Origin: an uncultured delta proteobacterium | GTDB lineage: Bacteria; Desulfobacterota; BSN033; UBA1163 | Direction of reading: 5' to 3' | Length of the DNA stretch: 64,000 nt | Assembly: GCA_963827685.1 (NCBI GenBank) | Contig: CAWHBU010000004.1 | Location: 192,001 to 256,000 of the forward strand | In this document: positions 1 through 64,000 of the stretch, one piece after another | How positions within the stretch are numbered: position 1 is the stretch's first letter | How the letters are laid out: each line of letters starts with the position of its first letter | Notes under the pieces: model-generated | What the model was told of the DNA's origin: nothing | The model's input: only the letters and a program-made list of their open reading frames with translations | The model's database searches: none | Translations under genes and position numbers: made by a program

Positions 1-91
1 AAAGCCTATTTAGTGGATGAAGATGATCAAAAATAATACATAACGTATCACAAGATGCGACGTAAGATAAAATGACAGGAAGGAGAAGAGA

Positions 92-496
92 ATGCCTTCA
101 ATTAAAGGTATTGCCCACGTGGGAGTCGCTTTAAGTCGTGTGGATGACGCAATTTCATTATTTGAAAATTATTTTGGATCCAAACTGATCCTGAGAACAG
201 GTATCCCTAATCAAAAGCAGAATTCCGCAATGGTTTCTGTAGGCAAAGATATCCTGGAACTAATGGAACCGACAGACGAAGATGCAGTAGTGGCTAAGTT
301 TATTAGGAGTAGAGGAGAGGGGATACACCATATCAGCTTAGAGGTAGAAGGACTTCCAGAATTGGTAACCAAATTAGAGAAGAAGGGCGCCACGGTTATA
401 GGGAAGCAATTAGAAGGCAAGGAAAGAATTGCCTTTTTACATCCCAAGAATACTTTTGGAGTCCTTTTCGAATTAAGAGAAGAAATAAAGGGATGA
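92..496 (+). CDS. mce: methylmalonyl-CoA epimerase (VOC/glyoxalase family)
   Basis: Motifs IAHVGVA, LELMEP, GEGIHHISLEV and AFLHPKNTFGVLFEL are typical of MCE; GGAG RBS upstream. Confidence 0.85.
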   Translation: MPSIKGIAHVGVALSRVDDAISLFENYFGSKLILRTGIPNQKQNSAMVSVGKDILELMEPTDEDAVVAKFIRSRGEGIHHISLEVEGLPELVTKLEKKGATVIGKQLEGKERIAFLHPKNTFGVLFELREEIKG

Positions 497-574
497 GGTG
501 GAAATTATATTTTGAAAAGCGATAATGTCCGCGAGAACTTGGACGTCAAACTCAAGGCGAGGGGGCAAGAAAAG

Positions 575-774
575 ATGAATTATGAATATATCTCCACACT
601 GGCTAATGATATGTTTTCTCTATTATGGACTGATTAATAAGCGGAAATCTCAAAGATTACATAAACGAATTGGCCGAGATTCCCAAGGCAACTATAGCAG
701 CAATTGCAGGTTATGCCTTAAGAGGAGGAATGGAACTATCTCTATGCTGTGAGTTCACAATTGGGGCTGACAAT
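575..774 (+). pseudogene. enoyl-CoA hydratase remnant
   Basis: MNYEYI-type start at 575 and internal crotonase motif PKATIAAIAGYALRGGMELSLCCEFTIG; most of the gene is missing. Confidence 0.65.
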
Positions 775-903
775 GTTACCGCGATCAAAGAGTTCGTTCG
801 ATTAAATAACCAAAATCCAATACCTTTTGTATGGACCAAGAAAGTCAGTCAGATCCTGGAGAAGGTCAATCATTGGAAAGCCGTCACTGAGACACTACAC
901 TAG
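775..903 (+). mobile_element. IS630-family transposase C-terminal remnant and right end
   Basis: AIKEFVRLNNQNPIPFVWTKKVSQILEKVNHWKAVTETLH* matches the IS630 C-terminus (N..PKPFVWT); ends in ...CACTAG as IS630 ends do. Confidence 0.7.
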
Positions 904-912
904 GAGGCGAAA

Positions 913-1764
913 ATGGAAATTAAGAATGTCGGTATTTTGGGATCAGGGACGATGGGGAGTGGGATAGGGCAAGTTACTGCCATGTCAGGCTTCCGGGTTG
1001 TGATAAGAGACTTGAAAGAAGAATTTTTAAATTTAGGTCGATCAAGGGTAGAAGAAAGCCTCAAACGGATGGTCAAGAAAGAAAAGATTAATGAGAATCA
1101 AGCAAAGGAGATTCTAAATAATATCAAATGGACGACAGAAATATCTGATCTTTCCGGAATTGAATTTATTATTGAGGCAATACCAGAGGTGGCGGAACTC
1201 AAGAAAAGCATGTATCAGACTGTGGAAAAAATATTGGCTAAGGATGCTATTATTGCCTCTAACACTTCCTCCATCAGCATCTCATTGTTAAGTTCAGGCG
1301 TTACAAATCCAGGCCGTTTTATTGGAATGCACTGGTTCAATCCGCCAGTGATGATGAAGCTAGTTGAGATTGTGAAGGGAGTTTTGACATCTGAAGAAAC
1401 AGTTCGTGTAACACTGGACCTTTGCAAAAGGATGGGCAAGGAGACAATCGTGTGCCTTGATTCCCAGGGTTTTGTTACAACAAGAATTTTGACGGCCTTC
1501 AGATTGGAATGCTATCGAGTTTATGAAGAGGGGATTGCCAGTAAGGAAGATATTGATAAGGCTTGCCGCCTGGCGTTTGGCCATCCAATGGGCCAATTTG
1601 AACTAGCTGATTTTTCAGGGCTGGATATTGAGGTTAACGGTTTGAGAGGAATGGTGGAGACATATGGTGACAGGTTCAGAGCACCGCAACGTTTGTTAAA
1701 TTTGGTAAGGACGGGAAGAATCGGTCGAAAATCAAAGCACGGTTGGTATGATTATGATGATTAG
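913..1764 (+). CDS. 3-hydroxyacyl-CoA (3-hydroxybutyryl-CoA) dehydrogenase
   Basis: GSGTMGSG Rossmann motif, SNTSS, GMHWFNPP, GHPMG. Confidence 0.92.
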   Translation: MEIKNVGILGSGTMGSGIGQVTAMSGFRVVIRDLKEEFLNLGRSRVEESLKRMVKKEKINENQAKEILNNIKWTTEISDLSGIEFIIEAIPEVAELKKSMYQTVEKILAKDAIIASNTSSISISLLSSGVTNPGRFIGMHWFNPPVMMKLVEIVKGVLTSEETVRVTLDLCKRMGKETIVCLDSQGFVTTRILTAFRLECYRVYEEGIASKEDIDKACRLAFGHPMGQFELADFSGLDIEVNGLRGMVETYGDRFRAPQRLLNLVRTGRIGRKSKHGWYDYDD

Positions 1765-1850
1765 TTGGAAGTAATCTTTAGAAAAAGGGAATTGTTTCCG
1801 AAAATGAGGAATCTTACCTAACCCGTTTGTTAAAAGAGGAGGAAATCAAA

Positions 1851-3272
1851 ATGGCTGGCATTATTTCATATGGGGCTTACATACCTTTATATAGATTAAC
1901 GCGGGCGGAGATTTCTAAAAGCTGGGGCAGGCCACCCTTGCCTGGTGAAAAGGCGGTCGCAAATTTTGACGAGGACAGCTTGACTATGGGTGTAGCTGCA
2001 GCTATGGATTGCACAATGGGGATAGATCGTAAGACTATCGATGGCTTATACTTTGCCTCGACTACTTCACCGTATAAGGAGAAACAGGCCGCTTCTACCA
2101 TAGCAACAGCACTGAATCTGGATAAAAAAGCATTTACAGTAGACTTCTCTGGCTCTCTGAGAAGTGCGACAAATGCAACGAGAGCTGCCTTAGATGCCGT
2201 AGTTGCGGGTTCAGCCAGAAGCGTCTTAGTCTGCGCTTCCGATACCCGTTTGGGGTACCCTAATGGGGATAACGAGACCTCTTTCGGTGATGGAGCTGCT
2301 GCCATTCTTGTAGGCAACACAAGTGTTGTTGCCACAATCGAAGGTAGTTGTACCGTTTACAATGAGATGATGGATGTGTGGAGATCAGATAAGGACGATT
2401 TTGTTCTGGCCTGGGAGGATCGATTTATCTACGAAAAAGGATACACCAAAGTTGTTTCTGAAGCAATTTCCGCTGCCTTGAAGGAGTATAACTTGACCCC
2501 CAAGGACTTCTTTAAGGCTGCTTTGTATGCACCTAATCAACGACAACTTGGTGTAGTGGCCAGAAAGATTGGATTTGATTTGAAAACCCAGATCCAAGAC
2601 GCTTTACTTTCAGAAGTGGGTAATACCGGTACAGCCTTGCCATTGATGTCTTTGGTGGAAGCTTTGGAGGAGGCTAAAGCGGGGGACAGGATACTCCTTG
2701 CTAGCTACGGCGATGGGTGTGACGTTTATATGCTGAAGGTGACCGATGAGATAAAGAACATCAGAAACAGGCGAGGGATAAAGGGACATCTGACGCCAAA
2801 GCAAATGCTGGCTAGTTACCAGAGATACTTGGTTTGGCGTGAGTTGGTTGAAACTGAACCGCCGAGACGCGTACCACTAAATAAACCATCGGCAGTAGCT
2901 TTGTGGAGGGATAATAAGGGAGGGTTAGCCCTCTACGGGGTTAAGTGCAAGCGCTGCGGCACACCACAATACCCTAGTGTGAGAATATGCAGGGTCTGCA
3001 AAGCTAAGGATGAATTTGAAGAATACTGTTTCGCTGACAAAACAGGAAAGATAACTGCTTTTACCAATGACAACCTGGGCGTTTCGCCTGATCCTCCGAT
3101 TAGTGTAGCTGTAATTGATTTCGATGGTGGAGGAAGGATGTTCTGCGACGTGACTGATCGAAGGCCTGAAGATATTAAGGTGGGGACAAGAGTTGAGATG
3201 ACGTTCAGAAAGATTCGGTACGTAGGCGGCATTTACGACTATTGGTGGAAGTGTCGTCCGCCAAGAAGCTGA
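1851..3272 (+). CDS. HMG-CoA synthase/FabH-like protein fused to C-terminal DUF35 Zn-ribbon/OB-fold
   Basis: GIISYGAYIP, DEDSLTM, GDGAAA, GNTG, SYGDG; C-terminal CKRC..CRVC plus OB fold; AGGAGG RBS before ATG 1851. Confidence 0.88.
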   Translation: MAGIISYGAYIPLYRLTRAEISKSWGRPPLPGEKAVANFDEDSLTMGVAAAMDCTMGIDRKTIDGLYFASTTSPYKEKQAASTIATALNLDKKAFTVDFSGSLRSATNATRAALDAVVAGSARSVLVCASDTRLGYPNGDNETSFGDGAAAILVGNTSVVATIEGSCTVYNEMMDVWRSDKDDFVLAWEDRFIYEKGYTKVVSEAISAALKEYNLTPKDFFKAALYAPNQRQLGVVARKIGFDLKTQIQDALLSEVGNTGTALPLMSLVEALEEAKAGDRILLASYGDGCDVYMLKVTDEIKNIRNRRGIKGHLTPKQMLASYQRYLVWRELVETEPPRRVPLNKPSAVALWRDNKGGLALYGVKCKRCGTPQYPSVRICRVCKAKDEFEEYCFADKTGKITAFTNDNLGVSPDPPISVAVIDFDGGGRMFCDVTDRRPEDIKVGTRVEMTFRKIRYVGGIYDYWWKCRPPRS

Positions 3273-3299
3273 AGATAGCCGAGGGAAGGAGTAAGGAAG

Positions 3300-4494
3300 A
3301 TGGGAAGCATTAAGGACAAAGTTGCCATAGTCGGTATGGGCTGTACTAAGTTTGGCGAGAATTGGGATATGAGTCAGGATGATATGATGATTGAGGCCAC
3401 TTATGAGGCCCTTGAGGACGCGGGGATAGAACTAAAAGATATCGAGGCGGCATGGTTAGGAATTTTCTGCCCAAGTTCGCCAACGGGACAGCTACTAGGC
3501 AAGAGCTCTAGGACTCCCCTACATACCTGTCACCAGAGTAGAGAATGCATGTGCCTCGGGTACAGAGGCCATTAGAGGTGCTTGCTATGCCGTGGCTGCC
3601 GGCATATGTAATGTCGCATTGGCTGTGGGTGTTGAAAAGCTGAAGGACAATGGGCTACAGGGACTTCCTGATGCTGATTGGTGGCCGGGTATTGACAATA
3701 CCTATCGAGATGCGAGCGGTAGCGGTCCAGCGCGGTTTGCGATGATGGCTACCACTTATTTCGACAAGTACGGCCTGAGCCCAGAAGAGGGCAAAAGGAT
3801 TTTGGCAATGATTGAGGAGAAAAATCATCGTAACGGGGCTCTTCATCCCAAAGCGCACTTTCAGCACGAAATTACACTAGAACAGATAATCAATGCCCCT
3901 ATAATTGCCTGGCCTCTCGGGATATATGACTGCTGCGGTGTAAGTGATGGCGCAGCAGTAGCTATCGTGACCCGTGCCGATATGGCAAGAAACTTCAGAG
4001 CTGACCCTATTTACGTAAAGGCATTACAGATCTGCGTAGGGTCGAAAGTAGGGGATATGAGTACTGTGTATGACTATGCTCATGTGGAGGAGACCTATCG
4101 TGCTGGTGTAGCGGCCTATGCTGAGGCAGGGATAAAGAAGCCACGTGAAGAAATAAGTATTGCAGAAGTACATGATTGTTTTTCCATCACTGAGTTAGTA
4201 ACTATGGAGGATCTTCAATTTAGCCCGAGAGGAAAGGCTTGTGAGGATGTTAAATCTGGGTTTTTCTCGTTAGAAGGCGGACTTCCAGTTAATACAGATG
4301 GTGGGCTTAAATGTTTTGGCCATCCCATCGGTGCTAGTGGAATTAGAATGCTTTACGAAGTATATAAACAGCTTCAGGGCAAGGCTGGTCGACGTCAGGT
4401 AAAGAATCCTAGACTGGGGCTGACTCACAATCTGGGAGGAGTGCCAGCGTGTGCTACCGCCAGTGTTCTCATTGCTGGTACCGAAAAAAGATAG
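3300..4494 (+). pseudogene. SCP-x/archaeal-type thiolase (acetyl-CoA acyltransferase) with one frameshift near 3498; possibly an assembly error
   Basis: VAIVGMGCTKFGE start; removing one G at 3498-3499 gives ARALGLPYIPVTRVENACASG in frame with the EVHDCF and GHPIGASG motifs. Confidence 0.85.
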
Positions 4495-4728
4495 GAATAA
4501 AATGATTGCCTTCTCTCCGTATCGGGCGGATGGTACCAGCGAGTCGTAGCATGGATACTGACTACTTTGTTGTCAACGCTGTGTGTAAAGAGTTTATGGA
4601 TCCCCAATATAACTCCTTCTATGCTAATAATAAAGATGATCACTGCTGGCTGATTTGGTTGCAAGACGGGTGAGGGATTCCATGAATACAAGTAGTAGAA
4701 AAATCTAAATTATTGAGAGGAGGGAAAG

Positions 4729-5505
4729 ATGCCAGTTCTATACGAGAAGAAAGGCAGGATTGCTTACGTTACGCTTAATCGACCAAAAGTAAATGCTATT
4801 AATTTCGACATGCTTGATGAACTTGACAAGATATGGATTGATTTTAGAGATGATAACAATCTTTGGGTAGCTATTTTAACTGGAGCAGGAAATGTCTTCT
4901 CCGCTGGCTTTGATATTAAGGAAATACTGGAACCCTTGAAGAGAGGTGAATATAGATGGAGAAATTGTGCCACCTTTGGTGATAAGAGTTGTGGCCCTAT
5001 TACTCATTCGGTATGGAAGCCTATTGTTGGCGCTTTAGATGGATTTGTCAATGGTGCAGGTCTTTGGCTTGTTCTGGGATGTGACATAAGGATTGCAACC
5101 AGGGAAGCTCGCTTCGCTTTAGGAGAAGTAAGGCTAAATTTCCCGGTGGAATTTTCCGCACTTATGACCCGCTATATGCCTGAGGCAATTGTCAATGAGC
5201 TGCTTCTAACGGGTAGTACCATCAGTGCTGAGAGAGCTTATGATGTTGGATTCATTAATAAAGTAGTTCCTCGGGAACAACTAGAGCCTGAGGCAACGGC
5301 GATGGCTCATACAATATGCGAAGGTGGCCCTGTAGCAGCGCGGGTAATGAAACAGTTGGTTAAGCAAGGTTGGGATTTAGATTATAATAGTGCTGTGACA
5401 CTTTCGGAGAGTATGATTGTCCCGGTCGTCTTGAATTCCGAGGATACTAAAGAAGGTTGTATGGCCTTTTTAGAGAAGAGAAAGCCCGCCTGGAAAGGCA
5501 AGTAG
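4729..5505 (+). CDS. enoyl-CoA hydratase/isomerase family protein
   Basis: VTLNRPKVNA, FSAGFDI, KPIVGALDG, EDTKEG..AFLEKRKPAWKG. Confidence 0.9.
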   Translation: MPVLYEKKGRIAYVTLNRPKVNAINFDMLDELDKIWIDFRDDNNLWVAILTGAGNVFSAGFDIKEILEPLKRGEYRWRNCATFGDKSCGPITHSVWKPIVGALDGFVNGAGLWLVLGCDIRIATREARFALGEVRLNFPVEFSALMTRYMPEAIVNELLLTGSTISAERAYDVGFINKVVPREQLEPEATAMAHTICEGGPVAARVMKQLVKQGWDLDYNSAVTLSESMIVPVVLNSEDTKEGCMAFLEKRKPAWKGK

Positions 5506-5550
5506 ACTTACAGAAAGGGTCTTTCATAAACCGGAAAGGAGGTTATGTGA

Positions 5551-6360
5551 ATGATTAGTTCAGCATTTGATCTAACAGGCAAAAAAGCGATTGTCACGGG
5601 GGGGGGGACCGGCATAGGCAGAGGCATAGCATTAGAGTTGGCCAAGGCTGGGGTTGATGTAACCATTGCTAGCCGCAATATGGACCATTTGGCACCGACA
5701 GCTAAGGAAATACAGTCTCTGGGGAGGAGGGCGCTGGCTATTTCAACTGATGTTCGTATTGAAGAAATGGTAAAGAAGATGGTAGCAAAGACTATAGAGG
5801 AGTTCGGCTATATTGATATTCTGGTCAATAATAGTGGAACCGGTTTCGAGGTTCCTCTGGAAAAAATGAGTCTAAGGGCTTGGAATGCTATCATAGAGAT
5901 TGATCTTACAGGCACATATTTGTGCTCTCGTCTCGTTGGAGAACATATGATCGAACGAAGGAGCGGAGTTGTCATCAACATTGCCTCAATTGCGGGCAGG
6001 AGAGGAATACCTCTTGAGTGCCATTACGGCGCAGCGAAGGCTGGTATCATAAACCTTACAAGTAGCCTAGCTGCAGAATGGGGTAGATATAATATAAGAG
6101 TGAACTGTATCGGCCCTGGGCCTATACTTACCGACGCGCCGAAGAAACTTTTTAGGGAACATGGTATCAGCGATGAAGCTGAGATGATAAAATTATGGGG
6201 GTCAGAGTGTGCATTAGGTCACTGCGGAATGCCAGAAGACGTTGGTTACGCAGTTGTTTTCTTAGCCTCTGACGCAGCTCGATTCATTAGCGGGGCTACA
6301 CTCTATATCGATGGTTGCCATGGGCTGAGGCCGGCTAGGCCTGGGCTTAGAGCCATCTAA
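5551..6360 (+). CDS. SDR family oxidoreductase (2,4-dienoyl-CoA reductase-like)
   Basis: TGGGTGIG, LVNNSG, YGAAK, IRVNCIGPG. Confidence 0.88.
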   Translation: MISSAFDLTGKKAIVTGGGTGIGRGIALELAKAGVDVTIASRNMDHLAPTAKEIQSLGRRALAISTDVRIEEMVKKMVAKTIEEFGYIDILVNNSGTGFEVPLEKMSLRAWNAIIEIDLTGTYLCSRLVGEHMIERRSGVVINIASIAGRRGIPLECHYGAAKAGIINLTSSLAAEWGRYNIRVNCIGPGPILTDAPKKLFREHGISDEAEMIKLWGSECALGHCGMPEDVGYAVVFLASDAARFISGATLYIDGCHGLRPARPGLRAI

Positions 6361-6531
6361 GTCTTAACAGTTAGGTTTGATAAGAAAATAAAAAACTTCG
6401 GAGAATGCCGTTACTTGCCCGATAGATTAGTAGGAGGCTTTGACAGCGGGGTCTTTGTTTTTTAGTGCGTTTGAACTGATAAATTGCCAAGGTTAATAAA
6501 TGACATTGGGAAAGGTTGGAAGACGATTCTT

Positions 6532-6675
6532 AAGCCAAACGGATGGGATTGTGCGCCAGGTTGCCTTAATGGATATTAAAAGCTTGTTAAAATATTGTCA
6601 CCAGAAATCAAAATCTAATTGTCAAAGTGTCTTGCTAGAAGCGATGGCTTCTGTGAAGTTACAGTAGAGACTTAA
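6532..6675 (+). pseudogene. degenerate ATC-hydrolase/V4R-like gene remnant
   Basis: KPNGWDCAPGCLNGY*KLVKILSPEIKI*LSKCLARSDGFCEVTVET*; the C-terminal KCL..GD..CE motif resembles the 59421-60508 product; two in-frame stops. Confidence 0.5.
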
Positions 6676-6906
6676 GCAGTCTTGAAAAGTCATCTGGCAA
6701 AGTTGTCAGCAATTTTATGTCCTTGAGTTTTGCATGCACGGCTAGAAGCAGCGCATTATATAGACAGAGAACTCTTCTCCTGTGAGATGACACTCAATGA
6801 GGACAATAAACTCTATGATTCAGTATACTAGCGGAGTTATTGGAACCTTGACGACTGATGAAGAATTTTGCACATAGCACGGATTACAATAAAGGAGGAT
6901 TCTTAG

Positions 6907-8403
6907 ATGGCAATTAGAACACCGCAACAATACATTGAAAGTCTGAAGGACGGTCGCGTCGTTTACTGCTCAGGAGAGAGCATCAAGGATGTCACGAAGC
7001 ATCCCATTCTAAAGATTTGCAGGGATTGGGTGGCTACGGATTACGTCCTTCAAAATGATCCCCGCTACAGGGATCTCATAACAGAGAAGAATGAAGAGGG
7101 TGAGCGGGTGAGTTTTGCGTTGATGCCTCAAAGAAGCAGGGAAGATTTGCTCAGATTGAGAGAGATAGTTAAACTCTGGGCAAGAGTTTGTTTCGGCAAA
7201 CCCCCAGGAGCTAAATTTGTCGCAAAAGACGGGTTGAATGCACTTACTGTGGTTAGCCAAAGAATTGATAAAAAATACGGCACGAATTACGCCGAAAACG
7301 TCGAGGCTTATCGGAAACATTTGCAAAAGAACGATTTGGCCTTTGCCATGGGGCTTACCGATGTTAAAGGAGACAGAAGTTTACGGCCCTCACAGCAAAA
7401 GACTCACCAGGATTATTATGTCAGAATCGTTGAAGAGAGAAAGGATGGCATCATTGTGAGAGGGGCCAAGACCCATATCAGCCAGGCACCGCTTTGCAAC
7501 GAGATACTAATAGCCCCGTGCCGTGCCATGAGAGAGGATGACAAGGTTTATGCTGTGTCTTTCGCAGTTCCGGTCAATAGTTCGGGGATTACAATGATTT
7601 CTGCTGAGCCGGAAGTGCATGAGGCCCACAACCTTTTTGACCATCCCATCGCTGGGTCGGTCTATATCAATGACGCTACAATCATCCTTGAGGACGTCTT
7701 TGTGCCAAATGAAAAGATATTCTTAAAAGGGGAATGGGATTTTGCAGGACAGGTAGCCTGTATGTTTGCAAATTTCCATCGCCTCAGCGCTGAGACCTAT
7801 AAAGCCATGGAACTTGAACTCTTTACCGGAGCTGCCGCACTGATGGCTGAATACAATGGGGTGGAGAAGGTCCCTCATATCCGAGAAAAGCTTACTTGGC
7901 TGGTGATGTACACGGAGGCAGTTGAGGTCATTGGCAAATCCGCATGCGAACATTGTATTTCAGAGCCGGATTCAGATTTGGTCTATCCCAATCCTATGTA
8001 TGCCAATATCTGCAAATTTTACTTTGCCGACAATTGGCATCAAGCAACAAGATATATCCAGGATATCGCGGGCGGTATCACGGTCACCTGTCCTTCTGGA
8101 AAAGATTTCATGAACCCTGAAACCCATGAGTTATTGGATAAGTACCTCGGAGGGAAACAAGGCATCCCGACAGAGCATCGGCTTCGCATGGCTAAATTAA
8201 TACGGGACCTCACCTCTTCATATGAAGATGTGCTCACGATTCATGCGGAAGGCTCACTCGAAGCTCAGAAGCTATCCATCTATGCATTGGCCGATTTTGA
8301 TCGCTACAAGGCGGCAGCGAAGCGGGCGGCGCGAATTCAGGATGGCTCAAAGCACAGTATCTATAGCCAATTGCCAGACTTTCCACCTGAATTCTTATAC
8401 TAG
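6907..8403 (+). CDS. 4-hydroxyphenylacetate 3-hydroxylase / 4-hydroxybutyryl-CoA dehydratase family protein
   Basis: RTPQQYIESLKDGR, TDVKGDRSLRPSQQ, GIIVRGAKTH, HAEGSLEAQK. Confidence 0.88.
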   Translation: MAIRTPQQYIESLKDGRVVYCSGESIKDVTKHPILKICRDWVATDYVLQNDPRYRDLITEKNEEGERVSFALMPQRSREDLLRLREIVKLWARVCFGKPPGAKFVAKDGLNALTVVSQRIDKKYGTNYAENVEAYRKHLQKNDLAFAMGLTDVKGDRSLRPSQQKTHQDYYVRIVEERKDGIIVRGAKTHISQAPLCNEILIAPCRAMREDDKVYAVSFAVPVNSSGITMISAEPEVHEAHNLFDHPIAGSVYINDATIILEDVFVPNEKIFLKGEWDFAGQVACMFANFHRLSAETYKAMELELFTGAAALMAEYNGVEKVPHIREKLTWLVMYTEAVEVIGKSACEHCISEPDSDLVYPNPMYANICKFYFADNWHQATRYIQDIAGGITVTCPSGKDFMNPETHELLDKYLGGKQGIPTEHRLRMAKLIRDLTSSYEDVLTIHAEGSLEAQKLSIYALADFDRYKAAAKRAARIQDGSKHSIYSQLPDFPPEFLY

Positions 8404-8561
8404 CGGGTGAGATTTCTTAAGGTAGGTCGAATGCCCCCTCTAAACACGAACTCCCCAAAAGTGCAGCGGGAAAAATACTAAGGAGGATCTTAGCAGAGGG
8501 GAAGAAATCGGCCACGGAAGGTGATAATAAATCGAAATGATTGCGGAAAGGAATTCAAAAC

Positions 8562-9750
8562 GTGAATGAAAGAGATTCTATAATTGTTTCTGCTGTGAGA
8601 ACCCCGATCGGCACCTTTGGAGGTTCGCTCAGGGATATCCCACATGAAGGATTGGCGGCTGCCGTCATGGGAGAAGTTTGTAATAGGGCTAGCTTCCCGA
8701 GAGAAGAGCTTGATGACATCTATTGGGGTGTGGTTATGGTTCGGAGTGACGAAAATGGCCTCGCACGTTCCGCAGCTTTAACTGCAGGAATACCAGACCA
8801 TGCCTCTGCCGTACAGGTCAATCGGGCTTGCTGCTCATCTATGGAGGCTATCAGGATTGGGTCCATGGCCATCCGCCTAGGGGAGGCAAACGCGATTATT
8901 GCCGGAGGCGGAGAAAGTATGAGCAACGTCCCCTATTCAATTAAGAACGGAAGATGGGGGTTGAGGCTTCGTCATCAAGAACTGACTGACGGTGTATGGG
9001 ACGGACTCACTGATCACCATACAGGTCTTATCATGGGGATGACTGCAGAGAATGTTGCAGAAAAATATAATATTTCGAGGGAGGATCAGGATAAGTTTTC
9101 CTACGAAAGTCAGATGCGGACCAAAAAGGCAATTGAGGAGGGAAGGTTTAAGGATGAAATCGTACCGATTAAGGTACCTGGAGAGAAAAAAGGGGAATTC
9201 AAGATGCTAGACACGGATGAATATCCGAGGCCAGGGACGACATTGGAAGGGCTGGGGCAAATTACCTCCCGCGTTCAAGAAAGAGGGTACGGTTACGGCA
9301 GGGAATTCATCTGGGATAAACGATGGAGCCTCTGCTATCTTGGTTTTATCCAGAAAAGTTGCGGACAGGTTTAATATCAAGAGAAAGTGGAGAGTTGTGG
9401 GTTCAGCAGCAATGGGTGTGGATCCTAGAATTATGGGGATTGGACCGATCCCGGCAATTAAAAAGCTTTTAAAACTGACTGGATATGATCTCAAGAAAAT
9501 AGAATTGTTCGAGATAAATGAAGCGTTCGCTGCACCCTCGATAGCTGTTGAGCGAGAACTTGGGTTGAATCATGCAATTGTAAATGTAAATGGTGGTGGA
9601 ATTGCCTTAGGTCACCCAATCGGGAATTCAGGTTGTGGTATCGTGGTGAGTTTGATCCATGAAATGGAAAAACGTGGGGTGAGACTTGGGCTTGCTGCTT
9701 TATGTGGTTGTGGCGGACACGGTCAAGCCATCCTCCTTGAACGAATTTAG
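8562..9750 (+). pseudogene. acetyl-CoA C-acetyltransferase (thiolase) with one frameshift in GGGG 9254-9257; possibly an assembly error
   Basis: SAVRTPIG, VNRACCS, GGESMS; removing one G gives [24 protein letters not shown], then NEAFA, GHPIG, LCGCGG. Confidence 0.88.
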
Positions 9751-10019
9751 TTCTTCTATTCCCCCCTGAAGTCTTCTTATTAATCGATGTTCTGTAAGAA
9801 TCATTTGTGCACATCTAGGGAAAAGCCGACAAGTTGTAGAATATGTCAAACAATTTATCAAGAAAAATGTTGGGTGGAGCTTTAAATGCAACGAAAATAT
9901 CAAAAGAATTTTCCCGGGAGATAGACAGATACGCGTAAGAGTATCTATATGTTGGTGGAAGAATTTATTACCACGCGGCCCTAATGATACCCCGGATGGG
10001 GTAAAGAATCAGATAAAGG

Positions 10020-10103
10020 TGTAACCAAATTGTAACCGTCTTAACCTAAAATAATCCAAGATAACCAAAGTTATTCCAACATGGGTTTTGTAAGTGCTTG
10101 ATA
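10020..10103. promoter_or_regulatory. probable att-arm sites and IHF site left of the tRNA-Leu fragment
   Basis: TGTAACC direct repeat at 10020-10026 and 10031-10037; TAAGTGCTTGATA at 10091-10103 matches the IHF consensus WATCAANNNNTTR on the minus strand. Confidence 0.5.
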
Positions 10104-10148
10104 TTTAACACATTGAAAATGATGGGAAATCGCCTGATTTGAGTTATC

Positions 10149-10207
10149 GACTTAAAATCCCTCGGTGGCCCCCCACCGTGCCGGTTCAAGTCCGGCCCTG
10201 GGCACCA
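10149..10207 (+). other. 3' fragment of tRNA-Leu(TAA); probable island attachment junction
   Basis: GACTTAAAATCC anticodon loop, long variable arm, GGTTCAAGTCC T-arm and CCA end; no D-arm or 5' acceptor strand upstream. Confidence 0.85.
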
Positions 10208-10275
10208 TGAAAATAAAGGGTTTTCTTGATATTGCAGGTTTAAGACGCAAGCCCTTTTTTCTTGTATCAACCCAT

Positions 10276-10297
10276 CCAGTCCCCACCCAGTCCCCAC
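10276..10297 (+). repeat. perfect 11-bp tandem CCAGTCCCCAC x2; probable integrase arm-type sites
   Basis: Seen directly, about 70 bp from the tRNA fragment; related CTTCCCAC/TTCCCCAT repeats occur at 12083-12110. Confidence 0.55.
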
Positions 10298-10377
10298 TTC
10301 TTCAACAATGGTGACAACCTGGACAGCACAGGCAGGATAAAAGGAAGCCTCCGTATTCACAACCACCATCCCCACCC

Positions 10378-11380
10378 TCTCTCCTTCATCGCACGATCGA
10401 CGACTTCTCTCACATGACGTTTTATGACGTTTTCTGTAGGAGCGGAGGGAATCTGGGAGCAAGAGGATCCTGAGGAATGGACGCCTCGGAGTATGTGCGC
10501 AGGGCTTGAAATTCTGCACGTTTTGAGGCGCCAAAGGCACAAACTCCCTCTTCCCCTATCCCTTTACCCCTAACCCGAGAGGACTACCCTTTTGTCGGCC
10601 TCTGTAGCCCCTTCCTGATAGCGTAGGAGGGGGTTTAGACGAGTCCTGACGGTGTGGTCTGGGAATCACCAGGGAGTTACTTCAATCGGTGTGGCCCCCA
10701 ATCTTCCGAAGGCGCTCTTTTACCTGATTTTCGATAGCCTCTGCAACCCAACTTTTATTAACCATCAGATAGTCAAAAGGTGAAGTTTTGTGAATGAGTT
10801 GAGGACTCCGACCTGCCAAAGGTGGGTTTCTTCCTCCCTCTGAATAGCTCCCATCACGAGTGTATTTTTGTGTATAAGATGGTAAGCAATCTCCCTGTCG
10901 GTCTGCACTCCCGCCCTGTGGAGATGGTCCTTCCTCGCTTTCTTAATCGCTTCCGAAACTAAAGTTTTCTTAAGTAGTTGGTTCGCAATAACATCGGCTT
11001 TTACTTCAGTTTTCTTCAGTAGTTCACAGGCAATCTCGGCAGCTATTTGCTTATTTTTACAGCGATAACCAGCACGTATTACAGCTTCGCTTCCATCTGC
11101 TTTTTAATCGCCTCTGAAACCCAACTTTTCCCAACCAGCATCGCCCGATTGACAGCTTCTCTCACTGGAGTTTTATGGAGCAGCTGGTAGGCCATCTCGG
11201 CGGCACGCTGGTCATTTTTGACTCGGAAGCCAGCACGCTTTACGGCCTCGCTTCCAACCCAAGTTTTACCAAGCAGTTGATCCGAGTAGAATAAACTTTT
11301 CTTAACCACTCCCTTACCTGTTTTTTCCCCTGCAAAAAATAATAAAAAGTCTTTCCGAGGGTGGAATTTTATGGAGTTTC
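10378..11380 (-). repeat. array of concatenated phage terminase small-subunit (terS) fragments; putative pac-site array
   Basis: Minus-strand translations repeatedly give the TerS helix-turn-helix segment (AVKRAGF..AAEMAYQLLHKTPVREAV; AVIRAGY..ELLKKTEV; QLLKKTLVSEAIKKA; ENVIKRHVREVVDRAMKER and others), each with a 10-bp-period direct repeat. Confidence 0.8.
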
Positions 11381-11551
11381 TTATTGTTTAACAGAATTTT
11401 GTTTAACAACAATATTCCATCCAGCCCCTATGATCTCCCAAATAAAATCTGTCAGGGTTTCTTTTCTCTTTTGAGCCTCCTCGATGATTCTTTTCTTCGC
11501 GGCGGGAGGGACTCGAATCGCTATTATTTGAGTCCTTCTTTCTCTGCTCAT
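11381..11551 (-). CDS. small ribbon-helix-helix (CopG/Arc-like) DNA-binding protein, 56 aa; absent from the ORF track
   Basis: MSRERRTQIIAIRVPPAAKKRIIEEAQKRKETLTDFIWEIIGAGW...; alternating beta-strand, helix, (T/S)L(T/S)DFI helix pattern; GAGGAGAGGAAGGA RBS. Confidence 0.65.
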   Translation of the reverse strand: MSRERRTQIIAIRVPPAAKKRIIEEAQKRKETLTDFIWEIIGAGWNIVVKQNSVKQ

Positions 11552-11741
11552 TCCTTCCTCTCCTCTTCGCTGAGTCCGCTGTTCGGTGGCTTCTGGATCG
11601 GGGTGGCTTCGAGAATTATCACCGTTTTACCGCCCGCTACCGCCCCCGTTTTCTTAGGCATCAATCCCGGAAGCACCTTAGAATAAAAGTCCAGCCATCC
11701 GCGCCAGTTCTTCGCCGCTCCAAGTCCGGCAGGTGTTTTTT
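11548..11741 (-). pseudogene. 3' part of a decayed phage-like ORF translationally coupled to the RHH gene
   Basis: Open frame ...AAKNWRGWLDFYSKVLPGLMPKKTGAVAGGKTVIILEATPIQKPPNSGLSEEERKE* ends in an ATGA overlap with the RHH start; no start codon in frame. Confidence 0.35.
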
Positions 11742-12205
11742 GTTACCCGTTGGGCTTTCCCGGTTGACGATCGCTCCCAACACCCGTTTGCAATCAAGTG
11801 CAACTTATCCCTCCACCGCCTGCCGGGATCAGACCCTTTGCCTCCCTGTTTCGTATGCCCACTGGGCAAACATCGTTCTTGGTCTACCATCGCCTTTGAA
11901 ATCCGTCACCCATATCGGCCCATATTTTATGCAAAAACTTACGCAAAAACACCCCAATGGGCAACCTCAATCTAATATTCCTCACTTTGTCAGGGGTGGT
12001 TTGACTTATAACCAATTCAGATCCTCTCCGGAAAAACAATGGGAAGGCTCCCCAGGTATTCTATCTGAAGCAGTTGGTCTGCCTTCCCACTTCCCACTAT
12101 TTTTCCCCATTTTAAGTTGCAAAATATGTTATACTGTGATAATTATCATTACAAAATGGGTGAATCGTTTCGCTAACTTATTGAAATTATAAATGGCCGC
12201 CTATT

Positions 12206-12252
12206 GACTTCTAATCCGTGGGTCGGGGGTTCGAATCCCTCCAGGCGCGCCA
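12206..12252 (+). other. 3' fragment of tRNA-Arg(TCT); probable attR of an element integrated at the head of the tRNA cluster
   Basis: GACTTCTAATCC anticodon loop, GGTTCGAATCC and GGCGCGCCA end; 5' half absent; IHF-like TAACTTATTGAAA at 12174-12186. Confidence 0.85.
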
Positions 12253-12359
12253 AGGTGGGTACCAATGCAAACTGCAAAATTAACAATGCAAAATTAGCCG
12301 CGCAGTTCAATTGCTAATTGACCATTGCTAATTGACCAATTTGCAATGATCTTTTCAAT

Positions 12360-12437
12360 GGTGAGTGTAGCTCAGTTGGATAGAGCACTGGGTTGTGGCC
12401 CCAGTGGTCGAGGGTTCGAGTCCCTTCACTCACCCCA
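12360..12437 (+). tRNA. tRNA-His(GTG)
   Basis: Cloverleaf, encoded G-1, anticodon GTG, CCA end. Confidence 0.95.
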
Positions 12438-12439
12438 AA

Positions 12440-12516
12440 GCGCCCGTAGCTCAGTTGGATAGAGCGTCGGACTTCGAATCCGCAGGTCGTCCGTTCGAGC
12501 CGGACCGGGCGCGCCA
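12440..12516 (+). tRNA. tRNA-Arg(TCG)
   Basis: GCGCCCG/CGGGCGC acceptor stem, anticodon TCG, CCA end. Confidence 0.95.
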
Positions 12517-12648
12517 CCCATAAGAAACAAATGCAAATTATAAAATTAACAATGCAAAGTTAGCAGTACTGCTGAATCATGTTGAGTCGTTCAATTGCTA
12601 ATTGAGCATTGTTAATTGACCATTTTGCAATGATCTTTTTGGCGAAAA

Positions 12649-12724
12649 GAGCCGTTAGCTCAATAGGTAGAGCAACTGACTCTTAATCAGTAGGTTACAG
12701 GTTCGATTCCTGTACGGCTCACCA
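12649..12724 (+). tRNA. tRNA-Lys(CTT)
   Basis: GAGCCGT/ACGGCTC acceptor stem, anticodon CTT, CCA end. Confidence 0.95.
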
Positions 12725-12772
12725 TTTTTTAACAATTTTATCTTTTGTGCTTTTTGCAGGCGCGGATTTTTT

Positions 12773-12859
12773 GCCGGGGTGGCGAAATTGGAATACGCGC
12801 GAGACTTAGGATCTCGTGGTCGAGAGACTGTGCGGGTTCGAGTCCCGCCCTCGGCACCA
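12773..12859 (+). tRNA. tRNA-Leu(TAG)
   Basis: Long variable arm, anticodon TAG, CCA end. Confidence 0.95.
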
Positions 12860-13015
12860 TAATAAAAAGGAAATTCTAAATTCGAAGTGCGAAATCCGAA
12901 TTTCCACGAGAGCGTGAGTCGTAAGTGGTTTACCCCTCACCCTTCACGCGTTAGCCCTTACGTGTCAAGATTTCGATATTCGGATTTTGGGTTTCTAAAT
13001 TTAGAGGGATATTTC

Positions 13016-14296
13016 ATGAAAACCAGTATTGAGGAGATCAGTTCGATCAAGAAAAAGGTATCCGTAGAAATTCCAGAAGACCAGGTTGCCAAAGAGGTTG
13101 ATTCCACCTATAAAGATTTGGGGAAAAAGGCAAAGATCAAAGGGTTTCGGCCTGGAAAGGTTCCGAGGAACATCTTGGAGAGATATTTCAAAGATTATGT
13201 CAAAGCAGAAGTCATCCAGAAACTGATTGAGGAGTCTTATCCAAAAGCTCTCTCGGAGACTGATCTTCAACCCGTCTCTCCACCTGTTATTGATCCTGGA
13301 GAATTCGAGGGTGGCAAGCCGTTTCAATATTCTGCTTTGATTGAAGTCAAACCTGATATCAAATTGGAAGGGTATACAGGATTGAAGATCGAAGGGAAAA
13401 AAGAGGAGGTGAAAGACGTAGACGTAGAGGAGCGGTTGAAAGCCCTCCAAAACCTTCATGCCAATTTAAAAACCATTTCAGAGGCCAGACCCATCCAGGC
13501 TGGGGATTATGTCATCATCGACTATGAGGCGAGCATGGGTGGTAACCCTTTGGAGGGAGGGAAGGCAATCGATTTTACGGTGGAGGTGGGAAGTGGACAG
13601 TTCATTCCGACCTTCGAGGAGAAGTTGATGGGGTTGAAGCCGGAAGAGGAAAGAGAAATTGAGGTTTCTTTTCCTGAGGATTATGGATATCAGAAGTGGG
13701 CAGGGAAGACCATTTCATTTCACGTTAAGATTAAAGAGATTAAGGAGAAGATTCTTCCCCCTCTCGATGATGAATTTGCGAAGGACTTGGGTGATTATTC
13801 ATCCCTCGAAGAATTAAGAGCCAAATTAAAAGGGGAGATCGAAAAGGAGAAGGAACTGGCATTGGAACGACATTTAAAAGATCGGGTGATGGATCAATTG
13901 CTTGAAGCAAACCCCTTCGAGGTTCCCGAAAGTTTGGTGGAGGAGCAAGCCAAAATCCTAGTCTCGGACACAAAGTTAAGACTGGCTGCCCAGGGGGTTG
14001 ATCTCAAAAATTTGGGGATCTCAGAGGAGAAACTCCAAGGGGATTATCGGGCCATGGCCCAGAAGCAGGTCAAGACTTTTCTAATTCTTGAAAGGATTGC
14101 AGGTCAGGAAGGGATTCTGGTCACCGATGAAGAAGCAGAGGATCGTCTCAAAGAGATGGCAGAGAGGATGCATCAAGAATTCGATGTGGTGAAGCGATAT
14201 TACGAGAAAAATGGTCTCCTCCCCGAAGTGAAGGCCGGGATCATCCGGGATAAGACATTGACTTTTTTGCTTGAAAAAGCAAACATCTCTACCTGA
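13016..14296 (+). CDS. tig: trigger factor
   Basis: [10 protein letters not shown] ribosome-binding motif and FKBP domain; lies upstream of clpP-clpX. Confidence 0.97.
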
Positions 14297-14330
14297 CGGT
14301 AGACAGGAACTATGCTTGTGGGAGAAAACG

Positions 14331-14930
14331 ATGACACTGATACCGATTGTAATTGAAAAGGATGGGAGGGGCGAACGGGCCTATGATATCTATTCGCGTC
14401 TCTTAAAGGAGCGAATCATCTTTGTTGGGACAGCGATTGATGATGATGTGGCCAATCTGGTGATCGCCCAGATGCTTTTTCTGGAATCGGAGGATCCTGA
14501 CAAGGATGTCCACGTCTATATCAATTCTCCCGGAGGAGTTGTGACCTCTGGGCTTGCTATTTATGATACGATGCAATATATTCGACCCAAGGTTTCCACA
14601 TTATGTATGGGACAGGCCGCTAGCATTGCGGCTCTGCTTCTGGCAGCTGGGGAGAAGGGAAAACGATATGCCCTTCCCCATTCGAGGATCCTGATCCATC
14701 AACCCATGGGAGGTTTTCAAGGGCAGGCCTCGGATGTGGATATCCAAGCGAGGGAGATCCTGCGGCTTCGAGAAGAGCTGAATCGGATCATGGTCAAACA
14801 CACTTCTCAACCTGTGGAACGGATCCAGGCGGATACGGATCGAGATTTTTATATGACTGGCCATCAGGCGAAGGAATACGGTATTGTTGATGAAGTGGTC
14901 ATCCAGCGTCCCGTCCGATCTGTAGGGTAG
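14331..14930 (+). CDS. clpP: ATP-dependent Clp protease proteolytic subunit
   Basis: [27 protein letters not shown]. Confidence 0.98.
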
Positions 14931-14957
14931 TCCTCAGGGGGGGGCAGAAAGGAGAAG

Positions 14958-16211
14958 ATGATGAAGGCGAATGGAGGGAATTATGGGACCGTCTTACATT
15001 GTTCTTTCTGTGGGAAGAGTCAGGATGAAGTAAGAAAGCTCATTGCCGGCCCCACGGTCTACATCTGTGATGAATGTATCGAGCTTTGTAATGAGATCAT
15101 TGCGGAAGAGGCCGAGGAACGGTTTGTTCCGGGAAGACTGACCGTTCCCAAACCTATGGAGATAAAGGCCAAATTGGATGAATATGTCATCGGACAGGAG
15201 AATGCTAAGAAGATCTTATCGGTAGCGGTCCACAATCACTATAAGCGGATTGATTCTCGGGTTGCGTCAGGAGATGTGGAGCTCCAGAAATCGAATATCA
15301 TTCTCATTGGGCCCACCGGGTCTGGGAAAACCCTCCTTGCCCAGACGCTGGCCCGTATCCTCGATGTTCCCTTCACGATTGCTGATGCGACCTGTCTGAC
15401 CGAAGCAGGGTATGTGGGTGAGGATGTGGAGAATATCATTCTGAGTCTTCTTCAGTCGGCCGATTACGATATCGAACGGACTCAGAAGGGAATCGTCTAT
15501 ATTGATGAGATCGATAAGATCTCGAGGAAATCGGATAGTCCTTCCATCACACGAGATGTTTCAGGCGAGGGGGTGCAACAGGCCCTCCTGAAAATCATCG
15601 AAGGGACCGTTGCGAGTGTCCCACCGAAGGGAGGTCGCAAACACCCTCAGCAGGAATTTATCCAAATCGACACGACCAACATTCTCTTCATCTGCGGCGG
15701 GGCCTTTGTCGGGCTGGAAAAATTAGTTGAACAAAGAGTAGGAGGAAAGACGCTTGGGTTTGGAGCAGATATCAAAAGCCAGTATGAGCGAGACATGGGA
15801 GAATTGCTGAGAGAGGTTCAACCCGAAGATCTTTTGAAGTTTGGATTAATTCCAGAGTTCATCGGAAGACTTCCCCTGATTGCTACCCTGGATGAGCTCA
15901 GCATCGATGCCCTGATGGATATTCTGAAAAAACCGAAGAATGCGTTGGTAAAACAGTATCAGAAACTCTTCGAATTTGAAAATGTGAAACTTCGATTTAC
16001 CGAAGGAGCTTTGATGGCCATTGGGAAGGAGGCCGTCAAGCGAAAATCCGGAGCCCGGGGTCTTCGTGCAATCATGGAGAACACCATGTTGGATGTGATG
16101 TATGAGATTCCTTCCCAGTCCAACATTCGTGAATGTATTATCAGTGAAGAGGTGGTTCTCCGTCACGAAAGCCCGATCCTCCTTTATGAGAAAGAGGTCG
16201 AGGTTGCTTGA
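14958..16211 (+). CDS. clpX: ATP-dependent Clp protease ATP-binding subunit
   Basis: CSFCGK..CDEC zinc domain, [17 protein letters not shown] loop. Confidence 0.98.
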
Positions 16212-16360
16212 ACCTGACTTATTCGACGGCGCTAAGGGTTCGCCTTTGAAGGCGGGGTAAAGAACCGCCACTTCCTTGGCAAGCTTAGGGCACGGAGTCT
16301 ATCGAAGTGCAGGGTCAACCCTCAGCAACCCCGGGTCTTTAGGCTGGGAAGTCGAAGAGG

Positions 16361-16389
16361 TTGACATTGGAGGACCGGTTCCATAGAAT
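16361..16389 (+). promoter_or_regulatory. sigma70 promoter of tRNA-Val/Asp
   Basis: TTGACA-N17-TAGAAT. Confidence 0.75.
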
Positions 16390-16404
16390 TGACTTTGCAG
16401 GGGA

Positions 16405-16480
16405 GGGCGGATAGCTCAGTTGGGAGAGCGCCGGCCTTACAAGCCGGAGGTCGCAGGTTCAATCCCTGTTCCGCCTACCA
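16405..16480 (+). tRNA. tRNA-Val(TAC)
   Basis: Cloverleaf, anticodon TAC, CCA end. Confidence 0.95.
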
Positions 16481-16558
16481 ATCAAATTGGGATGGCGGAA
16501 TGCGGATTGCGGAATTTGAATCTAAAATCTACAATTTGAAATCTGAAATGATTTAATC

Positions 16559-16635
16559 GGGGGCGTAGTTCAGCTGGTTAGAACGCCGGCCTGTCACGCC
16601 GGAGGTCGCGAGTTCGATCCTCGTCGCTCCCGCCA
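16559..16635 (+). tRNA. tRNA-Asp(GTC)
   Basis: Cloverleaf, anticodon GTC, CCA end. Confidence 0.95.
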
Positions 16636-16640
16636 GAATG

Positions 16641-16678
16641 AAAAGGGATTAGCTAAAAAGCCAATCCCTTTTTTGTTT
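16641..16678 (+). terminator. intrinsic terminator after tRNA-Asp
   Basis: AAAAGGGATT.GC-loop-GC.AATCCCTTTT hairpin followed by a T-tract. Confidence 0.7.
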
Positions 16679-16779
16679 GAATCCTGAAAAATTAAGATGA
16701 GGGATAGGGGGAAACAAGAACTTGACAAAGTAAAGGAGAGGGGTTGATTTGGCCTGGGAAATCATATAAATTACCATCC

Positions 16780-18918
16780 ATGGAGAAAGTGTCTTTCCTT
16801 TTTTGTGTCCATAATCATCAGCCCGTTGGAAATTTCCTACATGTCTTAGAAAATGCTTACGAGAAGGCTTACCTTCCCTTCATTGAAGTCCTCAAGAAAT
16901 ATCCATTTATGAGGATCTCCATTCATTATACCGGGGTCCTCTGGGATTTTATTAAAGGTCATCATCCAGAATTTTTAGATACGCTAAGAGAGTTGGTCAA
17001 GAAAGGGCAACTGGAGATGATGACCGGTGGGTATTATGAACCGATTCTGGCGGTCATCCCCAACTCTGACAAAGTTGGACAGATCAAGAGGCTGACCCAA
17101 ACCATTGAGGAAGAAATGGGAGTAACCCCGTATGGGATGTGGCTGGCAGAAAGGGTCTGGGAACCGCATCTCCCAAAGTATCTAGTGGAAGCCGGTGTAG
17201 AATATGTTACCATCGATGACTATCATTTCAAGAAATCCGGGTTGAGGGAAGAGGATTTGTATGGCTATTATCTAACAGAGGAGGAGGGGAAGGTTGTAAA
17301 AGCATTTCCAGGAAGCGAAACCTTGCGGCACATCATCCCCTTTCGTCCTCCGGAAGAAACCTTGGAATATCTCTCTCGGCTTCGAGGATCTTCCTGCGCA
17401 GCCATTTTTGCCGATGATGGCGAGAAATTTGGGATCTGGCCCGGTACCTACCATTCGGTCTACGAAGAGGGTTGGTTAGAACGTTTCTTCGAATTGATTG
17501 GAAAAAATTTGGACTGGATCGAACCCATGCCCCTTGGAACCTATGCCAATCGTGAGAAGCCACTCGGGAGAATCTATCTCTCCTGTTCCTCTTATATGGA
17601 AATGGATGAATGGAGTCTTCCCACAGAGGCGATGGCGGAATATGGAAAGGTTGTTGAGAGACTGAAGGAGTTGCCGGAAGGGGAGAGGATCAGAAGATTT
17701 ATCAAAGGCGGATTTTGGAGGAACTTCTTCGCCAAATATCCTGAATCGAACGACCTCCATAAAAGGGTCCTCCATCTTCGAGAAAAGATAGGAATTGCAG
17801 AAAAGAAGTCTGTTCCCAAAGACCAGGACCCTCTTCTCTATCTTTATCAAGCCCAGTGCAACGATGCCTACTGGCATGGAGTTTTTGGGGGACTCTATCT
17901 TCCTCACCTTCGCCACGCCATTTATGAAAACCTGATCAAGGCAGAAGCCCTTTATGATCGGAAAACACATCGGGAGAAAGAATGGAATGAACTGGAGAGA
18001 TTGGATCTCAATGGGGATGGAGAGGAGGAAGTCATTCTAAAGAACCCGGAGACGGTTCTCCTTTTTAGTAGCCGGGGGGGAAGCCTCTTGGAAATGGATG
18101 ATCGGTCAAAAGCATTCAATATCCTTGGGACCCTTACTCGAAGGAAAGAGGGCTATCATCACAACTTATTGGAATCCCGGGAACAGGCATCGAGGGATGA
18201 GGCACCGGCAGCTAAAACGAGGACCATCCATGAGATCTTTGATTCGAAGGAGAAGGGTTTAGATCAATATCTCCATTTCGATGGATATCGAAGGGCCTCC
18301 TTCTTGGATCATTTCATCGCCGAACCGATGGATTTCGAATCATTTCGAAGATGCCAATATCAGGAGGAAGGGGATTTTATTAAGGAGCCCTACGAGATTG
18401 AGGTGGAGAGAAAGGGAAAGTATCAGGAGGTCTTTTTTTCTCGATCGGGGAGCCTTTTTAGGAATGGAAAAAGGGATCCGATTAAGATAGAGAAAAGCTT
18501 CTCCATTCCACCCCATCAGAAGGTGGTAAAAGCATCCTATCAAATCGCTTACGAAGGGGAGAAGAGGAAAACGAACTTCGGTATCGAATTGAATATCAAT
18601 CTCTTGGCCGGAGATGCTCCGGATCGTTATTACGACATACCAGGACATCTCCTGGAAGATCGAAAACTTGCAAGCGTAGGTGTGATAAAAGATGTTTCAG
18701 AGATTCAGTTGGTCGACGAATGGGTGGGGATGAAGGTTGTCCTGAAGATGGACAGGAACTGTAATCTCTGGCGTTTTCCCATTGAGACCGTTTCGCTTTC
18801 AGAGAGCGGGTTCGAAAAGATTTTTCAAGGTTCATGTCTACTTCTTTACTGGTCGTTGGACTTAGGGCCTGATAAGGGTTTTGAGGTGAGCGTGGAATTG
18901 GGGATTCAATCCCTGTGA
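16780..18918 (+). CDS. GH57 alpha-amylase / 4-alpha-glucanotransferase (DUF1926 domains)
   Basis: HNHQP, GMWLAERVW, ADDGEKFG, QCNDAYWHGVFGGLY, SLSESGFE. Confidence 0.93.
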   Translation: MEKVSFLFCVHNHQPVGNFLHVLENAYEKAYLPFIEVLKKYPFMRISIHYTGVLWDFIKGHHPEFLDTLRELVKKGQLEMMTGGYYEPILAVIPNSDKVGQIKRLTQTIEEEMGVTPYGMWLAERVWEPHLPKYLVEAGVEYVTIDDYHFKKSGLREEDLYGYYLTEEEGKVVKAFPGSETLRHIIPFRPPEETLEYLSRLRGSSCAAIFADDGEKFGIWPGTYHSVYEEGWLERFFELIGKNLDWIEPMPLGTYANREKPLGRIYLSCSSYMEMDEWSLPTEAMAEYGKVVERLKELPEGERIRRFIKGGFWRNFFAKYPESNDLHKRVLHLREKIGIAEKKSVPKDQDPLLYLYQAQCNDAYWHGVFGGLYLPHLRHAIYENLIKAEALYDRKTHREKEWNELERLDLNGDGEEEVILKNPETVLLFSSRGGSLLEMDDRSKAFNILGTLTRRKEGYHHNLLESREQASRDEAPAAKTRTIHEIFDSKEKGLDQYLHFDGYRRASFLDHFIAEPMDFESFRRCQYQEEGDFIKEPYEIEVERKGKYQEVFFSRSGSLFRNGKRDPIKIEKSFSIPPHQKVVKASYQIAYEGEKRKTNFGIELNINLLAGDAPDRYYDIPGHLLEDRKLASVGVIKDVSEIQLVDEWVGMKVVLKMDRNCNLWRFPIETVSLSESGFEKIFQGSCLLLYWSLDLGPDKGFEVSVELGIQSL

Positions 18919-18998
18919 GAGAGGCAAGCGAATCATATTCGATTCATTCGTTATCATTCGGTCCATTCGTTAATCAATTTAGATGAGGAGGAGATGAG

Positions 18999-19340
18999 AT
19001 GGAAAAGAAAGAGAAGCCCTTAGAGAAGATGACCGCCAAGGAACTGAGGGAGACGGCCCTTGGGTTGCCTGGAATCCATGGCGTTCACGCGATGAAAAAA
19101 GAGGAGTTGATCACAGCCATTCGTGCAGCCAAAGGCATTACCGAGCCGGAACCAAAGAAAGAAAAGAAGATTGTTGCTAAGAAAGAGAAAGTGGTTCTAA
19201 CCGTGGCCCAATTGAAACAGAAGGTAAAAGAACTGAGAGTCAAAAGAGAGGAACTTCTCCAGCAGAGAAATCTGAAGATGGCTGAGATTTTGAGAAAACG
19301 AATCAGTCGACTAAAGAAGCAGACCCGGCGAGCCGCCTAA
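18999..19340 (+). CDS. Rho termination factor N-terminal-domain-like small basic protein
   Basis: LEKMTAKELRE.A...GVHAMKKEELITAI pattern. Confidence 0.75.
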   Translation: MEKKEKPLEKMTAKELRETALGLPGIHGVHAMKKEELITAIRAAKGITEPEPKKEKKIVAKKEKVVLTVAQLKQKVKELRVKREELLQQRNLKMAEILRKRISRLKKQTRRAA

Positions 19341-19472
19341 TGGATAGTAACCAGTTCGGAGTAATTAGTTTGGAGTTGGGAGAAAATCACTTAGCATTAA
19401 GAGTTTTAGAATTCTAAAATCTTAAAACACTCCGAACTCAAAACTCCGAACTCCCAACTCGTTTCAAAAGCG

Positions 19473-20306
19473 ATGCCTAAGATCTCCGTTATCATTCCCA
19501 CCTATAATCGCCTCCCTATGCTGAAAGAGGCGGTGGATTCAGTCCTGGCTCAAGATTTTGAAGATATGGAACTTATCGTTATCGATGACGGTTCCACCGA
19601 CGGAACGGCAGAGGAGATGAAGTCCTGCGGGGGGAGGGTTAAGATCTTCCAACATACTGAGAACAGAGGTGTGAGCGCTGCCAGAAACAGAGGGATTCTT
19701 CATGCCCGAGGCAAATATATCGCCTTTTTGGATTCGGATGATCTTTGGGTGAAGGGGAAAGCGAAGATTCAAGTGGCTTTCCTGGATGACAACCCTCATT
19801 ATCCCCTTTGCTACACTGATGAGATCTGGATTCGCAAAGGGAAGAGGGTCAACCCAATGCTCAAGCATGCTAAATATTCTGGTTGGATATTTGAAAAATG
19901 TCTTCCTCTCTGTATCATCAGCCCCTCCTCGGTGATGATGAAAAGAACACTTTTTTCAAAGGTCGGTCTCTTTGATGAAGCCCTTCCGGTATGTGAGGAT
20001 TATGACTTTTGGCTCAGGGTCTCTGCCCGCTTTCCCATCTTTTTTATCGATCGTAAACTGATTATCAAGCGGGGAGGCCATCCGGACCAACTCTCGCAGA
20101 GATCCTGGGGAAATGATCGCTACCGGGTGATGGCTCTGGAAAAACTGCTATCGGAACCCTATATTGGCTCAGAAGAAAAGAAGATGATTCTTAAAGAAAT
20201 GAAGAAGAAATGCTCTGTCCTTTATAAGGGTTTTCTGAAAAGAGGGAACGGGATTGAGGGAAGACAATATCAGGAGATCATGAAGCGATATGGGGTAGAG
20301 ATATGA
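19473..20306 (+). CDS. glycosyltransferase family 2
   Basis: ISVIIPTYNR, IDDGSTD, AFLDSDD, EDYDFWLR. Confidence 0.93.
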   Translation: MPKISVIIPTYNRLPMLKEAVDSVLAQDFEDMELIVIDDGSTDGTAEEMKSCGGRVKIFQHTENRGVSAARNRGILHARGKYIAFLDSDDLWVKGKAKIQVAFLDDNPHYPLCYTDEIWIRKGKRVNPMLKHAKYSGWIFEKCLPLCIISPSSVMMKRTLFSKVGLFDEALPVCEDYDFWLRVSARFPIFFIDRKLIIKRGGHPDQLSQRSWGNDRYRVMALEKLLSEPYIGSEEKKMILKEMKKKCSVLYKGFLKRGNGIEGRQYQEIMKRYGVEI

Positions 20307-20455
20307 AATACCCAAACTCCAAATATCAATTACCAAATAATAACCAAATTCTTAATGACCAAAATTCAAAATAGAATTAGCCGATTTACGTTTGGGTATT
20401 TGGGCATTGGTAATTGGAAATTATTTGGGATTTGGTGATTGGGATTTGGAATTTC
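20305..20455. repeat. palindromic element built from ~7-nt units
   Basis: Left arm of ACCAAAT-like units, right arm of ATTTGG(G/T)-like units; can form a long imperfect hairpin. Confidence 0.7.
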
Positions 20456-20496
20456 AAGAACGGGGTTGAAAAACCATTCGTTATGGGACGATTGAA

Positions 20497-21462
20497 ATGA
20501 AAACAATCCAAAAGATACCTCTTCAACAAATTGACTTATCGGATGATACTTTTTTCGTAAACTATTTGCCCGATCTTCAAAGACTTCGGTCTTCGATTGA
20601 AGAAATAGGATTAATTCAGCCTGTGCTTTTGAAGAAGAAGTTGAGTGGATACCAGATTGTCTGCGGATTCAGAAGAATTTCTGTGATGAAAGAATTAGGA
20701 AAGTCCGAAATTGAATCGCAAGTCTTTGAAGAGAAAGAGATGGATGAATTCCAATTGTTTTCTCTTTCACTCTATGAGAATTTAGCGACCCGGGGATTCA
20801 ATGCGGTTGAAAAAGCCATGGCCCTGGATAAGTTGATTCATTGCTTTCAAATGGATCCGGACGTGGTCATCAAAACCTTCCTTCCCAGCTTCTCCCTGGA
20901 GCCCAACGAAAAGATTCTAAACACCTACCTCGCTCTTGCTCAAATGGAGGATGAAATCAAAACGTATGTGCTCAAAGAGGAGGTTTCCCGTTCGAACATA
21001 CGAAGACTCTCAGCTCTGACCTCTGGCGATCGGATGGCCGTCCTTTCCCTTATCGCTCCGCTCAAATTGGGCGAGAACCGGTTGAGAGAGCTGCTCACCC
21101 TTTTGGAAGAAATCTCCAAGAGAAATCGATCGACAGTCAAAGAGATTGCCGGGCACCCTGAAATTCAGGCTATCCTTTCTCAAAAAGAACTTACCCCATC
21201 TCAGAAAGCGGAGCGCGCAAAGAAGGTTCTCACGGACCTCCGTTACCCAAAGTTGAAACAAATGGAGAAAGAGTTTGGAAAGAAAAGGAAAGACTTAAAT
21301 TTACCTTCCAATATTTCGCTTCACCATCCCCCCTTTTTTGAAGGAAAGGGATTGAAGATCGAATTTCAATTTGAAACGATAGAAGAGTATCGTTCGGTCG
21401 TTTCATCGTTATCTCAGCTCGCGGATACGGAAGAATTTAAGGAATTAATTCAAAGTTTGTGA
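20497..21462 (+). CDS. ParB N-terminal domain-containing protein
   Basis: LRSSIEEIGLIQPVLL, YQIVCGFRR, ENLATRGFNAVEKA. Confidence 0.85.
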   Translation: MKTIQKIPLQQIDLSDDTFFVNYLPDLQRLRSSIEEIGLIQPVLLKKKLSGYQIVCGFRRISVMKELGKSEIESQVFEEKEMDEFQLFSLSLYENLATRGFNAVEKAMALDKLIHCFQMDPDVVIKTFLPSFSLEPNEKILNTYLALAQMEDEIKTYVLKEEVSRSNIRRLSALTSGDRMAVLSLIAPLKLGENRLRELLTLLEEISKRNRSTVKEIAGHPEIQAILSQKELTPSQKAERAKKVLTDLRYPKLKQMEKEFGKKRKDLNLPSNISLHHPPFFEGKGLKIEFQFETIEEYRSVVSSLSQLADTEEFKELIQSL

Positions 21463-21465
21463 TAG

Positions 21466-21686
21466 GCACCAAATCCCAAGCCCTGTACCTAATATGGTGC
21501 AGGGCAAGCACCAAATACCAGATAAGCTCCAATGATCCAAATTCAAGATTCCAAACCCCCTCACCCTTCCCCTCTCCCCCAAGGGGAGCGGGAGGGCCTG
21601 CCTGCCGGTAGGCAGGGGTGAGGGGCGGTCATTGGAAATTGGCATTTGGAATTTATTGGGATTTGTAATTTGGAATCTGGGATTTA
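21466..21686. repeat. nested miniature palindromic repeats
   Basis: A heptamer-unit hairpin contains CCCTGTACCTAATATGGTGCAGGG (flanked by CAAG) and a CCCCTCACCC...GGGTGAGGGG element, which itself contains CCTGCCTGCCGGTAGGCAGG (21597-21616). Confidence 0.8.
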
Positions 21687-21689
21687 AAA

Positions 21690-22799
21690 TTGCTGCCCTT
21701 TCCGATTGAACGAATCTATCTCGATGAAAAGGCTGAAAAGGATCCGGTTTCGGAAACCATTCTTAAAGCCCTACCCCGTATTCCCGTGGAAACAGTCCAG
21801 GACAAGCGTTCTCTCATCAAACATTTTTCTTCTATGCACGATCCCATTGGGATCGGGAAAAGACATTTCTTAATTACCCATTCTTACGGAAGGCGTTTAA
21901 AACCTTGTCCGGGGACTTCCAACCATATCTGCTGCGGGTACTATGTGATCAACGCCATCACCAATTGTCCGATGGATTGCTCCTACTGCGTCCTTCAAGG
22001 ATACCTGAATAATCCATTTCTCACCTTCTATACCAACTGGGATGACCTTCTTCAAGAGATAGACGCCTTTCTCTCCAATGGTCGTCAATTCCTCTTTCGG
22101 CTGGGAACCGGGGAGCTCTCTGACAGCTTAGCTCTGGAATCTATCTTTCCATTCTCGCAGTTCCTCATTCCATTTTTTGCGGAGAGGCATAATGGCATTC
22201 TGGAACTGAAGACGAAGTCAGCGAATGTCAATCCTCTTCTTCAGTTAAACCATCGAGGAAAAACTGTTATCTCCTGGTCGCTCAATCCTCCCAAAATGAT
22301 CGAAAGGGAGGAGATGAGGACTGCTCCATTGGAGGAGAGGATCAGTGCAGCAAGGAGATGTGAGGAAAAGGATTATCCATTGGGATTCCATTTTGATCCT
22401 ATCATTTACCATGAAGGCTGGGAGAAAGAATATAAGGAGACCGTCCATCAACTTTTCAAACAGATTGATCCCAAAAGGGTCGTCTGGGTCAGTCTCGGAG
22501 GGTTTCGTTATCCACCCAAACTCAAAGCCATTGCCGAGGAACGTTTTCCAAGAACCGAAGTCTTTTTGGGAGAATTATTTCCAGGAAGAGATGGCAAGTT
22601 CCGCTATTTGAAAGAAATTCGTGTGGAGATGTATCGAAAAATAGCAGGATGGTTGAGAGAGGTGGACCCGGATCTTTTTATCTATCTTTGTATGGAAAGC
22701 AAGGAGGTCTGGGAAAAGGTTTTTGGCTGGACACCTTCGAGCAGTCGCCATTTGAATCAAATGTTTGAAGAAAGAGTGAGAGAATTTATAAAGCCTTGA
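21690..22799 (+). CDS. spore photoproduct lyase-like radical SAM protein
   Basis: CPMDCSYC (CxxxCxxC), RLGTGELSDSL, ELKTKS, FHFDP, YLCME. Confidence 0.88.
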   Translation: MLPFPIERIYLDEKAEKDPVSETILKALPRIPVETVQDKRSLIKHFSSMHDPIGIGKRHFLITHSYGRRLKPCPGTSNHICCGYYVINAITNCPMDCSYCVLQGYLNNPFLTFYTNWDDLLQEIDAFLSNGRQFLFRLGTGELSDSLALESIFPFSQFLIPFFAERHNGILELKTKSANVNPLLQLNHRGKTVISWSLNPPKMIEREEMRTAPLEERISAARRCEEKDYPLGFHFDPIIYHEGWEKEYKETVHQLFKQIDPKRVVWVSLGGFRYPPKLKAIAEERFPRTEVFLGELFPGRDGKFRYLKEIRVEMYRKIAGWLREVDPDLFIYLCMESKEVWEKVFGWTPSSSRHLNQMFEERVREFIKP

Positions 22800-22802
22800 A
22801 AG

Positions 22803-22870
22803 TTGTCATTGCAGAGAGCAGAGGCAACGAAACAATCTCGTAAGATTACTTCGCTTCGTTCGTATGACAA
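22803..22870. repeat. REP/RPE-like miniature inverted repeat
   Basis: TTGTCAT...ATGACAA termini with an internal GAA.CAATCT/AGATT.CTTC stem. Confidence 0.6.
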
Positions 22871-22924
22871 TCTGTGGAATGTTAGCTTGTTTAGGATGTT
22901 CACTCTTAATAAGGAGGCGTGGGA

Positions 22925-23098
22925 ATGAGATTAAAGGGGAGAATAGCTCTGATCACCGGTTCTACCCGATTTTTGTCCTCTCAGGAGTGCAGTTACATCA
23001 ATGGGACGGCCATCGTTGCGGATGGAGGGTTGACGGGTTATCACCCAGTTGGATTCCCTGACTTGATTGCCGAGATGATGAAGAAAAAAGGGAGTTGA
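22925..23098 (+). pseudogene. SDR oxidoreductase with a large internal deletion
   Basis: AAGGAGG RBS and MRLKGRIALITG N-terminus joined almost directly to C-terminal YINGTAIVADGGLTGYHPVGFPDLIAEMMKKKGS*. Confidence 0.7.
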
Positions 23099-23123
23099 CA
23101 ACCGATTGGTTTAAGAATATAAA
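23095..23123 (+). promoter_or_regulatory. sigma70 promoter of the ABC operon with overlapping palindromic operator
   Basis: TTGACA-N17-TATAAA; AACCGATTGGTT near-palindrome at 23100-23111. Confidence 0.6.
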
Positions 23124-23222
23124 GCAGTTAGTCGGCAAAAGGGATTTAGATCATAGAAAGGAGGGATCAAGGAAAAAAGTCTCAAAGATATTTAACTAAA
23201 AATAACGTTGGAGGTGAGATAA

Positions 23223-24452
23223 ATGAGAAGACGAATTGCAACAACGGGTATGACATTATCTATATTTATCTTAACTTTATTACTTGTTCTACAGCCCGCC
23301 AGTGTGAAAGCCCAGCGTACGATCAAGGTTGGGATACTTGATACGTACAGTGGACCACCCGCCGTTTACGGCAATGATGCCCTCAACGGCTTCAAACTCG
23401 CATTAAATGACATTAACAAGAAAGGTGTTCTGGGTAAAAAAATCGAGTTTACCACCCGTGACGACAAGTTTAAGGTGGATATCGGCCTTAGCATGGCCAA
23501 AGAGCTGGTGATGATGGAGAAGGTGGATCTCCTTGTCGGGACGATCAACAGTGCTGTTTCTTTGGCTGTATCGGATTATGTGAAAGGGGAGAAGATACCT
23601 TTCATTGTTTGGATTTCGAAGAGCGAAAGAATCACCGGGGCGAAAGGACATCGCTATGTTTTCTCCACAGCTGAAAATACCTATATGGCCGGAAAAGCTG
23701 GGGGACTCGCCCTCAGCAAAAAACCTTATATCAAATACTGGATTGCTGGGGATGATTATGAGTATGGGCATGCCATCGCTGATGCTGCTTGGCGAAATCT
23801 GAAGGCACTGAAACCCAAAGTAGAGCTGATCGGACAATCGTGGTGGAAGGTAGGGGAGCCTGACCTGATCCCCTACATTACTGCGATAACGTCTGCTAAA
23901 CCTGATGCTGTTATTTTTGCAACGGGCGGGGCAAGTATGACCAATGCACTAAAGGCGATCAAGTCGACTGGCATGTCTGAAAAAATCCCAATTTGGATTC
24001 ATACTGCAACAGACCATGCTGTTCTTAAACCGTTGGGCAAAGAAGCCCCTGAAGGCGTAATGGGCACGATGGACTACCATTTCTATTATCCTGATACAAA
24101 GGCCAACAAAGCTTTCGTCAAGGCTTTCCAGGATGTCTATGGAGGCCCGCCGGGGTTTCCAGCCTTCCATGGTTACATTACAGCCTATTTAATCGCTAAA
24201 GCATTTGCCAAAGCAGGCGCCGTAGATAAAGAGAAATTTATCAATGCCATAGAAGGGATGAAAGTAGATAGCCCGGTAGGCGAGGTAGAGATGCGAGCCT
24301 GTGACCATCAGGCAGTCCTTCCCATGTTTCTGGGTGTCACTAAGAAAGTCCCCCAATATGACTTTCTCATCTCTACGGATATCATAACGTTGTCCGGTAA
24401 AGATATCATGCCAACTTGTGAGGAGATCAAGAAGGTTCGAGGAGGATCATAA
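23223..24452 (+). CDS. ABC transporter substrate-binding protein (LivK/HAAT family)
   Basis: Signal peptide, IKVGILDTYSGP, INKKGVLGKKIEFTTRDD. Confidence 0.9.
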   Translation: MRRRIATTGMTLSIFILTLLLVLQPASVKAQRTIKVGILDTYSGPPAVYGNDALNGFKLALNDINKKGVLGKKIEFTTRDDKFKVDIGLSMAKELVMMEKVDLLVGTINSAVSLAVSDYVKGEKIPFIVWISKSERITGAKGHRYVFSTAENTYMAGKAGGLALSKKPYIKYWIAGDDYEYGHAIADAAWRNLKALKPKVELIGQSWWKVGEPDLIPYITAITSAKPDAVIFATGGASMTNALKAIKSTGMSEKIPIWIHTATDHAVLKPLGKEAPEGVMGTMDYHFYYPDTKANKAFVKAFQDVYGGPPGFPAFHGYITAYLIAKAFAKAGAVDKEKFINAIEGMKVDSPVGEVEMRACDHQAVLPMFLGVTKKVPQYDFLISTDIITLSGKDIMPTCEEIKKVRGGS

Positions 24453-24530
24453 TTTTCAAAATGGAGCAGGGGGCTGTGACTCTTTCCCCTGTTGCCAAAG
24501 CCACACTCATGGAGGAAGGAGGTAGGACAA

Positions 24531-25760
24531 ATGGAACGAATCGCTCATATGAGAAGTTTCGTATTGTTCACGGTCATTTTAGCCTTAATGTTTTTAGTCC
24601 GTCCCATTGATGTCAAAGCCCAGGGCCCTATTAAAATAGGGATTATCGATTCTTATTCCGGACCACCCTCAACCTTTACGTATGATGTCCGTGATGCCTT
24701 TAAGTTGGCTATCGATGAAGTGAATGCGAAGGGGGGTGTTGTTGGAAGGAAAATAGAGTTTACTACAAGAGACGACAAGTTCAAGGTCGATCTCGCTCTA
24801 AGCATGGCTAAAGAACTGGTCATGATGGAGAAGGTAGACCTCCTGATGGGTACGATTAATAGCGCGGCTAGTTTAGCGGTATCTGAATTTTGTAAAACCG
24901 AGAAGATACCCTTCCTCGTCACATTTTCAAAGAGTGAGAAGATCACCGGAGAGAAGGGCCATCGATATGTCTTCGAAGTGTCCGAAAATACAGTGATGAT
25001 CGGTAAGGCTGCAGCCGCCGGCTTAGCTAAGAAACCCTATATCAAATACTGGATCGCTGGTGATGATTATGAGTATGGGCATGCCTGTGCTGATGCTACC
25101 TGGAACACTCTCAAGAAACTAAAGCCAAAGGTAACGCTGATGGGGCAGTCATGGTGGAAGGTAGGAGAGCCGGAGTTGACGCCTTACCTGACTGCCATTT
25201 CGGCAAAGAAGCCCGACGCTGTCATTTTTTCTCCGGGTGGCGCGACGATTACGAATCTCATGAAGGTCTCCAAGACGACTGGATTTGCAGAGAAGTTTCC
25301 AATATGCTTGCACACTGCCACAGAGCATAGTAACCTTGCGCCTCTGGGTCTGGATGCCCCTGAGGGGGTGATTGGCACTTCAAACTATCATTTCTACTAT
25401 CCGGATACTCCGAAGAACAAGGCATTCGTTAAGGCTTTTAAAGATGCTTATGGAAGGGAGCCCAAGGTGGGCGCTCTCTACGGTTATCTCGCTGGGCAGT
25501 TCATTACCAAGGCGCTGGCGAAAGCAGGCAAGATGGATCGGGAGAAGTTTATTGATGCTTTAGAGGGGATGAAGGTAGATAGCCCCATTGGCGAGATAGA
25601 GATGCGAGCCTTCGATCATCAGGCCATGTTGCCAATGTTCATGGGCGTGACCAAGAAGGTGCCGCAATATCCTTTCCTTATTGCGAGTGATATTGTGACG
25701 ATCCCTGCTAAGGATTTGATGCCGAGCATCGAGGAGATCAAGAAGGCTCGGGGGCAGTAG
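24531..25760 (+). CDS. ABC transporter substrate-binding protein (LivK/HAAT family), tandem paralog
   Basis: Shares long identical blocks with 23223-24452, e.g. KKPYIKYWIAGDDYEYGHA and GQSWWKVGEP; AGGAGG RBS. Confidence 0.9.
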   Translation: MERIAHMRSFVLFTVILALMFLVRPIDVKAQGPIKIGIIDSYSGPPSTFTYDVRDAFKLAIDEVNAKGGVVGRKIEFTTRDDKFKVDLALSMAKELVMMEKVDLLMGTINSAASLAVSEFCKTEKIPFLVTFSKSEKITGEKGHRYVFEVSENTVMIGKAAAAGLAKKPYIKYWIAGDDYEYGHACADATWNTLKKLKPKVTLMGQSWWKVGEPELTPYLTAISAKKPDAVIFSPGGATITNLMKVSKTTGFAEKFPICLHTATEHSNLAPLGLDAPEGVIGTSNYHFYYPDTPKNKAFVKAFKDAYGREPKVGALYGYLAGQFITKALAKAGKMDREKFIDALEGMKVDSPIGEIEMRAFDHQAMLPMFMGVTKKVPQYPFLIASDIVTIPAKDLMPSIEEIKKARGQ

Positions 25761-25888
25761 GTCCCACAGCTTTTCACGAGAAATATTAGCCATGGGTCCC
25801 CCATCCCTCCATGGAGAGGGGACCCTGTTTCTTTATGAACAATCTCCTTCGATTTAGAAAGGTGAACCAGAGAGAACCAAGATGACGT

Positions 25889-26764
25889 TTGGCCCAGCAG
25901 AGGCTCTTCTGTCAATTGTTGGTAGGAATTAGCAGATCGATGCTCTTATTCATCGTTTGCGCCGGTTTAAGTTTCGTCCTGGGTGTGCTTCGGATCCCCA
26001 ATATCGCCCATGGGACGCTCTACATGATCGGAGCCTTCGCCACCTTCAGCATCACAAAAATGTTTGCTGGATCTGCTGGTTTTTGGATTGCTTTAATTTT
26101 GGCCCCCTTGTTAGTAGCACTGGTCAGCCTTGTTGCGGAGAGGGCCCTGTTTTGCCATCTCTATCAGAGAGAGCACCTGATGCTGCTCTTATTTACCTTT
26201 GCCATATCACTCATCCTTGGAGATTTAGTCAAGATCGTCTGGGGTGCGGAATATAAGTCCGTTTCGGCGCCTACTTTACTGAAGGGTTCGATTTCCCTGT
26301 TGGGCGCATCCTTCCCGCGCTATAATTTATTTCTCATCCTCGTGGGCCCTCTGGTGGCTATTGCTATTTGGCTCTTTACGAACAAAACGAAGATAGGAAA
26401 GATCTCCCGCGCGGCGGCAGTGGATCGAGAGATGGTGGGATTACTGGGAATCAATGTCAGTTGGGTCTTTGCCATCGCTTTCGTTATTGGGTGTTACCTT
26501 GCCGGAGTAGGAGGAGCATTGGTTGCCCCTACGGTAAGTATTACCTTAGGGATGGATCACACTCTTATTATCGAAGCCTTTCTTATTGTGATTATCGGAG
26601 GATTGGGTAACATGTGGGGCGCCCTGGTGGGGTCCCTTATCTTTGGTATCACTCATTCTTTTGGTGTATTGTTCTGGCCCCAGTTTGCTATCGTTTTTCC
26701 CTATATTGCGGTCGTGATTGTTTTGCTTTTGCGACCCAAGGGTCTGCTTAAATCGGTCTGGTAA
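25889..26764 (+). CDS. livH: branched-chain amino acid type ABC permease
   Basis: GLSFVLGVLRIPNIAHG, IIGGLG, LRPKGL; start uncertain. Confidence 0.88.
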   Translation: MAQQRLFCQLLVGISRSMLLFIVCAGLSFVLGVLRIPNIAHGTLYMIGAFATFSITKMFAGSAGFWIALILAPLLVALVSLVAERALFCHLYQREHLMLLLFTFAISLILGDLVKIVWGAEYKSVSAPTLLKGSISLLGASFPRYNLFLILVGPLVAIAIWLFTNKTKIGKISRAAAVDREMVGLLGINVSWVFAIAFVIGCYLAGVGGALVAPTVSITLGMDHTLIIEAFLIVIIGGLGNMWGALVGSLIFGITHSFGVLFWPQFAIVFPYIAVVIVLLLRPKGLLKSVW

Positions 26765-26781
26765 GCGAGGAGAGAGAGGGT

Positions 26782-27741
26782 TTGTTTAAAAACATTGTTC
26801 ACTTAAAAAGGTTTTGGCTTGTCGCCGCTATTTTTGTCGTTCTTTTCATTTTGCCGCAGTTCGCGCCTAGGTTTTACGTTTACATCCTTGCCCTGATTTA
26901 TGTAACCGCCTTATTGGCCATGAGTCTCAATATGGTGGTGGGATATGGGGGCATGTTCCAGTTTCATCATGCTGTGTTTTATGGGGTGGGAGCATACGCG
27001 GTCGCCTTGATGCTCACGAAAACCTCCATGCCCATGTGGATTGGTTTTATTGTAGGTCCCGCTGTGGCAGCGGTCACCGGGTTGATCATCGGCTGGTTTT
27101 GTGTGAGACTGACCAGGCTTTACTTTGGCATGCTTCAGATTTCTTTGGGTTCGTTGATTTGGGCAATTGTTTTTCGTTGGTATAGCTTTACTGGGGGAGA
27201 CGATGGCATCCATGGCATCCCTATGCCCTCGCTTATTTCCTCTTTGAACAGTTCTTATTACTTTATCCTGATCATCCTCGTGGTCTGTCTTTTTTTGATG
27301 TACATGATTCTAAAATCCCCATTTGGGAGCACCCTCCAAGCGATTCGGGATAATCCGCAGCGATGTGAAGCCGTGGGCATCAATGTCAGCCACTATCAAC
27401 TCGGTGGAATTGTTATTGCTACGTTCTTTGCTGGAGTCGCTGGAGTTCTTTTTGTGGTGTTGGAGCGTTCTGTTTTTGCTGATCTATTGTTTTGGACTTT
27501 ATCCCTTGAGATATTCATCATGTGCCTTTTGGGGGGATGGTTTACCTTTGCCGGGCCCATCTTGGGAGCAGCCATTACCGTCGCTCTGCGGACTTTTGTT
27601 GGAAAATATACTGAGTACTGGACATTGATTCTGGGGGTTCTACTCATCCTGGTGATTTTCTTTTTACCAGAGGGAGTCACAGGCTATTTCCAAAAATTAT
27701 TGAAGCCCCGGGTTAAAGAAGTGAAGGAGGGGAATCCATAG
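26782..27741 (+). CDS. livM: branched-chain amino acid type ABC permease
   Basis: SLNMVVGYGG, TGGDDG, SPFG..LQAIRDN, FLPEG. Confidence 0.88.
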   Translation: MFKNIVHLKRFWLVAAIFVVLFILPQFAPRFYVYILALIYVTALLAMSLNMVVGYGGMFQFHHAVFYGVGAYAVALMLTKTSMPMWIGFIVGPAVAAVTGLIIGWFCVRLTRLYFGMLQISLGSLIWAIVFRWYSFTGGDDGIHGIPMPSLISSLNSSYYFILIILVVCLFLMYMILKSPFGSTLQAIRDNPQRCEAVGINVSHYQLGGIVIATFFAGVAGVLFVVLERSVFADLLFWTLSLEIFIMCLLGGWFTFAGPILGAAITVALRTFVGKYTEYWTLILGVLLILVIFFLPEGVTGYFQKLLKPRVKEVKEGNP

Positions 27742-28476
27742 ATGCTTCAGGTGGAAGGCGTCATTAAATCATTTGATGAGTTCATGGCGGTCAATGGAGC
27801 TAACCTCACTGTTAAGAAGGGAGAGATTGTGGCCGTCATCGGTCCCAACGGCGCTGGCAAAACCACTTTATTTCACTTAATCACTGGTGCGCTGAAACGG
27901 GATAGAGGAAGAATTGTTTTTAAAGGTGAAGAGATCGGTGAATTACCCCCTTACGACATCTGCAAGAAAGGAATTAGCCGGTCGTACCAGATTGTGAACA
28001 TCTTTCCCAGGCTGACTGTCTTCGAGAATGTCCAGGTCGCTGTCCTTTCCTATCAGAGAAGGAGTTCCAATCTTTTCCGACCTGCCCAGAGCGTCGCTGT
28101 CAAGGAGACAAGAAGTATTTTGGAAAGTATGGGCCTGTCCGGTAAAGAAAAAAGTATTACGGGGTCACTCTCCCATGGTGACCAGAAAATACTGGAAATC
28201 GCTATTGCCTTAGGGAATGAGCCCGAATTGCTGATTCTGGATGAACCAACCGCTGGTATGTCTCCTGAGGAAACGCAGGCGACGATAGAACTGATAAAAA
28301 AGCTGGCACAGATGCGGGGATTAACCATTTTATTCTGCGAGCATGACATGGATATCGTGTTCTCCATTGCACAAAGTATCATGGTGATGCGTCACGGGCA
28401 AACGATCATTCAGGGTGGTTTGGAAGAAGTGAGAAGCAACAAAGAGGTGCAGGAAGCATACCTCGGAGGTGAGTGA
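27742..28476 (+). CDS. livG: ABC transporter ATP-binding protein
   Basis: GPNGAGKT, LSHGDQK, LDEPTAG, EAYLG. Confidence 0.9.
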   Translation: MLQVEGVIKSFDEFMAVNGANLTVKKGEIVAVIGPNGAGKTTLFHLITGALKRDRGRIVFKGEEIGELPPYDICKKGISRSYQIVNIFPRLTVFENVQVAVLSYQRRSSNLFRPAQSVAVKETRSILESMGLSGKEKSITGSLSHGDQKILEIAIALGNEPELLILDEPTAGMSPEETQATIELIKKLAQMRGLTILFCEHDMDIVFSIAQSIMVMRHGQTIIQGGLEEVRSNKEVQEAYLGGE

Positions 28477-29174
28477 TGCTTGAGGTGGGCGGAATCCACA
28501 CCTTCTATGGTTTGAGCCATATTCTATTCGGCGTCTCTTTTAAAGTTGACCCAGGAGAGGTGGTCTGTCTTTTGGGACGAAACGGAGCAGGAAAAACGAC
28601 CACCATGAAAAGCATCATTGGCATCATCCCACCGAAGCAAGGGAGCATCCGGTTTAAAGGAGAGGAGATTATCGGCATTGAGCCCTATTTGCTCACACGA
28701 AAGGGTATCGGATATATCCCTGATGACAGAAGGATCTTTGCCGACCTCACGGTGGGAGAAAACTTAGAGATAGCTGAGAGAAAAGCGAAGGAAGGCGAGG
28801 GATGGAGCAGGGAAAAAATTTACGGGATGTTCCCTGCCCTGAAAAATATCGAGTCCCGCAGAGGAGGTTGCCTGAGCGGAGGGGAGCAAAAGATGTTAGC
28901 CATTGCTCGGGCATTAATGGGGAATCCAGAGTTCCTACTCCTTGACGAACCCTTCGAAGGACTGGCACCCTTACTGGTCCATGCTCTCGAAGAGCAGATC
29001 AGCAAGCTAAGGGAGGCTGGGTTGACCGTCTTAATTGCTGAACAGAATGTGAGATCAACCCTGAGAATAAGCGACCGGGGTTATATCATTGATAATGGAC
29101 AAATCCGTTATCATGGAAGTATAGAGGAACTGAGAGATAGTGAGGAAGTGAGGAAAAAATATTTACTGGTGTAG
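28473..29174 (+). CDS. livF: ABC transporter ATP-binding protein
   Basis: GRNGAGKT, LSGGEQKM, LDEPFEGLAP. Confidence 0.9.
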   Translation: MMLEVGGIHTFYGLSHILFGVSFKVDPGEVVCLLGRNGAGKTTTMKSIIGIIPPKQGSIRFKGEEIIGIEPYLLTRKGIGYIPDDRRIFADLTVGENLEIAERKAKEGEGWSREKIYGMFPALKNIESRRGGCLSGGEQKMLAIARALMGNPEFLLLDEPFEGLAPLLVHALEEQISKLREAGLTVLIAEQNVRSTLRISDRGYIIDNGQIRYHGSIEELRDSEEVRKKYLLV

Positions 29175-29254
29175 CCCTGGGTGGAATTAAAGTTCCGGCT
29201 CCAAAGTCCCCTGCCTGTGGCAGGCAGGAAACTCCGGCTATTTGTTTCACTATT

Positions 29255-30933
29255 TCATCTCCCGGTGGTTTTTCTTAAGATCGCCCCTGTGTTCGCTGAC
29301 CCCACCCTATCTGCATAGCGTCTAAGATAACCTGTTTTTGCCTTGGGCTCAAATTCAGGTAGCTGGGCCAAACGATTATTTATTTCTTTATCCGTTAATT
29401 CTACTTCAAGTTTATGATTCGGAATGTCAATATGGATCATGTCCCCATCACGTAATGCGGCAATGGGACCACCACTTGCCGCTTCTGGAGAAACATGACC
29501 GATGGCAGCACCACGGGTTGCTCCGGAGAAACGACCATCTGTAACGAGAGCGACTTCTTTGTCCATCCCCATGCCGCAAAGCAATCCAGTAGGCCACAGC
29601 ATCTCCACCATTCCTGGACTCCCCCGAGGTCCCTCATAGCGACGATGATGACGTCCCCTGGCTTAAACTGCTGCTTCATAATTGCTGTTGTGGCTTCATG
29701 CTCGGAGTTGAAAACCCGCGCTGGCCCCCTATGGACAAACATTTCTGGAGCCACTGCACCCCTCTTAACGACTGCACCATCGGGGGCCAAGTTGCCGAAT
29801 AAAATAGTGACTCCACCTATCTTAGAATAAGGGTCTGACAAGGGCCGAATAACGTTCCTATCTCTAACCTGTGCCTGGTTTATATTCTCGGCTAAGGGCT
29901 TCCCGGAAATCGTCTTCACTTTAAGTTTTAGCAACTCTCGTAGTTCCTTCATCAAGGCATGCACACCGCCAGCAAGGTCTAAATGCTGGATACGGTGGTC
30001 TGAGGCGGGACTAAATTTACACAACTGAGGTGTCCGATCGCCAATCTCATTGATCGCTGATAATGAAAAATCGATCCCTGCTTCATGAGCTATCGCCGGG
30101 AGGTGTAGAACAGTGTTTGTGCTACCCCCGAAGGCCATGTCAACGACAAAGGCGTTGTAAATAGAATCCTTCGTCACGATATCACGGGGACGAATGTCTT
30201 CTGCTAAAACCCGCATGATCTGTTCCCCTGATTGCTTGGCGAGATGAATTCGCCTTGTATCGACGGCAGGAATGGTACCGTTGCCCGGCAGCGCCATTCC
30301 CAAAGCCTCGGTCAGGCAATTCATGGTGTTCGCCGTCCACATCCCGGCGCAACTGCCACAAGTAGGGCAAGCATGATGTTCTAATACTTCCAACTCCGCT
30401 TGACTCATCTCGCCTTTGATGGTCTTACCCATTGCCTCAACAACTGTTCCGAGGTCGATCAGTCGCGTCTTGTCTTCCTCCACGACCTGCCCAGCTAACA
30501 TGGGTCCGCCGCTAACAAATAGAGAGGGCAAGTTTGCTCTCAATGCTCCCATCAGCATACCTGGAACGATCTTGTCACAATTGGGTATAAAAACCAAACC
30601 ATCAAAGGGATAAGCTTCCGCCAAGATTTCGATGGTGTCAGCGATAAACTCCCGACTGGGTAAGTTATACCGCATACCAGGCGTCCCTTCATTGATACAC
30701 TCGCCGAGCGAAATCGTACCCACCTCAAAAGGTATCCCCCCGGCATTCCGCACACCTACTTTTACCCAATTCGTAATCGTGTTCAGGTGAACGTGACCAG
30801 GAAACATCTCGTTGAAGCTATTGATCACCCCGATGAAAGGTTTCTTAAGGTCCTCCTCGCTGCACCCTACAGCATATAATGCGGCGCGCGTTGGAGCCCG
30901 TTCAATTCCGAATTTTACTTTATCACTCCTCAT
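29255..30933 (-). pseudogene. ilvD: dihydroxy-acid dehydratase with one frameshift at 29641; possibly an assembly error
   Basis: CDKIVPG, CPTCGSCAGMWTANTM, GGSTN, TDGRFSG; adding one base restores [12 protein letters not shown]. Confidence 0.9.
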
Positions 30934-31112
30934 CTTAATTTTTTTGGTAGTGTTTTTAGCTCGATGTTGTTCTTTGATCAAAGAATGCCATCTCTCATTG
31001 GCCTTTTTATAAGACAGATCTCAAATTCCTTTAGAGTTGATAATCTACCATGTTCAATTTTTTTGTCAATGAAAAATGGTGTTCACGACCGTATCCGGGG
31101 CATATAAATAAA

Positions 31113-31141
31113 TTGACAAATTTTTTTGATGCTGTTAGAAT
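31113..31141 (+). promoter_or_regulatory. sigma70 promoter
   Basis: TTGACA-N17-TAGAAT upstream of the MBL/beta-oxidation genes. Confidence 0.65.
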
Positions 31142-31179
31142 TGTGATGCTTTTCACAATACTTGCGGATCGGATAGGCC

Positions 31180-32004
31180 ATGGTCCGAATGTCGATACGC
31201 CTAAAAGAGGAAGGGCCGATCATCGCCATAAGGATGACCAGTCAATTTCTAGGCATCCCTCTTTTCAAGGTTTACGCCTTTTTTATCGATGGCTTACTGA
31301 TCGACACCGGATTCGCCAACGGGCGAAAAAAATTCATGAAACTCTGTGATCGCCTCCGTCCCGCCATCGTGGTCAACACGCATCATCATGAGGATCATAC
31401 GGGCAACAATTACTGGATAACTAAAAAGTACGGCCTTTTACCCTTAGCACATCCTAAGACTTCGTCTTATATGAAAAATCCTTCTCAGTGGATACCGTTC
31501 TATCGGCGATTCGCGTGTGGAACGCCACTTCCTTCAGAGACCGGTGAGTTGGGCTCAGAGATTCAAACAGAAAGGTTCCGGTTTTTGGTTGTTCCCACAC
31601 CCGGGCATACGGACGACCACATCTGTCTCTATGAACCTGATGAGAGATGGCTTTTTTCAGGAGATCTCTTTATCATCGAACAAATAAAATATCTGAGAGA
31701 GGATGAGGATATCTATTCCATTCTCAATTCCTTGAAAAGGGTCGCAGCTCTCCAGCCTAAGAAGATGTTCTGTACCTTCAGTGGAATCGTTGATAACCCC
31801 GAAGAGGCCCTCCATCATAAGATTGAGTACTTAGAAGATCTTCAGAAAAAGATTGAAGAAGGACTTAAAAAGGGTCTATCCGCTCGGGGGATTCAACGGA
31901 AACTCTTAGGCAAAGGGGACCGTTTCTCTATTATGACAACAGGTCAAATGGGTAAAAAGAACCTGATCAATGCTTTTCTCAGATCAAAAGGGGTAGAACG
32001 ATGA
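31180..32004 (+). CDS. MBL-fold metallo-hydrolase
   Basis: LIDTG, THHHEDHTG, TPGHT, FSGD. Confidence 0.9.
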   Translation: MVRMSIRLKEEGPIIAIRMTSQFLGIPLFKVYAFFIDGLLIDTGFANGRKKFMKLCDRLRPAIVVNTHHHEDHTGNNYWITKKYGLLPLAHPKTSSYMKNPSQWIPFYRRFACGTPLPSETGELGSEIQTERFRFLVVPTPGHTDDHICLYEPDERWLFSGDLFIIEQIKYLREDEDIYSILNSLKRVAALQPKKMFCTFSGIVDNPEEALHHKIEYLEDLQKKIEEGLKKGLSARGIQRKLLGKGDRFSIMTTGQMGKKNLINAFLRSKGVER

Positions 32005-34409
32005 ATCAGAAGATCAAAAAGGCAGCGGTATTGGGGGCAGGGGTAATGGGAAGTGCGATCGCTGCCCATCTGGCGAATGTAGGAATCCCTTCCTTTCTCC
32101 TCGATATTGTCCCACCGGAGATGACGGAGGCCGAAAAGAAGAAGGGCCTGACGTTGAAAAGCCCGGAGGTGAGAAATCGATTCGCCATCCAGGGGAAAAA
32201 GAGAGTTCAGGAATCAAGTCCTGCGGGCCTCTATCTGAAAGAGGATGCAGGGCTCATGACCGTAGGAAACTTTGAAGATCATCTCTCCTGGGTTTCACAG
32301 GCGGATTGGATCATCGAGGTGATCGTCGAAGATCTCAACGCAAAGAAAGACCTCTTCAAAAAATTGCTCCCCTTTCTAAAGGAAGGAACGGTGATCAGTT
32401 CAAATACTTCCGGCATCTCCATTAATAAAATGTGTGAAGGATTCTCACGGGATTTCGCAGAAACGTTTTTAGGAACCCACTTTTTTAATCCGCCAAGGTA
32501 TATGAAACTTTTAGAGATCATCCCAATCCGGTCAACCTCCAAAGGCGTCGTAGAAAGAATGGCCCATGTGGGCGAGAAGATTTTGGGAAAGGGAGTGGTC
32601 TACGCAAAAGATACGCCTAACTTCATTGCCAATCGAATTGGAGCCTTTTCAAGCGCTGTTACCATTCGGACAATGATGGAAGAAGGCTACCGGATTGAAG
32701 AGGTGGATAAGATCACAGGACCTGTCATGGGGAGGCCGAACAGCGCTACCTTCCGCACCGCCGATCTCGTGGGACTGGATGTCTTGGCCCACGTTTTCAA
32801 AAACCTCTATGAGAACCTTCCCGAGGGGAAAGAGAGGGAATATTTCGTATTCTCTCCTTTTATCCAACAGATGGTAAAAAACCAATGGCTGGGTCAGAAG
32901 ACAAAGCAGGGTTTTTATAAGAAGGTAAAAGGGGAGGGGAAAGAAGAGACGCTGGTTTTGGATTATGAAAAAGTCGATTACCGCCCCCAGGAGAAGGTAA
33001 ACCTTCCCTCTGTAGAAATGGCGAAAAATATTGAGGATGTTGGAGAACGGATGAAGAGCCTTGTCATGAGTCCTGATCGGGGAGGACAGTTCGCCTGGAA
33101 GATTATGAAGAAGACTCTACTCTATGCAGCAGAGAAGATTCCTGAAATTGCTGATGATGTCGTTAGTATCGATCGGGCCATGAGATGGGGATATAATCAG
33201 GAACTGGGACCCTTTGAGAGCTGGGATGCCATCGGCCTGAAATCCTCTGTGAAGAGGATGGAGAAGGAAGGGGAAGTCATCCCCCCGCTGTTGGAACAAC
33301 TCCTTAAGAAAGGGTATTCTTCTTTTTACGAAAAGAAGGATGGCCGTATCTTTTACTTTGACCTGGGAACAGGCAAATACCAGGAGGTCGAAGAGAAGCC
33401 AGAGATTATTCTTTTACCAAGCTTGAAAGACAGAAAGAAGACTGTTCTTTCAAACCCTGGAGCGAGTCTCGTGGATCTCGGAGACGGAGTGGCTTGCCTC
33501 GAATTTCATTCCAAGATGAACACCATTGGAGCAGATACCATCCAGATGATGAGGGATGCCCTCAAGGAGGTGGACGAGAAGTTTGAAGGGTTGGTTATAG
33601 GGAACCAATCAGAAAACTTCTCCGCTGGGGCAAACCTGATGCTTATCCTTTTTGAGATCCAGAACGAGAACTGGGATCGAATCGAGGAAGGTGTCAAGAG
33701 TCTTCAAGATACCCTGATGGCCCTCAAATATTTTCAGAAACCCGCCGTAGCCGCCCCATTTGGTCTGACTTTGGCAGGGGGTTGTGAAGTTTGCCTTTCT
33801 TCTTCCCTTGTTCGTGCGGCTGCGGAAACTTACATGGGCCTCGTCGAAGTGGGCGTGGGTCTCATTCCCGCAGGGGGCGGGACGAAAGAGATGTTGCTAC
33901 GGTGTACGGAAGGGATTCCTTCTGAGGTAGAGGCAGATCACTTTCCTTTCGTTCGCCGGGCCTTTGAAACAGTGGCTATGGCCAAGGTGGCGACCAGTGC
34001 AAAAGAGGCGCAGAGAATTGGCTTTATGAGATCGGCTGACAAGATTACGATCAATCGAGATCATCTCATCCACGATGCTAAACGGTCGGTGCTTCATCTC
34101 GTCGGAGAAGGCTATCAACCTCCTCGACCGAAAAAGAATATTAAGATTTTAGGAGAGAAGGGATATGCCCTTCTTCAACTCGGTCTCTTTACGATGAGGG
34201 AAGGCGGCTATATTAGCCCATACGATGAACATGTGGGGAAGAAATTAGCCTATATTTTTTCAGGGGGGAATTTGCCAGACGGAAGCGAGGTAACCGAACA
34301 GTATATCTTAGATTTGGAAAGGGAAGCCTTTGTGAGCCTTTGTAAAGAGCCCAAGACCCAGGAAAGAATTGGACATATGCTGAAAACTGGGAAGCCTTTG
34401 AGAAACTAA
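32001..34409 (+). CDS. 3-hydroxyacyl-CoA dehydrogenase / enoyl-CoA hydratase fusion (FadN-like)
   Basis: GAGVMG, SNTSG, HFFNPPRYM; C-terminal crotonase domain FSAGANL, GLVEVGVGLIPAGGG, KPLRN. Confidence 0.92.
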   Translation: MNQKIKKAAVLGAGVMGSAIAAHLANVGIPSFLLDIVPPEMTEAEKKKGLTLKSPEVRNRFAIQGKKRVQESSPAGLYLKEDAGLMTVGNFEDHLSWVSQADWIIEVIVEDLNAKKDLFKKLLPFLKEGTVISSNTSGISINKMCEGFSRDFAETFLGTHFFNPPRYMKLLEIIPIRSTSKGVVERMAHVGEKILGKGVVYAKDTPNFIANRIGAFSSAVTIRTMMEEGYRIEEVDKITGPVMGRPNSATFRTADLVGLDVLAHVFKNLYENLPEGKEREYFVFSPFIQQMVKNQWLGQKTKQGFYKKVKGEGKEETLVLDYEKVDYRPQEKVNLPSVEMAKNIEDVGERMKSLVMSPDRGGQFAWKIMKKTLLYAAEKIPEIADDVVSIDRAMRWGYNQELGPFESWDAIGLKSSVKRMEKEGEVIPPLLEQLLKKGYSSFYEKKDGRIFYFDLGTGKYQEVEEKPEIILLPSLKDRKKTVLSNPGASLVDLGDGVACLEFHSKMNTIGADTIQMMRDALKEVDEKFEGLVIGNQSENFSAGANLMLILFEIQNENWDRIEEGVKSLQDTLMALKYFQKPAVAAPFGLTLAGGCEVCLSSSLVRAAAETYMGLVEVGVGLIPAGGGTKEMLLRCTEGIPSEVEADHFPFVRRAFETVAMAKVATSAKEAQRIGFMRSADKITINRDHLIHDAKRSVLHLVGEGYQPPRPKKNIKILGEKGYALLQLGLFTMREGGYISPYDEHVGKKLAYIFSGGNLPDGSEVTEQYILDLEREAFVSLCKEPKTQERIGHMLKTGKPLRN

Positions 34410-34423
34410 AATAATTTTAGCCA

Positions 34424-34452
34424 TTGACAATTACTCAATAATCATAGATAAT
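34424..34452 (+). promoter_or_regulatory. sigma70 promoter upstream of the thiolase
   Basis: TTGACA-N17-GATAAT. Confidence 0.55.
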
Positions 34453-34500
34453 TAACCGTCGATCGTTGATTATTGATCAACGATCAATCTTGGAGGCATT

Positions 34501-35682
34501 ATGAAAGAGGCAGTGGTAGTTTCTGCGGTAAGGACGGCCGTTGGCAAGGCCCCTCGAGGCATATTGAGGGATACTCGGCCTGATGATGTGGCAGCGATCG
34601 TCATGAAAGAGGCTGCCGCAAGAGTTCCTGGCCTGAAATTGGAGGAAGTGGAAGACGTCGTCTTGGGCTGTGCCTTCCCTGAATCCGACCAGGGGTTGAA
34701 TCTTGCAAGAGTGGTGGCTATGATGGCTGGATTTCCTTACACGGTGGCAGGGCAAACTGTCAATCGATTCTGCTCCTCTGGACTTCAGGCCATTGCGACC
34801 GCCGCATATGAGATCATGGTAGGGGGGGCAGACGTGATCATTGCAGGAGGCGTGGAGTTTATGAGCCAGGTTCCGATGATGGGCCTGAGTCCATCGCCGA
34901 ATCCCTATTTAGCAGAGCATCATCCCCAGGCCTACACGCCTATGGGTCTCACAGCAGAAAATGTGGCTGCACAATTCGGGATCTCGAGAGAGGAACAGGA
35001 TCGTTTCGCCCTCTCGAGTCATCAGAAAGCAGCCAAAGCGATTCGGGAGGGGAAGTTTAAGGAGGAGATCGTTCCTATTCCTGCCAAGGTGAAGGAAGTC
35101 AAGGAGGATGGAACGATCACAGTCAAAGAGGTTCTTTTTGACACGGATGAAGGGGTGCGCTACGATGCTTCACTGGAAGGGATGGCTGCCCTGAAGCCAG
35201 CCTTTAAAGTCAAAGGTACGGTGACGGCTGGCAATTCTTCCCAGACGAGTGATGCGGCGGCTGCTCTCGTTTTGATGTCGAAGGAAAAGGCAGAGGCGCT
35301 GAAAGTTAAACCCATGGCTATCTTCCGATCCTTTGCTGTGGCGGGGGTTCCGCCCGAAATCATGGGGGTCGGCCCGGCTTATGCCGTTCCCAAAGCGCTG
35401 AAGAAGGCCGGCCTCACTCTTGATCAGATCGGACTCATTGAACTGAACGAAGCCTTTGCCTCCCAATCCCTCTATGTCATCCGGGAGTTGGGATTGAATT
35501 TAGAGATCGTGAATGTCAACGGAGGGGCCATTGCCGTAGGCCATCCTCTGGGATGTACCGGAGCAAAGCTGACCACTACCTTGCTCTATGAGATGAGACG
35601 AAGGAATGTTCGCTACGGCCTCGTGACCATGTGTATCGGAGGCGGGATGGGGGCTGCTGGCGTTTTTGAAAAAGCGGACTAA
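34501..35682 (+). CDS. fadA: acetyl-CoA C-acyltransferase (3-ketoacyl-CoA thiolase)
   Basis: [24 protein letters not shown]. Confidence 0.93.
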
Positions 35683-35756
35683 CAATTTTCAACGGACAAC
35701 GGTCAACGGAAAATATGGTATTGATTATTTTTAGTTCATCTTGAAAGGAGGATATT

Positions 35757-37535
35757 ATGGAACAGTTCGTTAAGGGGGGTGCGTTTTTGCTTGAATCGAT
35801 TTCTCCTCAGGAAGTCTTCACCCCGGAGGACTTTAATGAAGAGCAAAAGTTGATCGCGAAGGCAGTTACCGAATTTGTTGTAGGCGAAATTGTACCAGTG
35901 GCCGACGATATTGAGGCGAAGAAAGAAGGGCTGCTTTCAAGCCTGCTCAAGAAGGCGGGGGAGCTTGGGTTTCTCTCCGCAGACATCCCGGAGGAGTATG
36001 GGGGACAGGATTTGGATAAGATCAGTTCCCTCCTTGTCTGGGAGAAGATGGCCCAGGGAGGAGGTTCCTTCTCGGCCTCCTGCGGGGCTCACACCGGAAT
36101 TGGTTCTCTTCCACTTGTCTTCTTTGGCAACAAAGACCAGAAGAAACGTTATCTACCCAAAATGGCTACAGGAGAGTTTATTGCCGCTTATGCCCTGACA
36201 GAGCCCGAAGCAGGCTCGGATGCCCTGAACGCCAAGACGACGGCAACGCTCAGCCCAGATGGAAAATATTACATTCTGAATGGCCAGAAGCAGTTCATCA
36301 CCAATGGAGGAATTGCTGATACCTTCGTCACCTACGCCAAGGTGAATGGAGAAAAATTCACCGCCTTCATTGTCGAGAAGGCTTTCGAAGGGGTCTCGCT
36401 GGATGAGGAAGAGAATAAGATGGGGATGAAAGGGTCCTCGACACGAAGCGTTATCTTCACGGATGTCAAGGTTCCTGTGGCGAATCTTCTCGGGGATGTT
36501 GGAAGGGGCCACATCGTGGCTTTAAACGTCCTGAATATGGCACGTTTCCAGTTGGGTGCAGGCTGTCTGGGAGGGGCAAAGGCCGGCCTGCAGGAAGCGG
36601 TCACTTATGCAAAACAGAGGGTTCAATTCGGTCGGCCGATCGCTGAGTTTGGTTTGATCAAACAGAAGATTGGAGAGATGGCGATTCGATCCTTCATCAT
36701 GGAGAGCATGGTTTATCGGACAGGGGGTTTGACCGATCTGATTCTTCGGCGCATTGACCGCCATGCTGAAGATGTTGGGATTAAGATGGCAAACGGAATT
36801 GAGGAGTATAGCATTGAAGACTCGATCAATAAGATCTTTTGTTCAGAGAATGCGGGCTATATTGTGGATGAAGCCGTTCAGATCCACGGAGGGTACGGAT
36901 ACATTCATGAGTATCCTGTCGAACGGGGTTACAGGGACGAGCGGATTAACCGGATCTGGGAAGGGACGAATGAGATCAATCGCCTGACGATCGTGGACAT
37001 GTTGACCAAGCGGGCCATGAAGAATCGCCTTCCCGTGCTTGATGCAGCACAGAAGGTGGCGAATGAACTCCTCACGCTTCGGCCGAAAGTGGAAGTGGAT
37101 GATGAGAAACTGAGCTTGCAAAAGGAAATGGTGGAGATGTCAAAAAAGATTGCCCTCCTGGTCACAGGGGCAGCGGTTCAAAAGTATATGATGAAGTTGG
37201 CAGAAGAACAGGAGATCATGGGATTGATGAGCGATATCGCCATTCAGGTCTTCGCCATGGAAAGCGGCTTGCTTCGGGCATTGAAGTCGATGGAAAAGTT
37301 AGGAGATGAGAAATCCCAGATTCAGAAGGCCATGGTGAAGGTTTTTGTCAATGATGCCTTTGATCGGGTGGTGAGTTTCGCAAAGCAGGCATTCGCTGCC
37401 ATTGCCGAGGGTGATACGCTTAGGACACAATTGTCCGCCCTCAGAAAACTTAGTCAATTTCCCTCTGTGAATACGGTGGCTTTGAGACGGGGAGTTGCAG
37501 ATTACACGATTAAAGTAGGAAGATATCCATTTTAG
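35757..37535 (+). CDS. acyl-CoA dehydrogenase (long, FadE-like)
   Basis: YALTEPEAGSD, KQFITN, QIHGGYGY, RIWEGTNEI plus C-terminal extension. Confidence 0.93.
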   Translation: MEQFVKGGAFLLESISPQEVFTPEDFNEEQKLIAKAVTEFVVGEIVPVADDIEAKKEGLLSSLLKKAGELGFLSADIPEEYGGQDLDKISSLLVWEKMAQGGGSFSASCGAHTGIGSLPLVFFGNKDQKKRYLPKMATGEFIAAYALTEPEAGSDALNAKTTATLSPDGKYYILNGQKQFITNGGIADTFVTYAKVNGEKFTAFIVEKAFEGVSLDEEENKMGMKGSSTRSVIFTDVKVPVANLLGDVGRGHIVALNVLNMARFQLGAGCLGGAKAGLQEAVTYAKQRVQFGRPIAEFGLIKQKIGEMAIRSFIMESMVYRTGGLTDLILRRIDRHAEDVGIKMANGIEEYSIEDSINKIFCSENAGYIVDEAVQIHGGYGYIHEYPVERGYRDERINRIWEGTNEINRLTIVDMLTKRAMKNRLPVLDAAQKVANELLTLRPKVEVDDEKLSLQKEMVEMSKKIALLVTGAAVQKYMMKLAEEQEIMGLMSDIAIQVFAMESGLLRALKSMEKLGDEKSQIQKAMVKVFVNDAFDRVVSFAKQAFAAIAEGDTLRTQLSALRKLSQFPSVNTVALRRGVADYTIKVGRYPF

Positions 37536-37541
37536 CAAGAT

Positions 37542-37606
37542 TTAGCATGGCCTGCCTGCCGTAGGCTCTGTACCTAATATGGTACAGGCCAGGCAGGTCA
37601 TGCTAA
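37542..37606. repeat. nested palindromic miniature repeats
   Basis: TTAGCATG...CATGCTAA arms enclose CCTGCCTGCCG...AGGCAGG, which is interrupted by CTGTACCTAATATGGTACAG. Confidence 0.75.
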
Positions 37607-37829
37607 CCCCTGTTTGAGGGCTTCCTTCACTCCTTCCTCGGATAAATCATACCATCCCCTGCAGGTTGCAAGCAGTACTTTGAAGGATGAAAATGTTGGG
37701 TTCCGGTTAGAGGTGGTTGTGTGTCAATGAGAAGGGATCAGAAGATATTCAGGTGTCCCAATTTTGGATTCCTACTTTCGTTAGAATGACACCCTTAATG
37801 GTTTATAAACGAATTAATGACTCAGAACT

Positions 37830-38579
37830 CTAAAGCCCCAGGTACGTTTTACGAACCACTTCGTCTTGAAGCAATTGCTCGCCAGTTCCTTGGGCGATAA
37901 TTTTTCCAGAGGAGAGGACATAGTTGCGGGAGGTCATTTTGAAGACCGTGCTCACATCCTGTTCAACGAGCAAGACGGTGATACCTAACTTGCTGATGTC
38001 TCCGATCTTCTGAAATACCTCTGCTCGCAAAATGGGGGCAAGACCTGTGGAGGGCTCATCAATGCACAACAGTTTGGGGTTAGACATCAATGCCCTGCCA
38101 ACGGCGAGCATTTGCTGCTCCCCGCCGGAGAGCGTCCCGGAGATCTGGCTTGACCGATCCTGGAGCGCGGGAAACAGTTGATAGACCTTGCCTAAGTTAA
38201 CCCGAACTTCATTTTTATCCTTCAATAGGTAAGACCCGACCATGAGATTATCGATCACCGTCATCTCTCGGAACGGCCTTCGCCTCTCCGGACAAAGGAT
38301 CAGACCTCGCTTAACGATTTCATGGGCAGGTATCTGATCGATTCGCTCTCCATCAAAGGTTACCGTACCCTCCAAAATCACCTCACCATGGGTTGACCTG
38401 CGAGTAAGCTCCCTCTCCCAGGCTACCAATCCGGTGATGGCTCTTAACAGGGTCGATTTGCCAGCCCCATTGGGACCCACGAGGCTGACCAGTTCACCCG
38501 TATCTACCCCCATGCTCAAATTGTTAATGAGCATGGCCTTGTCATACCACACCGATAAACTGACAACTTCAAGCAGCAC
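37830..38579 (-). CDS. livF: ABC transporter ATP-binding protein
   Basis: GPNGAGKS, LSGGEQQM, IDEPSTGLAP. Confidence 0.9.
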   Translation of the reverse strand: MLLEVVSLSVWYDKAMLINNLSMGVDTGELVSLVGPNGAGKSTLLRAITGLVAWERELTRRSTHGEVILEGTVTFDGERIDQIPAHEIVKRGLILCPERRRPFREMTVIDNLMVGSYLLKDKNEVRVNLGKVYQLFPALQDRSSQISGTLSGGEQQMLAVGRALMSNPKLLCIDEPSTGLAPILRAEVFQKIGDISKLGITVLLVEQDVSTVFKMTSRNYVLSSGKIIAQGTGEQLLQDEVVRKTYLGL

Positions 38580-38581
38580 GT

Positions 38582-39349
38582 CTAAATACCTCCTCCGCCG
38601 AGGTAGGCCTCAATCACTTGAGGATTTTTGATGACTTCATCGGACGTTCCGTCGGCAATGATGGTCCCGAAATTCAAGACGATAATACGATCCACGATCT
38701 TCATCAACCAGTGAAGCTGATGTTCGACGATGATCATGGCCGGTCCTTCACTGTGCAATCGACCGAAACGGCCACCCTTGTGCAGGCGCTTGATGGATTT
38801 GGCCATGAGCTCAGTCTCAGCAGGGCTCAGCCCCCCGAAAGGCTCATCCAAAAGGAGCAACTCGGGCTCCGTGGCCACGGCCCGCGCCACCTCCAGCCTT
38901 TTAAGGTCACCCTGTGACAGCGTAGAGGCGTTTTCCCGCGCCATGTCTGAAATGCCTGCGAATTCCAGGGCATCCATGGCCTTTGCCTCCAACCGCTTGA
39001 CCCATTCTCCCCTCTTCATGGCACGTGGGCACATGCAGGAAACCATGACGTTGGCGATGATAGGGAGTCGCCGGAAAGGTCTCATGTTTTGGAATGTACA
39101 AGCAATGCCCATATTGACGATATTCCATGTCTTGCGGCCTATGATTTCCTTTCCCATGAAACGGACGCTTCCGGCATCCGGCTTCAAAATTCCGGTGATC
39201 AGCCGCAGCAGAGTGGTCTTGCCAGCACCGTTTGGACCGATCAGACCAATGATCTGATCCCTTTCCATGGAAAAGCCGACGTCATTGACTGCCTGAAGAC
39301 CGCCGAAGGTTTTGGTGAGCCCTTTAATTTCAAGGAAGGATTGGGTCAT
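38582..39349 (-). CDS. livG: ABC transporter ATP-binding protein
   Basis: FGGLQAV, GPNGAGKT, LDEPFGG, EAYLG. Confidence 0.9.
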   Translation of the reverse strand: MTQSFLEIKGLTKTFGGLQAVNDVGFSMERDQIIGLIGPNGAGKTTLLRLITGILKPDAGSVRFMGKEIIGRKTWNIVNMGIACTFQNMRPFRRLPIIANVMVSCMCPRAMKRGEWVKRLEAKAMDALEFAGISDMARENASTLSQGDLKRLEVARAVATEPELLLLDEPFGGLSPAETELMAKSIKRLHKGGRFGRLHSEGPAMIIVEHQLHWLMKIVDRIIVLNFGTIIADGTSDEVIKNPQVIEAYLGGGGI

Positions 39350-39350
39350 A

Positions 39351-41060
39351 TCAGCTCTCTTCGCTCTCTTCCCTTAACTCCCTGCGTGAAACCTTTCCCA
39401 CGTCCGTCTTCGGGAGCTCACCGCGGAATTCGATAATCTTGGGAACTTTGTAGTGGGCGAGATTCTCTTTACAGAAGTTAATAATCTCCTCTTCAGAAAT
39501 TTTGCCCCGGGCCTCGCTTTCCAGAACCACATAGGCTTTGATGAGATTACCCACCTTTGGGTCGGGCACTCCCACGACGCCAGCGGCCTTGATTTGAGGA
39601 TGCTGAAAAAGGACCTCTTCGACATGTCTCGCGAAGACCGAATATCCTTTGAACTTGATGAGATCCCTTTTGCGGTCAAAGAAGTGGAAATAGCCTTCCT
39701 CATCCATGCTGACAAGATCTCCGGTTCTCAGCCACTTCTCCCCGTCAATTTCGATCAATGATTGGCGGGTTTCCTCCTCCCTTTTCCAATAGGCCTGCAT
39801 GATGTTCGGCCCGCTCAGAATCATTTCTCCAACTTCGCCAACCGGCAGGTAATCCATGCCTTCATGATTGATAATGGCGGCCTTCATGCTGGGGATGGGA
39901 ACCCCAAAAGAACCCCTCTTGGGCCTGAAACGAGGACTTCCGTGGCTCAGGCTGGTCGTTTCGGTCATCCCATACCCTTCTAAAATCTGTGACCCGGTTC
40001 TTCTCTCCCATGCTTCAACGGTTGAATCATGAAGGGTATCCGCACCGCAGGCGATCATTTTGAGCCGCTTCCAGTTGACCCTGTCCGTCTTTTCATATTC
40101 CTTGAGGTATTCAAACATGGTGGGCACACCATTGAACGCAGAGACCTGATATCTTTCCATGGCGGATAGGATGTCGTCTATATCCGGTGTGGTAAAGAGG
40201 ACCATGGTGAAGCCCCGAATAATACTTGCAAACATCACGACAACCTGGCCATAGATATGGAAAAAGGGTAAAAAGGCCATAACGATTTCGTTGCCTTCTT
40301 CAAAGAAAGGCCAGAATGCATGTCCCTGAGCCTGCATGGCCACCAAATTAGCGTGGGTGAGGACAGCTGCCTTGGGAAGCCCAGTGGTGCCCCCCGTGTA
40401 GGGAAGGATGGCAATATCTCTTGTCGGGTCGATAGTTACCTTGGGAGGCTGGGGCGGATATTTCTTGATGAGCTCCTGAAAATCAAGGAGACCGGCCTGT
40501 GCTCTGAACTCGGGGGTAGGAACCTGCAGTTCCGCATAGTCCTTTCCCAGCATCCCCTTACCCAAAACCTTCTTGAGCGTGGGCAAATATTCAAGAACAC
40601 TGGTGAGGATGACATTCTTCATGGCGATGCCGGTCTTCTCCACATTATCGTACAGGATGTCCTGACAGACGATGGTCGTCGCATCGCTGTCCTGGAGCTG
40701 ATGTTTTATTTCATGGCTGGTGTAGACGGGGCTGATGGGGGTGACTTTCGCGCCGATTCTCAAGGCCGCGAAATAGGCGATGACATACTGCGGGCAATTG
40801 AGGAGGAAGAGGGCGACCGTATCTCCCTTCTTTACTCCTAAAGAAGTCAGGGCCGTGGCAAAACGGTCGATCAGCTCTTTCAGGTCTGCATAGCTGACCT
40901 TTTTCCCGTAGAAGATTAATACGGTCTTCTTGCCGTATTTTTCTGCTACCTGATAAAAGAGGTCGGGAACGGATACGTTGGGTATGTCCACGGTCTCAGG
41001 GACACCTTCGGGATAGTACTTCAGCCAGGGTTTTGAAGCGTAAACTTCCTTTGCATTCAT
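39351..41060 (-). CDS. long-chain-fatty-acid--CoA ligase
   Basis: YTGGTTGLPK, EGYGMTE, LRTGD, LPKTDVGK. Confidence 0.92.
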   Translation of the reverse strand: MNAKEVYASKPWLKYYPEGVPETVDIPNVSVPDLFYQVAEKYGKKTVLIFYGKKVSYADLKELIDRFATALTSLGVKKGDTVALFLLNCPQYVIAYFAALRIGAKVTPISPVYTSHEIKHQLQDSDATTIVCQDILYDNVEKTGIAMKNVILTSVLEYLPTLKKVLGKGMLGKDYAELQVPTPEFRAQAGLLDFQELIKKYPPQPPKVTIDPTRDIAILPYTGGTTGLPKAAVLTHANLVAMQAQGHAFWPFFEEGNEIVMAFLPFFHIYGQVVVMFASIIRGFTMVLFTTPDIDDILSAMERYQVSAFNGVPTMFEYLKEYEKTDRVNWKRLKMIACGADTLHDSTVEAWERRTGSQILEGYGMTETTSLSHGSPRFRPKRGSFGVPIPSMKAAIINHEGMDYLPVGEVGEMILSGPNIMQAYWKREEETRQSLIEIDGEKWLRTGDLVSMDEEGYFHFFDRKRDLIKFKGYSVFARHVEEVLFQHPQIKAAGVVGVPDPKVGNLIKAYVVLESEARGKISEEEIINFCKENLAHYKVPKIIEFRGELPKTDVGKVSRRELREESEES

Positions 41061-41119
41061 TTCCTTATCCTCACACTTTTTTTCTTCCTCTTCGAGAGGG
41101 AGATTTTTGACCCGATCAA

Positions 41120-41141
41120 TGATGACGGATATCCGTCATCA
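41120..41141. promoter_or_regulatory. perfect 22-bp palindrome; candidate operator or RNA hairpin
   Basis: TGATGACGGATATCCGTCATCA equals its own reverse complement. Confidence 0.55.
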
Positions 41142-41172
41142 AGTAATTTCTTAATCAAGTATCCTTCTATTC

Positions 41173-42213
41173 CTAATCCAGCGGTGCCGTACACACGCGG
41201 CATGTATCACGCGTGGCGATATTTCTGATTTTGCACCGGGGACACTCCTTTTCTATCTTGTCCCGCAGCCAACGAAAAAGTCCATCAGGCATATAGAGAA
41301 GAATCAAGAGGACCACACATGCGAACATCAATGCCCGGTATTCTTGCCAGAAGCGCAGAAACTCCAACAAGGGAAAGAGGATGAATACCGCCCCAACCGG
41401 GCCATAGATAGTCACAACACCGCCGAAGATAGCCCAGATGACCACCGTAAAGGACAAGGACACTTCGAGGGTAGAAGGGCCTGCGATCCTCATAAAATGT
41501 GCATAGAGTCCCCCGGATATCCCGGCAAAAAAACCGCTAAGGCAGAAGGCCAAAAGTTTGTAGCGTGTCGTGTTGACGCCGGCGGCCCTGACAGCCAGTT
41601 CATCCTCCCGAATGGCATGGAAAATAATGCCGGTATTGGAGTCGGTTATCTTCCACATAATAGTGCACAGGCCGAGCATCACTACGACTACAGTGTAGTA
41701 ATCAGCGACCCGAGACTGGGTCAGCCGGACAATCCCTGAAATCCCTAATTCTCCACCCGTGAGGTCGGGAAAGGCAAAAACGAGGCCCAGCAGGATGATG
41801 GGGAATGCAAGGGTGGTGAGGGCCAGATACGTACCTCTGAGCCTGAGGGATGGTATCCCTATGATAAGGCCTGCCAGAACTGCACCCAACGCGCCAAGGG
41901 GAATGGTGCCCCATGGAGGGATATTCGCGTGACGATTGAGCAACGCTGCGCCGTAGGCCCCCACGCCAAAGAAGAGGGCATGCCCGAAATTCATTTGGCC
42001 GGTAAAACCGGAGAGCAGATCCCAACTCGCAGCTAGTATGGCAAAGATACTGGTGAGAGTGAAGATGCGCAGGAGGTAGGTATCCTTGGTAAACACAGGT
42101 AAGAGGAGCAGAAAGAGGAAAAAGAGCACGACGACGACACGGGATGGGAGAACAAGTACTTCGTTTTTGACTACGGTAAACAATTTTCTCAGGTAAAATA
42201 GAATGAGGTCCAT
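41173..42213 (-). CDS. livM: branched-chain amino acid type ABC permease with C-terminal zinc ribbon
   Basis: SWDLLSGFTGQ, LRLRGTYLALTT, TGGELG; ends CPRC-x10-CRVC. Confidence 0.88.
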   Translation of the reverse strand: MDLILFYLRKLFTVVKNEVLVLPSRVVVVLFFLFLLLLPVFTKDTYLLRIFTLTSIFAILAASWDLLSGFTGQMNFGHALFFGVGAYGAALLNRHANIPPWGTIPLGALGAVLAGLIIGIPSLRLRGTYLALTTLAFPIILLGLVFAFPDLTGGELGISGIVRLTQSRVADYYTVVVVMLGLCTIMWKITDSNTGIIFHAIREDELAVRAAGVNTTRYKLLAFCLSGFFAGISGGLYAHFMRIAGPSTLEVSLSFTVVIWAIFGGVVTIYGPVGAVFILFPLLEFLRFWQEYRALMFACVVLLILLYMPDGLFRWLRDKIEKECPRCKIRNIATRDTCRVCTAPLD

Positions 42214-42215
42214 GT

Positions 42216-43091
42216 CTACCTTTCTTCCTCGAAGGACACACCAAAGAGACCTTCCGGCCGTATGAGCAATACCAAGATCATAATGGAGAGGGCCACTGAA
42301 CCCTTTAGGTAGGCGCCCATGGGAGCCAGAAAGACCACCATTGCTTCTGCAAAGCCCAGGATGTATGCCCCTATGAAGCTGCCCTTGAGACTGCCAAGCC
42401 CACCCAGTACGACCACAGCCATCATCATGATCAGCGGGGGCGTCCACATGCCCGGTTCAAGTACGGTGAGGGGTACGACGATGGCACCTGTGAATCCGGC
42501 TAACCCAACGGAGAGGCCCATGGTCATCATGGCCACCTGGGCCTCGTTGATCCCCATGAGGTTGGCCACCTCCCTGTCTTGAGCAGTGGACCGGATGGCC
42601 AAGCCCATGTTGGTTCTCATCAGAAAGACCCACAGCACCGCCAAAATGAGCAAGGCGGCGCAGAAGGACAAGAGCTGTTGATAAAAGACCTTTACACCCA
42701 AGAGGGTAAAATACCCTCCGATGAGTGCGGGGACACTCAAATAGGTACCCGTGAATATCAGAGACATAATTTCCTGAAAGATCATAGCCAGGGCGATGGT
42801 GGCTATCAGTACGGCACCTTCATGCTCTCGGATAGGGTTGATGAAGACCTTATAGGAGATCATGCCCAACAGGGTGACCAGAACGATGGCTGCAACCATA
42901 CCCCAAATGGGATGAAGGCCCATCTTTTGGGTGACGACATAGATACAGTAGGCGGCCACCATGTAGAAGGCGGTGTGGGCGAAGTTTACGATGCGGGCTA
43001 CACCGAAGATAAGGGAAAACCCAATGGCGAGAAGGGCGAATATACTCCCATTGATCAAACCGTTTATGATGATGTCTATGACGAGAGCCAT
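42216..43091 (-). CDS. livH: branched-chain amino acid type ABC permease
   Basis: GFSLIFGVARIVNFAH, VLGGLGS, IRPEGLFG. Confidence 0.9.
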   Translation of the reverse strand: MALVIDIIINGLINGSIFALLAIGFSLIFGVARIVNFAHTAFYMVAAYCIYVVTQKMGLHPIWGMVAAIVLVTLLGMISYKVFINPIREHEGAVLIATIALAMIFQEIMSLIFTGTYLSVPALIGGYFTLLGVKVFYQQLLSFCAALLILAVLWVFLMRTNMGLAIRSTAQDREVANLMGINEAQVAMMTMGLSVGLAGFTGAIVVPLTVLEPGMWTPPLIMMMAVVVLGGLGSLKGSFIGAYILGFAEAMVVFLAPMGAYLKGSVALSIMILVLLIRPEGLFGVSFEEER

Positions 43092-43126
43092 TATTACCTC
43101 ATCATTTCCTCAGAACACGGAAAACC

Positions 43127-43163
43127 ACCCGCCCCTTCGAGCTTCAGAGAGAAGGGGCGGGTG
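43127..43163 (-). terminator. hairpin downstream of the substrate-binding protein gene (partial terminator or stabiliser)
   Basis: CACCCGCCCCTTC...GAAGGGGCGGGTG perfect 13-bp stem. Confidence 0.6.
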
Positions 43164-43179
43164 AACTATAGCAGATTAC

Positions 43180-44496
43180 TTATTTCTTATACTTCTCGAT
43201 CACCCAGGGCGGTAGCGTCATGGGGACGCTACCTTTGTATGTAACCTCAGGCGACTCTGGGGTCAATTTCCACTTGTAGGGCCAGACACCTAACAGCTTA
43301 CCATCCACCCATTGTGTAGCGACGCCTGTTGCGTACCCTGGTCCCCATGTTATGTCATGGAGGGGTCGGCCTTCGGCATCCTTCATATATTTTATTGTGC
43401 TGGTAGTGTTCTTGTACACACGCTCTTCCAAAACGGACACCAGCTTGTCGGGATCGAGGGTACCAGCCTGCTCAATGGTCTGCCCGAGCGCGAAGAGAAT
43501 AGCGTCGTAAGTGCCTGCGGTGTAGGTCGGCACCTCGCCGAATCTTTTCACATAGCCCTCGACAAATGGCTTTGTGAGTTCATTGACCTCAACACCACGG
43601 GCATAGGTATTCGAGGTAATGACATAGTTGCCCATCCCTTGGGTGGCCTGCCAGAAGCTATCCTTCTGGGCCTCCACATTGATGCCAACCTGTACGGCCG
43701 GGATCTTGAGTTCTCCTGCCTGTCTGGCAAAGGGAATCCCCACCGAGGAGGAAAAGATCATGAAAATGACATGGGCCCCTGAACGCTGGATGGCGGACAG
43801 TTCAGCTGAAACATCCGTGGCCACCGGAGAGGGTCTCCAAACACCTGCCACCTCCATACCCATCTTAGGGATGGCGCCCTCGCAAGCTGGGATCATCGGA
43901 TCCGCCCACATGGCCTTTTCCGCGACAACAGCGACCTTTATTTTAGGTATGTTTAAGGTTTGTCTCATTACGGCTGCGACGGTGCCCAAATGGATGAAGG
44001 CCGTTCTGACAAGGTATGTGGAATTGAAGGGGGTCATCCGGAACCAATACTTGTATGTGTTGTAGTTCTTGGCTACCCGCTCGCAGAGCTCATTATGGGC
44101 AGCCCCACAGCCGATAAAGATCCTCTTGTGCTCCATGGCAATGTCTTGCATGGCCATGACCGCCTCCGTCCGGAAACCGCCGACAACAAAGTCCACCTTG
44201 TCCTTCGTGATGAGCCGCTCCATGGCATTGGTGGCGTCCGTGACGCTAAGAAATTCATTGGAGTCTGCCTGAACAAGCTTGATTTTCATCTTTTTGTTGC
44301 CAACCTGTAGGCCCCCTTTGGCGTTGATCTCCTCGGCGGCCATGGTCGCCCCGTTCCAATGGCCCTGGCCCTGCACAAATTTCATCGGGCCGATTACGCC
44401 GATCTTAATCTCCTGCCCAAAAGCAACTGCCCAGGACGACAGCGCGAATAAGAAGACCATTGCCAATACGAAAATTCCTTTGTTTACCCTATTCAT
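43180..44496 (-). CDS. ABC transporter substrate-binding protein (LivK/HAAT family)
   Basis: Signal peptide, IKIGVIGP, AAEEINAKGG. Confidence 0.9.
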   Translation of the reverse strand: MNRVNKGIFVLAMVFLFALSSWAVAFGQEIKIGVIGPMKFVQGQGHWNGATMAAEEINAKGGLQVGNKKMKIKLVQADSNEFLSVTDATNAMERLITKDKVDFVVGGFRTEAVMAMQDIAMEHKRIFIGCGAAHNELCERVAKNYNTYKYWFRMTPFNSTYLVRTAFIHLGTVAAVMRQTLNIPKIKVAVVAEKAMWADPMIPACEGAIPKMGMEVAGVWRPSPVATDVSAELSAIQRSGAHVIFMIFSSSVGIPFARQAGELKIPAVQVGINVEAQKDSFWQATQGMGNYVITSNTYARGVEVNELTKPFVEGYVKRFGEVPTYTAGTYDAILFALGQTIEQAGTLDPDKLVSVLEERVYKNTTSTIKYMKDAEGRPLHDITWGPGYATGVATQWVDGKLLGVWPYKWKLTPESPEVTYKGSVPMTLPPWVIEKYKK

Positions 44497-44694
44497 AGTA
44501 ACCCCCTTTCTTTTTCCGTCTCTTTTAATAAATCTTCAAAGGTTTGTCAATAGTTTTTTGTTTTTCTAAAGACCTATTCGCCGAAAGGTGGGAAACATAT
44601 TTGATCTTTCGTCGATGGTTCTTTTCATCAAGGAGATCACAAGTTGTAAAAGATGCACTCATATTTGGCCATCCCCTTAAGCATATGGTTTAAG

Positions 44695-45315
44695 TCAAAG
44701 GGGAAGTTCCTGCACTGCCTCTCTTCCCCTGTCAAAAGCCTCCATATTCAGCTGCAACTTGTGAGAAGGGAGCAATTCTTGGATCGTGTTCTGAAATGCC
44801 TCCCTGTGCAAGGGAAGAAGATCCAGGGCCGAAAGAGCTCCAAGCATCACGATGTTGGAGAAGATGGGATCGCCCAGTTCCAAACCTACCTCTGTGGCAT
44901 TGAGCGTCCAGACCCTACGGCTCAGTCTCTGAATCTTCTTCAGCACGACAGACAATTCCGGGTAAGGGGTATTGCCGGCGATCACATCGATGGGATAAAT
45001 GGGGCGCGTGTTGATGAGCATCAGCACTTCAGGGTTTCCGTACTGAGCGAGAACGCGTAACGCCTCTACAGGCTCCAATCCTATCACAAGATCGCACTTC
45101 CCTTCCGGAATTAAGGGAGAAAATTGGTCTCTTTGGGAGACCCGTATATGACTCATTACCGATCCCCCTCTTTGAGAAGCCCCGTAAGTTTCACCGATGG
45201 TGATGATATAGCCTTGCTGGACAAGCATTTGACCAAGGATTTGAGAAGCCAACACATTGCCCTGTCCGCCTACGCCAGTGATGATGATGTTCCAGGGGTC
45301 TTTCTGAAAGGCCAC
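44695..45315 (-). CDS. iorB: indolepyruvate:ferredoxin oxidoreductase subunit beta
   Basis: GVGGQG, ETYGASQRGGSV.SH, NIVMLG. Confidence 0.9.
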   Translation of the reverse strand: MAFQKDPWNIIITGVGGQGNVLASQILGQMLVQQGYIITIGETYGASQRGGSVMSHIRVSQRDQFSPLIPEGKCDLVIGLEPVEALRVLAQYGNPEVLMLINTRPIYPIDVIAGNTPYPELSVVLKKIQRLSRRVWTLNATEVGLELGDPIFSNIVMLGALSALDLLPLHREAFQNTIQELLPSHKLQLNMEAFDRGREAVQELPL

Positions 45316-47227
45316 TTAGATGTTCTCCTTTAAAATGGCTGACTGGGGGCAAATATCTGCGCAGACACCACACCCTGTGCAGATGGCCTCATCGATCTGT
45401 GCCTTTCTTGTGACTGGATCCCAGGTCAATCCCGGGCACTTGAAGATCCGCGTGCACCGTCGGTTACACCCGCAGTCTTGGCCAATGCATCGCTCTTGAT
45501 CCACGAGGACCTTGTATAAGGCCTTCTGTCGTTTAACCCGAACCAGCGCACACTCCTGTCTCAGGATGAGGACTTTTATCCCTTCTTGATTTTGCAGTAG
45601 CTCGTATATGGTTTCCGTGGTGTCTTGTACCTCGAACGGGTTCTTCACCTGCACTCGGGCTCCCAGGGCCTTGCATAGGGCTTCAATATCTACAACCGGA
45701 GCTTCAGCACCCATGGCTGTTCGACCTGTGCCTGGATGAGGCTGAAACCCCGTCATCGCTGTGGCGCTATTGTCCAGGATGAGCATTAGAAAATTGGACC
45801 GATTATACCGGGCATTCACAAGGGCTGGGATGGCTGCATGATAAAAGGTAGAGTCCCCGCAGACTGTTAAAACAGGCTGATTGAGACCAAATCTCTCAAG
45901 CTGCCCGAACCCGTTGGCCAACCCGACGCCAGATCCCATGGCGTGACACGTCTTGACCTGACCGAAACCCGCTGGGCGGACCCCTATGGTGTAGCATCCG
46001 ATGTCCCCGAGCACGATCCCATCCCGGCCGTCCATTGCCAAGGCGTTCTTGATAGACCAATAGGTGGCCCGATGGGGGCAACCAGCGCAGAAGCCCAATT
46101 CCCTTAAAGGAGCGAGTAGAGAGACTGCTTCCGCAGCCTCTTGGGCATATTGTAAAGATCTGGGTTCATAAGAGACTTTGAGGACTTGCTGGATTGCTCC
46201 TGTGACGATGTCGGGGTTGATTTCACCGATGTCCGGGAGGTTGCCCGATGCTTTGCCTAAAAAGGTCTTCACTCCCAGTTCAGCCGCCCTCTGAGCACAG
46301 AGTCTCCTTGATATTATTTTCCAGAAAGGGATCTACCTCTTCGACGAAAAGGATCCGGTTCGCTTTCTTCAGATGCTCCATAAGAAAAGATGTCGGGAGT
46401 GGCCAGGTCGTCCCCAGCTTCACGATCCCCGCCCGGTTCTCCACGCCCATGTTCGCAAGTGCCTCCAGCACATACATCCATCCTGGCCCGCAGGTGACCA
46501 CCAAAAGTTCCGGTCTTTCCGGGCCGCGGTAGAGGTTGAAAGCAGATTCTTCGAAGCGATCCTGGCATTTCTTAATTTTGTTGTGAAGGGCTTTGTGGGT
46601 CTCCATGACAGGCTGTGGGATGATTGGACGAGAGGTATCAAATTGAGGATTTTGTTGATTCTTTGTAATATGACCGAGCTCCGTGTTGCCCCTTGCGTGA
46701 GAAAGACGCGTGACGCTCCGGATCAGACAGGGGAGCCCCAGCTCTTCGGAGAGATCGAAGGCCCATCGGGTCATCTCCTTGGCTTCTTGAACAGTGGAAG
46801 GCTCCAGGAGAGGAAGGTCGCACATCTTGGCATAAAGCCGGGAGTCTTCCTCATTGGTCGATGAGAGGGCTGAGGGATCATCGCAGACCACTACCACCAG
46901 TCCCCGCTTGCTTCCCGTGAGATTTAGATTGAAGAGGAAGTCTGAGGCCACATTGAGTCCATTCTGCTTCATTGCCGTCAAACCCCTGAGCCCAGCAAAA
47001 GAAGCAGCCGTTGCCACCTCCAGAGCCACTTTCTCATTGACAGACCATTCCACGTAAATTCCCAATTCCCTTGCAACTTGAGAGAGGGAGCCTATAATCT
47101 CAGAGGAAGGATTCCCAGGGTAGGCTGCGCACACCTGAACTCCAGCTTCAATGGCCCCTCTTGCGATGGCTTCGTTCCCCATCAAAAGCGTCTTCTTGCC
47201 AGGTGAATCTTTGGAGAGAATGCTCAT
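45316..47227 (-). pseudogene. iorA: indolepyruvate:ferredoxin oxidoreductase subunit alpha with one frameshift near 46303; possibly an assembly error
   Basis: GNEAIARG, AYPGNPS, NEKVALE, CAGCPHR, GDIGCY, GDSTF and C-terminal ferredoxin; removing one base gives KELCAQRAAELGVKTF. Confidence 0.9.
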
Positions 47228-48348
47228 GATCCAGCCTCGTTAGCGTCCGAGAGAATTCGCCCGATCAGCCCACGGGAAAGAGTGAGATAGCCATCCTCCA
47301 ACTCTCCCCGTTCCTTCAATCTTAAAAGGGCCCTTTGTTTCTTCAATAGGGAAGCCTCTCTTAAGTGCTTAAAATTTTCTTCCGGCAGGGGCTGGCTCTT
47401 TACTATCCTTGCCGCCTCGGCCTGGCTCAATATTTTCTTCCCCAAATCGGTTCGGATGATCACGGTGCTCCATCCCTGAATCCCCTCTACGGTTCCCACC
47501 GAAAGGTCCGACAACTCGGAGGTCATATCGAGGCAGATACCACAGGTTGTTCGAATAAAAGGCCGAATCTCATCTAAAGCGATATCCCACCTCTGATCAT
47601 TGTCTGTTATCACCTTCAGGAGTCTCTCAGGCGGTGGAGTGATATCCAGCTTTCGAATCCGGGCGCCATTGACCCGGTTCTTAAGATATTTCATGAAGGG
47701 GTCATAGGTCAGGGCCCATGTGCAGAAGAGTCCAACGATCAGTGTCACGCGGTCAATAGGGGTTGTTCTTTTGAGAGGCGAAGCGCTCATCTTTCGCATG
47801 GCCAATACTTGGCATGGAGTTCCTACCACACCGATCCGTTCCGAGTCCTTCCAAGGACCCTGATTTAAAGCTTGAAGGGTAGGGCCGGCGACATAACTGG
47901 AGCCTACACAGGAGAGGATCTCATTAGGACGGCGGATGACCCTCCCAAGGGGAAGATGATCCGGAGTCCGATGGGTCAGCACCGCCCCATTGATGAAACC
48001 TTCTTTCAAGGCAAACTTCATCAGAGCGGAGACAACTCCAGCCGTCTGGGCTTTCTGCCGCAGGGTAGGAGATGAAGCACGGACCATCTTGACCTGTTTG
48101 AACAGCCCCATTTCAATGTTTGAATAACTTTGTCCAAAGACCTCCTGGTGTATGGTCTCCAGATCCACCTGGGTACGGGGACAATAGGCAAAACAGCGTC
48201 CCTCGGCCAGGTCGCAATTGTCGAGTTTCACCAATTTTCCTTTCCAAGAGTGTAGATAAGGGCAGAGGGAAAGACACGCCCCGCAGAAGGTACAGTGGTC
48301 TCTCTGGATGACGCAAGATTCAAGCGCTTGAAGTCCCTTGTTTTCCAA
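47224..48348 (-). CDS. coenzyme F420 hydrogenase/dehydrogenase beta-subunit (FrhB-like) Fe-S flavoprotein
   Basis: N-terminal CTFCGAC..CP, AQTAGVVS, VGTPCQ, GLFC, CGICLD, DLSVG. Confidence 0.85.
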   Translation of the reverse strand: MENKGLQALESCVIQRDHCTFCGACLSLCPYLHSWKGKLVKLDNCDLAEGRCFAYCPRTQVDLETIHQEVFGQSYSNIEMGLFKQVKMVRASSPTLRQKAQTAGVVSALMKFALKEGFINGAVLTHRTPDHLPLGRVIRRPNEILSCVGSSYVAGPTLQALNQGPWKDSERIGVVGTPCQVLAMRKMSASPLKRTTPIDRVTLIVGLFCTWALTYDPFMKYLKNRVNGARIRKLDITPPPERLLKVITDNDQRWDIALDEIRPFIRTTCGICLDMTSELSDLSVGTVEGIQGWSTVIIRTDLGKKILSQAEAARIVKSQPLPEENFKHLREASLLKKQRALLRLKERGELEDGYLTLSRGLIGRILSDANEAGS

Positions 48349-48434
48349 GCTTATCCCGCTTCTTCGTCACGAACGAATGAAGTAATACGCAAATTCGCAA
48401 GAATGTCCTTCGAACATAAGGCTTGAAAAAAATC

Positions 48435-48567
48435 TTAAATTCTAAGCACGAGATCTTAAACAAGCACGAAGATTCAAAATTCCTAATGTTCCAAACAAGA
48501 CTTTTTAAATTTAGAATTTTGGATTCGGAATTTGTTCAAGATTTAGATATTGGGATTTAGAATTTCC
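48435..48567. repeat. palindromic element built from ~7-nt units
   Basis: AAATTCT/AAGCACG/AGATCTT-type units on the left, ATTTAGA/ATTTTGG/ATTCGGA units on the right. Confidence 0.65.
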
Positions 48568-48607
48568 AATCCTTCCCTTTTGGGTCCGGTTCCAGTTCCC
48601 GCGCTTG

Positions 48608-49480
48608 TTATTTCTTAGAATAGTCGTACCAGCCCTTGCCGGTTTTTTCTCCGTAATGTCCCTGCGTGTATCTCTCTACGACACTCGGAACCGGAAGGTC
48701 GGCAAAGTCGCCGGTTCTTCTAAACTTCTCCATGGTCATGGTGTAGTTGAGGTCTATGCCCGTCAGATCCATCAGACGGAAGGGCCCCATGGGATGCCCC
48801 GCTCCAAAGACACAGGCCTTGTCGATATCTTCGGCGCTGGCAACGCCCATCTCCAGCATCCACAGCGCCTCTCTGCCGATGGCCCGAAAAATCCGATTCA
48901 GGAGGAATCCTTCCACTTCCTTTTTAATCAGCACCGGCACCTTTTCCAGCTTCTCACTGAGCTCCATCGTAATCTTGGCGGTCTCGTCCGAGACATGGGG
49001 TCCCTTTACCACTTCCACGAGTTTCATAGCCAGTGCCGGGTTGAAGAAGTGCATGTTCACGACTTTGGCCGGTCGTTTGGTGGCGTCAGCGATCAGAGAA
49101 CTCACAATGGCCGAGCTATTGGTGGCCAGAATGGCATGGGGGGGGGTCAGTCGGTCAAGGTCTGCAAAGACCTTTCTCTTGGTGTCGAGAACCTCTAAGG
49201 CTGCTTCGATGACAAAGTCGGCGTCTTTTGCCGCTTCCTTCAAGTCGAGGGTGAAGGAGATCTTCTTTCGCGCCGCTTCGGCCTGTTCCTTGGTCATCTT
49301 TCCTTTTTCAACCCGTCCGGGCAAATAGGTGTCGGCAAATTTTTCAGCCTTCTTTAATATATCCGGAATAATGTCAGTGCAGGTTGTTTTGTATCCATGG
49401 ATGGCACAGAGGAGCGATATTTGGTGCCCCATATTCCCGGCTCCGACTACGCAGATGTTTTTTATATCGTTGACGTTCAC
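48608..49480 (-). CDS. 3-hydroxyacyl-CoA dehydrogenase
   Basis: GAGNMG, TNSS, MHFFNP, GHPMGPF. Confidence 0.92.
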   Translation of the reverse strand: MNVNDIKNICVVGAGNMGHQISLLCAIHGYKTTCTDIIPDILKKAEKFADTYLPGRVEKGKMTKEQAEAARKKISFTLDLKEAAKDADFVIEAALEVLDTKRKVFADLDRLTPPHAILATNSSAIVSSLIADATKRPAKVVNMHFFNPALAMKLVEVVKGPHVSDETAKITMELSEKLEKVPVLIKKEVEGFLLNRIFRAIGREALWMLEMGVASAEDIDKACVFGAGHPMGPFRLMDLTGIDLNYTMTMEKFRRTGDFADLPVPSVVERYTQGHYGEKTGKGWYDYSKK

Positions 49481-49621
49481 GGCCTTGCTCCTTTCCTTTT
49501 TTGTGGTTTGAGAATTTCTTGTAATAAATTAAATTCCCCTCCCTGCCTACCAGCGGGCAGGCATTGAAAAAGGAGGGGAATTTCACATTTTTGCAATTGA
49601 GCGAGTCTGGATGGCCGAAGC

Positions 49622-50884
49622 TTAAGGCTCTCTCTCAATGATAGTGGCCACCCCTTGACCGCCGCCAACGCAGGCATTGGCCAAACCATAGCGTCCACCT
49701 TTAACTTTTAGGATCCGGGCCAGGGTGCCTACCAGACGGACTCCGGTTGCTCCCAAAGCATGCCCGATGGCTGTACCTCCTCCCATCACATTCACTCGAT
49801 CTGGATCGATACCCAGCTCTTTGATGCAGTTCAAGGCAACGATAGCGAAGGCCTCGTTGATCTCCCAGTAATCGATGTCTTTAACTTCCAACCCCGCCTT
49901 TTCCAGGGCCATGCGGCTGGCAGGCACAGGACCCACCCCCATGATGGTGGGGTCCACTCCGGCGAATCCAATGGAGCGGATAGTCGCCATGGGCTGGATC
50001 CCCTTCTTCTTGGCAGTCTCCTTGGACATCAGGATCATTGAGGTCGCTGCGGCGTTCAAAGGGGAGGAATTCCCGGCGGTGATGACCCCATCGGGTTTAA
50101 AGGCTGGCTTGAGGTCTTTCATACCCTCCAGCGTAGCGTCATCCCGTATGGCCTGGTCTCGATCAACGACCATCATCTTTCCGTCTGCCTGCTCGGCTTC
50201 GATGGGGAGGATTTCATCTTTGAAAAACCCTTCTTTCTGAGCCTTGGAAGCCAGTTGGTGGGCGCGAGTCCCCCAGCGATCCATATCTTCTTTGGTAAAT
50301 TCCCTCAGAGTAAAAAGCTTCTCCGCGGTGAGCCCCATGTTCGCGCTCGTCATCATGTCCCAGTGCTTGTAAGCCGGATCTGTAAAAAGACGCGGGTTCG
50401 GAGAGACAGCTCCCGTTTTCGTAAGTACTCCACCCATGGGAACACGGGTCATGTGTTCCATGCCACCCACCAGCGCAACATCGGCAAAACCCATAGCAAT
50501 TTCCATGAACCCGATATGAATGCCAGCCATGGATGAACCACACTGTTGGTCGACAAATTTGGCGGCAATCGTCTCCGGCAAATTGGCCAGAAAAATGGGG
50601 TAACGACCGCCATAAGTCCACTGTTCACTTACTCCGATGGCCGATCCCACAATGAAATCATCGATTTCTTCAGCCTTAATCCCTGTCCTTTTAATCACCT
50701 CGGGGAGAAGCCTGGCCAAAAGATCGTCTGACCTAAGTTTATGAAACCAGTCTCGGGCAGGATCATTGGGCCTGGATCGAGACAGACCAGTTCTCAAATA
50801 TCCGGCAATCACTACCTCTCTCATTGTTTTGGCCTTCGCTGTTTTCCCCTTCGCTGTTTTCCCCTTCGCTGTTTTCCCCTTCAT
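49622..50884 (-). CDS. acetyl-CoA C-acetyltransferase (thiolase) with N-terminal KGKTA repeats
   Basis: DQQCGSS, NEAFA, GHALG, CVGGG; AGGAGG RBS before ATG 50884. Confidence 0.92.
   Translation of the reverse strand: MKGKTAKGKTAKGKTAKAKTMREVVIAGYLRTGLSRSRPNDPARDWFHKLRSDDLLARLLPEVIKRTGIKAEEIDDFIVGSAIGVSEQWTYGGRYPIFLANLPETIAAKFVDQQCGSSMAGIHIGFMEIAMGFADVALVGGMEHMTRVPMGGVLTKTGAVSPNPRLFTDPAYKHWDMMTSANMGLTAEKLFTLREFTKEDMDRWGTRAHQLASKAQKEGFFKDEILPIEAEQADGKMMVVDRDQAIRDDATLEGMKDLKPAFKPDGVITAGNSSPLNAAATSMILMSKETAKKKGIQPMATIRSIGFAGVDPTIMGVGPVPASRMALEKAGLEVKDIDYWEINEAFAIVALNCIKELGIDPDRVNVMGGGTAIGHALGATGVRLVGTLARILKVKGGRYGLANACVGGGQGVATIIEREP
50833..50882 (-). repeat. 15-bp tandem repeat, about 3.3 copies, encoding KGKTA
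   Basis: CCTTCGCTGTTTTCC x3 on the plus strand. Confidence 0.9.
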
Positions 50885-51022
50885 CGTTTTTTTTCCTCCT
50901 TGGTTTAGTTGGTCTTTTAAAGGCAGCTAATAAGCGATCCGCTATCAGCCATGAGTTTGTTTTGTATTCTTTACGTTTTGCTTTATGCCTACCTGCGGTA
51001 AGCAGGCACCATGCACTGCGTT

Positions 51023-52513
51023 TCACTTCTGGACTTCCGGATTGGGCTTGCGATCCTGAATCCCCGCCAACTTCTTTACCATCTTCTTCCTGCCTTCAAT
51101 GTCATACTGCGTTGTAATCGCAATCGCCTCCATAATTGGAGACCCACCTCCGTGGTAGGACCCAAGCAGATGAATTCCCCCGGTCGCCGAACAAACCAAA
51201 TCCCCCACATACCGCCACAACTGCGCCGCATCCTCCGGATGAATATCCGGATTCCGGGTGATGTACTTATACAAAAGATCCTTGGTCTCGGGATTCACAA
51301 AATCTCCCTCATAAGGGAAGGTGGCCGGCATCCCTCCGGATACATCACAGAGAATCTCCGCCTCGCGGAAGACTGCCTCCCCGGTTAAACATCGCCCCAC
51401 ATTCGCATAAATGGAATGAGGAATATAACTCCCCGGCCCATACGGCTTAAACCCTACCCCAGGAACATAAACCTCTGGCTTCCCCAACTCCGACGCCGTA
51501 AATCCCGCCGCATATCCCAACTCCGATACCCGGATGATCTCCGCCAGCTTGTCCCGCACATGCGACGCCTTGCCAATCCCATTGTAATCCGCCGCCAAAG
51601 CCACCGTCCCCAACATCAAATCTCCTAACGCCGGCTTACACCCCGAATAACTATGTCGATGGAAAAGGGCAAACAAAAGCGCACACACCCCACCGTGAAT
51701 CGTCTCTCCGCAAAGGAACACTCTCTCCCACGGAATAAAGGTATTGTCGAAAATCGTATACGAGTCCGTCGACCCAGGCACAAAACCCCTCTTGAAATGC
51801 TCCCGTGGTCTCAAATTATGCACCGTTACGACCTGCTTGACCCCTTCCCAATCCCCAGGCACCGCAAACGCCACTGCCCAATCCTTCTCCTCCGGTAAAA
51901 GCGCCCGGGTCGGCACTACCAGAATCTCATCAGCCACAGAAGCCTCCGAGTTGTGCACCTTGGAGCCCCGCACAACGATTCCATCTTTCTTTCTTTCCAC
52001 AACACGGACATAAAGATCCGGGTCCTTCTGCTGGGAAGGCCGCTTCATCCGATCACCTTTGACGTCCGTCTGCGCACAGCAGCCCACGAGATCCTCTTTC
52101 TGAAATCGCTCCAGCCATTTCTTGAAGTTCTTGTGATACTGGGTGGCCCCGTTATTCTGTTTGTCCGCCTCGTAAGAGACGTTATAAATCGCATTGGCCC
52201 CATCAATCCCCATGCAGCGCTGGATGCAACCTCCAGCTACCTGGCAGAGCAGTCGGGTCATGTCCTGCTTCCTGTGCAGGTCTTCCTTGCTTTGATGAAT
52301 ATGGCAGAAACGGCTGATCTTTTCGCCAGTCAGGTGCGACGTGGCTGTGCACAGGTCCTGATGCTTGGGGTCCCCGGCGTAGTCGAAGGTCAACCCGATG
52401 GTGTTAATCGTCGTCATCTGCAACTCGTCATCACGGGCGATCTTTTGCCCATCGACGTAAATATTACGCCGCATCTTGCGTAACCCCTCGATGTACTGCT
52501 TTTTCGTCCTCAT
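51023..52513 (-). CDS. abfD: 4-hydroxybutyryl-CoA dehydratase / vinylacetyl-CoA isomerase-like
   Basis: CIQRC and HRHSYSGC [4Fe-4S] ligand motifs, TDVKGDR, HGGGSP. Confidence 0.8.
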   Translation of the reverse strand: MRTKKQYIEGLRKMRRNIYVDGQKIARDDELQMTTINTIGLTFDYAGDPKHQDLCTATSHLTGEKISRFCHIHQSKEDLHRKQDMTRLLCQVAGGCIQRCMGIDGANAIYNVSYEADKQNNGATQYHKNFKKWLERFQKEDLVGCCAQTDVKGDRMKRPSQQKDPDLYVRVVERKKDGIVVRGSKVHNSEASVADEILVVPTRALLPEEKDWAVAFAVPGDWEGVKQVVTVHNLRPREHFKRGFVPGSTDSYTIFDNTFIPWERVFLCGETIHGGVCALLFALFHRHSYSGCKPALGDLMLGTVALAADYNGIGKASHVRDKLAEIIRVSELGYAAGFTASELGKPEVYVPGVGFKPYGPGSYIPHSIYANVGRCLTGEAVFREAEILCDVSGGMPATFPYEGDFVNPETKDLLYKYITRNPDIHPEDAAQLWRYVGDLVCSATGGIHLLGSYHGGGSPIMEAIAITTQYDIEGRKKMVKKLAGIQDRKPNPEVQK

Positions 52514-52681
52514 CTTTGCTTCCTCCTTCATTAAATTATGAATTTGGCTCGATCCAAAAGCCTCTTGCTAAATCGGATGAGCCGATCATCGGAAAAATCC
52601 TCTTACCATTACAAAAAGAACTATTATAACTATTATAAATGGTTTAACCTGAATTCTATGTGTTTTCAAGGCAAACCCCCT

Positions 52682-53440
52682 CTATTCCTGATCAGGGAAA
52701 TCCCCCGAATTAAGATTGCTATCTTCTGATTCCTTCTTCCCCGATTCCAGCAGTGCCAGGACCCCCCTATATTCCTCCCGGGAGAGTTTGCGGTAAAGAT
52801 GGTAAAAGAAAATACTCATGATCTCTCTTCCCTGGACAACCCTTTTCGAGAACTCCTCCGGGAGAAGCTTTCCCAAGGCGGCTTCGATGTAATATTTATG
52901 CGACATAATGACGATCTCCCGGAACTTATCCCGATAGTGCTTCAGGGCTTCGGGGTCGAACCCCTCTATGGCACCCAGGCCGATGCTATCCATTTCTACG
53001 ATCAATTTGCCAAGGGTGATATCGTCCTGCAAATAAATCTTCTCACCATTACGAACCTCTGGGGTGATAATCGCCCATTCCTCCATCTTGACCAACCATT
53101 TCCTTCCCAAGCCCGTTGCCTTGAGAAAGGGCTCCTCACCTGCTATCTCGTTCGGCAGAAACTGGTCTATGGGCCTGAAGTACTCTCTTCGGAGATTGAG
53201 GAGAGACTGCCACTCGGAGGATTTTTTTTGCTTTTTTAAAATATTCTTGATCACTGCGAGAGGGAGGAAATGGCGATCCTGAAGTTCTTTGATGAAGCGG
53301 ATGCGTTCTACATAGTCTTCATCATATTCCGCAATGTTCCTACCCCTCTTGTGGGGCTTTGGTAGGAGTCCTTCCCGGATGTAAAAATGAACGGTTTCTT
53401 TTGATACCCCTGTGTGCTGAACTAAATCTCGGATCTTCAA
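52682..53440 (-). CDS. MerR family transcriptional regulator
   Basis: MKIRDLVQHTGVSKETVHFYIREGLLP. Confidence 0.9.
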   Translation of the reverse strand: MKIRDLVQHTGVSKETVHFYIREGLLPKPHKRGRNIAEYDEDYVERIRFIKELQDRHFLPLAVIKNILKKQKKSSEWQSLLNLRREYFRPIDQFLPNEIAGEEPFLKATGLGRKWLVKMEEWAIITPEVRNGEKIYLQDDITLGKLIVEMDSIGLGAIEGFDPEALKHYRDKFREIVIMSHKYYIEAALGKLLPEEFSKRVVQGREIMSIFFYHLYRKLSREEYRGVLALLESGKKESEDSNLNSGDFPDQE

Positions 53441-53745
53441 GAATCTCCCTCTCCGCCTGCAGGTCTCTGCAATTGAACCCGTCGCAACACTTCATTACGC
53501 CCCAATAAAGGTTTTTTCACTTCGATTCCTAATAAGTATTACTAAATACTATACATAAAAGTCAAGAAAAATCTTATGTCTACCATTTTTCTCTTGACAA
53601 AAGATTCAAAATTTATTATCCATCATTTATCACAAAAGCGCAACAATGTGAGCTTAGGGGAAGAAGGGACCTTTAAAAAATCCCCTCAATCCCCCCGAAG
53701 TGAAGACCAGCCCGCTTGGCGCTAATTCCAACAGGAGGTAACGGC

Positions 53746-55875
53746 ATGAAGACGGATTACAAGACTGTGAAAGTGGAAGTGAAAGGCGATGTCGCCGTTC
53801 TGGCTTTGAATAATCCTCCGGTGAACCAGCTTTCTGCGCATTTTGTGCAGGAGATGGCCGATGCGCTTCTGCAGGCTTTTGCGGAAAAGGCCGTTAAGGC
53901 TGTGATTCTTACCGGTACCGGAAAGAATTTTATTGCTGGCGCTGACATTACCGAGGTTCAGAAAGTCAAGGATAGGGATTATCTCATCCCAAGGGTTATG
54001 GAGAATAACCGCTTCCTTAACTCCGTCGGGGAAGGGCCCAAGCCCGTGATTGCAGCCATCAACGGCAATTGTCTTGGAGGCGGGCTGGAAATCGCCATGG
54101 CTTGCCACTACAGGATTGCCGCCCAGGGTGTTCAGATCGGGCAGCCCGAAGTGCAGATCGGCCTCATTCCCGGAGCCGGCGGCACCCAGCGGCTTCCCCG
54201 ACTGATTGGTTTTGCCGATGCCTTGCAGATGATCACGACTGGCAACCCCATTTCAGCCGAAGAAGGTCTGAAAAAAGGGGCGCTGGATGAGGTGGTCCCG
54301 GCTGACCAACTCCTGGATCAGGCTTTGAAAACCGCCCGCCGTTTTATCTCCGGAGAGCTGAATCACAAGGATCGGTTGACTAAAAATAAAAAGGATAAGC
54401 TGCCGAAGCCGGAAGAGAAGGCGGGGATCGTCGCTTTTGCCAAAGGAATGGCTGCGAAACAAGCCAAAGGATATATTGCCCCATTTAAGGCCATTGAGGC
54501 CATGGAACGGGGACTGTCGGATAATTTCGAAGCCGATTTGAAGATCGAAGCAGAGCTTTTTGCCGATTGCGCCGTCTCGGATGTAGCCAAAAATCTGATC
54601 GGCATCTTCCTAAACACCAGGGCTGCCGGAAGGCTGCCGCGCATCGAAAAGATTGAGCCAAAAAAAATTAAGAAGGTGGGTATGCTGGGCGGTGGCGCGA
54701 TGGGGTCGGGGATTGTCAACCTGCTGTTGAACAATGGGTTTGATGCCATTCTCTGGGACATCAATGATGAGGCCATTCGGAAGGGCCTCGAGGCTATTCG
54801 TAAAACCTTTGCCTACCCCATCAAAAAGGGAAAGATGACTCAAGAGGGACTGGACAAATTAATCAAGGAGCACCTCATCACTACCACCTTACTTGAAACT
54901 CTGAAGGACGTAGATCTGGTAATCGAAGCCGTTCTGGAGGATATAAAAATCAAGCAGGATATCTGGAAGCGCCTCGAAAGAATTTGCCGACCGGAGGTCG
55001 TCTTCGGCACAAACACTTCGGCGCTGCCTATTACGGGGATAGCCTCTGTCCTCACAGACCCTGGCCGCATGATAGGACTGCACTTTTTCAACCCCGCTGA
55101 AAGAATGCAGCTTCTAGAAATCATCTGCGGCAAGAAGACTTCTGATCAAACGCTATCGACAAGCGTGGCTTTTGGACGGGCCATTCGCAAGGTTCCCATC
55201 GTGGTGAATGACGGACCAGGCTTCTATGTCTCGAGACAGCTGGGCGGTCTCATGGGGGAATCCATCTTCATGGTGGCGGAGGGGGTTGATCCGACCAAGG
55301 TGGAGGAAGCCGTGTTAGAATTCGGACTCCCCATGGGTCCATCGACCCTTAGCGATTTGACTGGAATCGACATCAATTACCATGTAGGGAAGAACTTTGA
55401 GAAAGCATTCGGGGAGCGATTGAAGATGCATCCTCTAGCTGAGCGCATTTATCAAACCGGGTGCTACGGACGAAAAACCGGAGCTGGGTGGTTCGACTAC
55501 AGCGGAGAAAAACCCGTCCCGAACCCGAAGGTGATGGAAGTTGTCCAGAACTATTTGAAAGAGAAGGGGGTTGGGCCCAAATCCATGACCCCTAAGGAAA
55601 TTATGGATCGGATGATGGCGCGAGCCATCAATGAGGCCGCTTTTATGATTCAGGAGGGGATCTGCGATCGGCCCCAAGACATGGACCTGGCGATGATTTA
55701 TGGGACAGGATTTCCCCCATACCGTGGTGGGATTCTCCGGTATGCTGACGCTTGGGGAATTGCGAATGTATATCAGCATCTGGTAAAACTTGAGAAAGAA
55801 CATGGGGTGAGGTTGAAGCCCTGCAGCCTTCTCAAAGAAATGGCGGAGCAGGGCAAAACATTTTATAAAATGTGA
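53746..55875 (+). CDS. multifunctional enoyl-CoA hydratase / 3-hydroxyacyl-CoA dehydrogenase (FadB/FadJ-like)
   Basis: FIAGADI, GGGLE, PEVQIGLIPGAGGTQRL; GGGAMG, TNTS, HFFNP, GFPPYRGG. Confidence 0.93.
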   Translation: MKTDYKTVKVEVKGDVAVLALNNPPVNQLSAHFVQEMADALLQAFAEKAVKAVILTGTGKNFIAGADITEVQKVKDRDYLIPRVMENNRFLNSVGEGPKPVIAAINGNCLGGGLEIAMACHYRIAAQGVQIGQPEVQIGLIPGAGGTQRLPRLIGFADALQMITTGNPISAEEGLKKGALDEVVPADQLLDQALKTARRFISGELNHKDRLTKNKKDKLPKPEEKAGIVAFAKGMAAKQAKGYIAPFKAIEAMERGLSDNFEADLKIEAELFADCAVSDVAKNLIGIFLNTRAAGRLPRIEKIEPKKIKKVGMLGGGAMGSGIVNLLLNNGFDAILWDINDEAIRKGLEAIRKTFAYPIKKGKMTQEGLDKLIKEHLITTTLLETLKDVDLVIEAVLEDIKIKQDIWKRLERICRPEVVFGTNTSALPITGIASVLTDPGRMIGLHFFNPAERMQLLEIICGKKTSDQTLSTSVAFGRAIRKVPIVVNDGPGFYVSRQLGGLMGESIFMVAEGVDPTKVEEAVLEFGLPMGPSTLSDLTGIDINYHVGKNFEKAFGERLKMHPLAERIYQTGCYGRKTGAGWFDYSGEKPVPNPKVMEVVQNYLKEKGVGPKSMTPKEIMDRMMARAINEAAFMIQEGICDRPQDMDLAMIYGTGFPPYRGGILRYADAWGIANVYQHLVKLEKEHGVRLKPCSLLKEMAEQGKTFYKM

Positions 55876-55933
55876 ACAAAATTTAGAAATCGCCAGTTCA
55901 ATAAACCTATTCAATCAAGAAAGGAGGCCGAAG

Positions 55934-56269
55934 ATGGCAAGGGTATTTAATTCAGTGAAGGAGATCTTCGCGGGCATGCCCGGAACCTTTAATCGGGGTG
56001 CTGCCGCCGGGCTGAACGTTGTGATCCAGTATGGCATCGAGGGCGACCAGGGTGGAGACTGGTATGTGGTCATCAAAGATCAGACCTGCACTGTATCCGA
56101 GGGGGTGCATTCCAGCCCGACTCTTACGATGAAAATGGCAGACAAGGACTGGATGGCTATGTGCAACGGTCAACTCGATGGCATGACCGCCTTCGTGACT
56201 GGCAAGCTCAAGGCTACGGGTGACATTATGTTGGCCCAGCGCCTGCCAATGCTATTCCCGCTGGGTTAA
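55934..56269 (+). CDS. SCP2 sterol/lipid-binding domain protein
   Basis: GQLDGMTAFVTGKLKATGDIMLA. Confidence 0.9.
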   Translation: MARVFNSVKEIFAGMPGTFNRGAAAGLNVVIQYGIEGDQGGDWYVVIKDQTCTVSEGVHSSPTLTMKMADKDWMAMCNGQLDGMTAFVTGKLKATGDIMLAQRLPMLFPLG

Positions 56270-56482
56270 GCCCCAGATGGTTGAGGAAAATAGTGAGGAA
56301 CGTGGTTCTCTCTTGCTTCGCGTCAGGAGCAGGATATCATTAAAAGATGGGCTGGCATTCAAGATTGGGCATACTGTACCGGTAGGGTTCGGGCCGATTT
56401 AGAACGAGGAGCCTGGGTTTTTCGTCCTGGTTCACATCATAATATGGAAGCATATAAAAACTTGAAATTCTAAGGAGGCTTT

Positions 56483-57640
56483 ATGGGCAAGAGAATACTT
56501 CGGACAAAACTTTGCGACATGCTGGGGATTGAGTACCCCATCATCGCGGCTGGAATGGGGCCCACGCTGATTGGCGAAACGACAGGGGCCCCGGTGGAGT
56601 TGGTGGTGGCTGTCTCCGAGGCCGGTGGGATGGGAGTCCTGGGTGGGAGCGGCTTCAATATAGAAAGGTTGCGAGAGGCCATCCGGGAGATTAAAGCAAA
56701 AACAAAGAAGCCTTTTGGAGTGGATCTCCTATTACCCCAAAAGCTCGACATGGGTGGAGGATTAGGCCAGAAAGGAGGGCCTAAAGAGCTGCCCCTGAGC
56801 GCGATGCTGAAATCCCTGCCCAAACCGCATCAGGACTGGGTTAAGAAAGTGAAAGATGAGCTTCAACTTCCGGATGTAGAGATCATGGTCAAGATGGATT
56901 CGACGACCATGCGCCCTCAGGAAGCAATTCAGGTGTGCATCGAGGAAAAGGTTCCGCTCTTTTGTGCCGGTCTGGGGAACCCGGGATTCATGGTAGCAGA
57001 GGCGCATGCGGCGGGAATGAAAGTTCTTGCAATCACCGGCAATACTAAGAATGCTCGCAGGATGTCCCAATCCGGGATCGATCTTCTGGTCGCCCAGGGG
57101 CACGAAGGGGGAGGGCACACAGGCCGAATCGGAACGATGGCTTTACTTCCCCAGGCCATCGATGCCGCATACCCCGTACCTGTCCTGGCAGCAGGCGGCA
57201 TCGGCGACGGCCGGGGACTGGCCGCAGCCCTGGCCATGGGCTGCATAGGGGTGTGGGTTGGGACCCGCTTTCTGGCGACGAACGAAGGAGGAGCTCTGCC
57301 GGTCAATAAAAAGCATATCATCGATTCCACGGATGAAGACACCCGGGTAAGTAGAGCGTACACTGGCAAGACCTTGCGGGCGAGCTACAACAAATTCCAT
57401 GACCTCTGGGATGGTTCGGGATTGGAGCCGCTTCCCTTTCCGACCCAGGTTTTGATCTCTTCGGGCCTCCTGGCCAGTTTCGTCAAGGAGAAAAAGGACG
57501 ATTATGTTGGTGGCCTCGCCGGCCAAGTCTCGGGGCTCATTAAAGAGATCAAACCCGCCCGCCAGGTGCTTGAGGAGATGGTGGAGCAGGCGGTGGATAT
57601 CCTGACCCGTAGACTCCCGGAAAACGTAGTGGCTAAATAA
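56483..57640 (+). CDS. nitronate monooxygenase / FabK-like flavoprotein
   Basis: LGIEYPIIAAGM, QGHEGGGH, AAGGIGDGRG, GTRF. Confidence 0.9.
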   Translation: MGKRILRTKLCDMLGIEYPIIAAGMGPTLIGETTGAPVELVVAVSEAGGMGVLGGSGFNIERLREAIREIKAKTKKPFGVDLLLPQKLDMGGGLGQKGGPKELPLSAMLKSLPKPHQDWVKKVKDELQLPDVEIMVKMDSTTMRPQEAIQVCIEEKVPLFCAGLGNPGFMVAEAHAAGMKVLAITGNTKNARRMSQSGIDLLVAQGHEGGGHTGRIGTMALLPQAIDAAYPVPVLAAGGIGDGRGLAAALAMGCIGVWVGTRFLATNEGGALPVNKKHIIDSTDEDTRVSRAYTGKTLRASYNKFHDLWDGSGLEPLPFPTQVLISSGLLASFVKEKKDDYVGGLAGQVSGLIKEIKPARQVLEEMVEQAVDILTRRLPENVVAK

Positions 57641-57747
57641 GAATATTGACTGCGCGGACCGCTGAGGACGCTGAGGTAAAATTTCAAAAAGAGGAGCCCA
57701 CAGGCCTTGCTGGGGCTCAACATCCTCGCAATTCAGGCAGATCAATT

Positions 57748-58890
57748 TTAAAGCATAGAACTAATAATGATTCTCTGAATCTGATTCGTGCCCTCGTAGA
57801 TCTGGAGGGCTTTTACATCCCTTAGATACTTCTCTAACGGCCATTTGCGGGTATATCCTTGCCCACCAAGAATCTGAATAGCATTACTGCAAACCCTTTC
57901 TGCCATCTCCGTTGCCAATATCTTGCACATGGATGAGGCCATCGTCGAGTCCATCCCTTGATCGATTAACCAACAGGCTTTCCAGGTTAGAAGCCTTGCG
58001 GCTTCAATCTCTGTAGCCATATCGGCCAACATCAAGGAAATGGCTTGGTTTTCGATAATTGGCCGGCCATACTGTTTGCGCTCGCGGGCATACGTGAGCG
58101 CCACTTCGAAAGCTGCCCTGGCCACCCCGACAGCACTGGCCCCAATGCATGGTCTTGACATATCCAAGGTCTGCATGGCTATCAGAAATCCGGTGTTCTC
58201 AACGCCGAGCAAGTTTTCGATGGGGACCTCGACGTTATTAAAGATTAACTCACCGGTTTGGGAGGCCCGCAGTCCCATCATATCCTCTATCGTGCCAAGA
58301 GTCAGGCCCTTGGCATTACCATCCACAATGAAGGCATTGAGCCCGCCATCGCGCTTCCGGGGATCGGTGGTGGCAAAGACCACATAGAAGCCGGCTATGC
58401 CCGCATTGGTGATGAAGGCTTTTGTTCCATTGAGGATGTAATGATCTCCTTTTCGCGTTGCCAGAGTTCTGATACCGGCCATGTCCGAACCTGCCTCGGG
58501 TTCCGTCACCGCCAGCCCTGCGAGCCTACCATTCTCTCCACAAACCAGAGGAAGGTACCGCTTTTTCTGATCTTCATTCGCAACAAGTTTAAGGCAACAG
58601 GTCGCCAGCCAGGTACCACCGGCCGGCTCGCTCATACCCAGACACGCCGCGCCCATTTCCTCAACAACCACCGCGGTGGTGAGATGGTCAACTCCCAGTC
58701 CACCGTACTCTTGAGGAACACCTAATCCCAGCAGATTAGCCTTGGCGAATCTTCGGACGATTCTCCAGTCGAACGTTGTGTCCCGGCGTCTGTCGAGCTC
58801 AGCCGCATAGGGTTTCATCTCTTCTTCGGCAAACTTTTTGGCGAATTTCTGATAGCGCAACTGTTCTTCATTAAGGTCGAATCCAATCAT
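57748..58890 (-). CDS. acyl-CoA dehydrogenase
   Basis: VTEPEAGSD, KAFITN, QILGGQGY, IYEGTNQIQR. Confidence 0.93.
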   Translation of the reverse strand: MIGFDLNEEQLRYQKFAKKFAEEEMKPYAAELDRRRDTTFDWRIVRRFAKANLLGLGVPQEYGGLGVDHLTTAVVVEEMGAACLGMSEPAGGTWLATCCLKLVANEDQKKRYLPLVCGENGRLAGLAVTEPEAGSDMAGIRTLATRKGDHYILNGTKAFITNAGIAGFYVVFATTDPRKRDGGLNAFIVDGNAKGLTLGTIEDMMGLRASQTGELIFNNVEVPIENLLGVENTGFLIAMQTLDMSRPCIGASAVGVARAAFEVALTYARERKQYGRPIIENQAISLMLADMATEIEAARLLTWKACWLIDQGMDSTMASSMCKILATEMAERVCSNAIQILGGQGYTRKWPLEKYLRDVKALQIYEGTNQIQRIIISSML

Positions 58891-59231
58891 TTTAGACGAT
58901 CCCTCCTCCACTGAATATATTCGAGGAGATTTTTCTTCTCCTCAGTAGGAAGTTCGGATAACAGGTTGATAATTTCAGAGATTATTTCATCCGGGGGCTC
59001 CCCCTTCTCTACATTTGCTGAGATGGCGGATTCTTCCAGAAAATAACTCAACGGTTTATTCAATTCCCTTGCGATCTGTTCAATGTTTGCGAGATAAAGA
59101 CGTCTCTTACCCAGTTCGTAGTTGGATAGGGCGGCCTGCGTATAACCCAACCGAGAGGCCAATTCCTCCTGAGATAGGCCTGCTTCTTCCCTCGCCTTTT
59201 GAATCTTTTTGCCAATATCTCTATAAATCAT
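58887..59231 (-). CDS. XRE-family HTH transcriptional regulator
   Basis: AREEAGLSQEELASRLGYTQAALSNYELGKR. Confidence 0.92.
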   Translation of the reverse strand: MIYRDIGKKIQKAREEAGLSQEELASRLGYTQAALSNYELGKRRLYLANIEQIARELNKPLSYFLEESAISANVEKGEPPDEIISEIINLLSELPTEEKKNLLEYIQWRRDRLK

Positions 59232-59293
59232 GGTTCTTTAAAGTATGGAAAACAATAACAACTAGTTATTAATAGCATATTTTTTTCAGTTTT

Positions 59294-59356
59294 ACAACGT
59301 ATTGTCTTGACAAATATTACAAGCTGTTGTATAAACCTTATAAACAACATCCTGTT
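59294..59356 (+). promoter_or_regulatory. promoter with repeated ACAA-N4-TTGT operators
   Basis: TTGACA(59307)-N17-TATAAA(59330); ACAACGTATTGT at 59294, ACAAGCTGTTGT at 59319, ACAACATCCTGT at 59345; divergent from the XRE gene. Confidence 0.6.
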
Positions 59357-59710
59357 TTATTATAGCACGACAGGCAGACTTTTAGAATGGCTATTTTGAA
59401 CATTGGCAAGGAGGGAAATAATGATGGAAAGCGAAGAGTTAAGAAATGCAGCAAGAGAGATATTAGCGAAGGTTCCTTTCGAATCGAAGAAGGAGATGGT
59501 TGCCAAAAGCCGCTGGACCTGCGAATCGAATTGGATGATGGCTCTGGTGTTTGCCGCAGGATGGGATGTGGCCAACAAGACGAATCTTCAAGTTGGACAA
59601 GCCGTCGGTAAAGCTGAAATGCACCGGCTGATGAAGGCTTTAGGATTAGATGGTCCAAAAAACGATATGGAATTCATGATGCTTGTAACGTCGGGCATGG
59701 AGACATTTAT

Positions 59711-60249
59711 AAAAAATACCTGTTGAATACCGCCCAGCTCTGCTGGGCGGATGAAAACAGGTTCGCGAAGCGATAAGACATGGTATAAGTACTGCATGAG
59801 CTCGATAAAAAGAACAAGCCATGCGGTCTACGATTTGAAATATCATATGGTATGGGTTCCCAAATATCGGAAGATGATATTGGGAGGTGAGTTGGCAAAA
59901 AGGCTTAAGATGAGTTTTGAGCAAATATCGGAGAGGTACGAGTTTGAGATAGATACGATGGAGGTAAAGGATGATCATGTTCATTTATTTTTGTCTGCCC
60001 CTCCTCGGTATTGTCCGGCAGAGATTGTGCAGATCATAAAGAGTATCTCGGCGAAAATGGTGTTCAAGCAGTTTCCAGAGGTGAAGAAAGAGCTTTGGGG
60101 TGGAGAGTTTTGGAGTGATGGGTATTTTGTTCGGTCTGTTGGAGACAAAGTTACCTCTGAAGTCATACGTCGCTATATAAAGTATCAGCAACAGGAGCAA
60201 TTAAGTTTTGAATTTTAATGCCCCGCAGCTCTGCTGCGGGGTTCTTTAC
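59711..60249 (+). mobile_element. IS200-type element (tnpA only)
   Basis: Subterminal hairpins CCGCCCAGC-TCT-GCTGGGCGG (59730-59750) and CCCCGCAGC-TCT-GCTGCGGGG (60221-60241); follows TTTAT; no target duplication; exact ends could shift by a few nt because TTTA occurs at both junctions. Confidence 0.9.
59796..60218 (+). CDS. tnpA: IS200/IS605 family Y1 transposase
   Basis: YHMVWVPKYR, DHVH (HUH motif), FWSDGYFVRSVG, RYIKYQ. Confidence 0.95.
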   Translation: MSSIKRTSHAVYDLKYHMVWVPKYRKMILGGELAKRLKMSFEQISERYEFEIDTMEVKDDHVHLFLSAPPRYCPAEIVQIIKSISAKMVFKQFPEVKKELWGGEFWSDGYFVRSVGDKVTSEVIRRYIKYQQQEQLSFEF

Positions 60250-60586
60250 TACCAAAGATTATTTCGATTACGAATTCAAAATATTGGGTCCGGGCAAGAT
60301 ATTGGGAATTGTCCGCAAGTGTTACGCGTATACCAAGGTGAGCAGCATCGGCGTGGAGAAAGACTACCAGTGTGGATGTTTCGGTATGCGCGCCGGCTGG
60401 TATCAGGCAATGGGATTGGAGGTGAAAGAGAATCTGGTTAAATGCCTAAAAGATGGAGCCGATCGATGTGAGATCACGGTTGAGAACATAGTCTATCCGC
60501 ATCCATGATGAATGGTTCATTCTACTCTTCGGACGAAGCTAAGATCATCTGAAGGAAACATTTTTGTGATTCTACTGTCACGATAG

Positions 60587-60651
60587 TATGGAGGTGCATT
60601 ATGGAAATTGGAAAACATTGGAAAACGATTCAAATGGTATTCCAAGAATCC
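60587..60651 (+). repeat. 65-bp duplicate of the RBS and 5' end of the gene at 63807
   Basis: 59/65 identity to 63793-63857 by manual alignment. Confidence 0.9.
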
Positions 60652-60674
60652 GTATTGCACGAGGAGGGTGAGTG

Positions 60675-61745
60675 ATGACGACTGAGAAGACCTCGTATAT
60701 TGGCTTCACCTGCGCCTACACGCCGTTGGCTCTGATCGACGCAGCTGGCTATGTGCCTTACCGGATCCTTCCCATGGGGGATTCGCCTGACCAGGCGGGA
60801 CAGATTCTTCACGACAACCTGTGCCCTCATGTCAAACGGGTTCTGGATCGGGCCATGGACAACGATTTGCCAGAGCTCGCCGGCGTTGTACTACTCAATA
60901 GCTGCGATGCGATGAGGCGCCTGGCCGATGCCTGGCAAAAGGTCAGACCGAATGATCGAGTCATTCTTATTGATCTGCCTATTACATCGGATGACTCCGC
61001 CGTCTCCTATTTCGGGCAGGAGATGTCCCGCTTGGCAGACACCCTGTTCCATTGGAAAGGACGACTTGTCTCTTCCGAGGCTATTGCCAAAAGCATCGAG
61101 AAGTTCAATCAATTGGCATCCCTTTTCAGGTCTCTCCGTCAATGCCTTTACAGTGGAAAGGTAAGCGGCGGGGCGGCTTACCTCCAGAATCTTTATAATG
61201 TGGCTGTGACTCGGCCCTTTCATGAGACCTATCGAATCCTGAAAGGTGTTTTGGAGGAAAGGAAAACCCCTTCCAGCAGTCATGATGGGGTCCCGATTTT
61301 TCTTTTCGGCAACGTATTGCCTGATCCCGAAGCCCTTGACCTATTCGAGTCATGCGGGGTTAGGATAGTAGACGAGGACCTATGTACCGGATCGAGAATA
61401 TTTGCTCCCATAGAAATAAAGATTGGGGAAGGATCGGAGGAAATCTTTACGCAACTGGCCCGCGGCCTTCTTGGACGATCTCGTTGCGCTCGGACACTCC
61501 TTCCTATGCAACCAGGTGTGATTGCAGAGGAGGTCCTGGCGCGGGCCACTGCATGCAAGGCCCAAGGCGTGATTGCCTGCACGGCGAAGTTTTGTGATCC
61601 GTATATCGCCCGGATCCCGGGGGTGCGGGAGGTCCTCCGAAAGGCGGGTCTGCCGATGCTGCAGATCGAGGGAGATTGCACGATGCGGTCTTTTGGTCAA
61701 CAACGAACCCGTATTCAAGCTTTTACGGAAATGTTAAGGGGGTGA
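60675..61745 (+). CDS. 2-hydroxyacyl-CoA dehydratase subunit (HgdB/BcrC family)
   Basis: IGFTCAYTP, NLCPHVK, NSCDAMRR, DLCTG, KFCDP, QQRTRIQAF. Confidence 0.88.
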   Translation: MTTEKTSYIGFTCAYTPLALIDAAGYVPYRILPMGDSPDQAGQILHDNLCPHVKRVLDRAMDNDLPELAGVVLLNSCDAMRRLADAWQKVRPNDRVILIDLPITSDDSAVSYFGQEMSRLADTLFHWKGRLVSSEAIAKSIEKFNQLASLFRSLRQCLYSGKVSGGAAYLQNLYNVAVTRPFHETYRILKGVLEERKTPSSSHDGVPIFLFGNVLPDPEALDLFESCGVRIVDEDLCTGSRIFAPIEIKIGEGSEEIFTQLARGLLGRSRCARTLLPMQPGVIAEEVLARATACKAQGVIACTAKFCDPYIARIPGVREVLRKAGLPMLQIEGDCTMRSFGQQRTRIQAFTEMLRG

Positions 61746-61748
61746 ACC

Positions 61749-62987
61749 ATGATGAAGCAGTTCTTTGATGATGCGGTGTCGAACACAGAGGCCAGGCTTC
61801 TCGACCATTACACCGGCAGGCTAAGATTCACACTGGAAATGTTCAGACTTTGCCAGAGGCTCTATTCCGGTACCCATCGCGTGGCATTGTGCGGTGTATG
61901 CGCCCCTTTCGATCTCTTAAATGCGATGGGAATCAACTCATGTTTCGTGGAGTTCCTGGGCGGGGTGCTTGCCGCGTCAGGAAGCGCTGGCCCGTTTCTG
62001 GAGGAGGCCGAGCACGTCGGCTTCCTGGCGGACAGTTGTGGCTGGCATCGGGCGGTGATCGGGGCAGCAGCCAAGGGGATGATGCCGGTACCCAATTTAA
62101 TGGTAGCCACCAGCAGCCCTTGCACCGGCGGGGTTGCGGCGGTCGAACACCTGGCTCGAACGTTTGATTGTCCTTTATACGTGTTGGCCATACCTCCTGA
62201 CGATTCTGAAAGAAGCGTTCGTTACTTGGCCGACCAATTGAGAAGTATGGTCGATTTCGTGGCTGCACATACAGGCGAAACACTGGATGAAGGTCGGCTG
62301 CGAGAGGCCATGAATAAGACGAACGAGGCTCGGGAGGCCGCAATCGAAGTGTTCCGTCTTGCCCAAAGGATTCCTTCTCCGGTCAGAGGGACAGATCTCA
62401 AGAACTTCGGGCTGGTGATGCCCCTGTTTTTTGGCACCGAGGCTGCTGTTGAGATTGCTCAGGCATATCGTGATGAATATGCTGCCCGCTTAGAACGAGG
62501 AATCGGTGGTGTGCCGGGCGAGCGTCTTCGGCTGATGTGGTTGCAGGAAGCCATCCAGTTCAAACATCCGCTGATCAAAATGCTGGAAGAGGGTTACCAG
62601 GCGGCCATCGTTGTTGACGAACTGAACGATGTCTATTGGGAACCCATCGATGTAGATGACCCCTATGTCGGGCTTGCGCGGCGGACAATATCATACCCCT
62701 TCAACGGACGGGTGGAGCGCAGACTAAAGCAGATCAAGAAGCTCGTGCAGGCATACAAGATAGACGGGGCGATCAATCCCTGCCATTGGGGGTGCCGCCA
62801 GGGCACGGGCTCCAGAGGCCTTGTGGGTGCAGCCCTGAAGGAACTTGGTGTTCCGGTGATCAACCTGGAGGTTGATTGTGCAGATTCACGAAACTTCGCC
62901 GAAGGACAGCTGAAAACCAGACTGGAGGCGTTTATGGAACTGCTGGGCAGCCGCCCCGGACGGCGATCCATGAATGAACGAGAATGA
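61749..62987 (+). CDS. 2-hydroxyacyl-CoA dehydratase subunit (HgdA/BcrB family)
   Basis: DSCGWH, SPC, CHWGCR, EGQLKTRLEAF. Confidence 0.88.
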   Translation: MMKQFFDDAVSNTEARLLDHYTGRLRFTLEMFRLCQRLYSGTHRVALCGVCAPFDLLNAMGINSCFVEFLGGVLAASGSAGPFLEEAEHVGFLADSCGWHRAVIGAAAKGMMPVPNLMVATSSPCTGGVAAVEHLARTFDCPLYVLAIPPDDSERSVRYLADQLRSMVDFVAAHTGETLDEGRLREAMNKTNEAREAAIEVFRLAQRIPSPVRGTDLKNFGLVMPLFFGTEAAVEIAQAYRDEYAARLERGIGGVPGERLRLMWLQEAIQFKHPLIKMLEEGYQAAIVVDELNDVYWEPIDVDDPYVGLARRTISYPFNGRVERRLKQIKKLVQAYKIDGAINPCHWGCRQGTGSRGLVGAALKELGVPVINLEVDCADSRNFAEGQLKTRLEAFMELLGSRPGRRSMNERE

Positions 62988-63778
62988 CCTTGTATTATCT
63001 GGGTGTCGATTTAGGAAGTCTTTCCTGTGATGCTGTGCTCCTGGACCATGACGGGACGATACTGGCTGCGTCAGTGGTCCCGACCGGCGCGCGTAATCGT
63101 GAAGCCATTGCCCGCGCCACGCAAGAGGTGCTGGACATCGCGCGGATTTCCGAGAACGAAATCAAGGCTATCGTATCCACGGGGTACGGTCGAGACCGAG
63201 TGGAAGGGCGATTGGCCGCTGTGACTGAAATTACCTGTCATGCGCGAGGAGCAGAAGCTCTCCTTCCGGGAACGCAGGTACTGATAGATATTGGTGGCCA
63301 GGACAGCAAAGCGATCCGACTGGACGGCGAAGGGAGGGTCCTGGACTTTGCCATGAACGACAAATGCGCGGCCGGAACCGGGCGATTCCTGGAAGCCATG
63401 GCCAGAGCCCTGCAAGTGGACATCGAGGAACTCTGCGAACTCGACCGCGGTGCTTCGGAAAACCTTACGCTGAGCAGCATGTGCACGGTATTTGCCGAAA
63501 GCGAGGTGGTTTCCCTCATCGCTGAAGGGGTCGAGGTCAAAGAGATCGTTGCCGGCCTGAACCGGGCTATCGCTTCCCGTATCGCGGCACTGGTCAAGCG
63601 AGTCGCGCCAGATGTTGCAGGACTCAAGGTTGCTATGTCAGGCGGAGTCGCGCGCAACCATGGCGTCGTCCGGGCGCTAAGCTCCGCACTGAACACCAAG
63701 GTTTCCGTTCCGCAGCAGCCGGATACGGTCGGGGCATTAGGAGCCGCGCTTGTCGCTCGAGAGCGGATGCTGCTCTAA
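62984..63778 (+). CDS. CoA-substrate-specific enzyme activase (HgdC/BadFG ASKHA ATPase)
   Basis: GVDLGS, TGYGR, EITCHA, DIGGQDSK, MNDKCAAGTGRFLE, CTVFAESE. Confidence 0.93.
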   Translation: MTLYYLGVDLGSLSCDAVLLDHDGTILAASVVPTGARNREAIARATQEVLDIARISENEIKAIVSTGYGRDRVEGRLAAVTEITCHARGAEALLPGTQVLIDIGGQDSKAIRLDGEGRVLDFAMNDKCAAGTGRFLEAMARALQVDIEELCELDRGASENLTLSSMCTVFAESEVVSLIAEGVEVKEIVAGLNRAIASRIAALVKRVAPDVAGLKVAMSGGVARNHGVVRALSSALNTKVSVPQQPDTVGALGAALVARERMLL

Positions 63779-63806
63779 TTATATCTAAAGAATATGGAGG
63801 TGCATT

Positions 63807-64000
63807 ATGGAAATCGGCAAACATTGGAACACGATTCGAATGGTATTCAAGGAATCCCTTGACAGTTTCATGCATTACGCAATAGCAACGGTGAACGAAG
63901 ACGGCTCTCCGCATGTAACGCCTATTGCGTCACTTTTTCTCCGTGAGAATAAAACAGGTTTTTACTTTGATGAGTTCCCGGTCCATATGTCAAGAAATAT
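63807..64000 (+). CDS. pyridoxamine 5'-phosphate oxidase-like FMN-binding protein (runs off the window)
   Basis: MEIGKHW...YAIATVNEDGSPHVTPIASL; GGAGG RBS. Confidence 0.75.
   Translation, partial: MEIGKHWNTIRMVFKESLDSFMHYAIATVNEDGSPHVTPIASLFLRENKTGFYFDEFPVHMSRN

Follow-up and report, generated by a model that had tools for sequence, protein, structure and literature searches.

Stacked fragments of small-terminase genes in a putative satellite remnant of an uncultured delta proteobacterium

Packaging signals and displaced gene modules in described systems

Small terminases decide which DNA enters the phage head, and little is understood of the ways in which phages and satellites alter this specificity. 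In phage T4, terminase promotes recombination between pac-like sequences, as in the amplification of genes 16/19. The rhs, cdiA, and maf loci carry orphan 3' modules with immunity genes, and pilS cassettes are bounded by conserved recombination sequences; a reservoir function has been shown for these arrangements. Homology-facilitated illegitimate recombination and microhomology-mediated break-induced replication are general repair routes.

For phage SPP1, the parts of two reports drawn upon here describe a single pac composed of pacL, pacC, and pacR, which overlaps promoters, the ribosome-binding site, and the portion of gene 1 coding for the DNA-binding domain (DBD), with pacL and pacC in the leader and the first codons (PMC6316719, PMC4737164). 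Satellites, according to excerpts of the literature on them, redirect packaging by a small terminase (TerS) of their own or by a copied helper signal (10.1101/2024.04.22.590561, PMC8494744), and the consulted part of one preprint gives mimicry of packaging signals as established for P4, SaPIbov5, and PLE (bioRxiv 10.1101/2024.04.22.590561). At the level of listings and abstracts, the literature searched contained no satellite with stacked terS fragments.

Such a stack is present in the window, the whole 64,000-nucleotide stretch of DNA analysed. On the minus strand between positions 10686 and 11284, terS pieces follow each other in one orientation, end to end and without gaps, and all of the stacked pieces represent codons ~22 to 73 of an SF6/SPP1-type small terminase (Terminase_2), which is the helix-turn-helix (HTH) DNA-binding domain plus the linker helix. 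The pac-overlapping, DBD-coding segment of SPP1 gene 1 is thus the segment stacked here, and the statement of the preliminary description that this segment is the place of pac in the best-studied relative holds for SPP1 in the portion of the source used (PMC6316719). In contrast to the one pac of SPP1, seven to eight partial copies of different alleles, most of them without leader or start, are found here in a non-viral remnant, and the link to pac is by analogy. Only codons ~22 to 73 are represented in the pieces, and a 38-nt leader copy is located separately at 10764-10801.

PICIs and SaPIs are resembled by an element on another contig of the same genome, C2, which has an integrase, a replication protein, and terS without structural genes, whereas known mimicry concerns one signal and one helper and the window copy is a wreck. 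With rhs, cdiA, maf, and pilS, the stack shares co-oriented partial copies of the variable specificity part, located by or derived from a full gene, and successive displacement; it differs by being composed of 5' modules of 49 to 124 nt with microhomology joins and no expression locus alongside. A small terminase segment doubling as packaging signal, a recombination hot spot, and tandem amplification recall T4, in which identical short sequences within one genome recombine, while the pieces here come from many alleles. Joins with 0 to 7 nt of microhomology, short same-orientation pieces of related templates, and one side anchored by homology agree with the two repair routes, the action of which at this stack would be deduced from junction anatomy only.

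Composition of the stack and its surroundings

The features of the interval are given in the reading direction of the stack, with identities to the nearest alleles at the nucleotide (nt) and amino acid (aa) levels.

12206-12252 (+): tRNA-Arg(TCT)-like sequence without the 5' half, 3' part only, left over from an integration site on the integrase side; repeat family D1
11548-11676 (-): tail remnant of the gene preceding the ribbon-helix-helix (RHH) gene in relatives; 10/12 residues of the C terminus of the L017 124-aa ORF
11381-11551 (-): RHH-like gene, 56 aa, intact, which precedes terS in this satellite family
11257-11309 (-): start of open frame A, a shortened terS N terminus plus piece 1, the helix-3 motif at 11257-11284; piece 1, 93% nt over 28 nt to L048, 9/9 aa to P0010, P0017, and P0048
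11139-11262 (-): terS piece 2, about codons 20-57, nhmmer E=5e-17; 75% nt to L056, 74% to L024, 79% aa to P0045
11090-11138 (-): terS piece 3, about codons 44-60, identified by nt and aa alleles; 96% over 49 nt to L037, 94% nt to the C2 orphan piece, 94% aa to P0051
10990-11095 (-): terS piece 4, about codons 22-52, Pfam Terminase_2 above cut-off for 10894-11097; 84% nt to L043, 94% aa to P0055, 91% to P0047
10893-10998 (-): terS piece 5, about codons 37-73, nhmmer E=3.7e-13; 75% nt to L044, 74% aa over 31 residues to P0038 and P0017
10804-10897 (-): terS piece 6, about codons 40-70, nhmmer E=3.6e-8; 78% nt to L050, 84% aa over 25 residues to P0057
10764-10801 (-): terS 5' leader copy, 38 nt; 89% to the C2 leader, 87% to the L031 leader
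10686-10764 (-): terS piece 8, about codons 45-72, nhmmer E=5e-7; 77% nt to L048, 78% to C2, 85% aa over 20 residues to P0060
10450-10685 (-): spacer of non-terS sequence; 78% (253 nt) and 82% (45 nt) identity to C2
10379-10432 (-): weak terS piece, about codons 48-60, nhmmer E=0.0074, profile 136-188
10150-10207 (+): tRNA-Leu(TAA)-like sequence without the 5' half, 3' part from the anticodon loop through the CCA end, left over from an integration site on the terS side

A DNA profile of the terS N terminus gave eight matches at E<=0.01 in the whole 5.23-Mb genome. Five of these were located inside the window at 10685-11261 (E 5e-17 to 5e-7), the other three being the intact terS on C2, one orphan piece on C2, and a weak match on C6. 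Every window piece was within positions 66-220 of the full-length terS DNA profile, while the intact C2 copy spans positions 16-611; terS beyond position 220 of this profile is absent from the window, and tblastn of the C2 terS against the window yielded no match past residue 68. On the protein level, the translation of 10894-11097 (-) was assigned to Terminase_2 by Pfam with E=4e-7 and 31.2 bits (cut-off 26.1), covering profile positions 19-47 and a second stretch. The frame at 11079-11309 (-) reached E=0.006 under the cut-off (profile 16-53), and the remaining three fragment ORFs tested had no Terminase_2 match. The Pfam match above cut-off together with the DNA-profile matches confirmed the earlier assignment of the segment to the N-terminal HTH of a Terminase_2-type TerS.

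This terS family is homologous to SF6 TerS (3zqp, E=4e-12; also the DBD chains 4zc3 and 2cmp), and its HTH DNA-binding domain, of which distinct allele classes exist that are common to satellites and phages, corresponds to the first third of the gene. The stacked segment is the least conserved part of terS, with an aa identity of 0.38 to 0.60 (residues 13-72) versus 0.50 to 0.72 in most later windows of alignment A1. Synonymous-site conservation across the family revealed no family-wide cis-element signal in the segment, class-specific sites being beyond the reach of this analysis. All pieces contain the helix-3 codons, about 45-52, and a 21-nt helix-3 motif (repeat D2) occurs four times with 71-100% identity. 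No open frame of the window contains the oligomerisation core and C-terminal part of terS; three open stretches, 11309-11079, about 11103-10768, and 10819-10682, are needed to read the stack. Tandem Repeats Finder reported only five rows with periods of 10 to 14 nt and no regular array of one unit, the repeat analysis contained no CRISPR-like spacer-repeat pattern, and Rfam gave no match in the interval, so that a regular repeat array or an RNA family was dropped as a candidate.

The full-length alleles best matching the individual pieces did so with 74-94% aa and 75-96% nt identity (9/9 aa for the short piece 1). Along the stack, the best aa alleles were, in order, P0010/17/48, P0045, P0051, P0055, P0038/P0017, P0057, and P0060. 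Judged from these matches, the pieces are derived from at least six different terS versions or allele classes. Several of the nearest alleles (L037, L044, L050, and L043) are satellite loci and not helpers, while the nearest alleles of known context for piece 2 are phage-borne, such as L024 with terL downstream; piece 2 resembles L024, L054, and L057, all with terL. Differences from the best alleles were distributed over the three codon positions as 24/186, 22/185, and 69/186 (chi-square p=9e-11). Since the mismatches are mostly at third positions, the pieces stem from working genes. A single gene duplicated in tandem on the spot and then drifting was ruled out on this bias and because each piece is nearer to its own full-length allele.

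Thus, the claim that the locus is a set of captured, co-oriented terS fragments, representing the same codons of different alleles, was borne out by the best aa and nt matches of each piece, as was the expectation that the fragments would match different terS alleles over the same codons. Of the nine items originally listed, two need correction. The supposed coding unit QLIHKTS at 10781-10804 is instead part of the leader copy at 10764-10801, which joins piece 8 via a microhomology of about 5 nt, by which an ATG arises. The piece at 10378-10437 is weakly supported, by the nhmmer match at 10379-10432, by 8/12 residues shared with C2 terS residues 49-60 in tblastn, and by a 36-nt repeat (D9) that is 78% like 11139-11174 at the end of piece 2. 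The spacer at 10450-10685 comes after piece 8, which terminates at a stop common to the C2 orphan piece, and the C2 counterpart of the spacer comes after that orphan piece. Neither the full-length terS DNA profile nor Rfam matched this spacer, and a decayed terS continuation was ruled out by the missing profile match.

The stack occupies the exact place of terS in relatives, downstream of the RHH gene, a homologue of which is located upstream of terS in nine loci. The RHH protein is 87% identical (aa) to its L017 homologue and 73% to that of C2, with a weak NikA-like match (E=0.018), and 11548-11676 has 71% nt identity to L017 103-178. A 42-nt repeat (D6) within 10150-10207 resembles the genuine tRNA-Leu at 12827-12868 (81%), and positions 1-74 of the search query match tRNA loci of relatives at 84-95%. 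The second tRNA-like part, 12206-12252, is 80% identical to a fragment beside the C2 integrase, and synteny with relatives begins here, with G010, G006, and G004 matching from there rightwards. In Logan contigs of sequencing runs, tRNA 5' halves appear as loose ends at 10149 (run X6) and at 12205-12208 (all four runs); ARAGORN called no tRNA at 10150-10207 or 12206-12252. Neither a replication gene nor a terS core was found in the window remnant, and its best integrase match (E=0.05) is not significant; unlike a PICI-like element, it has neither an integrase by the attachment site nor its own replication module with a packaging gene. By its sequence, the window element is a decayed PICI-like satellite remnant beside a tRNA cluster rather than a working member. 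A role as island cargo, as previously proposed for the neighboring genes, found no support: the genes of the left flank are of an ordinary beta-oxidation type, and synteny in relatives is confined to the right flank.

The C2 element is an intact paralogous satellite of 11 ORFs with an integrase (PF00589, 6e-27), a replication protein (phrog_9432, 2e-18), terS (1e-28), and one orphan terS piece; six other proteins were scanned without a PHROG family match, and no structural gene was seen. The orphan piece is of a class foreign to the terS of C2 and is placed upstream of that terS. This only intact terS of the genome has just 41 nt in common with the stack, at 80%, and no helper prophage with this terS type was found in the genome.

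Junctions, relatives, and population variants

The piece junctions overlap by 0 to 7 nt and have no common motif, which indicates that there is no site-specific core. Microhomology at some junctions had been noticed before and is reproduced here, as are the frame breaks, now positioned at 11090-11095 and after 10804. The junctions without a common core ruled out that terS was the target of site-specific recombination or integration, as did G049, which is a deletion joint with a truncated integrase instead of a clean att junction. The class of piece 2 possesses a similar motif before the HTH, which gave rise to the idea that the junction of pieces 1 and 2 is the natural N terminus of this class; the nucleotide alignment favors a true junction with a 6- to 7-nt overlap. 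The frame is kept at four of the five coding-to-coding junctions (hand binomial p about 0.045). Selection, whether on the stack itself or on a translated product, fits this no less well than the argument that only in-frame stacks survive.

With a metagenome-type assembly and a contamination of 8%, an assembly chimera of several strain alleles might be considered. Assembler joins, however, cannot be seeded by overlaps as short as these (at most 7 nt), runs of three other studies (X3, X6, and X7) have contigs across junctions J1-J5, and protein P0123, recorded for an 881,707-nt contig, is open frame A of the window, all of which makes a chimera extremely unlikely. The contigs of X1, possibly the source sample, bridge J5-J7. 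The stack is not an assembly artefact. Contigs of X3, X6, and X7 cover part of the stretch, and the uncovered parts are uninformative. Since X3 carries the stack at 91-99% identity, it is not ephemeral. An X7 contig lacks 138 nt (46 codons), equal to one D2 repeat spacing, and an X1 contig lacks 374 nt, with one letter between (corresponding D2/D5 spacing, 373 nt). These variants break at the repeated helix-3 motif. A comparison for gain and loss of units, as had been suggested, shows that units are gained or lost between populations.

Among 55 related loci, including nine with the RHH-terS satellite arrangement, none has extra terS pieces, a DNA search of 40 relatives found no such array, and terS itself was found in only 3 of 55 family genomes. 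ORF-based searches detect in-frame stacks only. P0105 matched 3 of 68 class genomes and P0121 matched 3 of 401 phylum genomes, both counts including this genome (G000); P0105 and the RHH protein had no matches in the viral contigs searched. The search with ORF-B left P0122 as the sole find among five candidates, and the N terminus that opens frame A also opens P0122, from a different contig of 911 nt. P0121 is a 116-aa ORF with a canonical terS N terminus followed by two further pieces in frame, while the sequence of P0105 suggests that, on a contig other than that of the window, the last piece continues without a frame change into a gene core that is intact. From these sequences, one other contig of 54 kb appears to hold a similar stack; P0121 and P0105 are each on one contig with a longest-contig figure of 54001, and if both figures refer to the same contig, two ORFs divide the stack there, too. 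A junction from a class-B end (residue ~73) to class-C residue ~40 is present in the window, P0121, and P0105, and the pieces flanking it in the latter two resemble different canonical alleles. This recurring junction could be a favored, repeatedly used joint rather than a random scar. Disruption of the terS 5' region was also seen in G049, in which a terS remnant from residue ~63 adjoins an integrase remnant, and in homologues of 131 to 138 aa starting at residue ~74-80, of which there are four among the best 120 of 129 (E<=1e-5).

Origin and possible function of the stack

The different-allele origin of the pieces, the microhomology at the junctions, the decay of the element, and the population variants are observed. 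The most likely reading, at roughly even odds in the judgment made here, is that the stack is a by-product of break-driven illegitimate recombination at the 5' or pac region of terS and not a purpose-built device; the source of the breaks, the repair route, and the absence of a selected function are inferred. DNA ends would arise repeatedly in the DBD-coding segment, because this segment overlaps pac in SPP1/SF6-type phages, so that terminase cuts there and packaged molecules begin there; a pac or break site in this segment is assumed for the present phages by analogy to SPP1/SF6. Non-identical terS genes of co-infecting phages and satellites may be the partners to which these ends are joined, or the templates for copying, in a microhomology-mediated illegitimate recombination, with the joins anchored by homology further downstream, and homology-facilitated illegitimate recombination or template-switching break repair are possible routes. 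In each event, the old piece would stay and a new piece be added that starts further back in the gene, so that partial copies from different alleles, all of the same codons, would pile up in one orientation. In the active satellite, survival would have been limited to stacks that stay in frame; the gene core, the integrase, and the replication genes may have been lost later, with frameshifts appearing, and unequal recombination between repeated helix-3 motifs would now remove or add units. The recurrent disruption of the terS 5' region in G049 and the 131- to 138-aa homologues was counted for this scenario, and the recurrent class-B/class-C junction, the persistence in X3, and the in-frame junctions against it. 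The rarity of stacks argues against a general hot spot, unless they are quickly purged.

The pieces may instead form a selected collection in which each is the recognition site of one TerS class, so that several helpers package the satellite or the neighboring chromosome, in the direction of lower coordinates. The position of the pieces in the segment overlapping pac of SPP1 (as far as described in the source parts used), the at least six allele classes with a phage-borne one among them (piece 2), the helix-3 codons in all pieces, the presence of the stack in runs of other studies, and the mimicry given as established in the consulted part of the literature on P4, SaPIbov5, and PLE (bioRxiv 10.1101/2024.04.22.590561) agree with this, and the C2 satellite, which looks active, has retained one piece of a foreign class ahead of its terS. 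Such a collection is nevertheless rather unlikely: the pieces lack the leader and the first ~21 codons, the site of pacL and pacC in the SPP1 descriptions used, several nearest alleles belong to satellites and not helpers, synonymous sites of the segment showed no constraint across the family, the host element can neither replicate nor excise, the related loci have no extra pieces even in the RHH-terS arrangement, and the genome has no helper prophage of this terS type. Moreover, the junctions resemble illegitimate recombination, and one listed unit is a leader copy. Layout alone, with a retained RHH gene and pieces of several classes in a non-mobile remnant, would also fit an anti-phage decoy or trap that titrates incoming TerS, draws terminase cuts to the chromosome in an abortive infection, or produces antisense RNA against terS. 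No defence gene is in the ORF lists of the remnant, no RNA data set was among the listed runs containing the sequence, and such arrays are rare, which leaves this very improbable.

Orphan toxin tips in rhs/cdi loci and pilS cassettes are the parallel for a store of displaced specificity modules, in which silent upstream DBD cassettes recombine back and switch the packaging specificity of terS. The co-oriented partial copies of the variable part of the gene without gene ends, the conserved motif that borders the units and at which they recombine in populations, and the in-frame run of the last piece into an intact core suggested by P0105 would be expected of such a store, but the 41 nt shared with the only intact terS are too little for gene conversion, no gene core adjoins the stack, and the joins are by microhomology instead of conserved recombination boxes; a module store is accordingly improbable. 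A comparably low probability is given to the remnant of a translated composite TerS with extra helix-3/linker segments and possibly wider DNA recognition, here a pseudogene with two frame breaks. The kept frames, the 116-aa P0121, and the missing unit of 46 codons in X7 speak for it; the window copy is broken and without core, a stack shared by P0121 and P0105 on one contig would be split as well, and the ORF-based searches are blind to out-of-frame cases.

Break-driven recombination and selection have different consequences. The locus represents, in natural sequence, a piecemeal exchange of the terS DBD segment between phages and satellites that is able to pile up as fragments. If breaks were the cause, the packaging start region is a hot spot of illegitimate recombination, and the stack provides a sequence signature for finding such sites. 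A selected stack would be the first array of packaging signals for multiple helpers and would matter for gene transfer in communities of anaerobic sediments. That satellites of this lineage collect foreign terminase DBD segments in their own terS as a working set of packaging signals or specificities, for several unrelated helpers or for a helper switch by recombination, is doubtful although conceivable; if true, the window remnant would still make the neighboring chromosome a high-frequency transduction target for several phages.

Homing-type HNH genes next to terS are absent from this genome and were found only in L024 and, as a fragment, in L039. The two HNH genes upstream of terS in L024, a phage of this group, could point to another mode of packaging or cutting, which counts against break-driven scarring at pac; as a loose idea, the homing-type HNH of L024 may itself be a source of breaks.

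Composition of the stack of terS pieces

The minus strand of 10200-11600 was not spanned by any single gene. As read from the ORFs, the interval was tiled by open stretches in three frames:
11309-11079 (-), open stretch
about 11103-10768 (-), open stretch
10819-10682 (-), open stretch

For the N-terminal region of terS, a DNA profile was made from 32 distinct sequences of related loci; searched against the whole 5.23-Mb genome, it yielded eight matches at E ≤ 0.01. Five of these were located in 10685-11261, a packing that far exceeds chance; the remaining three were the intact terS on contig C2, one orphan piece on C2, and a weak match on contig C6. The tiling and the clustered matches bore out the preliminary description, which had proposed co-oriented terS pieces rather than one gene. 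Its assignment to Pfam Terminase_2 was upheld in part: the translation of 10894-11097 matched in two stretches (E = 4e-7, 31.2 bits) above the cut-off of 26.1, that of 11079-11309 was below it (E = 0.006), and three other fragment ORFs tested had no match. Both matches mapped to the N-terminal positions 16-68 of the 141-position profile. The proposed unit 10781-10804 turned out to belong to a copied terS leader of 38 nt, which shared 89% identity with its counterpart in front of the intact C2 gene and 87% with that of the related locus L031, and the terS likeness of 10378-10437 was present but weak. The stretch 10450-10685, a spacer also present in C2, was rejected as terS since it gave no terS profile match.

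With the intact paralogue as query, 129 of 296 candidates qualified as homologues at E ≤ 1e-5, and 120 of these were listed. In their alignment, residues ~13-72 were the most variable and sorted into recognisable allele classes. Over the same residues, the best allele differed from piece to piece.

Best alleles of the pieces at the amino-acid level (minus strand; P numbers, homologous proteins)
Piece 1, 11257-11284: P0010, P0017, P0048; 9/9 aa
Piece 2, 11139-11262: P0045; 79% aa
Piece 3, 11090-11138: P0051; 94% aa
Piece 4, 10990-11095: P0055; 94% aa
Piece 5, 10893-10998: P0038, P0017; 74% aa
Piece 6, 10804-10897: P0057; 84% aa over 25
Piece 8, 10686-10764: P0060; 85% aa over 20
Piece 9: P0007; 64% aa over 14 (weak)

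At the nucleotide level, the segments abutted without filler and each was closest to a different locus (75-96%), so that the expectation of different terS alleles over the same codons held at both levels. The differences between a piece and its best locus affected 24 of 186 first, 22 of 185 second, and 69 of 186 third codon positions (p = 9e-11), which indicates that the pieces were coding sequence while they and the sampled alleles diverged. Local duplication of one gene followed by drift, which the preliminary description had named as speaking against its reading, was rejected by this third-position bias and by the closer full-length allele that exists elsewhere for each piece.

Junctions and their rearrangement in other populations

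When the window was aligned in three lines with the two "parents" of each junction, the overlap was 0-7 nt and the junctions had no motif in common. This is a signature of illegitimate, microhomology-mediated joining rather than of a site-specific recombinase, and overlaps this short also exclude assembler overlaps as the origin of the joins. The frame was kept at four of the five coding-to-coding junctions, the exception being 11090-11095 (p about 0.045 against a one-in-three expectation, calculated by hand), and from piece 1 to piece 6 every junction stepped back to an earlier terS codon. In the window and in the homologues P0121 and P0105 alike, residue ~73 of one class was joined to residue ~40 of a different class.

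Logan contigs of four sequencing runs from four studies were compared over 9900-12300; one of the runs, X1, is possibly the source sample. Run X3 had kept the stretch from the ribbon-helix-helix-like (RHH) gene, 11381-11551 (-), through piece 6 at about 91-99% identity, and the junctions J1-J5 were bridged by contigs of X3, X6, and X7. An X7 contig joined 11139 to 11278, skipping 138 nt and with them piece 2; D2, the 21-nt helix-3 repeat, has two copies at exactly this distance. An X1 contig joined 10717 to 11092 with one letter between; here 374 nt were skipped, compared to a matching D2/D5 spacing of 373 nt, and pieces 4-6 and the leader copy were gone. An X6 contig joined 10717 to 11164 with 28 other letters between. 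The agreement of skips and repeat spacing indicates loss or gain of units by unequal recombination at the repeated motif; gain and loss of units in orthologous loci was what the preliminary description had suggested looking for.

Satellite remnant, paralogous element, and relatives

The gene order in the related locus L017 was a 124-aa ORF, the RHH gene, and a 218-aa terS; in the window it was the tail of an L017-type 124-aa ORF, an intact RHH gene (87% aa), and the stack, which thus occupies the terS position of relatives. Of a satellite, nothing further was left in the window remnant: no integrase, replication gene, or terS core was detected, and the host element is, by its gene content, a dead satellite. 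Its ends and surroundings were:
10150-10207, Leu(TAA)-like tRNA 3' part without 5' half, one end
12206-12252, Arg(TCT)-like tRNA 3' part without 5' half, other end
12361-12859, real tRNAs beyond the Arg-like fragment

Synteny with relatives was limited to the part from 12206 to the right, which takes in the tRNAs, tig, clpP, and clpX; beta-oxidation-type genes formed the left flank. There, a thiolase gene at 8541-9750 (+) was divided between two frames that overlap, 8541-9374 with Thiolase_N and 9217-9750 with the Thiolase_N end plus Thiolase_C; either the gene is frameshifted or a pseudogene, or the sequence has an error. The stretch 9981-10223, which comprises the tRNA-Leu fragment and the sequence to its left, had collinear counterparts at about 85-90% both in relatives (G006:C102, G009:C116) and in other runs' contigs; a different family of integrative elements may have its conserved end here. 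The tRNA spacers 12261-12355 and 12527-12639 were filled by ~51-nt direct repeats (78-94%) plus matching inverted repeats (D3, D4, I1-I3).

The paralogous element on C2 (about 8 kb; integrase, adjoined by an Arg-like tRNA fragment, replication protein, RHH gene, 209-aa terS) looks complete in sequence. Between a 119-aa ORF and the RHH gene it carried an extra block (10479-11566 of the C2 locus L016) with an orphan foreign-class terS piece, a spacer of about 260 nt that is the same as in the window, and a cysteine-rich 167-aa ORF without Pfam or PHROG match. The block was absent from L017 and from L031, the terS of which was 97% identical in protein to that of C2.

The comparison set comprised 55 other loci, namely 47 from metagenomes, six viral ones, L017, and L020, with many short contigs among them; within this limit, no locus had a second N-terminal terS match by tblastn or DNA profile. 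A single match was found in 49 loci by tblastn (none in six) and in 48 by the profile (none in seven). An RHH gene was located upstream of terS in nine loci, and a large terminase at least 76% aa identical to that of the phage locus L024 was present in 11, downstream of terS wherever terS was on the locus; the family is therefore common to satellites and phages. No comparable array was found by DNA in 40 relatives, and the samples at family, class, and phylum level had none either. When open frame B was searched against the full library with HMMER, five matches resulted. P0121 began with a canonical terS N-terminus followed by two further pieces in frame, and P0122 had a start like that of the window's frame A joined straight to a piece-4-type allele. 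P0105, which came from the homologue search with the intact paralogue, contained the end of one piece plus another piece, then an intact core. P0121 and P0105 were each on a single contig with a length of 54001 given for both, and because of this shared figure they are probably side by side.

Proposed origin of the stack and possible link to packaging

The terS family is homologous to the SF6 small terminase (3zqp, E = 4e-12). In SPP1, pac overlaps the gene 1 segment that codes for the DNA-binding domain as well as the RBS and the promoters, and TerS binds pacL and pacR with cleavage in pacC between them (PMC6316719, PMC4737164). By this analogy, the stacked codons 22-73 would be on the encapsidated side; the leader and the first terS codons were missing from the pieces. 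The locus closest to piece 2, L024, had two HNH genes (206-751 and 1594-2115) upstream of terS, which makes the packaging mode of these phages uncertain. One was of the homing-endonuclease type (phrog_59, 5e-48), absent from the other loci save for a 49-residue fragment in L039, and terS breaks might alternatively stem from it.

Repeated joining or copying at DNA ends within the stacked segment has about an even chance of being the explanation. Ends would arise there repeatedly, most obviously when terminase cuts at pac or when packaged DNA comes in with its pac-proximal ends, and would be joined to, or copied from, other terS alleles, with homology further downstream as an anchor. This reading is favoured by the step-back junctions, the microhomology joins, and the shared orientation of short pieces that represent one segment in different alleles, and the continuity of the last piece with the gene core in another contig fits the anchor. 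Recurrent disruption of the same part of terS supports it as well: in L020 (G049:C21), a terS remnant at 1250-1899, with a transposase nearby, begins at residue ~63 and borders on the final ~50 codons of an opposite-strand tyrosine recombinase, so that the deletion breakpoint falls into this part, and four homologues of 131-138 aa among those listed start at residue ~74-80, without the DNA-binding domain. Alternatively, the stack may be a selected collection of packaging signals, as the preliminary description had it. This would explain why other populations retain it and why the active-looking C2 element has a foreign-class piece. It is rather improbable, though, given that pac would be incomplete by the SPP1 model, several donors are satellite-derived, stacks are rare, and the host element is dead. 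A store of modules, a translated composite TerS, a decoy, or an artefact is also less likely than joining at DNA ends.

Orphan-module arrays and silent cassettes resemble the stack by layout only. The stack is an unusually dense and informative form of the recombination mosaicism of a phage or satellite gene. Stacked terS fragments were not described in the literature searched, mainly abstracts; among the nearest known systems are the pac-in-terS arrangement of SPP1 and satellites that encode a TerS of their own or mimic packaging signals (10.1101/2024.04.22.590561, PMC8494744).

The four homologues of 131-138 aa without the DNA-binding domain are P0022, P0103, P0110, and P0111. In P0107, another terS, the C-terminus was swapped for the tail sequence otherwise seen ahead of the RHH gene, and this and the short forms hint at further rearrangements in the family. 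Among 31 distinct full-length terS loci, third-base identity at the same amino acid peaked at 0.66-0.69 at the terS 3' end (residues 181-204) compared to 0.40-0.46 in residues 13-84; the sequence there may have been homogenised recently, or the satellite's end may contain a cis element.

Follow-up and report, generated by a model that had tools for sequence, protein, structure and literature searches.

How pac-type small terminases (TerS) choose their own DNA is a long-standing open question, and in the current view of SPP1 and SF6, TerS selects DNA shape with hardly any reading of sequence. The question is raised again by a locus in the 64,000-nucleotide stretch of DNA analyzed here (the window; contig CAWHBU010000004.1 of an uncultured delta proteobacterium). 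Directly downstream of a gene for a ribbon-helix-helix (RHH) protein, intact terS is absent from the window, and where the gene should be, about 11 pieces of the TerS DNA-binding domain are strung in tandem. Every fragment covers the codons for the end of helix 3 (L-L-x-K-x-x-V), and each carries a short word that recurs 10 bases on. TerS residues from about 22 to 69 are the only ones present in this array, with frame changes and stops between the units, and the fragments do not make up a whole terS gene with DNA-binding, oligomerisation and C-terminal parts. What is the paired word for, and how did so many of them come together?

The units were confirmed by profile matches to be fragments of the TerS (Terminase_2) helix-turn-helix (HTH), as an earlier reading of the letters alone (the sequence-only reading) had proposed. 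The translation of u6-u8 scored 29.7 bits on Terminase_2 (PF03592), above the cut-off of 26.1 bits, and that of u2-u5 17.6 bits, under the cut-off; in a genome-wide profile search, neighbouring one-frame array matches gave 27.8 bits on Terminase_2, and the PHROG family phrog_51 (terminase small subunit) also matches array fragments. All units are on the minus strand. The outlying helix-3 fragment u11 (10375..10440), which reads RHKTSC / VREVVDRAM in two frames, has a perfect 10-base tandem as its core (ATGACGTTTT twice, 10414-10433), a weak N-terminal profile match of 5.4 bits, and YDLRHKTSCV as its nearest full-length allele (7/10 residues). Unit u10 (10688..10764; 23.5-bit profile match) covers residues about 44-69 (MVNKSWVAEAIENQVKERLRKIGGH), has the weak core AAC at 10750/10760 and is nearest to the allele LLGKPWVAEAIEKQVKERLRRIGVN (17/25). 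It is followed by u9 (10765..10803), a core only (LIHKTS) with the word GTGAA at 10780/10790, and by u8 (10804..10899; 25.4 bits), which spans residues about 27-66 (REIAYHLIHKNTLVMGAIQREEE), carries GTGTAT at 10860/10870, has ...AYHLIHKNTLVMEAIQREEE as its nearest allele (21/26) and is 85.5% identical in DNA to L122. Units u7 (10894..10998; residues about 36-69, DVIANQLLKKTLVSEAIKK...; 35.1 bits) and u6 (10993..11097; residues about 22-49, SEAVIRAGYRCKNKQIAAEIACELLKKTEV; 33.6 bits) carry CTAAAGT/CTTAAGT at 10959/10969, with one mismatch, and CTTCAGT at 11004/11014, respectively; u7 agrees with its nearest allele at 18/25 residues, and u6 is 84% identical in DNA to L115. Unit u5 (11082..11138; residues about 43-61, LVGKSWVSEAIKKQMEAKL; 12.7 bits) bears CCCAAC at 11120/11130, matches its nearest allele at 17/19 residues and is 94% identical to C2:709444-709490. 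Units u4 (11139..11255; residues about 22-57, GSEAVKRAGFRVKNDQRAAEMAYQLLHKTPVREAVNRAM; TGGAG at 11166/11176; nearest allele EMAYQLLHKTPVQEALDRAM, 17/20) and u3 (11256..11282; DQLLGKTWV; CCAAG at 11259/11269; nearest allele DQLLGKTWVSE, 9/11) jointly give a 47.3-bit match, u3 being about 27 bases long with little beyond the core. The last two units are cores only: u2 (11283..11309; about 27 bases; VVKKSLF) has TAAAC/TTAAC at 11292/11302 with one mismatch, and a search for a close full-length allele found none (best 4/10), while u1 (11355..11380; KLHKIPP; family D8) has TGGAA/TGGAG at 11362/11372 and begins immediately past the RHH stop codon. The two shortest fragments, put at 24 bp in the sequence-only reading, measure about 27 bases. 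Units u3-u8, u10 and u11 each resemble a different allele known from full-length proteins.

All 11 pairs listed in that reading were found at their plus-strand coordinates: seven exact pairs with TTTT between the halves (ATGACGTTTT, GTGAA, GTGTAT, CTTCAGT, CCCAAC, TGGAG and CCAAG), two that differ by one base (CTAAAGT/CTTAAGT and TAAAC/TTAAC) and two short ones (AAC, 3 nt; TGGA, 4 nt). The paired halves occupy different codon phases, again as claimed. Exact 5-mers that recur at lag 10 across TTTT occur at nine sites in the 64-kb window, seven within 10414-11269 and the remaining two at 53222 and 60101. With TTTT and AAAA counted alike, which implies both strands, the genome of 5,228,624 bases has 230 of these sites, and the array region, C4:202413-203258, is its only cluster of at least three sites within 600 bases. 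An AAAA/TTTT run is present in all 11 units, between the halves in ten and within the 10-base tandem word in u11; it is the AAA codon of the lysine together with an adjoining A.

The row of fragments could be an assembly artefact, strain alleles of one terS strung together, the genome being metagenome-assembled with 7.98% contamination and many terS alleles coexisting in similar habitats. We consider this very unlikely. Independent Logan contigs span several units: the contig from run X1 covers 10665-10940 (four units) with 0 mismatches, that from run X2 covers 11128-11365 (five units) with 3 mismatches, and a diverged contig from X3, a run of another study, has the order RHH-u1-u2-u5-u6. Moreover, the unit boundaries are not allelic, and the units cover differing ranges of TerS residues. 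The locus is present in 20 sequencing runs, none of those listed an RNA run and all of them in the form of contigs, in which molecule ends are not visible.

The flanks of the array point to its source. On comparison with metagenome satellites (L101, L131), window 10375-12095 (minus strand) is evidently what is left of the RHH-terS module from a small integrative phage satellite. The RHH-like gene (11381..11551, minus strand; an ORF of 56 residues with weak NikA-like and phrog_22139 matches) precedes terS in related satellites, and its DNA is 80-88% identical to the terS-upstream gene in C2, L011 and L101-L131. The upstream region of the module (11552..12095, minus strand), in which no convincing intact ORF was found in the window, was recognized by its homology to L101 and L131; window 12095-11396 has 87% identity with L101:2116-2803 and L131:2200-2912, two loci whose terS begins at 3001. 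After the last array unit comes a conserved non-coding segment (10450..10687, unstranded) that is common to the second terS locus of the genome (window 10450-10764 and C2:709158-709489, 74% identity over 337 bases). No Rfam match with E <= 1 was found for this segment, and the same threshold gave four tRNAs and chance matches only for window 9500-13000, none of them in the array. Alignment with tRNA-Leu identified 10149..10207 (plus strand) as a 3' fragment of a tRNA-Leu(UAA)-like gene that extends from its anticodon stem to CCA, and ARAGORN found no whole tRNA there; the fragment is 94% identical to C7:229226-229294. By alignment, the same fragment adjoins the satellite terS modules in L101 and L108, and it represents an att-like remnant on the border of the element.

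An intact related satellite lies in the same genome at C2:707.4-715.5 kb. This island has an integrase (Phage_integrase match, E = 6e-27), a replication-like protein of 463 residues (sole match Sigma70_r4_2, with the C-terminal end), an RHH gene and a TerS of 209 residues, the full-length terS (707490-708119; 102.2 bits on Terminase_2) being followed by an unrelated gene and, further downstream, by an IS256-type transposase; terL and capsid genes were not found in it. PICI/SaPI-type satellites carry their own terS and redirect helper packaging; in the C2 island, too, terS is accompanied by an integrase and a replication-like gene, and terL and capsid genes are missing. Between them, island and window remnant are small, have an integrase at one end, show terS but neither terL nor capsid genes, and have a tRNA-type attachment, and the window remnant resembles a decayed PICI-like phage satellite. 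No helper phage was identified.

Does the paired word belong to the array, or to terS itself? Among 119 distinct full-length terS genes, 64 have an exact lag-10 repeat of at least 5 bases at the same codons, with 46 different words, and lags other than 10 give 1-8 genes each. The first word begins in codon 43 or 44 and recurs exactly 10 bases on, in another codon phase; its start falls at reference bases 124-130 in 61 of the 64 genes, and the genes in which the position of the pair is held span 28-100% identity. As the sequence-only reading had observed in the window, the word varies by allele while both halves stay alike. The run of at least 5 bases is present in 32 of the 36 genes that are 50% or more identical to the C2 TerS and in 32 of the 83 genes that fall short of 50%. 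A 75-gene set gave the same picture, with at least 7 of 8 matches at lag 10 and a first copy starting in codons 42-46 in 21 genes, and 0-2 genes for each other lag from 3 to 24 and for each other 5-codon block.

At residues i and i+3 of the helix, L tends to go together with T/A/P/S, V with S or G, I with N, K with E or Q, and G with W, and the pairing might be a by-product of this protein constraint plus codon bias, with no function at the DNA level. Permutation of synonymous codons, the check proposed with the sequence-only reading, keeps a little signal (mean best 8-base match 3.9 at the site and about 3.3 elsewhere). However, we give this explanation next to no chance. With protein and codon usage fixed, runs of at least 5, 6 and 7 bases, observed in 64, 49 and 23 of the 119 genes, occurred in means of 9.2, 3.1 and 0.8 genes and maxima of 19, 9 and 4, so that the position-specific, lag-10 repeat stands far above the permutations; 500 synonymous permutations of the 75-gene set averaged 1.5 genes and never exceeded 5. 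The effect is confined to lag 10, and the co-varying residue pairs are exactly those that the genetic code predicts from a 10-base shift. Furthermore, the allele LIHKNSLV exists in two DNA versions, CAT...TTG and CAC...CTT, which form a compensatory synonymous pair. Protein conservation is therefore insufficient for the pairing, as had been argued earlier, and the paired words are a DNA-level feature of the helix-3-end codons in intact Terminase_2 terS genes. Fixed in position, embedded in codons and written in dozens of words, the pair appears to be kept by selection on the DNA itself. We found no earlier description of such a codon-embedded pair in the open-access literature.

The expectation that the repeat would predict pac sites for the whole TerS family was too broad. 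Fifty-five of the 119 genes are without a pair of at least 5 bases, a run of this length is absent from 6 of 10 cultured phages, and no pair was found in the TerS-like gene of the C6 prophage. Each gene has two copies only, and within 600 bases on either side 30 words have 6 extra copies, compared with about 10 expected. A ring of 8-12 HTH domains might need more than two copies of the word. In the 260 bases 5' of terS in 37 close relatives, a helix-3-type core (ACTTCA...) was found in C2 and L101 only; L114, L123 and L022 each have one unrelated lag-10 repeat of at least 6 bases in this interval.

The position of the pair suggests what may read it. With the family profile, matches were obtained to three structures of the SF6 small terminase (3ZQP, 4ZC3 and 2CMP), the lysine of LLxKxxV aligns with SF6 Lys48, and the codons of the pair bracket the codon of this lysine. 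According to Greive 2016, the K48A mutation of SF6 abolishes DNA binding, and the HTH motifs of neighbours in the TerS ring are about one B-DNA turn apart. In our judgement, which leans slightly to the positive side of even, two adjacent HTH domains of the TerS ring would dock on the pair from one face of the helix, and reader and site would be inherited jointly as a module of about 20 bases.

SPP1 is the sole relative with a mapped pac site. In SPP1 (pacL-pacC-pacR; gp1 is a Terminase_2 protein), genome coordinate 1 marks the principal pac cut (Godinho 2018, Figure 1 legend) and, as in the terS genes studied here, the site lies within terS, pac overlapping the part of gene 1 that encodes the gp1 DNA-binding domain, as given in Godinho 2018; PMC4856287 describes direct repeats and binding of gp1 to pacL and pacR, that is, to both sides of the cut. 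In NC_004166.2 (SPP1), coordinate 1 falls within the codons TIAA|EN, and CGCACGT occurs at bases 19 and 29, in the codons P-H-V-R-A-R past the homologous lysine. The cut is 8 bases 5' of the homologous codons and the lag-10 repeat 19-35 bases downstream of the cut, in line with the proposal that pac sites lie in the DNA encoding the TerS DNA-binding region; the SPP1 repeat, which we take to be the published box c, sits one period downstream of the pair position of most genes. The pair thus shares with the SPP1 type of pac its place inside the codons of the terS DNA-binding domain, at the Lys48-aligned position, and its direct repeats about one helical turn apart, at lag 10 only. A poly-A tract beside the repeats is reportedly needed for SPP1 cleavage; pacR including its two repeats can reportedly be degenerated without loss of cleavage, and just a 5-base poly-A tract is said to be required. 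All 11 window units have the AAAA/TTTT run described above, and family-wide AAAA lies inside the pair in 29 of the 64 paired full-length genes and is missing from the other 35, so that the A-tract is not the general part of the feature that it had been taken for. By analogy, the pair would be the counterpart of the pacR side in SPP1; its place would be a few bases downstream of the pac cut, and the end on which it lies would be the first to be packaged. The SPP1 repeats have been described for one phage and its close kin, whereas the pair described here is fixed in position and embedded in codons family-wide, with allele-specific words.

The same constraint on the DNA might serve something other than TerS, namely another protein, a recombination signal for module exchange or templated slippage correction, and we regard this as improbable. 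Greive 2016 points to little sequence specificity of TerS in SF6 and SPP1: on its own, the DNA-binding domain of SF6 showed no preference for sequence in binding pac segments of SPP1 and SF6, and the direct repeats of SPP1 pac, named boxA/B/C, are given little role by the authors. The published tests leave the repeat sequences little or no role, and this work also speaks against TerS docking in which the words are read strictly. Several fragments and the truncated terS of G013 break at the same conserved segment, RLRKIGVH, and the contig of another study has its joint exactly between two cores, joining 11135 to 11274, the positions at which two different cores begin. However, the neighbouring RHH gene keeps its conservation across satellites with different words, the pair is also present in distant phages, and the words are variable; therefore a partner protein that stays constant would not fit them. 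By itself, slippage correction would fail to fix one codon position across such a span of identity and so many words, and between the two words lies the codon for the one residue proven necessary for DNA binding. Other candidates were dropped: integrase arm-type sites or iterons, as the words differ between units; a transposon footprint or 10-base duplication, as the second spacer is unrepeated and the Lys codon belongs to the gene; and ribosome hopping, as the intact gene has no need of a frame change.

With respect to the view that TerS selects DNA shape, the word pair is a direct argument for sequence reading by at least two HTH domains. If it is the TerS site, it would provide a simple rule by which, for roughly half of the Terminase_2 genes sampled, both the point of pac recognition and the direction of packaging could be predicted, explain how specificity is swapped between phages and satellites as a tiny module, and give a handle for predicting transduction-prone host regions. 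In P22-like phages, pac is also inside terS (P22 gene 3, Sf6 gene 1), and the idea that site and reader travel together comes from the Casjens laboratory. The site in the reader's own gene and the horizontal exchange of TerS DNA-binding types are the same there, but the TerS belong to other families and the sites are not known as a lag-10 pair in recognition-helix codons. Short repeated words are read by the small terminase at the R sites of lambda cosB and the hexamers of P1 pac, where several dispersed copies go with other folds and positions; here there are exactly two, one turn apart, on the codons of the reading helix.

Fragment arrays are present at both terS loci of this genome (window and C2) and in 0 of 54 other genomes of the family. 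A search of genome contigs for related loci with one protein gave 2 loci only. Among 61 metagenome loci, a second helix-3 match was found in two (L108, L133), weak at 10-11 bits; a search of viral contigs gave 23 loci with a helix-3 match, and more than one match in L010 only, which is the C2 locus of the genome itself. Because fragment arrays were found in this genome alone, we infer the origin of the array from one case. With a chance that we put a shade below even, the array was built by repeated recombination at or beside the core between co-circulating terS alleles, followed by trimming. It would then be a leftover of the turnover of DNA-binding (specificity) modules, and unequal crossing-over between similar cores may still be reshaping it, as the core-to-core joint in the contig of another study would suggest.

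The array might also be kept by selection, as a bank of cores for nine or more TerS specificities that aids the packaging of the terS-less remnant and host DNA or acts as a decoy for foreign TerS; we consider this unlikely, if deserving of attention. The core is present in all 11 units, u1, u2, u3 and u9 have little beyond it, no unit is made solely of other terS parts, 7 of the 11 pairs are still exact despite the lack of an intact gene, and a diverged version of the array exists in the sample of another study. Furthermore, the piece that forms u9 also lies 54 bases 5' of the intact terS start in C2 and L101 (window 10764-10794 and C2:708141-708171, 97% identity). Its terS-upstream copies read ACTTCAT twice in L101 and ACTTCA in C2, and this non-coding core is altered in both halves between L101 and the window, which has TTCAC twice. 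Against a selected bank, arrays occur in one genome only, and core-centred pieces would also be left by a process that begins at the core, for example cutting by terminase or recombination among similar cores. Neither terL nor a helper phage whose allele would match was identified, and in the C6 prophage the TerS-like gene is without the pair. SaPIbov5, which has both pac and cos signals, is a precedent for a satellite with more than one packaging signal. An array of many allele-specific cores in PICI/SaPI satellites was not found described in the open-access literature, and the accessible parts of Boyd & Seed 2024 and Humphrey 2021 hold nothing on site architecture; as far as could be found, the array is the first example of many specificity cores gathered at one locus.

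A bolder reading, which we think doubtful, unites site and bank: the roughly 20 bases at the recognition-helix end would be the sequence read by the same helix in a large part of Terminase_2, a portable, self-referential packaging-specificity cassette, and the array would serve as a working store of nine or more of these cassettes, letting the terS-less remnant and adjacent host DNA be packaged by, or titrate, any circulating TerS allele. The explanation that we prefer, comprising a satellite remnant, a codon-embedded pair, TerS docking and an array formed by module turnover, has as a whole about an even chance of being right. The array also recalls the tandem arrays of tRNA and tmRNA gene fragments that are reportedly left by serial integration of genomic islands. 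In both, partial copies of one gene from different incoming elements lie beside a tRNA-type attachment fragment. The tRNA fragments, however, start at the crossover point and are explained by the integrase, whereas the terS fragments are centred on the helix-3 core, with ends that vary on both sides.

All eleven pairs of short words named in the sequence-only reading were recovered on the plus strand where it had placed them. Seven of the eleven are exact, with words of 5-10 bases at a lag of exactly 10 and TTTT between the halves; two have a one-base difference between the halves, and in two the word has just 3-4 bases. The 64-kb window has nine sites where an exact 5-mer recurs at lag 10 across TTTT, and seven of these fall within 10414-11269; the whole genome (5.23 Mb) has 230, and the array region is its sole cluster of at least three within 600 bases. 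The observation thus stands, and chance is far from accounting for it. In minus-strand orientation each pair is made up of a word of 5-7 bases, xAAAA or AAAAx, the word again and GT, so that codon i recurs as bases 2-3 of codon i+3 and base 1 of codon i+4. Minus-strand translation of the array (10375-11380) gives repeated pieces of the N-terminal helix-turn-helix (HTH) domain of the small terminase (TerS), which we number u1 to u11. Against the Pfam Terminase_2 cut-off of 26.1 bits, the u6-u8 piece passes with 29.7 and the u2-u5 piece falls short with 17.6; a match to PHROG phrog_51 (terminase small subunit) agrees with the assignment. On the profile of the family's N-terminal 75 residues, the units cover approximately TerS residues 22-57, 43-61, 22-49, 36-69, 27-66 and 44-69. 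The seven codons L-L-x-K-x-x-V at the end of helix 3 (the core) are present in every unit, and the paired words are those codons; u1, u2, u3 and u9 hold little else. Each of u3-u8, u10 and u11 is like a different allele known from full-length TerS proteins.

The intact terS gene on contig C2 of the same genome has the core CTC CTA CAG ATT CCT ACA GTT (LLQIPTV), which contains TCCTACAG + AT + TCCTACAG, an 8-base word at lag 10 without an A-tract. We sampled terS genes from IMG/VR (best 80 of 216 relatives) and from metagenome contigs (61 loci). In a first set of 75 distinct genes, 21 matched at 7 or more of 8 positions when compared at lag 10 from a first copy that begins in reference codons 42-46. 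The other lags from 3 to 24, and the other 5-codon blocks along the gene at lag 10, gave 0-2 genes each. When synonymous codons were shuffled within each gene, which leaves protein and codon usage unchanged, 500 trials averaged 1.5 such genes and never gave more than 5. In a combined set of 119 distinct genes (L157, aberrantly aligned at the site, was left out of 120), exact lag-10 runs of at least 5 bases were found in 64 genes (permutation mean 9.2, maximum 19), of at least 6 in 49 (mean 3.1, maximum 9), of at least 7 in 23 (mean 0.8, maximum 4; 300 trials each) and of at least 8 in 16; runs of at least 5 at lags 7, 8, 9, 11, 12 and 13 were found in 1-8 genes. The synonymous shuffle, proposed as a test in the sequence-only reading, therefore clearly favours constraint on the DNA itself. 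The A-tract that this reading had emphasised did not hold up as a general part of the pattern: it is the Lys codon, and is missing from 35 of the 64 full-length genes with the pair.

The lag-10 pair is common, not universal, in the sampled terS genes. Of the genes with at least 50% identity to the C2 TerS, 32 of 36 have it, and of those below 50%, 32 of 83. Among the 64 pair-bearing genes there are 46 distinct words, and 61 have the start of the first copy inside one 7-base span. LIHKNSLV, the only amino-acid motif in the sample with two DNA versions, differs between them by a compensatory synonymous pair, CAT with TTG versus CAC with CTT. Four of ten cultured phages (Mannheimia 587AP2, Clostridium phiCTC2A, Staphylococcus PMBT9 and Streptococcus O1205) have a run of at least 5 at the site; none was found there in the other six. 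The Uetakevirus terS genes of Salmonella phage 65FD (L168) and E. coli phage phiV10 (L169) have no pair at the helix-3 codons; their lag-10 repeat, AACGCA(A), lies in codons K-R-K-S-T-Q of an N-terminal extension. That pac sites lie inside terS, and that the SPP1 pac region contains direct repeats, is already known. In the open-access literature we found no description of a lag-10 word pair embedded in the codons at a fixed position across the Terminase_2 family, with words that are allele-specific and held by selection on DNA.

Among solved structures, the family profile matches those of the SF6 small terminase (3ZQP, 4ZC3 and 2CMP), and it aligns SF6 Lys48 with the K of LLxKxxV. Passages of Greive et al. 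2016 (PMC4737164) report that Lys48 occupies the position of a base-contacting residue in related HTH proteins, that K48A abolishes DNA binding, and that neighbouring HTH motifs in TerS rings lie about one B-DNA turn apart. For SPP1, passages of Godinho et al. 2018 (PMC6316719) describe pac as overlapping the gene 1 sequence for the gp1 DNA-binding domain, both pacL and pacR as bound by gp1, and genome coordinate 1 as the main pac cut (Figure 1 legend). Coordinate 1 of NC_004166.2 lies in codons T-I-A-A|E-N, eight bases before codons N-M-Q-K-P-H-V, and CGCACGT stands at base 19 and again at base 29, which places the repeat one period further downstream than in most genes; these are presumably the published box c repeats. 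The SPP1 record (L100, L099) also contains CTATTGCGGC twice, 36 bases apart, in gp1 codons AIAA and TIAA, the second copy including coordinate 1; we take this repeat to be the published box b.

By the most economical reading, the pair is a candidate docking site on the pacR side of the cut, where two HTH domains that are neighbours in the TerS ring would bind. Such a site would sit on the DNA end that enters the capsid first, and the TerS reader and its site would be inherited as one short module. Passages of the SF6 study speak against this reading: the isolated SF6 domain bound the pac segments without preference for any (Greive et al. 2016, PMC4737164), and the sequences bound at pacL and pacR are described as having no identity in common (PMC4856287). 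It also counts against docking that no further copies of the word were found near the pair, with two copies only per gene, and that a run of at least 5 is absent from 55 of the 119 genes, as is the A-tract from 35 of the 64 with the pair. Djacem et al. are said to have found in 2017 that SPP1 pacR, its two repeats included, could be degenerated, and that cleavage reportedly needed only a 5-base poly-A tract. If so, the cut in SPP1 does not depend on the words, which would instead act at a later step, on efficiency or in competition.

Helix-3 matches of at least 10 bits in this genome are confined to the window locus (seven) and C2 (two: the intact terS gene and one fragment 1.4 kb upstream). 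No helix-3 fragments were found around the terS genes of viral contigs and no arrays of them in 54 other genomes of the family. Among the 61 metagenome loci, L108 and L133 have a second helix-3 match, a weak one of 10-11 bits. Nor did we find a locus collecting many such cores described in the open-access literature. One Logan contig (run X1) spans 10665-10940 with zero mismatches and another (X2) spans 11128-11365 with three. On a diverged contig that comes from another study (X3), the ribbon-helix-helix (RHH) gene, u1 and u2 are followed by a joint between 11274 and 11135, which connects two cores first base to first base. The array is thus no artefact of this assembly, and has been remodelled by core-core exchange. 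Between 10690 and 11310 on the minus strand, the frame, as judged from the three translations, is preserved across six of the eight boundaries from one unit to the next, where chance would give about one in three.

The conserved segment RLRKIGVH, the border of the TerS DNA-binding domain with the remaining protein, is the end or start of u7, u8 and u10, and likewise of the C2 fragment and of a truncated terS from a genome of another genus of the family (G013). We therefore favour an origin in which specificity modules would have been replaced repeatedly through recombination at or beside the site and then trimmed. That the core is kept in all units, four of them being the core alone, would fit equally well with a bank of cores under selection, for multi-specific packaging or as a decoy. 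In G013 (L012, contig C21, ~1253-1900), the C-terminal part of terS starts exactly at ...IGVHAE, with the C-terminal end of a tyrosine recombinase gene directly before it on the opposite strand; the domain border may be an insertion or recombination point.

The array starts directly after the stop codon of the 56-residue RHH gene (11381-11551, minus strand), and the 700 bases upstream of the array are 87% identical to the pre-terS region of metagenome contigs L101 and L131. A tRNA-Leu(UAA)-like 3' fragment lies at 10149-10207, and the same fragment stands beside the modules in L101 and L108. The intact module on the minus strand of C2 comprises a tyrosine integrase (Phage_integrase, E = 6e-27), several small genes, a 463-residue protein with a C-terminal sigma-70 region-4-like HTH, an RHH gene and the 209-residue TerS (102 bits on Terminase_2), followed by an unrelated gene instead of terL. 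This gene architecture matches that described for PICI-type phage satellites. The window locus is most simply a decayed copy of a C2-like satellite, its terS apparently replaced by fragments.

Both fragment loci share a segment of ~320 bases (10450-10764; C2:709158-709489; 74% identity) that follows a unit ending ...IGxH-TD-stop and precedes further helix-3 remnants; no ORF or Rfam match was found in it, and no copy in related loci. On C2, about 1.1 kb (708478-709560) between an upstream ORF (...WLDFS) and the RHH gene of the intact satellite contains this shared segment together with two helix-3 fragments and a Cys-rich protein of 167 residues without a Pfam match; it looks like an insertion, because the ORF and the RHH gene are contiguous in L011. 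The ~550 bases upstream of the RHH gene (11552-12095; L101:2116-2650), 87% conserved between satellites with no convincing ORF, could be a regulatory region or RNA. A 73-base part (12027-12099) also lies upstream of a TerS-like prophage gene on contig C6 of the same genome (139104-139176, 84% identity). In the metagenome satellite locus L116, the RHH gene region occurs twice upstream of terS (1773-1985, 2834-2973).

Elsewhere in the window, a thiolase (acetyl-CoA acetyltransferase-like) frame at 8541-9750 is split into overlapping ORFs (8541-9374, 9217-9750), which is a frameshift, pseudogene or sequencing error. A 48-base stretch at 12206-12253, identical to positions 148021-148068 of the same contig (C4), has very high depth and unrelated flanks in many metagenome contigs. 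It lies just ahead of tRNA-His and resembles a piece of a tRNA gene or a repeat derived from tRNA.
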